Below, piece by piece: positions 1 to 22,048 of a DNA stretch of 22,048 nt. The DNA is from Promethearchaeota archaeon (GTDB lineage: Archaea; Asgardarchaeota; Lokiarchaeia; Sigyniarchaeales; SOKP01). The number at the start of each line of letters is the position of its first letter. Positions within the stretch are counted from its first letter, which is position 1. The notes beneath the pieces are model-generated. The model was given only the letters and a program-made list of their open reading frames with translations. It was not told the origin of the DNA and did not search any database. The position numbers and the translations under genes are program-made. The DNA is taken from assembly GCA_016839705.1 (NCBI GenBank), contig JAEOTR010000080.1:1-22048 (forward strand), written 5' to 3'.

Positions 1-491
1 GCAGGAACATCAATATTAGGTCCTATAATATCGGCAATTTCTCGAATATATTTTCTTGCAAGTGTTTCAAGTTCTCTGCTACTCATTTCCTTAGGATTAC
101 AGATAATTCCTCCTTTCGCACCACCCAATGGAATATCTACACACGCACATTTCCAAGTCATCCATGCTGACAATGCCTTTACAAGAGAAGCACTTTCTTC
201 AGGATGCCATCTAATGCCTCCTTTCATTGGACCTCTGGCAGAGTTGTATTGGCTTCTAAATCCTTTGAATGTTTTAAGCATACCATCATCCATTTTCATG
301 GTAATCTTTATTTCAACAAATCTTTCAGGTATACTTAATGTGTTATAGATCTCGTTATCATAACCATTGAGTTTACAAGCCTCATATAGTTGTTTTTGAG
401 AAATTTGAAATGGATCTAAATTCTCGCTTTCAAAACAATCGTTTTGAGGTATGATTTCATGCTCAAGGCTTAAATTTTGGTTATATTGCAT
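1..491 (-). CDS. gdhA: Glutamate dehydrogenase (Glu/Leu/Phe/Val dehydrogenase family), N-terminal ~163 codons; runs off the window edge
   Basis: Not in the ORF track. Manual translation from ATG at 491 gives MQYNQNLSLEHEIIPQNDCFESENLDPFQISQKQL...FKGFRSQYNSARGPMKGGIRWHP...LSAWMTWKCACVDIPLGGAKGGIICNPKEMS...GPNIDVPA, which contains the GDH motifs GPxKGGIR, MTWK and GGAKGG. Confidence 0.95.
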   Translation of the reverse strand, partial: MQYNQNLSLEHEIIPQNDCFESENLDPFQISQKQLYEACKLNGYDNEIYNTLSIPERFVEIKITMKMDDGMLKTFKGFRSQYNSARGPMKGGIRWHPEESASLVKALSAWMTWKCACVDIPLGGAKGGIICNPKEMSSRELETLARKYIREIADIIGPNIDVP

Positions 492-544
492 TTTTTTATC
501 ACATTAGATCGAATTTTAATTTGTTCATTCTTTTTATGATTCTT

Positions 545-773
545 TGAACAGATAATTGATTTTATTATTATTATAGATCAAATAATGTGTTTTACCTATT
601 TAACCTTTTCCCCAACTTTTCCCACTTACCATAACGATACGTAATTGGTTTCCGACAGATTTAGAATCAGAAAGAAAATGAACGAATTTTATTTAATTAA
701 AGTTTTGATGAACAAAAATATAATTTAATTTATGTCATTTTTAAGTTTTCGGTTTTTTTTTGAACAATATTTA
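545..773. promoter_or_regulatory. Array of TGAAC-initiated 13-bp sites (putative Lrp/FFRP operators) in the gdhA upstream region
   Basis: TGAACAGATAATT (545), TGAACGAATTTTA (679), TGAACAAAAATAT (709), TGAACAATATTTA (761); spacings 134/30/52 bp; adjacent to an Lrp gene. Confidence 0.55.
597..610 (-). promoter_or_regulatory. Candidate BRE/TATA promoter of gdhA
   Basis: Minus strand reads GAAAAG-GTTAAATA (purine-rich BRE then TATA-like box), about 105 bp upstream of the ATG. AT-rich context makes this uncertain. Confidence 0.3.
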
Positions 774-972
774 GAAATGTGGAAGCGGATATTATTAAAG
801 GTAAAGTTATGATTTAATTTCTAAAATTTAATTATCTAAGAATAATAAAATCATGATTACGAAATTTCAAAAAATATTATTTTTTAAAAAAAGATATTAT
901 TTCCTCTGGATCTGCCCTACATCTATGTTTTGCCAATACTAATTTATATTGTGACCTATTATTCAATTTCGG

Positions 973-1440
973 TTATTCTTCTTTCATTTCAACCTTAAAA
1001 TTTATTTTATGAGTCATTTTATAAATATCAATAAAACTTGATACGTCCATCCGTGGTTTGATTCCATCAATCGTCTTAATCTTTTCATTAATAAACCTCC
1101 ATAGAGATTTTTCATTTTCTGCAAAAAATCGTGCTACAATATCATGATCTCCTGTTGTTGTAGCAATAAGTTGTACTTCGTCTAATGATGCAATTTTTTC
1201 AGCAACTTCATCCATTTTTAACGGATCTACAGAAAGACCTAAGATCGCAATAGTCCCGAAACCTGCTTTCATTGGATTTACAATAGTATCTTCTTTCTTT
1301 ATTATACCCTCTTCAAGTAATTTTTGAACTCTATTATGAACACTACTAGCTGCCATTTTGACTTTTTTGCCTAAAACTTTATACGAAATTCGAAAGTTAT
1401 TCTGTAAAATATTTAAAATTTCTTTATCAATATCATCCAT
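973..1440 (-). CDS. Lrp/AsnC family transcriptional regulator (Lrp-1)
   Basis: N-terminal HTH (DDIDKEILNILQ...AASSVHNRVQKLLEEGII) and RAM domain (TTGDHDIV). Start moved to ATG 1440, 7 nt after the SD-like GATGT(GA). Confidence 0.93.
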   Translation of the reverse strand: MDDIDKEILNILQNNFRISYKVLGKKVKMAASSVHNRVQKLLEEGIIKKEDTIVNPMKAGFGTIAILGLSVDPLKMDEVAEKIASLDEVQLIATTTGDHDIVARFFAENEKSLWRFINEKIKTIDGIKPRMDVSSFIDIYKMTHKINFKVEMKEE

Positions 1441-1607
1441 GTAAATCACATCGAATAATAAACTTTTTTTATGTATTATTTGGGATTATATTCTTTTAAA
1501 AGTTCTTTTTTTAAATTTCATCCAATTTAAAACCAAGTAGTTATTTAAGAGATTTTTTTTACACTACTCTAAATTATTTTCTTAAATATTTAATATGAAA
1601 TATGAAG

Positions 1608-1811
1608 TTAAAGATCTTGCTTAATATCACCATTAGGTAGCATATTATCGGGATGATACTCTCTGGTTTCTTCCATTTGATATCTAACACAATTCTTGTT
1701 TTCTACTAAACAATAATCTTCAACCCATTTTCGGTCCAGCTTACCTTGGTCAACAAAATATTTAATAGGGCAAACTGGATACCATTTACATGTTTTATTT
1801 TTAGTTTTCAT
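1608..1811 (-). CDS. Small conserved Cys-rich hypothetical protein, 67 aa
   Basis: CKWYPVCP...YCLVENKNCVRY...HPDNMLPNG pattern with 4 Cys; resembles a small uncharacterised family recalled from anaerobes. Confidence 0.75.
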   Translation of the reverse strand: MKTKNKTCKWYPVCPIKYFVDQGKLDRKWVEDYCLVENKNCVRYQMEETREYHPDNMLPNGDIKQDL

Positions 1812-1954
1812 TTAGTTTGTATCTTAAATTAATCTATTAAAATATTTCTATTGGATTTAGATTGGATAATATTCGTCTAATTATCGATATATTTAAATAT
1901 TGTACTTTATATTCACTAATTAGTGAATAGAGTTCGTTTGAAAATATTTTAAAT

Positions 1955-2170
1955 ATGTTACCTGAAATAAAAAATAGCAAAAAGAGAGAAGAACCTATAA
2001 AATTATTCATAGATTTTAATAAATCTGATAATTCTTTATATGATAACCTATATATAGAAGATTTCAAAATAGTTATTAAGATCCCAATGGGCGAAAAAGA
2101 TAATCTACCAGGTCATATCAAGATTGAAAGATTTTCACTAGTAAATGAGGTCTTCTTAACATCATATTAG
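1955..2170 (+). CDS. Hypothetical protein, 71 aa
   Basis: ATG-started ORF with protein-like composition, divergent from 1608..1811; no recognisable motif. Confidence 0.45.
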   Translation: MLPEIKNSKKREEPIKLFIDFNKSDNSLYDNLYIEDFKIVIKIPMGEKDNLPGHIKIERFSLVNEVFLTSY

Positions 2171-2396
2171 ATGTGTTATTTTTCATTTAAATTATTATAT
2201 GATATATTAAATTGAATAATATTTTTAATTTATTTAAATATTTGTATGTTATGCATTAAAATATTCTTTATCAGAATAATGTTCGATTAATTTAAATATT
2301 TTAAATTGTTTATATTAATTGTAAAAGTAATTTTTATTAATTTATATCTATAAAAAATAATTTGAATTTTATTCGAGATAAATATAAAATTAGGAG

Positions 2397-2855
2397 GTGG
2401 ATATTATTTATAAAAAAATTTTACTTGCCGTTGATGGATCACTTCATTCAAATAATGCTGCTGTACAAGTTACAGATTTTCAACAGGGGTGGAATAATAA
2501 GGTGGTAATTTTTCATTCAATAAAACATCATAAGATTCCTATGAGATCATTTTCTAATGAATCTATTCCTGTTGAACTCTATCAGAACATAGAAGAAATA
2601 AGTAAAAACGCAGGAAAACAATTATTAGATAAAACAGAAGAAATCTTTAACAAGGCAGGATTATCCGTTGAAACACGATTAATTGAAGATGAAGAACCCG
2701 AAGTATATATAAGAAGAATTGTGGAAGAAGAAAATTTTGATCTTGTGGTTTTAGGCGCAAAAGGTCATCACTCTAAAATAAAAGAAATATTGTTAGGAAC
2801 AGTCTCAAAAAAAGTAGCAAAAAGCGCCCCATGCGACGTTTTACTAGTCAAGTAA
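2397..2855 (+). CDS. Universal stress protein (UspA family); true start possibly ATT at 2406
   Basis: YKKILLAVDGS N-terminus, DLVVLGAKG...LLGTVSKKVAKSAPCDVLLVK C-terminus. Confidence 0.93.
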   Translation: MDIIYKKILLAVDGSLHSNNAAVQVTDFQQGWNNKVVIFHSIKHHKIPMRSFSNESIPVELYQNIEEISKNAGKQLLDKTEEIFNKAGLSVETRLIEDEEPEVYIRRIVEEENFDLVVLGAKGHHSKIKEILLGTVSKKVAKSAPCDVLLVK

Positions 2856-3351
2856 AGACATAATCTTTAAAAATTAAAAAATTTGTAAACAAGACTCTAT
2901 TCAAATGAGCTTGCTTAAGATATTTCCTCATCTTTAAGCCAACAACAAGAGCATTAATCAAAGAGGGTAAAAAAATTGAATGTAGAAAAAGAAAATAAGT
3001 TTGTAAAAAAGGTAAATTTTGTAAAGAAGAATTATAAAACATCGGTTTATAAGTGGCGACATAAAAAAAAAGTCGATAAATTTATTGAAAAATTACAAAA
3101 TAATGTTGTATAAAATAATATTAACCCGTAATGGATTAGTATTATTTTTAATAATTTTTCAAATTTACTCATTGGTAAAGTAAAAAATTCTAGGAACTCT
3201 GCTATTTAAAGACGATTAATTAAATAGATGTATAAGAATCCTGTTTAATATTTCTTAGATAAAATGGGAAAATGTGTTTTAAAAATTTAAATTAAAAAAA
3301 ATCATAATTGAAAATTATTCAAAAATAAAATAATTCATGAGGTGGTAATTA

Positions 3352-3681
3352 ATGTCAAAAGTAAAATATGCTCCCCTTAATGGTTCATACAAGCAAGATA
3401 AGGAAGGGTCATTGAAAACAATTGAAATTACTGAAAAATTAAGATCAAAGATTGACGAATTGACACAACATTTAGTGAAAAGTAATTATCCTTATGATAC
3501 TCTATGTTGGGCACTTGCTGAATTTGAAATGATTTTTGAAAAAGGACGTAAAAATTATTCGGAGCATGAAGTAATTGAAAGGGAAAAGAAAATATTTGAC
3601 AGTTCACTTGATTATGATGACCTCTGTTGGTTTATATCAAATCTTAAAATTTACCTTGAAGAAGTTAAGTTATATCCATAA
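3352..3681 (+). CDS. Hypothetical protein with a duplicated YDxLCW helical repeat
   Basis: SD GAGGT 8 nt before the ATG; internal repeat YPYDTLCWALAEFEM / LDYDDLCWFISNLKI. Confidence 0.8.
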   Translation: MSKVKYAPLNGSYKQDKEGSLKTIEITEKLRSKIDELTQHLVKSNYPYDTLCWALAEFEMIFEKGRKNYSEHEVIEREKKIFDSSLDYDDLCWFISNLKIYLEEVKLYP

Positions 3682-3713
3682 ATTAAATTAAGGAAAAATT
3701 CGAGGTGTATATA

Positions 3714-4100
3714 ATGATTGAGATATTTAATAAAAAAAAGAAAAGAATTGGTTATATTAAGGAAAAGAAATATTTTGATAAGAAGAACAGATTAATAGGT
3801 TATTTAGAAGGAAATGCTGTTAAGAACAAGAGTGGTGGCATTCTTTTAAAGTATAATAAACATGATGATATTATTGTTGGTAATGAAAAAGTGGGTTTTA
3901 TTCTTAACTCACAAGTATGTTTTAGAGAGAAGCCTATTTTTGAATTTTCAGAAGAAAAAAGAGAAATACACACTCTCGACGGGAAGGAAAGTTTAATATT
4001 AATAGGAAATCATGAAAAGATTAATGATTTAGATTTACTCGCTGTAGCAACTGTTTTTCTTAAATCTAAATGGTGGGATATAATTTATGGGTACTGGTGA
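3714..4100 (+). CDS. Hypothetical beta-hairpin repeat protein (beta-flower-like)
   Basis: SD GAGGT 7 nt before ATG 3714; repeats IFNKKKKRIGYI / YFDKKNRLIGYL / VKNKSGGILLKY / IVGNEKVGFI. Confidence 0.75.
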   Translation: MIEIFNKKKKRIGYIKEKKYFDKKNRLIGYLEGNAVKNKSGGILLKYNKHDDIIVGNEKVGFILNSQVCFREKPIFEFSEEKREIHTLDGKESLILIGNHEKINDLDLLAVATVFLKSKWWDIIYGYW

Positions 4101-4142
4101 ATATTTTTTGAGTCTAACTTATATACCCTAAAAACTTTTTTT

Positions 4143-5555
4143 TTATTTTAATTTTAGATATTGGTTCATCGCTTTAGCTGCTTTTCTCCCGGCACCCATA
4201 GCAGATATTACAGTAGCCGCGCCGGTAACAATATCTCCTCCCGCATAAATTCCTTCGACGTTAGTTTTTCCAATCTCATCAGTCACAATATAGCCCCATT
4301 TATTTAATTCAAGTGCAGGATAAGTTGAGGTTAATAAAGGGTTAGAATTGTTTCCTATACCGATAATTACTAAATCAGTTTTAATAATAAATTCAGAGTT
4401 TTCAATTGGGATTGGTCGTGCTCTCCCCGACTCATCGGGCTCCCCTAGTTTCATTTGTATTACCTCCATCTCTTTAACTTTTCCCTCTTCATCACCAATA
4501 AATCTAATAGGATTAGTTAATAATTTAAAAATGATACCTTCTTCCTCTCCGTGATGGACTTCTTCTAGTCTTGCGGGAAGTTGTTCCATAGCTCGACGAT
4601 AGACAATGGTGACTGTATTTGCTCCAAGTCTTAATGCTGTTCTCGCTGAATCCATCGCAGTGTTACCCCCTCCAATAACAACAATATTTTTCCCTTTCAC
4701 TATAGGTGTCTTAAATCTTGGAAAATCATATGCTTTCATAAGGTTGGTTCTTGTTAAATATTCATTAGCAGAGACAATCCCTCTTAAATTTTCACCAGGG
4801 AGACCTAAGAATCGTGGACTACCTGCGCCTATCCCTATAAAAATTGCTTTAAATCCCATTGATTTCAAGTCATCTATACTTAAAACTTTACCAATAATCA
4901 TATTATACTCTATAGTTATGCCCAACATTTTAAGCGTTTCAATTTCGTCTTCTACAATCTCTTTTGGAAGCCGAAACTCGGGGATTCCATATACCAAGAC
5001 ACCTCCACCTTTATGAAAAGCTTCAAAAATGGTTACCTCATATCCAAATCTAGCCATATCAGCAGCACATGTAAGTCCAGCTGGTCCAGATCCAATGATG
5101 GCAACTTTGATATTGTTTGGTGCTTCACAGTCAGGACATTCTTTGAGTTGATTTGCTCTTTCCCAATCTGCTATAAATCTCTCAAGACTACCAATAGCCA
5201 CAGATTTAAATCGCTTTCGCATAACGCATTTTGATTCACATTGGTTTTCTTGCTGGCACACTCTCCCACAAATTGCAGGTAAAATATTATATTCCTTAAT
5301 ACTTCTAACGGCTTCTTGAATTTCTCCTTCTTTAATTAATTTTATAAACTCTGGGATATTGATATTGACAGGGCATCCTTCCACACATAAAGGTTTTGCA
5401 CATTGTAAGCATCTTTCTGCTTCTTTTTGAGCAATCTCGGCATCAAAACCTAGATTAACTTCATTAAAATTTCTAACTCTTAATTTAGGATCTTGGGTGG
5501 GCATTTTTTGCCGTGGGATTCTAACGGATTTTTTTTTAGGAGTACTATCACTCAT
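4143..5555 (-). CDS. nfnB: NfnB(L)/SudA-like NADPH-dependent flavoprotein (GltD-like; often annotated as homotetrameric glutamate synthase)
   Basis: RCLQCAKPLCVEGCP and CGRVCQQENQCESKC Fe-S motifs, GSGPAG FAD site, YGIPEFRL, GGGNTAMD and YRR NADPH site, AGGDIVTG. ATG 5555 lies 7 nt after AGGT(GA) and overlaps the upstream stop. Confidence 0.9.
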   Translation of the reverse strand: MSDSTPKKKSVRIPRQKMPTQDPKLRVRNFNEVNLGFDAEIAQKEAERCLQCAKPLCVEGCPVNINIPEFIKLIKEGEIQEAVRSIKEYNILPAICGRVCQQENQCESKCVMRKRFKSVAIGSLERFIADWERANQLKECPDCEAPNNIKVAIIGSGPAGLTCAADMARFGYEVTIFEAFHKGGGVLVYGIPEFRLPKEIVEDEIETLKMLGITIEYNMIIGKVLSIDDLKSMGFKAIFIGIGAGSPRFLGLPGENLRGIVSANEYLTRTNLMKAYDFPRFKTPIVKGKNIVVIGGGNTAMDSARTALRLGANTVTIVYRRAMEQLPARLEEVHHGEEEGIIFKLLTNPIRFIGDEEGKVKEMEVIQMKLGEPDESGRARPIPIENSEFIIKTDLVIIGIGNNSNPLLTSTYPALELNKWGYIVTDEIGKTNVEGIYAGGDIVTGAATVISAMGAGRKAAKAMNQYLKLK

Positions 5556-8214
5556 CAATATCACCTGTATTGAATTTTTCTATAGCTTTACATGAATGTG
5601 TCTGATAAATAGAGACTTCAGGTTCTTCAAATCTTTCATTACGAGAAAATAGTTCGTCCCATTTAATTTGGTGAGCGTCGAAAATTGGTCCATCTATACA
5701 TGCAAATTTCGTCATTTCTTTTCCATCTACAAGTAGAGTCAAACGACAACAACCACACATTCCTGTTCCATCAATCATAATAGTGTTTAAACTCACAAAA
5801 GTAGGAATATTTCCATGTTCTTTAGTGAAATTTGATGCATCTCTCATCATATAAGTGCATCCTATAAAATAAGCTCTGTCATAATTTATTTTGTGGTTTT
5901 TTAAATGCTCTAATCCTGCTAAAATTTTACCTTTCAAACCCTTAGATCCATCTGAAGAACAATATATTATATTATCTGAGATCTCTTCAAATTCCTTTTC
6001 TAAATAGAATAAATTCTCATTTCTTGCTTCTAAAATGATTATTATCTTATTCCCCGCTGATTTTAATGCTTTAGCGATTGGAAAAATGGCACCATTTCCA
6101 TAACAACCACCTGCTAACAAAACTGTACCAAAATTTTCAATCTCGATATCTTGTCCTAAAGGCCCTACAACACTATAAAGATAATCATTCGGATTAAGAT
6201 CTATTAATTCCATTGTTGAATATCCTGCCTCTTGAAAGTAGAGTGTTATAGTACCTTTTACAGGATCCCAATCAGATATAGTTAATGGTATTCTTTCACC
6301 TATCTCCTCTTTCATTAGAATAACAAAATTGCCCGGTTTTGCTTTTTTAGCCATCAAAGGTGCTTGAATTATTAATTGGTAGAAGTTTATAGCAATTTCT
6401 TTATTAGAAATAACTTTAAATCTCGTTTTCTTTAATTCTTTTACATGTAATTCAGTACTTTCCCCAGAAAATTTAAATTTACGATATTCAATTAAATTAT
6501 TTAGATCTTCTACATGATTCGAGATTGGTTCTCCACGGTACTTAAATGATTCTAATGATACATGTTGGGGTATTAATTGACAAGATTTTTCCTCAAATGT
6601 GTTTGAAGGTAGATTGAATCCTTTCATTAGATTTTCAGAATCTTGTGAGTTAAATTCAGTTTGTTTCTTTATAATTTCTTCATTAATTTCAGAAGTATTT
6701 GAAAAACGAAATTCGCTTTTAATTGAATCATCAAATATTATAGATAACTCACAAAAGATCTCCCAATCTGGTTTTGATACCCCTAGTTTTAAGGCTGCTT
6801 GGGAGAAATAACTTGGTATATGTTCAGAATTAATGAAAGTTCCTGAATCTTCTATAAATGTGCATGTTGGAAGAACTACATTAGCAAACTGAAAGTTCTT
6901 TGAAGGATATATATCTTGCAGTATTAAATATTCAATATTTTTGAGGATTTCCTGATTTTCAAGTCTTTCCGTAAGATATAAAGCTTTTATCCTTCCATTT
7001 TTAATATCATTGATAATATCCTCTTGAGATTTCTTGCTGTTTATTATGATATTTTTCAAAACACCCTTAATATTTGCATTTCTCCAAAGATATTGATCAT
7101 CATATTTGTTATTTAGAAGTGCCGTTAGAACAATATTATCAGTTTTTAGAATTTTTTTAGCAAATTTATGCAAAATATAAGCGGATTCATTTGATAAATC
7201 GACCGAAGTTAATATTGCAATTTCATCAGGTTTGAATTTCATTAGATTTTCTTTTATGGCGTTGTATGCCTCATACCACCCACTTGGGATTAAATTCTTA
7301 TTGTTTTTGACTAAAGGATATTTCAATCTCTTATTTCCATTGTTAAAAGGTACTATACAAAACCGACCAAATACACATGGAAACTTATTATTTGAATAAT
7401 TATTTTTGTTTGGAATTGACTCTACTAGTAATTCATTAAAAGAAAAGTAGTCAAAACTACAATGTATACCACAAAAACCACAAACAGACATTGTTTTGTT
7501 ACTGTTTTTATCAAACCATTTAGTATTTTTTGATGTGATGGCACCTGTGGGACATATATCAATACAAGCGCCACAAAACTGACAATTTGAATCGATGAGA
7601 GAGATATCAAAAGCTGTTGAGACTTTTGTATCATGACCTCGATTCGCAAAATTAATAGCCCCATTCTTTCTTAATTCATTACAAATCCTAACACATTTAC
7701 CACATAAGATACACATATTAGGATCTATTTCTATAAATGGATCATTTCTCTTTAGAGATGAATTCTTGTACTCTAATTGATATTCGACATCATCTATTTC
7801 AAGATAATTAGTAATTTTTCTTAAATCACAGGTTTCCTTACTGGAACAGAAAAAGCATCCAAAAGATCTACCTGCTTTACTTTCACTTCTCCCATCCTCT
7901 TCACATTTATCTTTGTTACCACATACAAGACAAGAGTAGGGATGGTCACTCAATATTAATTTCAAAATCTCTATTCTTAATTCTCGAAGTTCATCGTCAT
8001 TTGTGATAATTTTCATATCATTTTGGGCAGGAGTTGAACAAGCTGTAGGATATCCTTTCATACCTTCAACTTTAACAATACAAAGTCTACATCCTCCATA
8101 AGAAGTTAAATTTTCTATATAACAGAGTGTAGGAATGAATATAACCGCTTTTTTTGCGACTTCTAAAATCGTCTGTCCCTCTAAAAATTCGATGACTGTT
8201 TCGTTGATTTTCAA
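5548..8214 (-). CDS. Fusion: NuoG/HydA/FdhA-like Fe-S domain + truncated molybdopterin-oxidoreductase scaffold + C-terminal NfnA(S)/SudB domain
   Basis: [2Fe-2S] IPTLC...GGCRLC...TAC; HxxxCxxCx5C; CILCGKCVRIC; CQFCGACIDIC; CGFCGIHC...C. Remnants RLKYPL and VVLPTCTFIEDSGTFIN. From aa ~598: AKPGNFVIL...ERIPLTISD...VVGPLG...MIDGTGMCGCCR...CIDGPIFD (NfnA/SudB). Confidence 0.88.
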   Translation of the reverse strand: MKINETVIEFLEGQTILEVAKKAVIFIPTLCYIENLTSYGGCRLCIVKVEGMKGYPTACSTPAQNDMKIITNDDELRELRIEILKLILSDHPYSCLVCGNKDKCEEDGRSESKAGRSFGCFFCSSKETCDLRKITNYLEIDDVEYQLEYKNSSLKRNDPFIEIDPNMCILCGKCVRICNELRKNGAINFANRGHDTKVSTAFDISLIDSNCQFCGACIDICPTGAITSKNTKWFDKNSNKTMSVCGFCGIHCSFDYFSFNELLVESIPNKNNYSNNKFPCVFGRFCIVPFNNGNKRLKYPLVKNNKNLIPSGWYEAYNAIKENLMKFKPDEIAILTSVDLSNESAYILHKFAKKILKTDNIVLTALLNNKYDDQYLWRNANIKGVLKNIIINSKKSQEDIINDIKNGRIKALYLTERLENQEILKNIEYLILQDIYPSKNFQFANVVLPTCTFIEDSGTFINSEHIPSYFSQAALKLGVSKPDWEIFCELSIIFDDSIKSEFRFSNTSEINEEIIKKQTEFNSQDSENLMKGFNLPSNTFEEKSCQLIPQHVSLESFKYRGEPISNHVEDLNNLIEYRKFKFSGESTELHVKELKKTRFKVISNKEIAINFYQLIIQAPLMAKKAKPGNFVILMKEEIGERIPLTISDWDPVKGTITLYFQEAGYSTMELIDLNPNDYLYSVVGPLGQDIEIENFGTVLLAGGCYGNGAIFPIAKALKSAGNKIIIILEARNENLFYLEKEFEEISDNIIYCSSDGSKGLKGKILAGLEHLKNHKINYDRAYFIGCTYMMRDASNFTKEHGNIPTFVSLNTIMIDGTGMCGCCRLTLLVDGKEMTKFACIDGPIFDAHQIKWDELFSRNERFEEPEVSIYQTHSCKAIEKFNTGDIDE

Positions 8215-8238
8215 AGTTTTTTTTTTATTGGTAATCGT

Positions 8239-10059
8239 TTAATCACTTCTTAGTGTTTTTTTTGGTACTTTAGAGATTGAATTATATGGGCATAAATTAA
8301 AGCATAACTCACACTTGATACATAAATCGGGATTAATGAAATGTGGTTCCTTAGAATTGCCCGTAATAGCTTTGGAAGGACAATTATTTTTGCAAACTTC
8401 ACATCCAGTACAATTGTTTTCATCTATTGAAAATGATATCAAATTCTTACAAACAAGAGCGGGACAACTCTTTTCTACTACATGTGCTTCATATTCATCT
8501 CTAAAATACTTTAGAGTTGTAAGAACGGGATTGGGTGCTGTTTGACCTAATCCACATAAACTAGTTTTCTTAATAATGTTTGCTAATTTTTCTAAACGTT
8601 CTAAATCTTTTAAATTTGCTTTTCCTTCTGTAATATCAGTAAGAATATCTAACATCCTCTTAGTTCCTACTCTACATGGGACACATTTTCCACAAGATTC
8701 GTTTTGAGTGAAAGAAATAAAATAATGGGCTAATTCTACCATACAAGTGTCCTCATCTAATACAATAAAACCTCCAGAACCCATTATAGAACCTAATGAG
8801 GTAATACTCACATAATCCATTTTAGTATCTGAAAACCTTGCAGGAATGCATCCTCCTGATGGTCCACCAATTTGAACTGCTTTAAATTTCTTTCCGTTTG
8901 GAATACCACCACCGATATCATGCACGATTTTTCCAATCGATGTACCCATAGGAATTTCTACTAATCCTGAATTATTTATTTTTCCTGTGAGAGCTACAAC
9001 CAAGGTTCCAGAGGCAGATTGAGTTCCTATTGAAGAAAACCATTCAGAACCCTTCTCAATTATTTTAGGGATAAAACTATAGGTCTTAACATTATTGTTA
9101 TTAGTCGGTTTATCCCATAAACCAGATGTTGAAGGATAGGGAGGACGAGGTCTAGGAATTCCTCGCTTCCCCATAATAGAAGCCATTAATGCTGTTTCTT
9201 CTCCACATACAAACGCACCAGCTCCTTTTTTTAATGTTATATTAAAATTAAATCCTGAATTAAGAATATCCTTACCAAGATATCCCGCATCTCTAGCTTG
9301 TTGAATAGCTAAATCAAACCTTTCAACAGCTAAAGGATATTCTGCTCTGATGTATATATAACCATAGTTTGCACTAATTGCATAAGCAGCAATGAGCATT
9401 CCTTCAATAACACTATGTGGATCACTTTCCAAAATAGTCCTATCCATAAACGCTCCTGGATCTCCTTCATCTCCATTACATATTAAATATTTAGGAGTTC
9501 CCTCAGCTTCTTGACATAAAGCCCATTTTTGTCCCGTGAGAAATCCTGCGCCGCCTCTACCTCGTAATCCTGATTTTCGAATCTCGTTAATAACATCTAA
9601 GGGGCTATAATGTTGTAATACTTTTTTAAGTGATTCATACCCACCCTCAAATATATATTCTTTAATATCTTCTGGGTTTATTTTGCCACAATTATCAGTA
9701 ATAATGGGCTTTTGCTCAGAATAAAACTGGATATCATCAATATTTCTTATAAAGTTTCCCGTTTTGGGATCCCTATAAAGTAGTCTTTCAACAATTTTAT
9801 CCTCTAATAAATGTTGCTTGATAATATCTATAACATCACTTTCCTTAAGATTAACATATAAAACATTATCGGGGTCAATGATAAAAGTGGGTCCAACTTG
9901 ACAAAAGCCGTGACAGCCAGTTTTTTTAACGTATATAAATTCTGCTAAGTCCCACTCTTGAATTAATTTCACTAATTCTTCGTGAACAGGATTTGCTTTT
10001 AATGAATTACATCCTGTACCTCTACAAACGCGAATAGTCCTTGTTCGAATTTTATTCAT
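8239..10059 (-). CDS. nuoF: NuoF/HydB(BfuB)-like FMN/NADH-binding subunit, bifurcating-type architecture
   Basis: N-terminal thioredoxin-like [2Fe-2S] (CRGTGC...CHGFC), SGLRGRGGAGF, DEGDPGAFMD, GAFVCGEE, GGPSGG, CGKCVPC...C, EAHVVEKSCPALVC, C-terminal 2x[4Fe-4S]. Confidence 0.93.
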   Translation of the reverse strand: MNKIRTRTIRVCRGTGCNSLKANPVHEELVKLIQEWDLAEFIYVKKTGCHGFCQVGPTFIIDPDNVLYVNLKESDVIDIIKQHLLEDKIVERLLYRDPKTGNFIRNIDDIQFYSEQKPIITDNCGKINPEDIKEYIFEGGYESLKKVLQHYSPLDVINEIRKSGLRGRGGAGFLTGQKWALCQEAEGTPKYLICNGDEGDPGAFMDRTILESDPHSVIEGMLIAAYAISANYGYIYIRAEYPLAVERFDLAIQQARDAGYLGKDILNSGFNFNITLKKGAGAFVCGEETALMASIMGKRGIPRPRPPYPSTSGLWDKPTNNNNVKTYSFIPKIIEKGSEWFSSIGTQSASGTLVVALTGKINNSGLVEIPMGTSIGKIVHDIGGGIPNGKKFKAVQIGGPSGGCIPARFSDTKMDYVSITSLGSIMGSGGFIVLDEDTCMVELAHYFISFTQNESCGKCVPCRVGTKRMLDILTDITEGKANLKDLERLEKLANIIKKTSLCGLGQTAPNPVLTTLKYFRDEYEAHVVEKSCPALVCKNLISFSIDENNCTGCEVCKNNCPSKAITGNSKEPHFINPDLCIKCELCFNLCPYNSISKVPKKTLRSD

Positions 10060-10571
10060 TATTTGAAAATTTGGTTAGTTTTATCTTCTTTTAAATCTTT
10101 AAGAATTCTTTTCAACTTCTTAATTGTTAAATCCCCATAAATTTGCCCATTAATCACGCATACCGGTGATATTGCACAACATCCTAAGCATGCTACTGAT
10201 TCTATACTAAAAAGCAGATCATCTGTTGTTTTACCAGCTCTTATCCCTAATTCGTTTTCAACAAAATATAATAAATGTGGGCCTCCCTTAACATGACAAG
10301 CAGTACCATCACAACATATAAGAATATTTTTTCCCAATTTTTTAAATTTAAACTGCGTATAGAAAGTAGCTATGCTATAAATTTCAGCAAGAGAAATTTT
10401 TAACTTTCTAGATAGGTAATACAAAACATTTGAGGGTAAATATTGATATGTTTCTTGTATTTTTTGCAATATTGAAATTAAATTTCCTTTTTCGCGTTCG
10501 TAAGTTTTCAAGATTTTATTAATCTTGGTTTTCTGCTTATCATTGATTTCATAGAGGAGTTCTTGAGTCAA
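10059..10571 (-). CDS. nuoE: NuoE/HydC(BfuC)-like [2Fe-2S] subunit
   Basis: LISILQKIQETYQYLP, IATFYTQF, CDGTACHVKG, ACLGCCAISP; its stop overlaps the nuoF-like ATG (TAATG). Confidence 0.92.
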   Translation of the reverse strand: MTQELLYEINDKQKTKINKILKTYEREKGNLISILQKIQETYQYLPSNVLYYLSRKLKISLAEIYSIATFYTQFKFKKLGKNILICCDGTACHVKGGPHLLYFVENELGIRAGKTTDDLLFSIESVACLGCCAISPVCVINGQIYGDLTIKKLKRILKDLKEDKTNQIFK

Positions 10572-10703
10572 ATTATCCCATTTCCATGATTTCTACTTTA
10601 AATTTTTAAAACTTTGAATAAATTTTAAATTTGTGATTATTAATAGCAAGGTAAACCAGAGATAGTAATATTTTTGACAAATGGAAAATTTATATATTTA
10701 ATC

Positions 10704-12263
10704 ATGGATACAATACTCGTAATGGATTTCGGAGGTCAATATTGTCATTTAATCGCAAGAAGAATTAGAGATTTAGGAGTATACTCAGAAATTTTACCCT
10801 ATAACGTTTCCCTTGAGAAGATTAAAGCCATAAATCCAAAAGGAATCATTTTATCGGGTGGTCCAAATAGTGTTTATGAAAAAGGAAGTCCACAATTAAC
10901 CGAGGAATTTTATAAGTATGTTTCAGATGAAGATATACCCATTTTAGGCATTTGTTATGGACATCATCTCATAGTACACCAGTTAAATGGAAAGGTTGAA
11001 TCAAAAGAACACAAAGAATATGGGCAAACCGACCTGATTATAATAGAAGATAAAGGTCTTCTTGAAGGTTTTAATAAGAAGGAAACAGTATGGATGTCCC
11101 ATGGAGATCAAGTAAAGCAATTACCAGCGGGGTTTAATGTATTAGCAAAGACAGCTACTTGTCCAATTGCAGCTTATATAAATAATCAAAAAAATATATT
11201 TGGTGTTCAATTCCACCCAGAAGTTGTTCATACTCCTAAGGGTAATATTATTCTGAAGAATTTTGTCAGTAAATATGCAAAAGCGAACAAAGAATGGAAG
11301 TTTGAGGACTGGATCGAGCAAACAATAATGGGGATAAAAGAAAGAGTTGGAACAAATAACAGGGTAATTTTGGGATTAAGTGGTGGTGTAGATTCTTCTG
11401 TTGCTGCAGCCTTAATACATAGAGCTATTGGAGATCGATTACATAGTATCTTTGTGAATAATGGAATGTTACGGAAAAATGAAGCAAATCAGGTTCAAAA
11501 AACATTTAAAGATAAGTTAAGGTATAGAAGCTTTCACTATGTAGATGCAGAAGAATTATTCTTGAACAAGCTTAAGGATATTGAAGATCCAGAAGAAAAG
11601 AGAAGAATTATAGGGCATACTTTTATTGATGTTTTTGAGAAAAAGACTATTGAATTAGAAAAAGAATATCCTGATATAAAATTTCTTGCTCAAGGAACGA
11701 TTTATCCTGATCGCGTGGAGACAAGCGCTACAAGCAACGCTTCTGCGAAAATCAAATCTCATCATAATTTGACTTTACCTGATAATATGAGTCTGGAAGT
11801 ATTAGAACCATTGAAAGATTTATATAAAGATGAAGTTAGAAAGATTGGAGTAAAATTAGGATTACCAAACGAGATAATTAACCGTCATCCCTTCCCAGGA
11901 CCAGGATTAGCAGTGAGAATAATTGGTTCTATAGACAAGGAAAAGTTAAACATTCTACGAGATGCTGATGAGATTTTAATTGAGGAAATACGAAAAGCTG
12001 GTGTGTATGAGAGCCTTTGGCAGGCATTTTGTGTATTTCTTCCCCTAAAAACTGTCGGAATCATGGGAGATTATCGTACCTATGAATATATTTGCGCGAT
12101 TAGAGCTGTGGAATCATTAGATGCAATGACTGCAAACTTTGCAAAATTAGATATGGATTTATTAGAAAGAATAGGAACTCGTATTATAAATGAAGTAAAA
12201 GGTATAAATCGTGTTGTTTATGATATCTCTAATAAACCACCAAGTACTATTGAATATGAATAA
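10704..12263 (+). CDS. guaA: GMP synthase (glutamine-hydrolysing), fused GATase + ATPPase form
   Basis: DFGGQY, GICYG, MSHGD, QFHPEV, SGGVDS, IKSHHN, HPFPGPGLAVR, KPPSTIEYE; start taken at ATG 10704. Confidence 0.97.
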   Translation: MDTILVMDFGGQYCHLIARRIRDLGVYSEILPYNVSLEKIKAINPKGIILSGGPNSVYEKGSPQLTEEFYKYVSDEDIPILGICYGHHLIVHQLNGKVESKEHKEYGQTDLIIIEDKGLLEGFNKKETVWMSHGDQVKQLPAGFNVLAKTATCPIAAYINNQKNIFGVQFHPEVVHTPKGNIILKNFVSKYAKANKEWKFEDWIEQTIMGIKERVGTNNRVILGLSGGVDSSVAAALIHRAIGDRLHSIFVNNGMLRKNEANQVQKTFKDKLRYRSFHYVDAEELFLNKLKDIEDPEEKRRIIGHTFIDVFEKKTIELEKEYPDIKFLAQGTIYPDRVETSATSNASAKIKSHHNLTLPDNMSLEVLEPLKDLYKDEVRKIGVKLGLPNEIINRHPFPGPGLAVRIIGSIDKEKLNILRDADEILIEEIRKAGVYESLWQAFCVFLPLKTVGIMGDYRTYEYICAIRAVESLDAMTANFAKLDMDLLERIGTRIINEVKGINRVVYDISNKPPSTIEYE

Positions 12264-12320
12264 TTTTTTTTAATATGGTAATGATTCTAATTTATATTAA
12301 TTATAAACATCTTGACAATC

Positions 12321-14111
12321 ATGACTGAAAAAGAAATAAAATGGGATTTTTCTGAGATGTTTTCAGGTTATGATGACCCAAAATTACCAACCACAATGGA
12401 AAATCTAACCAAAGAAGCAGATCAATTCGTAAAGGATTATAAAGGTAAAATCGACTCTAAAAGTTTTAGTGCAGAGGATTTGAATATTCTCTTAAAAAAG
12501 ATAGAAGACTTTTCGGCTAGACTTGATGAAATACAATTATTTTCAACTAATTCCTTCAACGCCAATATGACTCTTCCCGAAACACAAGCCCTTAATAATA
12601 AATATCGAGAATTTCAAACACAAATTTCTACAAAACTTGCATTTATTGACTTGGAAATGGGGAAATTTATATTTGAAAATAAGGAATTAATTTCTAATCC
12701 AACGTTAGCAAATTATAAACATCATTTAGAAACAATTTATAGGGCATTTCCTCATCAATTATCAGAAGTTGAAGAGCAAATAATTCTTGAAAAAGATCAA
12801 CACGGTATTAGAGCATGGAGTCAACTACAAGGAGCTTGGTTGAATACCCGAGAATTTAAGGTTATGGTGGAAGGTGAAGAAAAAATTCTATCATATGGAG
12901 AAGCAAACAATTTATTTACTCATCCAGATAGAGATACAAGGATTTCTGCAAATAAATCAATATATAGCTTATTAGGTAAAGATGAAGAAATATTTACGAC
13001 TGCCCTGCGTAATATCTGTTCTGATTGGATTAAAAACTCTAAACGTAGAAATTATGATAGCCCAATGCACGATAGTCTCATAGTAAATGATACTACTCAA
13101 GAAATAATAGACAGTCTAGTGCAAACGATCGAAGAGAGTGTAGGTGTATATCGGAGATACCTAAGAATTAAAGCTAAACTTCTTAATTTGCCTAAGCTGA
13201 CTTGTGCTGATGTTGTTGCTCCCCTTCTAAACGTACCTCATAAAAAATATGGATGGGAAGAGGCAAAAGAACTAATATTTGAAGCTTTTAGTCGTTTTGA
13301 TAAATCTTTTGTTGATAATGCTAAAGATATGTTTGAAAAGAAGCATATTGATGCCAGCATAAGAAAGGGTAAAAGAAATGGCGCTTATTGTGCAGGATGG
13401 TATAAAGGAAATTCTGCCTTCATATTAATGTCCTTTGATGGTGCAATAAGAGAAGTATATACATTAACCCATGAACTAGGGCATGCTATACATGATTATT
13501 TAGCCTCACGAGAACAAACATATATTAACGTTCATCCAGGATATACTGTTGCTGAAACCGCTTCCACGTTTGGAGAATTGCTCATGACGGATCTCTTACT
13601 TGAGAAGGCAGAAACAAAAGAAGAAAAGATGGCGATTATAGCTCATATTTTAGATGAAGCAGGCCAATCTGCTTTTCAAGTGAGTGCTCGTATATGGTTC
13701 GAGCAAAGTTTATATGATGCTATAGATAAGGGTGAGCATTTAGATGGAAAAACAGTTTCAAAGTATTGGTGTGCTGGAAGAGATAAAATTTATGGTGATT
13801 CCGTTGAATGGTTTGAAGAAATGGATTGGGAGTGGACAATGAAGGGACACTATTATATCCCAAACTTTAGGTTTTATAATTATCCCTATGTCTACGCTCA
13901 ATTATTTGTGTATGCTTTATATCAGACTTACAAGAAAGAAGGAAAAAGCTTTGTTCCTAAATTTAAAAAATTACTTTCTTCTGGTGGAAGTGTATCTCCG
14001 GAGGAGCTAGGTAAAATAGTGGGATTAGATATTACAAAACCAGACTTTTGGAAGCTCGGAATTAAGCAATATGAAAGTTTTGTAAGCCAATTAGAAAATC
14101 TTATAGAATGA
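12321..14111 (+). CDS. pepF: Oligoendopeptidase F (peptidase M3B)
   Basis: GKRNGAYC, HELGH zinc motif, AETASTFGE, HYY...FYNYPY. TTTATATT about 30 nt before ATG 12321 suggests a leaderless transcript. Confidence 0.93.
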   Translation: MTEKEIKWDFSEMFSGYDDPKLPTTMENLTKEADQFVKDYKGKIDSKSFSAEDLNILLKKIEDFSARLDEIQLFSTNSFNANMTLPETQALNNKYREFQTQISTKLAFIDLEMGKFIFENKELISNPTLANYKHHLETIYRAFPHQLSEVEEQIILEKDQHGIRAWSQLQGAWLNTREFKVMVEGEEKILSYGEANNLFTHPDRDTRISANKSIYSLLGKDEEIFTTALRNICSDWIKNSKRRNYDSPMHDSLIVNDTTQEIIDSLVQTIEESVGVYRRYLRIKAKLLNLPKLTCADVVAPLLNVPHKKYGWEEAKELIFEAFSRFDKSFVDNAKDMFEKKHIDASIRKGKRNGAYCAGWYKGNSAFILMSFDGAIREVYTLTHELGHAIHDYLASREQTYINVHPGYTVAETASTFGELLMTDLLLEKAETKEEKMAIIAHILDEAGQSAFQVSARIWFEQSLYDAIDKGEHLDGKTVSKYWCAGRDKIYGDSVEWFEEMDWEWTMKGHYYIPNFRFYNYPYVYAQLFVYALYQTYKKEGKSFVPKFKKLLSSGGSVSPEELGKIVGLDITKPDFWKLGIKQYESFVSQLENLIE

Positions 14112-14199
14112 ATAATTCTTTCATATTTTTTTTATTAAAATTCATTGATATCAGTCAATAACTTAAAATTAGTTGAAAGAAAAAAATTAAGCTATTTAT

Positions 14200-14826
14200 A
14201 TGGAAAAAAAAGAAATTGTTCGTATAGGATATAATAAGGTAGCTGAAAGGATACAGGAAATCTCTGGTTTAGAAAAAGAGGGAATTTACGAGTTAAACCT
14301 CTTAGCAGACTTTACCTCAAGAATACCACTAAGTGGTTTAGTTCTAGATGCGGGTTGTGGGTATGGTGTTTATTCTCGCTACTTGAGTGATAAATTCAAA
14401 GTTATCGGTGTTGATATTTCTGAGAAGCAAATCGAATTAGCCAAACAAAATGCACCCAAAGCAGAGTTTATATGTGAGGATATGACTAAAACCAACTTTC
14501 CTAATGATTATTTCGATGGAATTTTAGCTTTTTATTCAATAATTCATATACCCAGAGATGAACATTATGATTTATTGAGTAATTTTTTCCGGATGTTAAA
14601 AATGAATGGGGTTGTACTTTTGATTTTTCAGGTAAATGATGATCCTGAATCTTATGAAAATAATTTCTTTAGTAGAGGTGTGAAGATGTATTGGAGCGGT
14701 TTCGATAAAAATGCTAACTTAATCATGCTTAAAAATATTGGATTTAAAATAATATGGTCTAAATCAGTAAAAGAATCTCCGAAGTGGGGAGAATCATCTC
14801 ATTTATTTGTGTTTGCAGAAAAATAG
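14200..14826 (+). CDS. Class I SAM-dependent methyltransferase
   Basis: VLDAGCGYG motif I, GVDISEKQI, FDGILAFYSIIHIP. Confidence 0.92.
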   Translation: MEKKEIVRIGYNKVAERIQEISGLEKEGIYELNLLADFTSRIPLSGLVLDAGCGYGVYSRYLSDKFKVIGVDISEKQIELAKQNAPKAEFICEDMTKTNFPNDYFDGILAFYSIIHIPRDEHYDLLSNFFRMLKMNGVVLLIFQVNDDPESYENNFFSRGVKMYWSGFDKNANLIMLKNIGFKIIWSKSVKESPKWGESSHLFVFAEK

Positions 14827-14859
14827 TATGCGAAAATGATAAAAAAATAGTAAAAAAAA

Positions 14860-16506
14860 TTAATAGTTTCCTGAATAAATCTCGTTTTTGACTAACTCAA
14901 AATCTAGTGATTCTTGGGATTTTATTCCAAGATCCCATTTATAGCACACTTCTTTAGCTCTTTGAGTGATATATGCAATATCTTCGCGACTCAGTAAGTT
15001 TAATTTAAATTTCCGAACCCCTGCTAATAATTGCTTTATTCCAATACCTAATTTACTCGCAAAATAAGTATAAACCCCTACGGCTGAAGGTGGGATATAT
15101 TTTCCATTATAAACTCTATGCAAATTATCGTATTCAACAAACGCCTCATTTATAGTTAAACTCCTAGGATCTTTCTCTTTTGGAAATCCTAAGTTCTTTA
15201 ACATTGCTGGTGTTTGTTGTTTCTTATCAATGACGTCACCAATATATTTTGCTTTCATTGCAGCGGTAATTGGTGCTCTTGCCATTGCTATACAGTTTAT
15301 GTAGGGTGCCCCCATCGCAAGTGCTTTAAACATCTGGGTTTCATTTGCAATACCACCTGCGATTGCTATCGATGGTATAGTTGTGTTTGGGTTTTTACTC
15401 TTAATCATGTCAAGGCAGCCAACCACAAGTGCTTCTAAATATGCAGTCGGAATTGAACCCTCATTCATCATGCTTACAGGACTCATACCCGTCCCTCCAC
15501 CGGCCCCATCAAATGTCATCCCATCCACTTTTCCTTCAATTCCCATTCTTATAATCCATGCTGTTGCCGCTGGTCTATATGCTCCAGTTTTTATGAATAT
15601 ATTCTTTGCACCGTTGGAACGTATTTGGTCAATTTCTTCTAAAACATCCTCTGTAGAAGAGAGTCCTACTCTACTATGCCTTTCAAAGTCTGGAATCAAT
15701 CCTGCTTTCCATTCTTCTATAATAAAAGGATCAGAGGGATCTGGGAAAACTAAATATCCCCTTTCTTGCAGTAACTGTGCTCGTTCTAAAGATTCTAACC
15801 GAACTTCACCTCCAATTGCCTTTGCTCCTTGACCAAATTTTATTTCAAGAGAATTTACTTCTAGGTTAGAAGTGACATAGTCAAATACACCTAATCTTGT
15901 ATCCTCAACATTTTTTTGAACAATGATATCTCCGTGTTTACCATCCCAGAATTTCCTAAAAGTTTCTACACGGTTTTTCATATCCACAGTATCAATCACT
16001 TGAGGATATACAGAATGGTTAGCAAATTTAGAACCGGGATCCATACCAACAACATTCTCACCTACTGTGATACTTACTCCTGCCAAAGCTGCACCTATTG
16101 CTAAACCATCCCAATTGCGTTTCGCAACATAGGTACTTCCTAATCCTGCTATCACAAAAGGGAGTTTTTGATCTATATTTCCCCATTTAGTAGAGATGTC
16201 AACATTAGGAAAAATTACCTTATCTTCGTGAGCTTCAATCCCTTGAGCTCCTCGACATTCAAATTGAATTTGAAAATCACTATATGAAAAACCAAAATCT
16301 TTTGGTGAACCTGCAGTAGAATTACCAAAAAACTCTCTTCGAGGATACAGTACTTCACGACCTCTAAGTGCTGATTTTGAAACTTCACAAAAAACAGGGC
16401 AATCGGCAACACAAATCGGGCATAATCCAGATTCACAAGAATCCTCAACCCTTGTCTTGGATCCAATCATACTCATTTGATGGGTATCCATTGAAAATTT
16501 TGTCAT
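14860..16506 (-). CDS. gltB: Stand-alone FMN-binding glutamate synthase subunit (GltB domain-2 family, N-terminal Cys-rich type)
   Basis: CPICVADCPVFCEV, EIKFGQGAKAIGGE, DGAGGGTGMSP, IAGGI...KALAMGAP; no glutamine amidotransferase domain. Confidence 0.88.
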   Translation of the reverse strand: MTKFSMDTHQMSMIGSKTRVEDSCESGLCPICVADCPVFCEVSKSALRGREVLYPRREFFGNSTAGSPKDFGFSYSDFQIQFECRGAQGIEAHEDKVIFPNVDISTKWGNIDQKLPFVIAGLGSTYVAKRNWDGLAIGAALAGVSITVGENVVGMDPGSKFANHSVYPQVIDTVDMKNRVETFRKFWDGKHGDIIVQKNVEDTRLGVFDYVTSNLEVNSLEIKFGQGAKAIGGEVRLESLERAQLLQERGYLVFPDPSDPFIIEEWKAGLIPDFERHSRVGLSSTEDVLEEIDQIRSNGAKNIFIKTGAYRPAATAWIIRMGIEGKVDGMTFDGAGGGTGMSPVSMMNEGSIPTAYLEALVVGCLDMIKSKNPNTTIPSIAIAGGIANETQMFKALAMGAPYINCIAMARAPITAAMKAKYIGDVIDKKQQTPAMLKNLGFPKEKDPRSLTINEAFVEYDNLHRVYNGKYIPPSAVGVYTYFASKLGIGIKQLLAGVRKFKLNLLSREDIAYITQRAKEVCYKWDLGIKSQESLDFELVKNEIYSGNY

Positions 16507-16539
16507 ATTTTTTCACTTTTTTTAAAAAATTTTAATTTA

Positions 16540-16848
16540 TTATTCAAATCTCAAAAAATGATTTATTTTTTCTTCATTAATTCCTGTCTTACTAAACCTA
16601 ATTGTAGTGTATATATTCCAATCGTACTCATGGTTCTCGAGTTTATCTTTATGGGTGAGTTCTTCAGCAATAGAGTCACAATTACATCCAAAGGGTAAAC
16701 TCTTTAATTCTAAAAAGTTGTCACATCGCCACTTCTCGGTACCTACCCCATTATGGGATAATAAACTACTGTTTGCGGTTTCTTCACATGTCTTACATAC
16801 CTTCCTGTCATGATAATATTCTTTTCCACATAAATGACATTTTAACAT
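16540..16848 (-). CDS. Zn-ribbon hypothetical protein A, paralogue of 18434..18805
   Basis: CHLCGKEYYHDRKVCKTCE; ends 33 bp before the gltB start on the same strand; clear similarity to 18434..18805. Confidence 0.85.
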   Translation of the reverse strand: MLKCHLCGKEYYHDRKVCKTCEETANSSLLSHNGVGTEKWRCDNFLELKSLPFGCNCDSIAEELTHKDKLENHEYDWNIYTTIRFSKTGINEEKINHFLRFE

Positions 16849-16880
16849 TTTTACTATTCACATCCCTTTATTTTTCTCAT

Positions 16881-17096
16881 TTATTGCGCCTCATATAATC
16901 TCGGCCGTTGACTATAAAATATTCTCAACCGGTCTGGCATTGTTTTTCTTATCCGTTTAATCACTGTTGTTACTCCATTACGATTATCTCCATATCCCAT
17001 TGCTCTAGCCCATTCTGCAGCTGAGGATCGTCCTATTTCTCTTAGCTTTTCTAAGCATATTTCTTCCCATGTTCGATAATACTCTTGAACTGTTAT
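16881..17096 (-). CDS. Uncalled 71-aa winged-helix-like protein, probable non-canonical ATA start
   Basis: Manual translation: (M)TVQEYYRTWEEICLEKLREIGRSSAAEWARAMGYGDNRNGVTTVIKRIRKTMPDRLRIFYSQRPRLYEAQ*. Perfect AGGAGGT SD 7 nt upstream; visibly more GC-rich than the flanking intergenic DNA. Confidence 0.7.
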   Translation of the reverse strand: MTVQEYYRTWEEICLEKLREIGRSSAAEWARAMGYGDNRNGVTTVIKRIRKTMPDRLRIFYSQRPRLYEAQ

Positions 17097-17163
17097 TTTT
17101 AAAACCTCCTTTCTGAAAATTTATTATTTTATTTTTCTATTTGTTAACTCCATTTTTTAATAG

Positions 17164-17183
17164 TATGGGAATTTTTTCCCATA
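17164..17183. promoter_or_regulatory. Palindrome TATGGGAA-TTTT-TTCCCATA (operator or 5'-UTR hairpin) of the wHTH-ZnA-gltB operon
   Basis: Perfect 8-bp arms, about 25-45 bp downstream of the candidate TATA at 17214..17207. Confidence 0.55.
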
Positions 17184-17206
17184 TTTATATAATAATACAC
17201 GTTGCT

Positions 17207-17220
17207 CTTTATAAAGTTAT
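17207..17220 (-). promoter_or_regulatory. Candidate BRE/TATA (ATAAC-TTTATAAA) for the wHTH-ZnA-gltB operon
   Basis: Consensus TTTATAAA on the minus strand, between the phased site array and the palindrome. Confidence 0.45.
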
Positions 17221-17595
17221 TGATCGTTTTTTAGTAAAATCGTCAAAATACTAAACATAAATATTAAAAACAATGGAAAAAGTGAACGATTCTAAAGATC
17301 TGGGTTAAATTTGTGAAAATCTTTTTTCTTTTGCATATCTATTATTTAAAATTAATGGTTTTAAGTGAACAAATTTTAAAAAAAAAATTGTTTTTGACAG
17401 AATTATATGTTATTCTTTAATAGAAGTGAAAATTATCTTAACTTATTTATATTCTATTGAAATAGTTTCAGGATTCTGCAAAGTAATTGTGTTAAGATCT
17501 GAACAAAACTGATTATGTACATAAATAATGTGAAATCTTTTTTGTAGGTAGAAATCTTAAATAAAAACTTATTATTAATCATTGAACAGAATTAA
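17221..17595. promoter_or_regulatory. Helically phased array of TGAA(C/A)-type 13-bp sites (putative Lrp/FFRP operators)
   Basis: Sites start at 17221, 17252, 17283, 17314, 17366, 17427, 17458 (perfect TGAAA-TAG-TTTCA), 17500, 17531 and 17583; spacings 31,31,31,52,61,31,42,31,52. Confidence 0.6.
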
Positions 17596-17613
17596 TTTTT
17601 TAAGACTCTTCAT

Positions 17614-18093
17614 CTATTCTTCAGTTATTAATTCTGCTAATGAGCTATTTTCTTTAATTATATTCAAAACTATATGAGTATTAGTGCGCTCAACAAAAGG
17701 TGATGCGTGAATGTTTTCTTTTATCATTTCACTAAGTTCTGATCTCGTTTTAAACCTAGCTAAAATAAGGGCGTCATAAGTTCCTGTAATATCATATACT
17801 GCAAATACATTAGGAATCTGTGCTATTTTTTTCTCTACTTCCAGCATTTTTCCTTTTGAAACTGTAATTTCAATAAGGGCAATGATATCATATCCTAATT
17901 TTTCGTAATCAATTTGAGCACCGTAATTCTTTATTATACCATTCTTTTCCAAATTCTCAACATGATTCTTGATTGTAACTGGAGATCCTACATCCAGATC
18001 TTTTGCAAGTTGACGAAGTGAGATTCTACCATCTTTGCTAAGATTAGTAAGGATTTTAATATCTAAATCAGAAAAATTCATCTTTGAGTTCAT
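17614..18093 (-). CDS. Lrp/AsnC family transcriptional regulator (Lrp-2)
   Basis: DLDIKILTNLSKDGRISLRQLAKDL...LEKNGIIKNY, VYDITGTYD, ERTNTHIVL. Start uncertain (18132, 18093 or 18081); 18093 chosen because TTTAATAA begins 31 nt upstream (leaderless geometry). Confidence 0.92.
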   Translation of the reverse strand: MNSKMNFSDLDIKILTNLSKDGRISLRQLAKDLDVGSPVTIKNHVENLEKNGIIKNYGAQIDYEKLGYDIIALIEITVSKGKMLEVEKKIAQIPNVFAVYDITGTYDALILARFKTRSELSEMIKENIHASPFVERTNTHIVLNIIKENSSLAELITEE

Positions 18094-18280
18094 AGTATTA
18101 GATAGCTTTAATTTCGTTATTAAATTATGCATTTGTTCATATCATACATAGAAAAATAACTAAATGATCATTATTTTTACCGACAAAAATTATTAACTTA
18201 ATCGATCATTCACTTTATTTAAGAATTATTGATCATTTATAAATCTTTTTTTCCATAAATGTTAACATTCGAGCTAGTCA

Positions 18281-18299
18281 ACAACAAGATTTTTAAATA
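18281..18299 (+). promoter_or_regulatory. Candidate BRE/TATA (ACAACAAGA-TT-TTTAAATA) for ZnB-glnA
   Basis: TTTAAATA preceded by a purine-rich stretch, about 135 bp upstream of ATG 18434. Confidence 0.35.
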
Positions 18300-18433
18300 T
18301 ACGATCACATTTAATATTTAAGAAAAAAAAATAGGTAAATAATCCATAAAAATATATTCATTGGAAAGAATATGGAAATTTCCTATTAATTAGAATGATA
18401 CAATAAAAATTACCAAAGTGTGAAAAAGAAAAG

Positions 18434-18805
18434 ATGGAGATAAAGTGCCCCATATGTGGAAAAAAATACCACTATGATAGAAAAATATGTCAAGATTGTG
18501 AAGACTATTCAATTTATAGTGGTGTGGCAAAGATTGGAGATAAAAACAATCATAAATGGAATTGCTCCGTGTTCTTAGGAATTGAGACTCTAGCATTTAG
18601 AGCAAGTAAATTCTGTGACTCGATTAAGAACTTGACTCCGGAACCAAACAATTTTATAATTAATGAAAGAAAATTATATGATTGGAATTCTGAAACCGCT
18701 AGTAGATTTAAGAGAAAAAAGGAGGGTTTCCCGATAAATATACCCCCCAGTAATTTTTCCACAATTAAGAAATACGGAAGTGATACTTCTCTCGTTTATG
18801 AATAG
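18434..18805 (+). CDS. Zn-ribbon hypothetical protein B, paralogue of 16540..16848
   Basis: CPICGKKYHYDRKICQDCE; ends 34 bp before the glnA ATG on the same strand. Confidence 0.85.
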   Translation: MEIKCPICGKKYHYDRKICQDCEDYSIYSGVAKIGDKNNHKWNCSVFLGIETLAFRASKFCDSIKNLTPEPNNFIINERKLYDWNSETASRFKRKKEGFPINIPPSNFSTIKKYGSDTSLVYE

Positions 18806-18839
18806 ATTAAATTGAAAAAAAATATTAAGGGTGAAAATT

Positions 18840-20189
18840 ATGATTGACAAAGAAGATCCAAAAAGGAAACAAATATGTGATGATGTAATAGAAACTATAA
18901 AGGAGGAAGATATAAAATATATTTATCTTCAATTTACAGATATTCACGGCATCATCAAAAGCTTTGAAATTAATTCAAAACGAATTGAAGATATTTTTGA
19001 AGTAGGTGAAAATTTTGATGGGAGTTCGATAACTGGTTATGGCGCAATAGAGGAAAGTGATAAAGTCGCTCTTCCTGACCCAAGCACATTTTATATTTTA
19101 CCATGGAGAAAAGAGAAAAAGGTAGCCAGGGTAATATGTGATATATTTAAACCTGATGGAGAGAGATATGAAGGGGATCCACGCGGTATTTTGCTAAGAG
19201 CCGTTAAAAAAGCAGAAGATCTAGGTTACAAATTTCAATGTGCCCCAGAAATGGAATTTTTCATACTGACCCCTGATACTAAACAGGAATTTAAACCTTC
19301 TGATATGAGAGGATATTTCGATTATGATCCTTATGATATTAGTGAGATGATTAGATACACAATTGCAGAATATTGCGATGCAATGGGGGTTAATGTTGAA
19401 TGTATCCATCATGAGGTTGCCTATGGTCAACATGAAATAGATTTTCGATACGATAAAGCTGTTGAAACAGCAGACAATACAATCACAATAAAAACAATAG
19501 TTAAAACTGTTGCAGCCCAAAATAACCTAATTGGCACATTTATGGCTAAACCATTTGATGGAATAAATGGGTCTGGTATGCATGTGCATCAATCTTTGTG
19601 GAAGAATGGAAATAATGTATTTTATGATAAAAATGATAAAGATAATATTTCATTAACAATGAAGAAATGGATCGCAGGACAATTAAAACACGCAAGATCT
19701 ATGTGTGCTGTTCTGAGCAGTTGGCCAAATTCCTATAAAAGACTTGTTCCAGGGTATGAAGCCCCCGTTTATTTAGCGTGGGGATTTAGGAATAGATCAC
19801 CATTAATAAGAGTTCCTGATTTTCATGGACGCCCTAATGCTGCAAGATGTGAGATAAGATGCCCAGATCCCTCTGGAAATCCTTATCTTCAATTTAGCGT
19901 GCTACTGATAGCTGGTTTAGAGGGTATTTTATCAGACGATATAGAAATTTCGGAACCAACAGATAGAAATGTTTATCATCTTTCTAGTAAAGAAATGGAA
20001 AAAGAAGGGATTATATCTCTGCCCGGAAGTCTACATGAAGCATTGATAGAATTTAAAAATTCAGAATTAATGAAAGAAGTCTTTGGAGAAACTGCATTTA
20101 AAAACTATTATTATGCCAAACTTGAAGAATTTGATGCCTATCGAGTTATTGTAAGTGAATGGGAAAGAAATCGTTATATAAGATTATAA
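18840..20189 (+). CDS. glnA: Glutamine synthetase type I (alpha-type length, ~449 aa)
   Basis: LQFTDIHG, FDGSSITG, APEMEFF, HHEVAYGQHEI, FMAKPFDGINGSGMHVHQS, SYKRLVPGYEAP, NRSPLIRVP, EIRCPDPSGNPYL. ATG 18840 is 7 nt after GGGT(GA). Confidence 0.97.
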   Translation: MIDKEDPKRKQICDDVIETIKEEDIKYIYLQFTDIHGIIKSFEINSKRIEDIFEVGENFDGSSITGYGAIEESDKVALPDPSTFYILPWRKEKKVARVICDIFKPDGERYEGDPRGILLRAVKKAEDLGYKFQCAPEMEFFILTPDTKQEFKPSDMRGYFDYDPYDISEMIRYTIAEYCDAMGVNVECIHHEVAYGQHEIDFRYDKAVETADNTITIKTIVKTVAAQNNLIGTFMAKPFDGINGSGMHVHQSLWKNGNNVFYDKNDKDNISLTMKKWIAGQLKHARSMCAVLSSWPNSYKRLVPGYEAPVYLAWGFRNRSPLIRVPDFHGRPNAARCEIRCPDPSGNPYLQFSVLLIAGLEGILSDDIEISEPTDRNVYHLSSKEMEKEGIISLPGSLHEALIEFKNSELMKEVFGETAFKNYYYAKLEEFDAYRVIVSEWERNRYIRL

Positions 20190-20242
20190 ATATTTAATTT
20201 ATTTTTTTTTTCAATTTTTTTAAAAAATTAGAGTGATTATTT

Positions 20243-21892
20243 ATGTCAAATAGAAAGTTAAATATTGTGATAGTTCAGATTAATCCAATCGTGGGTGATA
20301 TTGAAAATAACACTAATAAAATTATGGAAATCTCAGAAAAACACCAAGAAGCGGATATTATTGTATTTCCTGAAATGTCCTTAGTAGGATATCCCTTGAT
20401 GGATCATATCTTTGATCCTCTTGTAAGAAAAAAAAACCAAGATGCGATAGATAAAATTAAGAGATTAAACTCAAAAGCTACTATTATTTTTGGAACATTC
20501 ACCGAACCTCCAGAATTAACTGAAAATTTTCAGCCATTTTTCAATTCAGCATTAATTATAAAGGGCAAAGAAATTAAATATATTGAAAATAAACGTTTAA
20601 TACCTAATTATGACGTTTTTGATGAGCATCGATATTTTTCATTTGATATAAAGTTCAAACCTATAAAAATTCATGGTGTAAACGCAGGTATTTTAATCTG
20701 TGAAGACGTATGGGATGATACTTATGATCTAAAAGTTACAAATAATCTTGTATCAAATGGTGCTGAAATTTTAATTGTAATAAATGCATCCCCTTATCAT
20801 ATTAATAAGTTAGAATTAAGACACAATATAATTAAAAAAAAATCCAAAATGTTTGAAATCCCTATTGTTTATGGCAATATGGTTGGTGGCCTTGATGAGA
20901 TAGTTTATGATGGTCAGAGTTTTATTACAAATAAATTTGGACAAATAATTTTTCAAGCTAACGCATTTGAGGAGGATATTAGGAGTGTAGAGATTGAAAT
21001 GGATAATGCTCAAGAGATCCAAGAAAATCCTTCTAAATCAGATTGGAGAGAAAATGTAGTAAAAGCACTTAAATTAAATTTATTTGATTATTATCATAAA
21101 AGTGGAATATTTAAAGGAGTAGTTTTAGGATTGAGTGGGGGTATAGATTCAGCATTCACCGCATACATTTGCGCAGAAGCCTTAGGACCAGATAAAGTAA
21201 CCTGTATAATGATGCCTACACGCTTTACTTCACAAGATAGTCTAGATTTAGCTAAAAAATTATGTGATAATACAGGAATGAATTATATCACTCACCCGAT
21301 TGATGAAATCTTTGAGATCTATCAAAAAGATTTGGAAAGAAATTTGGGAAAATTGATTTTTGATGTCGCAGATGAAAATCTACAAGCTCGAATTAGAGCA
21401 AATCTATTGATGTATTATTCAAATAAATTCAATTGGTTGTTAGTCTCCACAGGAAATAAATCCGAGATTGGAGTTGGCTTCTGTACTTTATATGGTGATA
21501 CTTGTGGTGGTAAAAACGTACCTGGAGACCTTTTAAAAGTTCAAATTTATGATATTTGTAAGTGGATAAATAAAGAAAAAGAGATAATTCCAAAAAGGAT
21601 AATAGAGAGAACTCCAGCTGCAGAATTGCGTGAAAATCAGAAGGATAGTGATTCTATACCTCCATACGAAATCCTTGATCCAATATTAGAGGAAATAATT
21701 GAACATGGAATTGGTTCTGAATTTGAAAATTTAAAAAACAAGAATTTTGAGACTAATACTATCAATAAGGTAAGAAATCTATATTTAAATTCAGAATATA
21801 AACGGAGACAATTGGTTCAAACAATAAAAGTAAGTGAAAGCGCATTTGGGATTGGGAGAAGATATCCAGTATTAAAGAAAATAAAATTCTAG
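20243..21892 (+). CDS. nadE: Glutamine-dependent NAD+ synthetase (nitrilase-like glutaminase + synthetase)
   Basis: E-K-C triad contexts FPEM, KRLIPNYDVFDE, ICEDVW; LSGGIDS, ENLQARIR, TGNKSE, TLYGD, SEYKRRQ. Confidence 0.96.
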   Translation: MSNRKLNIVIVQINPIVGDIENNTNKIMEISEKHQEADIIVFPEMSLVGYPLMDHIFDPLVRKKNQDAIDKIKRLNSKATIIFGTFTEPPELTENFQPFFNSALIIKGKEIKYIENKRLIPNYDVFDEHRYFSFDIKFKPIKIHGVNAGILICEDVWDDTYDLKVTNNLVSNGAEILIVINASPYHINKLELRHNIIKKKSKMFEIPIVYGNMVGGLDEIVYDGQSFITNKFGQIIFQANAFEEDIRSVEIEMDNAQEIQENPSKSDWRENVVKALKLNLFDYYHKSGIFKGVVLGLSGGIDSAFTAYICAEALGPDKVTCIMMPTRFTSQDSLDLAKKLCDNTGMNYITHPIDEIFEIYQKDLERNLGKLIFDVADENLQARIRANLLMYYSNKFNWLLVSTGNKSEIGVGFCTLYGDTCGGKNVPGDLLKVQIYDICKWINKEKEIIPKRIIERTPAAELRENQKDSDSIPPYEILDPILEEIIEHGIGSEFENLKNKNFETNTINKVRNLYLNSEYKRRQLVQTIKVSESAFGIGRRYPVLKKIKF

Positions 21893-22048
21893 CTGGTTAA
21901 GAGTAACCTATTAAAATTGATTCGATTAGATTCTTTTTCTTTAAATTTTTCTATAACAACTAAAAGAAATTAAAAATTAGACTCCAATTTAATTTAATAT
22001 AAAATTAGTATAATTATTATAATACTAGATTTTTTTAAAATATAAAAA

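Follow-up and report, generated by a model that had tools for sequence, protein, structure and literature searches.

A four-gene cluster in which a Bfu-type core is joined to an NfnSL module through a gene fusion was found on the minus strand (10571..4143) of the window, the whole 22,048-nt stretch of DNA analysed from the genome of an uncultured Lokiarchaeia (Asgard) archaeon. We hold with moderate confidence that the four gene products form one soluble complex, a single-site Bfu enzyme with NfnSL as its input module for NADP(H). The gene fusion and the synteny are the basis on which we infer that the subunits form one complex. A new finding is that, in the sequences compared, the 125 NfnS copies linked to Bfu genes are monophyletic and have a common remodelling of the dinucleotide crevice, with NfnL essentially unchanged.

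Reading of the open reading frames gave proteins of 170 aa (10571..10059), 606 aa (10059..8239), 888 aa (8214..5548) and 473 aa (5564..4143), all on the minus strand. The nuoE and nuoF genes have one base in common, a 24-nt gap, which includes an A10 run (8215-8224), lies between the stop side of nuoF and the fusion gene, and the fusion gene overlaps nfnL by 17 nt. The start codons were TTG for the BfuC gene and the fusion gene and GTG for nfnL. The ORF coordinates together with the Pfam and NCBIfam matches agreed with the gene order given in the initial annotation (nuoE-like, nuoF-like, an 888-aa fusion, nfnB-like). No other catalytic gene was found in the operon from the ORF list and domain search, and the same search detected no membrane-arm nuo genes within the 22-kb window. 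When the genome was searched, the operon was found to carry its sole NuoF homologue and its sole close NfnL, and no second enzyme of the NfnSL or Bfu type was found there.

The gene heading the cluster, as in all related loci, encodes BfuC (170 aa; 10059..10571, minus strand), a NuoE-like, thioredoxin-like [2Fe-2S] subunit with a full 2Fe-2S_thioredx domain (PF01257 over its full length, E 2e-46; Pfam/NCBIfam). BfuB (606 aa; 8239..10059, minus strand), a subunit of HydB type that binds NAD(H) and FMN, aligned over its full length with bifurcating B subunits. Its best PDB match was 7t2r_B (E 4e-230), and it also aligned end to end with the solved 7q4v_B, 8a6t_B, 9n5u_B, 9bov_B, 8oh5_B and 7p5h_B. 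An N-terminal Trx-like [2Fe-2S] piece, Complex1_51K, SLBB, NADH_4Fe-4S and two Fer4 domains were identified by Pfam and NCBIfam. Every BfuB motif named in the initial annotation was located: the N-terminal Cys pattern (aa 12-53), EGDPGAFM (aa 198), GAFVCGEE (aa 281), GGPSG (aa 398), CPALVC (aa 532) and two C-terminal CxxCxxCxxxCP motifs (aa 550 and 580). Besides the B1 cluster and the H..CPALVC site, the protein carries a 2x[4Fe-4S] domain for ferredoxin docking at its C-terminus, while the B2 site may hold either a cluster or Zn, both being compatible with the sequence. The characters of the Bfu family (Schut et al. 2022) were thus present, namely bifurcating-type FMN/NADH motifs (EGDPGAFM-type loop, GGPSG), the extra clusters B2-B5 by motif in BfuB, and a BfuC co-encoded with BfuB.

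The fusion protein begins with a BfuA/NuoG/FdsA-type Fe-S wire (aa 1-290; 7345..8214, minus strand), identified by Pfam and by alignments to 6tg9_A, 9bov_A, 7t2r_A and 8a6t_A and made up of Fer2_4, NADH-G_4Fe-4S_3 and Fer4_Nqo3 domains (Pfam/NCBIfam). The ligands are a [2Fe-2S] set (C31/42/45/59), H91-C95-C98-C104, an additional C120-C123-C129 motif, 2x[4Fe-4S] (C168-178 and C211-221) and a MopB-type cluster A5 (C245/248/252/280), and all of them were invariant in 119/119 relatives. A shrunken molybdopterin-oxidoreductase scaffold with linker follows (aa 291-597; 6424..7344, minus strand). It was matched by PF00384 at profile positions ~1-120 and 244-351 only, and it includes a vestigial domain-IV strand (YRGE). 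The AF2 single-chain model of the fusion was globally confident (pTM 0.80), the scaffold fold being confident apart from linkers 519-543 and 586-592, and Foldseek matched the scaffold to NuoG/NDUFS1, FdsA and the NiFe-Bfu A subunit. Pfam gave no match of the fusion to PF02906 (H-cluster) or PF01568, and the alignment showed a position without Cys at the equivalent of the Fdh Sec/Cys-His active site, both in the fusion and in the long Asgard forms. Judged by its sequence, the molybdopterin domain of BfuA is catalytically dead. The earlier description of an Fe-S wire followed by a shrunken scaffold without Cys/Sec site or H-cluster was therefore borne out by Pfam and alignment. Cluster A5 and the apparently dead MopB stump were kept in 119/119 members, including split forms of 522 aa.

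The C-terminal part of the fusion (aa 598-888; 5548..6423, minus strand) is a complete NfnS/NfnA domain (5jca_S, E 6e-65; 4ylf_A, E 6e-62), with a Foldseek TM of 0.90 to 5jca_S; PRK06222 (sulfide/DHOD-like FAD/NAD protein) matched aa 599-877 (E 4e-94). The FAD strand ERIPLT (ERxPxT; E640-R641-P643) and the Asp/3-Cys [2Fe-2S] site (D815, C820, C823, C839) are those of Nfn, and N810 lies above the flavin. Specificity positions were determined by comparing 125 linked with 13 unlinked NfnS sequences. The dinucleotide crevice of linked NfnS is remodelled (M634, C704, Y705, G708, E729, C786): G, V, A, G and P were changed to C704, Y705, G708, E729 and C786 in 125/125 Bfu-linked sequences, whereas the same crevice was canonical in the 13 unlinked Asgard copies and in the P. 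furiosus and T. maritima structures. The GGGxGxA and xGP loops of a canonical NAD(H)-binding site were not found in the domain, and we infer that the nucleotide site of the linked copies would no longer serve free NAD(H). Of the full-length NfnA/SudB domain proposed in the initial annotation, completeness was confirmed, but the domain is not a plain canonical copy. The crevice was changed by point substitutions only, no loop occludes it, and ribose binding by E729 is still conceivable. The invariant two-Cys signature in the ex-NAD(H) crevice offers a mutable handle for experiments. An inter-domain Fe-S cluster formed from the BfuA three-Cys motif and these two new NfnS Cys was considered and dropped; a tandem motif of the C120-C123-C129 type was also present in 112/143 NuoG-like 50%-cluster representatives without an NfnS domain, so the motif and the NfnS Cys are not exclusive partners.

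The last gene (473 aa; 4143..5564, minus strand) encodes NfnL/NfnB, which matched 4ylf_B (E 2e-168), 5jca_L (E 1e-156) and, at 603 bits and over the cutoff, TIGR01316. The protein has the features of an Nfn large subunit: both [4Fe-4S] motifs (C52/55/60/64; C103/109/113 plus Glu), defined as RCx2Cx4Cx3CPV and GRVCxQExQCx3C (PMC6405883), the FAD-N5 arginine R198 and the NADPH arginine pair R323/R324, in a Pyr_redox_2 fold. The cluster Cys, R198 and R323/324 were invariant across linked and unlinked copies, as were 114 columns in all, and linked-specific changes that could mark a new docking face came down to one position, Q328. A glutamate-synthase small subunit was not favoured for NfnL in view of its Nfn-style pairing with NfnS; the GltB-like gene sits in a separate transcription unit.

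The order nuoE-nuoF-nuoG'-nfnS-nfnL was kept in the 14 Asgard and 3 bacterial loci examined, where nuoG' and nfnS were either fused or neighbouring with overlap. Numerous Asgard families, as well as bacteria, have the cluster in fused or split form, and the fusion query gave matches in 212/301 Asgard genomes, many of these matches covering the NfnS part only. Hybrid linking of NADPH, NADH and ferredoxin is widespread. In the NfnS tree, all 125 linked copies fell into one clade (support 100/99), and the Asgard fused clade was separate from the bacterial fused clade, indicating at least two independent fusions. Apart from gdhA/guaA in close relatives, no conserved extra subunit was found in the relatives' loci. 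The gdhA gene follows nfnL in three relatives, which fits an NADP(H)-balancing role.

Compared with NfnSL/NfnAB (T. maritima 4YLF/4YRY; P. furiosus NfnI 5JCA), NfnL aligns full-length to T. maritima NfnB with the same motifs, and the NfnS domain is ~40% identical (Foldseek; phmmer alignment), with ERxPxT, the Asp/3-Cys site and the Asn over the flavin. In contrast to these free-standing two-subunit enzymes, NfnS is here fused to the BfuA wire, or encoded beside it in split forms, and BfuBC is co-encoded; Nfn is without a HydBC homologue (PMC10482914), whereas the window operon has one. The crevice also differs (GGCYG vs GGGVG, GC vs GP, plus E729 and M634). P. furiosus NfnII (5VJ7), which does not use NAD(H) and does not bifurcate (PMC12506544), likewise has a nearly unchanged L subunit and a diverged NAD(H) site in the S subunit. 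However, the free-standing NfnII has its site blocked by an extra loop and an Arg, with a His over the flavin, whereas the window NfnS has only point substitutions, two invariant Cys among them, and keeps the NfnI-type Asn810.

Stn/NfnABC (Type 1 Bfu: S. ovata 8OH5, C. saccharolyticus 9BOV, T. sibiricus 9N5U) shares with the window operon a BfuBC core and a NuoG-like wire whose Fdh-like domain is dead, and its NADPH site is likewise a GltD/NfnL-type FAD accompanied by two [4Fe-4S] clusters; its B subunits are the closest solved ones to the window BfuB after NiFe-Bfu and HydB. Its GltD-like domain is inserted into BfuA and has lost bifurcation, and according to the Stn/Nfn literature there is no NfnA homologue, whereas the window NfnL is separate, canonical and accompanied by NfnS. 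This contrast had been drawn in the initial annotation, which placed a GltD/NfnL-like domain in the large subunit of Stn/Nfn-Bfu, and the alignments confirmed it: 8oh5_C, 9bov_A and 9n5u_A matched the window NfnL with their own aa ~100-500 and the window wire with their own aa ~550-800. The fusion has neither Fer4_20 nor Pyr_redox_2, NfnL has its own gene, and a Cys-rich tandem motif lies in the window BfuA where Stn has its insertion. In the A. mobile NiFe-Bfu HydABCSL (7T2R) and other Type 2/3 Bfu, extra subunits also feed third-substrate electrons to a non-catalytic BfuA, but these are hydrogenase, WOR, PFOR or CODH modules, whereas the window module is NfnSL, itself a bifurcating enzyme, with one subunit fused to BfuA. 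Class II benzoyl-CoA reductase BamB-I likewise combines, within a single complex, a HydBC-type confurcating module with another bifurcating module that is flavin-based. Its second module is HdrA and its outputs are benzoyl-CoA and ETF, with no NfnSL and no NADP(H).

In the complex that we propose, BfuBC would be the bifurcating core, with FMN, an NAD(H) site and the ferredoxin-docking 2x[4Fe-4S] domain, and BfuA would be an Fe-S wire whose own catalytic domain is dead and to which the complete NfnSL module is attached through NfnS. NADP(H) would be the missing third substrate, supplied through NfnSL at the NfnL FAD, with NAD(H) handled at BfuB. The likely net reaction would be that of NfnSL and Stn/NfnABC, 2 NADPH + NAD+ + 2 Fd(ox) <-> 2 NADP+ + NADH + 2 Fd(red). 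The contact with the wire might be made close to the His-cluster region by the distal [4Fe-4S] of NfnL, following the example of Stn/NfnABC, or close to cluster A5 by the S-FAD. Since H-cluster, NiFe partners, Fdh Cys/Sec-His and any other catalytic gene in the operon are absent, NfnSL is the sole candidate for the third substrate, and, with BfuA lacking a catalytic site of its own, NADP(H) most likely enters through this module. A precedent for feeding a BfuA wire from a GltD-type FAD and its two [4Fe-4S] clusters is found in Stn/NfnABC (PMC12018979, PMC10482914). The end-to-end alignment of BfuB with solved bifurcating subunits, all hallmarks included, the conserved order in Asgard and bacterial loci, the single clade and repeated fusion of linked NfnS, the sole NuoF and close NfnL of the genome being in this operon, the gdhA gene after nfnL in three relatives and the pattern of a changed S and an unchanged L, the same as in NfnII (PMC12506544), all argue for this reading. 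Against it, NfnL keeps the FAD-N5 Arg and both low-potential clusters, and none of the FAD and [2Fe-2S] ligands of NfnS has been lost, nor has its NfnI-type Asn above the flavin, so that NfnSL may still bifurcate, beyond what this reading needs. Moreover, the crevice shows only point substitutions, with no occluding loop and with E729 able to bind ribose, and retention of a whole NfnS is odd if NfnL alone suffices.

The retained hallmarks could instead point to serial double bifurcation, the wiring of two potential sites inferred in the initial annotation, which we regard as possible but unlikely. NfnSL would bifurcate NADPH and BfuBC would bifurcate again, both flavin sites being active; the high-potential branch would go to NAD+ at NfnS and the low-potential branch to the BfuA wire in place of free ferredoxin, giving about 4 NADPH + 3 NAD+ + 2 Fd(ox) -> 4 NADP+ + 3 NADH + 2 Fd(red). 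Both modules do keep every sequence hallmark of a bifurcating site, and a HydBC-type module in series with a second bifurcating flavin has a precedent in BamB-I (bioRxiv 10.64898/2026.04.10.717634; proposed in PMC9304861). Calculated energetics are also favourable: with E' of -380, -280 and -500 mV (PMC9304861) the acceptors would average -335 mV, ~45 mV per electron downhill, a figure that comes from calculation only. However, such a cascade requires an intact NAD(H) site in NfnS, and that crevice is the sole specifically remodelled place, in all linked members; it also presupposes that the distal cluster of NfnL comes into contact with BfuA. As the crevice is remodelled in every linked NfnS, as in the NAD-blind NfnII, a single Bfu site is at least as likely as double bifurcation. 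If the cascade were true, the NADPH:NADH:ferredoxin stoichiometry would be unlike that of any known transhydrogenase, e.g. 4:3:2, with a greater driving force per ferredoxin or, in reverse, ferredoxin-sparing NADPH formation, and energy-starved Asgard archaea and syntrophic bacteria could tune ferredoxin gain or cost per NADPH.

The remodelled crevice might also have become a passage from the S-FAD to cluster A5, with BfuBC substituting for free NAD(H) on the high-potential branch of NfnSL and NfnL still using free ferredoxin. NfnS is the covalently attached and only remodelled partner, A5 and the stump are kept in 119/119 members down to the 522-aa split forms, and A5 is the cluster adjoining the active site in true Fdh enzymes (PMC9304861). 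In addition, the globally confident AF2 single chain predicts that the NfnS domain packs on the stump. Obligate coupling to Bfu would, however, be ferredoxin-heavy and essentially irreversible, about 6 Fd(red) + NADH -> 4 NADPH, with a calculated loss of ~65 mV per electron toward NADPH and an impossible reverse reaction, a waste that would be odd in energy-limited Asgard archaea. The equivalent A5 in Stn/NfnABC is 20 A off the path and was judged non-participating, and we consider this wiring quite doubtful. Common cofactor pools could produce synteny through co-regulation alone, in which case an ordinary NfnSL and a BfuABC with its partner encoded elsewhere would be independent co-transcribed enzymes and the fusion a neutral accident. 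This is very improbable given recurrent and independent fusions, an order conserved over two domains of life, clade-specific remodelling of linked NfnS, the lack of a recurrent extra catalytic neighbour in the loci examined and the single BfuB in the genome. That the cluster is an artefact, or its family misread, is hardly credible. The frame runs unbroken through the junction (nt ~6400-6700). When looked for in relatives as the initial annotation had advised, the junction was reproduced in dozens of orthologues from independent ENA, JGI, NCBI and Logan assemblies, which align along 100% of the length at 53-82% identity, and it was seen in over 100 clusters (90% identity), again independently sourced, ruling out an assembly chimera. 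NCBIfam models of NuoG, Fdh-alpha, HoxU and FeFe-hydrogenase A6 did give partial matches, but these cover the Fe-S wire only, far under the curated cutoffs; the FeFe models match fusion aa 2-105 only. The lost active-site Cys/Sec-His, with PF00384 partial and PF01568 absent, rules out a formate dehydrogenase both in the window and in every Asgard form. A hydrogenase or the NADH module of complex I is ruled out by domain content (no H-cluster domain; a BfuB of 606 aa with extra domains), by the sub-cutoff matches and by the lack of membrane nuo genes in the window. A distant relative (P0076) does have a full MopB domain with a dinucleotide-binding domain; a full MopB domain, with Cys-Asp, was seen in a distant relative of 1229 aa.

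The initial annotation knew of no characterised example, and the hybrid architecture is indeed not described in the searchable Bfu, Stn and Nfn literature, although its BfuB could sit unremarked among the 57 clades of Schut et al. 2022. In the field, NfnSL and the Bfu-type Nfn (Stn/NfnABC) are viewed as unrelated and usually mutually exclusive answers to one problem; a conserved, repeatedly fused enzyme holding both types contradicts this dichotomy and offers a natural test of a bifurcating FAD plugged into a second bifurcating centre. Asgard redox balance and the syntrophic H2/formate economy are central in models of eukaryogenesis. Upstream of the cluster, an AT-rich intergenic region (10572..10673, no strand assigned) between the operon and the divergent guaA contained TATA-like runs on direct reading and probably harbours the operon promoter.

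The four-gene hybrid operon is a real, conserved variant in which two known families of bifurcating enzymes are combined. Its genes, all on the minus strand, encode a NuoE/BfuC-type thioredoxin-like [2Fe-2S] protein (gene 1, 10571..10059, 170 aa), a full-length BfuB (gene 2, 10059..8239, 606 aa), a BfuA-NfnS fusion (gene 3, 8214..5548, 888 aa) and a canonical NfnL/NfnB (gene 4, 5564..4143, 473 aa). Genes 1 and 2 have one base in common, a 24-nt gap precedes gene 3, and genes 3 and 4 overlap by 17 nt. The products were identified using Pfam, NCBIfam and solved structures, for the fusion together with an AlphaFold2 model, and the gene order and domain architecture in the initial annotation proved correct at every checkable point. 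The predicted TTG start codon of the fusion gene is directly preceded by an A10 run (8215-8224), and the reading frame remains open for another 8 codons upstream.

Gene 2 could be aligned end to end with the B subunit of every solved bifurcating enzyme of the Bfu family: A. mobile NiFe-Bfu (7t2r_B, E 4e-230) and, also at full length, HydB of A. woodii, T. kivui and T. maritima, NfnB of T. sibiricus and C. saccharolyticus, and StnB of S. ovata. All the motifs claimed for a bifurcating-type B subunit were present, including the N-terminal [2Fe-2S] domain, EGDPGAFM (aa 198), GAFVCGEE (281), GGPSG (398), the H..CPALVC site (532) and two C-terminal [4Fe-4S] motifs (550, 580). The core was placed in Bfu by all sequence membership tests. 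Gene 4 matched T. maritima NfnB (E 2e-168) and P. furiosus NfnI-L (1e-156) and has R198 (the FAD-N5 arginine), the two NADPH arginines and both cluster motifs. Outside the operon, the window's own genome, which is 93% complete, has neither another NuoF homologue nor another close NfnL.

In the fusion protein, aa 1-290 form a BfuA/NuoG/FdsA-type wire with a [2Fe-2S] site, a His-ligated [4Fe-4S] motif, two ferredoxin-type [4Fe-4S] motifs and the MopB-type cluster A5. A molybdopterin-oxidoreductase scaffold follows (aa 291-597), which had been described as shrunken and with no recognisable Cys/Sec active site; indeed PF00384 was matched at its first and last thirds only, Pfam found no PF01568, and there is no cysteine at the Fdh Sec/Cys-His position. 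The remainder (aa 598-888) is, as suggested, a complete NfnS/NfnA domain (5jca_S, E 6e-65; 4ylf_A, E 6e-62). An AlphaFold2 model built from 59 homologues was confident (mean pLDDT 83, pTM 0.80), low confidence being limited to the linkers and a Cys-rich insert. When this model was searched with Foldseek, the first two thirds retrieved NuoG/NDUFS1, FdsA and the NiFe-Bfu A subunit, and the last third NfnS (TM 0.90). The Fe-S ligands of the wire were all invariant in 119/119 relatives, among them those of an additional motif, C120-x2-C123-x5-C129, which is a duplicate of the His-cluster motif. The resulting tandem H-x3-C-x2-C-x5-C / C-x2-C-x5-C motif (aa 91-129, window 7828-7944), where AlphaFold2 confidence was low, sits exactly where StnC/NfnA of Stn/NfnABC instead carry an inserted GltD domain, and may bind an additional cluster. 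Many NuoG-like proteins that lack an NfnS domain have this tandem motif too, so it is not unique to the fusion.

The fusion junction is no assembly chimera, the same architecture being found in >120 protein clusters (90% identity) from independent sources. By their names, the closest database proteins came from Promethearchaeota, Lokiarchaeota, Thor-, Hel- and Heimdallarchaeota MAGs, which assigns the source organism to the Asgard archaea. Asgard fused forms of ~890 aa were 53-82% identical to the window fusion over full length, the MopB domain of other Asgard forms (1030-1125 aa) was larger but again without the active-site Cys, and bacterial forms (~830-845 aa, named Deltaproteobacteria and Syntrophales) were 35-37% identical at 98% coverage. 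The query protein had matches in 212 of 301 sampled Asgard genomes, many of them to the NfnS part only. In all 14 Asgard and 3 bacterial loci fetched for gene order, the arrangement was nuoE-nuoF-nuoG'-nfnS-nfnL; nuoG' (the BfuA wire) and nfnS formed one fused gene in some loci and two overlapping genes (522-796 aa and 284-298 aa) in the others. In a maximum-likelihood tree with Asgard-only unlinked copies, rooted on two PyrK-like paralogues, NfnS fused to or encoded beside the wire (linked NfnS) fell in a single clade (100/99). Because Asgard fused forms were nested among split forms and bacterial fused forms made a separate clade, at least two fusion events must have occurred.

Linked NfnS differs from its free relatives at the nucleotide site. 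In an alignment of 125 Bfu-linked sequences, which covered fused and split forms from archaea and bacteria, and 13 unlinked copies from Asgard archaea, six residues were (nearly) invariant in the former and not seen in the latter (for M634 and Y705, nearly so): C704 (canonical G), Y/F705, G708 (A), E729 (G), C786 (P) and M634 (R). In the solved NfnI and T. maritima proteins, all six positions carry the canonical residue. Judging by the modelled secondary structure, C704, E729 and C786 come after strands 1, 2 and 4 of the Rossmann sheet, in the dinucleotide crevice beside the NfnS FAD (S-FAD); from the fold topology, they are probably close together in space. Linked NfnS keeps every ligand of its FAD and [2Fe-2S] cluster as well as N810, the NfnI-type Asn over the flavin. 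The corresponding NfnL alignment had 114 invariant columns and just one linked-specific position.

The hybrid is apparently undescribed. The Bfu classification (PMC9304861), in its text, lists Nfn-Bfu as Type 1 only, with the NfnL-like domain within BfuA, and membership tests set the hybrid apart from this type, as had been proposed. It also fell outside Fdh, HydABC and complex I, and outside free NfnSL on account of its NAD site and of not being free-standing. According to the Stn structure paper, Stn lacks a homologue of NfnA, Nfn lacks one of HydBC, and most species possess just one of the two enzymes (PMC10482914); the T. sibiricus paper treats the two enzymes as unrelated alternatives. 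None of the four fusion patterns in the Nfn review involves NuoG, and the Asgard metabolism and archaeal hydrogenase literature searched did not mention the architecture.

Since BfuA is without a catalytic centre and the operon contains no other catalytic gene, the third substrate is most likely handled by NfnSL, with the NfnL FAD as the NADP(H) site. The remodelled S nucleotide site and unchanged L follow the pattern of P. furiosus NfnII, which neither uses NAD(H) nor bifurcates and whose L subunit alone carries Fd:NADP+ activity (PMC12506544). In Stn/NfnABC, the GltD-type FAD and its two [4Fe-4S] clusters are proven able to feed the BfuA wire into the flavobicluster (PMC12018979, PMC10482914). 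On these three grounds we give roughly an even chance to an Nfn-Bfu enzyme built from whole NfnSL. NAD(H) would then bind at BfuB, NfnS would serve mainly as anchor and electron buffer, and the net reaction would be 2 NADPH + NAD+ + 2 Fd(ox) <-> 2 NADP+ + NADH + 2 Fd(red).

A cascade in which both flavins bifurcate (4 NADPH + 3 NAD+ + 2 Fd(ox)) was calculated to be downhill by ~45 mV per electron from the physiological potentials tabulated in PMC9304861, and class II benzoyl-CoA reductase offers a structural precedent for modules in series; we consider it possible, if rather unlikely. Wiring of S-FAD to A5 would yield a ferredoxin-heavy NADPH-forming enzyme, but looks wasteful and is improbable. 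It is very unlikely that the genes are merely co-transcribed, and an artefact or misread family is scarcely credible.

The hybrid is missing from congeners, where a canonical nfnS precedes an FrhB-ferredoxin-NfnL fusion instead. This NfnL (862-928 aa), found in congeners and other family-f1 Lokiarchaeia (loci L039:373-3108 (-); L040, L042, L045-L048), carries an N-terminal 2x[4Fe-4S] ferredoxin and an FrhB/FdhB (F420-type) module, a second arrangement by which NfnSL is connected to another redox module. The window's own genome (contig C15, L052:3009-4826 (+)) encodes a 605-aa protein joining an FrhB_N/C module to a PyrK/NfnS-like FNR and [2Fe-2S] domain, which shares 29% identity with NfnS of the window.

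The window (G+C ~30% over 22,048 nt) surrounds the operon with nitrogen/glutamine genes: guaA (10674-12263), a GltB-FMN-domain-like gene (14860-16506), glnA (18831-20189), glutamine-dependent nadE (20243-21892) and two AsnC/Lrp regulators (973-1449, 17614-18132). In relatives L004, L005 and L027, gdhA (glutamate dehydrogenase) lies directly 3' of nfnL; around related loci, guaA and gdhA, both in close relatives, were the only recurrently attached genes. A second canonical nfnSL pair occurs 1-5 kb from some split hybrids (L031:14754-16673 (+), L032:11599-14302, L038:12668-15362); among these, one NfnS is fused to a Pyr_redox_2 flavoprotein (639 aa) and two NfnL have a ~120-aa N-terminal extension. 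In the distantly related metagenome protein P0076 (1229 aa), a full-length FdhA-type MopB domain (PF00384 and PF01568), with Cys-Asp at the Sec/Cys-His position, is fused to an NfnS domain that likewise bears the GGCYG signature.

Follow-up and report, generated by a model that had tools for sequence, protein, structure and literature searches.

Small proteins linked to the control of glutamine synthetase (GS) include cyanobacterial IF7 and IF17, for which binding to the enzyme has been demonstrated and which are not known to be zinc ribbons. Among transcriptional regulators, NrpR is a winged-helix DNA binder. Its operator in Methanococcus maripaludis is GGAA-N6-TTCC (PMC2723118). Binding to GS has also been demonstrated for sP26 of Methanosarcina mazei, a protein of 23 aa (bioRxiv 10.1101/2020.05.06.080432). 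In Halobacterium, an Lrp regulator adjoins glnA and activates it (PMC2894021), and at the bop promoter of Halobacterium salinarum Brz and Brb work together with Bat (PMC2253796, PMC3184054).

A literature search turned up no publication on nitrogen regulation in Lokiarchaeia. The window, the whole stretch of 22,048 nt analysed here, comes from a genome of this class and carries two small paralogous proteins of zinc-ribbon type, ORF A before a gltB-like glutamate synthase (GOGAT) gene and ORF B before glnA. Brz/Brb with Bat is the nearest precedent for reading A and B as transcriptional co-regulators: a small CPxCG-related zinc-finger protein is encoded directly upstream of the regulated gene, a second small protein is co-encoded and a transcription factor completes the set. 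Members of the CPxCG-related class have two Cys/His patterns separated by 7-40 residues, of which one or both are CPxCG-like (PMC2253796), and A and B share this arrangement, with CPxCG then CxxC in B, CxxCG then CxxC in A, and 10 residues between the knuckles. However, A and B differ from Brz and Brb in spacing and in their extra W-x-C and terminal-Glu motifs, the likeness being one of motif class and gene position; the candidate partner here is a winged-helix protein (ORF C) and the candidate targets are nitrogen genes.

The other systems offer partial parallels. A palindrome in the window is of a type that has the same 14-bp length as the NrpR operator and likewise lies at glnA-type promoters, with one base change per half-site. 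In contrast to NrpR systems, the 93%-complete genome yields no NRD 2-oxoglutarate domain (PF01995; both methanogen controls were positive) and C gives no match to PF08461, so that sensing would need a separate protein. GlnR and TnrA of Firmicutes are comparable as small regulators encoded first in a glnA operon, with a short conserved aromatic C-terminal tail on a flexible linker (PMC9249791), but GlnR has its own MerR-type DNA-binding domain and no homology with A or B. Lrp-2, like the Halobacterium Lrp, lies near glnA and has that family as its best NCBIfam match, below cut-off, whereas no zinc-ribbon gene or C is described at the Halobacterium locus. With sP26, IF7 and IF17 the common ground is small size and a link to GS control; for A and B that link is gene position. 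sP26 is not a zinc ribbon.

Layout of the locus and its paralogous proteins

The features of the locus are as follows (a strand is given where one applies).

14860..16506, minus strand: gltB-like gene, 548-aa glutamate-synthase-family FMN protein; PF01645 only, no amidotransferase domain
16540..16848, minus strand: ORF A, 102 aa; a single zinc-ribbon module (CxxCG-x9-CxxC, with W-x-C), then a linker that varies and a Phe-Glu C-terminus
16881..17096, minus strand: ORF C, 71 aa, winged-helix-like, ATA start; heads the C-A-gltB run; candidate for a partner that binds DNA
17104..17109, minus strand: strong Shine-Dalgarno sequence GGAGGT, with 7 nt between it and the ATA start
17166..17181: operator-like palindrome TGGGA-N6-TCCCA, just downstream of the TATA-like box of C; candidate C-binding site
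17208..17215, minus strand: TATA-like box (TTTATAAA) of the C-A-gltB unit, putative promoter element
17614..18132, minus strand: Lrp-2, Lrp/AsnC regulator, oriented divergently to B; closest in NCBIfam to haloarchaeal Lrp NF041396 (119.6 bits, short of the cut-off of 190)
18163-18172, 18202-18210, 18229-18237 and 18301-18309: four conserved GATCA boxes between Lrp-2 and B
18290..18299, plus strand: TATA-like box of the B-glnA unit, putative promoter element; last GATCA box directly after
18334..18345: degenerate palindrome remnant before B; scores as no match in the window
18434..18805, plus strand: ORF B, 123 aa; a single zinc-ribbon module, then a linker and a hydrophobic-Tyr-Glu C-terminus; heads the B-glnA-nadE run
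18840..20189, plus strand: glnA, type I GS; TIGR00653 above cut-off
20243..21892, plus strand: nadE, glutamine-dependent NAD synthetase, downstream of glnA

A and B lie where the sequence-only reading had placed them and align along their length as it described (36% identity over 92 aa, E 5e-17). They are real paralogues under purifying selection and the only clear copies of the family in the genome. The aromatic-Glu end reported for both is also present (Arg-Phe-Glu in A), and Tyr/Phe-Glu ends occur in only 0.8% of the 2293 proteins of the genome. A is a deletion form of the two-module A (161-174 aa) of close relatives, the module that is left being B-type; the linker of B is low-confidence in the model and probably disordered. 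The gaps to the enzyme genes are indeed 33 nt (A to the gltB ATG at 16506) and 34 nt (B to the glnA ATG at 18840), but their equality is a coincidence; among relatives the gap runs from 16 to 99 nt before glnA and from 1 to 59 nt before gltB. CDSI, put forward as a shared motif, carries no weight: only 4 of 68 homologues have it, and its position in A is the junction of an internal deletion. The supposed upstream likeness is equally uninformative: the shared hexamer includes the ribosome-binding GTGA, found before 11% of genes, and in full it precedes 1.1% of genes in the genome. A third gene, ORF C, absent from the earlier description, stands between Lrp-2 and A. The reported lack of PII, AmtB and NrpR in the window extends further, PII and NrpR-domain genes not being found in the whole 93%-complete genome and AmtB being absent by tblastn.

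That A and B could not be assigned to a known family also holds: their best Pfam match, DZR_2, reaches 18-20 bits against a cut-off of 27, and there is no NCBIfam match. The module spans about 45 aa, with CxxC, ten residues, CxxC or HxC, and then W-x-C. Zinc binding is suggested by the conserved Cys5, Cys8 and Cys22 and by sub-threshold zinc-ribbon Pfam matches. A sequence search of the PDB gave generic zinc fingers and ribbons only, and the ESM Atlas features for B point to unnamed or generic zinc-ribbon clusters, all below 0.9. AlphaFold2 models are weak (mean pLDDT 52 for B and 62 for the module), and fold searches with them gave nothing significant (best E 1.2 in Foldseek, best Z 3.1 in VIA, short generic matches in the Atlas). 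Longer fused forms were searched for and none was found, which is weak evidence. Named homologues are hypothetical proteins, nearly all labelled Promethearchaeota, with one Thorarchaeota label, and searching 1.8 billion representatives gave 102 matches, of which the full-length ones are the zinc-ribbon family of A and B. By profile search, the module occurs in 87 of 134 genomes of the window's Lokiarchaeia family (44 of 53 and 37 of 42 in two genera) and, as a weak match, in 1 of 265 other Asgard genomes; all genomes are mutually related metagenome assemblies and not independent samples. The family is thus undescribed, lineage-restricted and outside every curated family. Synonymous variation at conserved residues, together with a dN/dS of 0.2-0.5 in every gene context, argues for selection on the protein. 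A conserved RNA element was considered and rejected, as synonymous changes run across the whole conserved motif and no Rfam match was found.

Gene neighbourhoods and the exchange of enzymes

The proposal that such genes favour glnA and gltB is borne out by a profile search in which downstream genes were recorded. The nitrogen link is seen in two genera, and copies before gdh, a gene named in the original proposal's own test, also occur in two genera. Sixty-eight of 146 distinct copies lie directly before GS, glutamate-synthase-type or GDH genes: 29 before glnA, 21 before the single-chain gltB-like gene, 14 before a CCG/GATase/GltB2 multi-subunit operon and 4 before gdh. Another 14 remain at the GOGAT site after loss of gltB. 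In 25 the module forms the N-terminal part of an Lrp fusion, and 15 unfused relatives occupy that Lrp/two-component locus; the remainder lie before a metallo-beta-lactamase gene, MFS or RPA genes or a PfkB operon, or have no assigned context. The Lrp fusion has a single origin on the tree. The association with nitrogen genes is genuine, yet it goes back to a small number of inherited placements rather than 68 independent events. On the module tree, built on 52 columns and with correspondingly rough supports, the module of the window's A is nested within the B clade (support 100/99). It is likely that a B-type module was added before an A-type gene, giving the two-module A, and that the original A module was later deleted in the window genome.

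The sequence-only reading had also seen in A and B a module dedicated to each half of the GS/GOGAT cycle, and here the evidence weakens it: A is kept under selection after its enzyme gene is lost, and enzymes are exchanged. In some relatives gltB has decayed to frameshifted remnants while A stays open, with a dN/dS of 0.34 (0.36 where gltB is present) and with its tail retained in 11 of 14 gltB-lost copies. In 13 of 18 gltB-lost genomes (completeness 84-99%) no strong PF01645 match turned up at any locus. Where an enzyme does follow, it belongs to either of two glutamate-synthase types that are only distantly related, and A-type proteins switch between the two even inside small clades; the glutamate-synthase activity of the gltB-like protein is itself assumed from its family and from its interchange with the multi-subunit operon. 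Conversely, at least six GOGAT loci have C but lack A. A is therefore not a dedicated GOGAT partner, and specific binding of GOGAT by A is contradicted. For B, one locus retains the gene before a GS that shares no more than 35% identity with the usual enzyme, and ten glnA genes do without it; B may bind GS all the same. B does not replace PII, given these ten genes and the coexistence of B with PII/AmtB in relatives, within the same B-glnA gene cluster in five loci.

The conserved C-terminal tail

After the module, a poorly modelled linker of free length (64-172 aa) leads to a hydrophobic-aromatic-Glu end in 90 of 121 unfused copies. Among tailed copies the last residue is fixed, with no amino-acid change of the terminal Glu against 18 changes of stop codon, whereas the penultimate residue varies (Tyr 76, Phe 10, Leu 2, Ser 2). 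The tail is kept in 28 of 28 copies before the usual glnA, and is absent from one clade of A before intact gltB and from all Lrp-locus copies.

The best rival to the co-regulator reading takes its model from the GlnR tails, which bind the GS active site (PMC9249791). The aromatic-Glu tail would dock on GS as a tethered glutamate mimic and either modulate GS directly, in the manner of sP26 or IF7/IF17, or relay its state to C or Lrp via the zinc module. The complete retention of the tail in glnA-linked copies, the unchanging Glu and the free linker all suit such docking, and A could act on GS in trans, as the orphan-A loci checked have glnA nearby. The loss of the tail before intact gltB and at the Lrp locus does not, nor do the ten glnA genes without B, the keeping of B when GS was replaced by the 35%-identical enzyme, or a relocation of B before a metallo-beta-lactamase gene. 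Docking on GS is doubtful as an explanation by itself, but it can be combined with the co-regulator reading as an adaptor model.

The position of the ORFs directly before enzyme genes also raises a cis-acting leader or ribosome-arrest peptide, in which a pause at the Glu-stop would report the supply of glutamate or Glu-tRNA and be coupled to the next gene. Conserved ends around a middle that tolerates deletion freely (the family shows 13 distinct patterns of in-frame loss) would fit, as would a terminal codon that is GAA in 62 of 65 copies against a background of about 80%. However, A persists under selection where nothing follows it, and in two genomes B and glnA have an antisense Lrp gene between them; gaps range from 1 to 99 nt and the tail is lost before intact gltB. 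Moreover, several internal codons show equally few synonymous changes, and neither a conserved overlapping frame nor an Rfam match was found. We consider such a leader quite unlikely. Re-initiation at an ATG/TTG within the last codons was likewise discarded, there being no conserved frame.

HbYX motifs need a penultimate Tyr preceded by a hydrophobic residue and tolerate a variable last residue (PMC6696185). A tail of this kind would dock A and B on the 20S proteasome as nitrogen-linked adaptors, and 73 of the 90 tailed copies do end hydrophobic-Tyr-Glu, B among them; AAA ATPases of the window genome have HbYX-like ends. The conservation pattern is nevertheless reversed, with the last residue fixed and the penultimate one variable, and the window's A (Arg-Phe-Glu) does not fit, which leaves this explanation very unlikely. 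LysW has a zinc ribbon, a flexible arm and a fixed terminal Glu, with EDWGE as its C-terminal signature, and goes with a linked ATP-grasp ligase. The same layout in A and B could mean a LysW-like amino-group carrier or a Pup-like modifier, its terminal Glu being ligated or amidated, and LysW gives non-significant matches by fold (E 4.9) and by sequence (E 0.04). We rate this the least credible reading: EDWGE is absent from the family tails, no Pup ligase was found in the genome, the RimK-family genes lie on other contigs and the tail is dispensable in several clades.

ORF C, its palindrome and a candidate circuit

C came to light through words conserved in the sequence before A. The position aligned to its ATA is ATG in other clades, and the locus reveals a conserved ATA-initiated regulator overlooked by standard ORF lists. 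Its alignment reads as a helix, a helix-turn-helix and a wing; fold support is sub-threshold (HTH_18 in 17 of 55 members, E 0.004-0.1), with feature matches of 0.87-0.89 to DUF7123 and Z-alpha clusters. C is a candidate winged-helix DNA-binding protein. It lies upstream of A-type copies at 12 of 12 CCG-GOGAT, 20 of 20 gltB, 2 of 2 GATase and 13 of 13 gltB-lost loci, and of no B, gdh or Lrp-fusion copy. One genus has a second paralogue. The genome ranges of C and the module match (87 of 134 and 88 of 134 in the Lokiarchaeia family). C nonetheless occurs without A at 13 GOGAT-site loci, and two well-assembled genomes (G001 and G063) have C but no module match, which makes A at most an accessory. 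A complex prediction of C, A and Zn scored 0.00, the fold of the partner being uncertain, and weighs neither for nor against the pairing.

A palindrome of fixed spacing, GGGA-N6-TCCC (consensus of 52 distinct sites), precedes C in 57 of 57 loci, against a background of 2.9%. In all 57 the spacing from GGG to CCC is 8 nt and the centre is non-complementary, features that fit a DNA operator better than an RNA hairpin. C is its putative binder, as judged from position. Related palindromes (GGG-N6..9-CCC) occur before 17 of 31 B genes and before none of ten B-less glnA genes. The candidate operator also has sites elsewhere in the genome: a near-perfect copy precedes iorB and recurs at the same offset in 13 of 13 iorB orthologues. 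This suggests that the regulon extends to amino-acid catabolism, an extension that would account for the survival of C and A after gltB loss.

These elements can be assembled into a transcriptional circuit, specific to the lineage, that would govern nitrogen and amino-acid metabolism, with A and B as small trans-acting zinc-ribbon co-regulators (sensor or adaptor subunits). This is the likeliest of the readings and about as probable as not. C, which consists of a DNA-binding domain and lacks an effector domain, would bind the palindrome as a dimer and, near the start of C-A-gltB, repress the unit, while Lrp-2 would probably act through the GATCA boxes. The activity of C or Lrp would be adjusted by the zinc module upon a signal, possibly glutamate/glutamine/2-oxoglutarate status, or metal or redox state. 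An accessory-subunit role is argued for by the lack of an effector domain in C, the constant position of the module downstream of C at the GOGAT site and the one fusion to an Lrp HTH. A and B would then precede enzyme genes as parts of a regulated promoter cassette rather than each binding its own enzyme. Against this co-regulator reading, B never adjoins C, the palindrome before the window's B is degenerate, fusion to an Lrp came about a single time and the near-invariant terminal Glu is left unaccounted for. Of the accessory or regulatory roles first proposed, the regulator or sensor option thus fits best, dedicated enzyme pairing is unsupported and the leader option is disfavoured.

It is plausible that the family, C and the palindrome form a new variant of archaeal nitrogen transcriptional control. 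A more elaborate version, which we think unlikely, is an Asgard-specific split nitrogen sensor in which an effector-less repressor (C) at an NrpR-like operator is served by zinc-ribbon adaptors whose terminal Glu probes GS as a tethered substrate mimic. If true, it would rebuild GlnR/NrpR logic from three unrelated parts and join GS, glutamate synthase and IOR catabolism; the adaptor reading would likewise mean a new form of nitrogen-status sensing in the archaeal relatives of eukaryotes. The locus supplies a testable candidate circuit, namely a small DNA-binding protein, a likely operator, an Lrp together with the GATCA boxes, and a zinc-ribbon family not described before; every protein part is below 175 aa and can be expressed and assayed in vitro.

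The GATCA boxes form a separate element. As binding sites for B they are ruled out, being kept in glnA promoters that have no B, and this persistence ties them to Lrp-2/glnA instead. The count of GATCA in the window is not above chance, and clustering and conservation alone make the boxes stand out. They are probably Lrp-2 sites, an assignment that follows the activation of neighbouring glnA by the haloarchaeal Lrp.

Glutamate synthase and a candidate electron donor

The glutamate-synthase-family protein encoded in the window (GltB-like, 14860-16506) carries a four-cysteine motif at its N-terminus, and there is no amidotransferase partner within its own unit. Elsewhere in the window, divergent from guaA, the minus strand (4143-10571) holds a run of NuoE/NuoF/NuoG-like genes plus a GltD/SudA-like flavoprotein gene, a possible electron donor for glutamate synthase.

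Downstream of the zinc-ribbon gene A, decayed gltB remnants retain an inverted repeat at nine loci (L058, L066, L078, L080, L085, L086, L091, L094, and L096). Its source is gltB's own LAMG..AMAR codons, and the repeat, since lengthened, forms a better hairpin, which may have been co-opted as a terminator separating A from the convergent pepF. At five loci (L056, L076, L082, L083, and L097), the remnant is followed 550-710 nt further on by an intact gltB.

Zinc modules in other contexts

Family members with the hydrophobic-aromatic-Glu tail also precede a PfkB kinase/radical-SAM activase/CCG operon (L135, L140, L143, and L144) or lie near fen1/RPA/radA (L077, L088, and L099-L101); for these contexts a link to nitrogen is not obvious. 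The zinc module is also found fused to Lrp in proteins of 194-198 aa (L102-L120, L071, L125, and L169-L173). The fusion gene is convergent with response regulator and histidine kinase genes, and nearby are Lrp paralogues of ~290 aa that appear to carry a receiver domain. Lrp-1 of the window (973-1449) is related but carries no fusion. Downstream of it, at the contig end (3-416, minus strand), lies the N-terminal part of a Glu/Leu/Phe/Val dehydrogenase, with neither zinc module nor palindrome upstream.

Operator-like sites and the winged-helix-like gene C

Genome G000 contains further operator-like sites, all intergenic (C46:63674, C46:112062, C87:24312, and C3:61255; L214-L217). One precedes iorB-iorA-acyl-CoA synthetase; a conservation check, made at this iorB site alone, gave 13/13. 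The others precede an MFS gene, a small ferredoxin-like ORF and the gene of a 447-aa protein, which is followed by a probable aldehyde oxidoreductase gene.

A stand-alone second paralogue of C occurs in genus g28 (L185-L212). It usually faces a conserved 280-aa gene in convergent orientation and has no zinc-ribbon neighbor; the palindrome is still upstream in five copies. Throughout one clade of species, C conserves an ATA start with a perfect SD ahead of it (window 17096; also L043, L044, L047-L049, L053, L054, L057, L059, and L065), possibly a start tuned to a low level.
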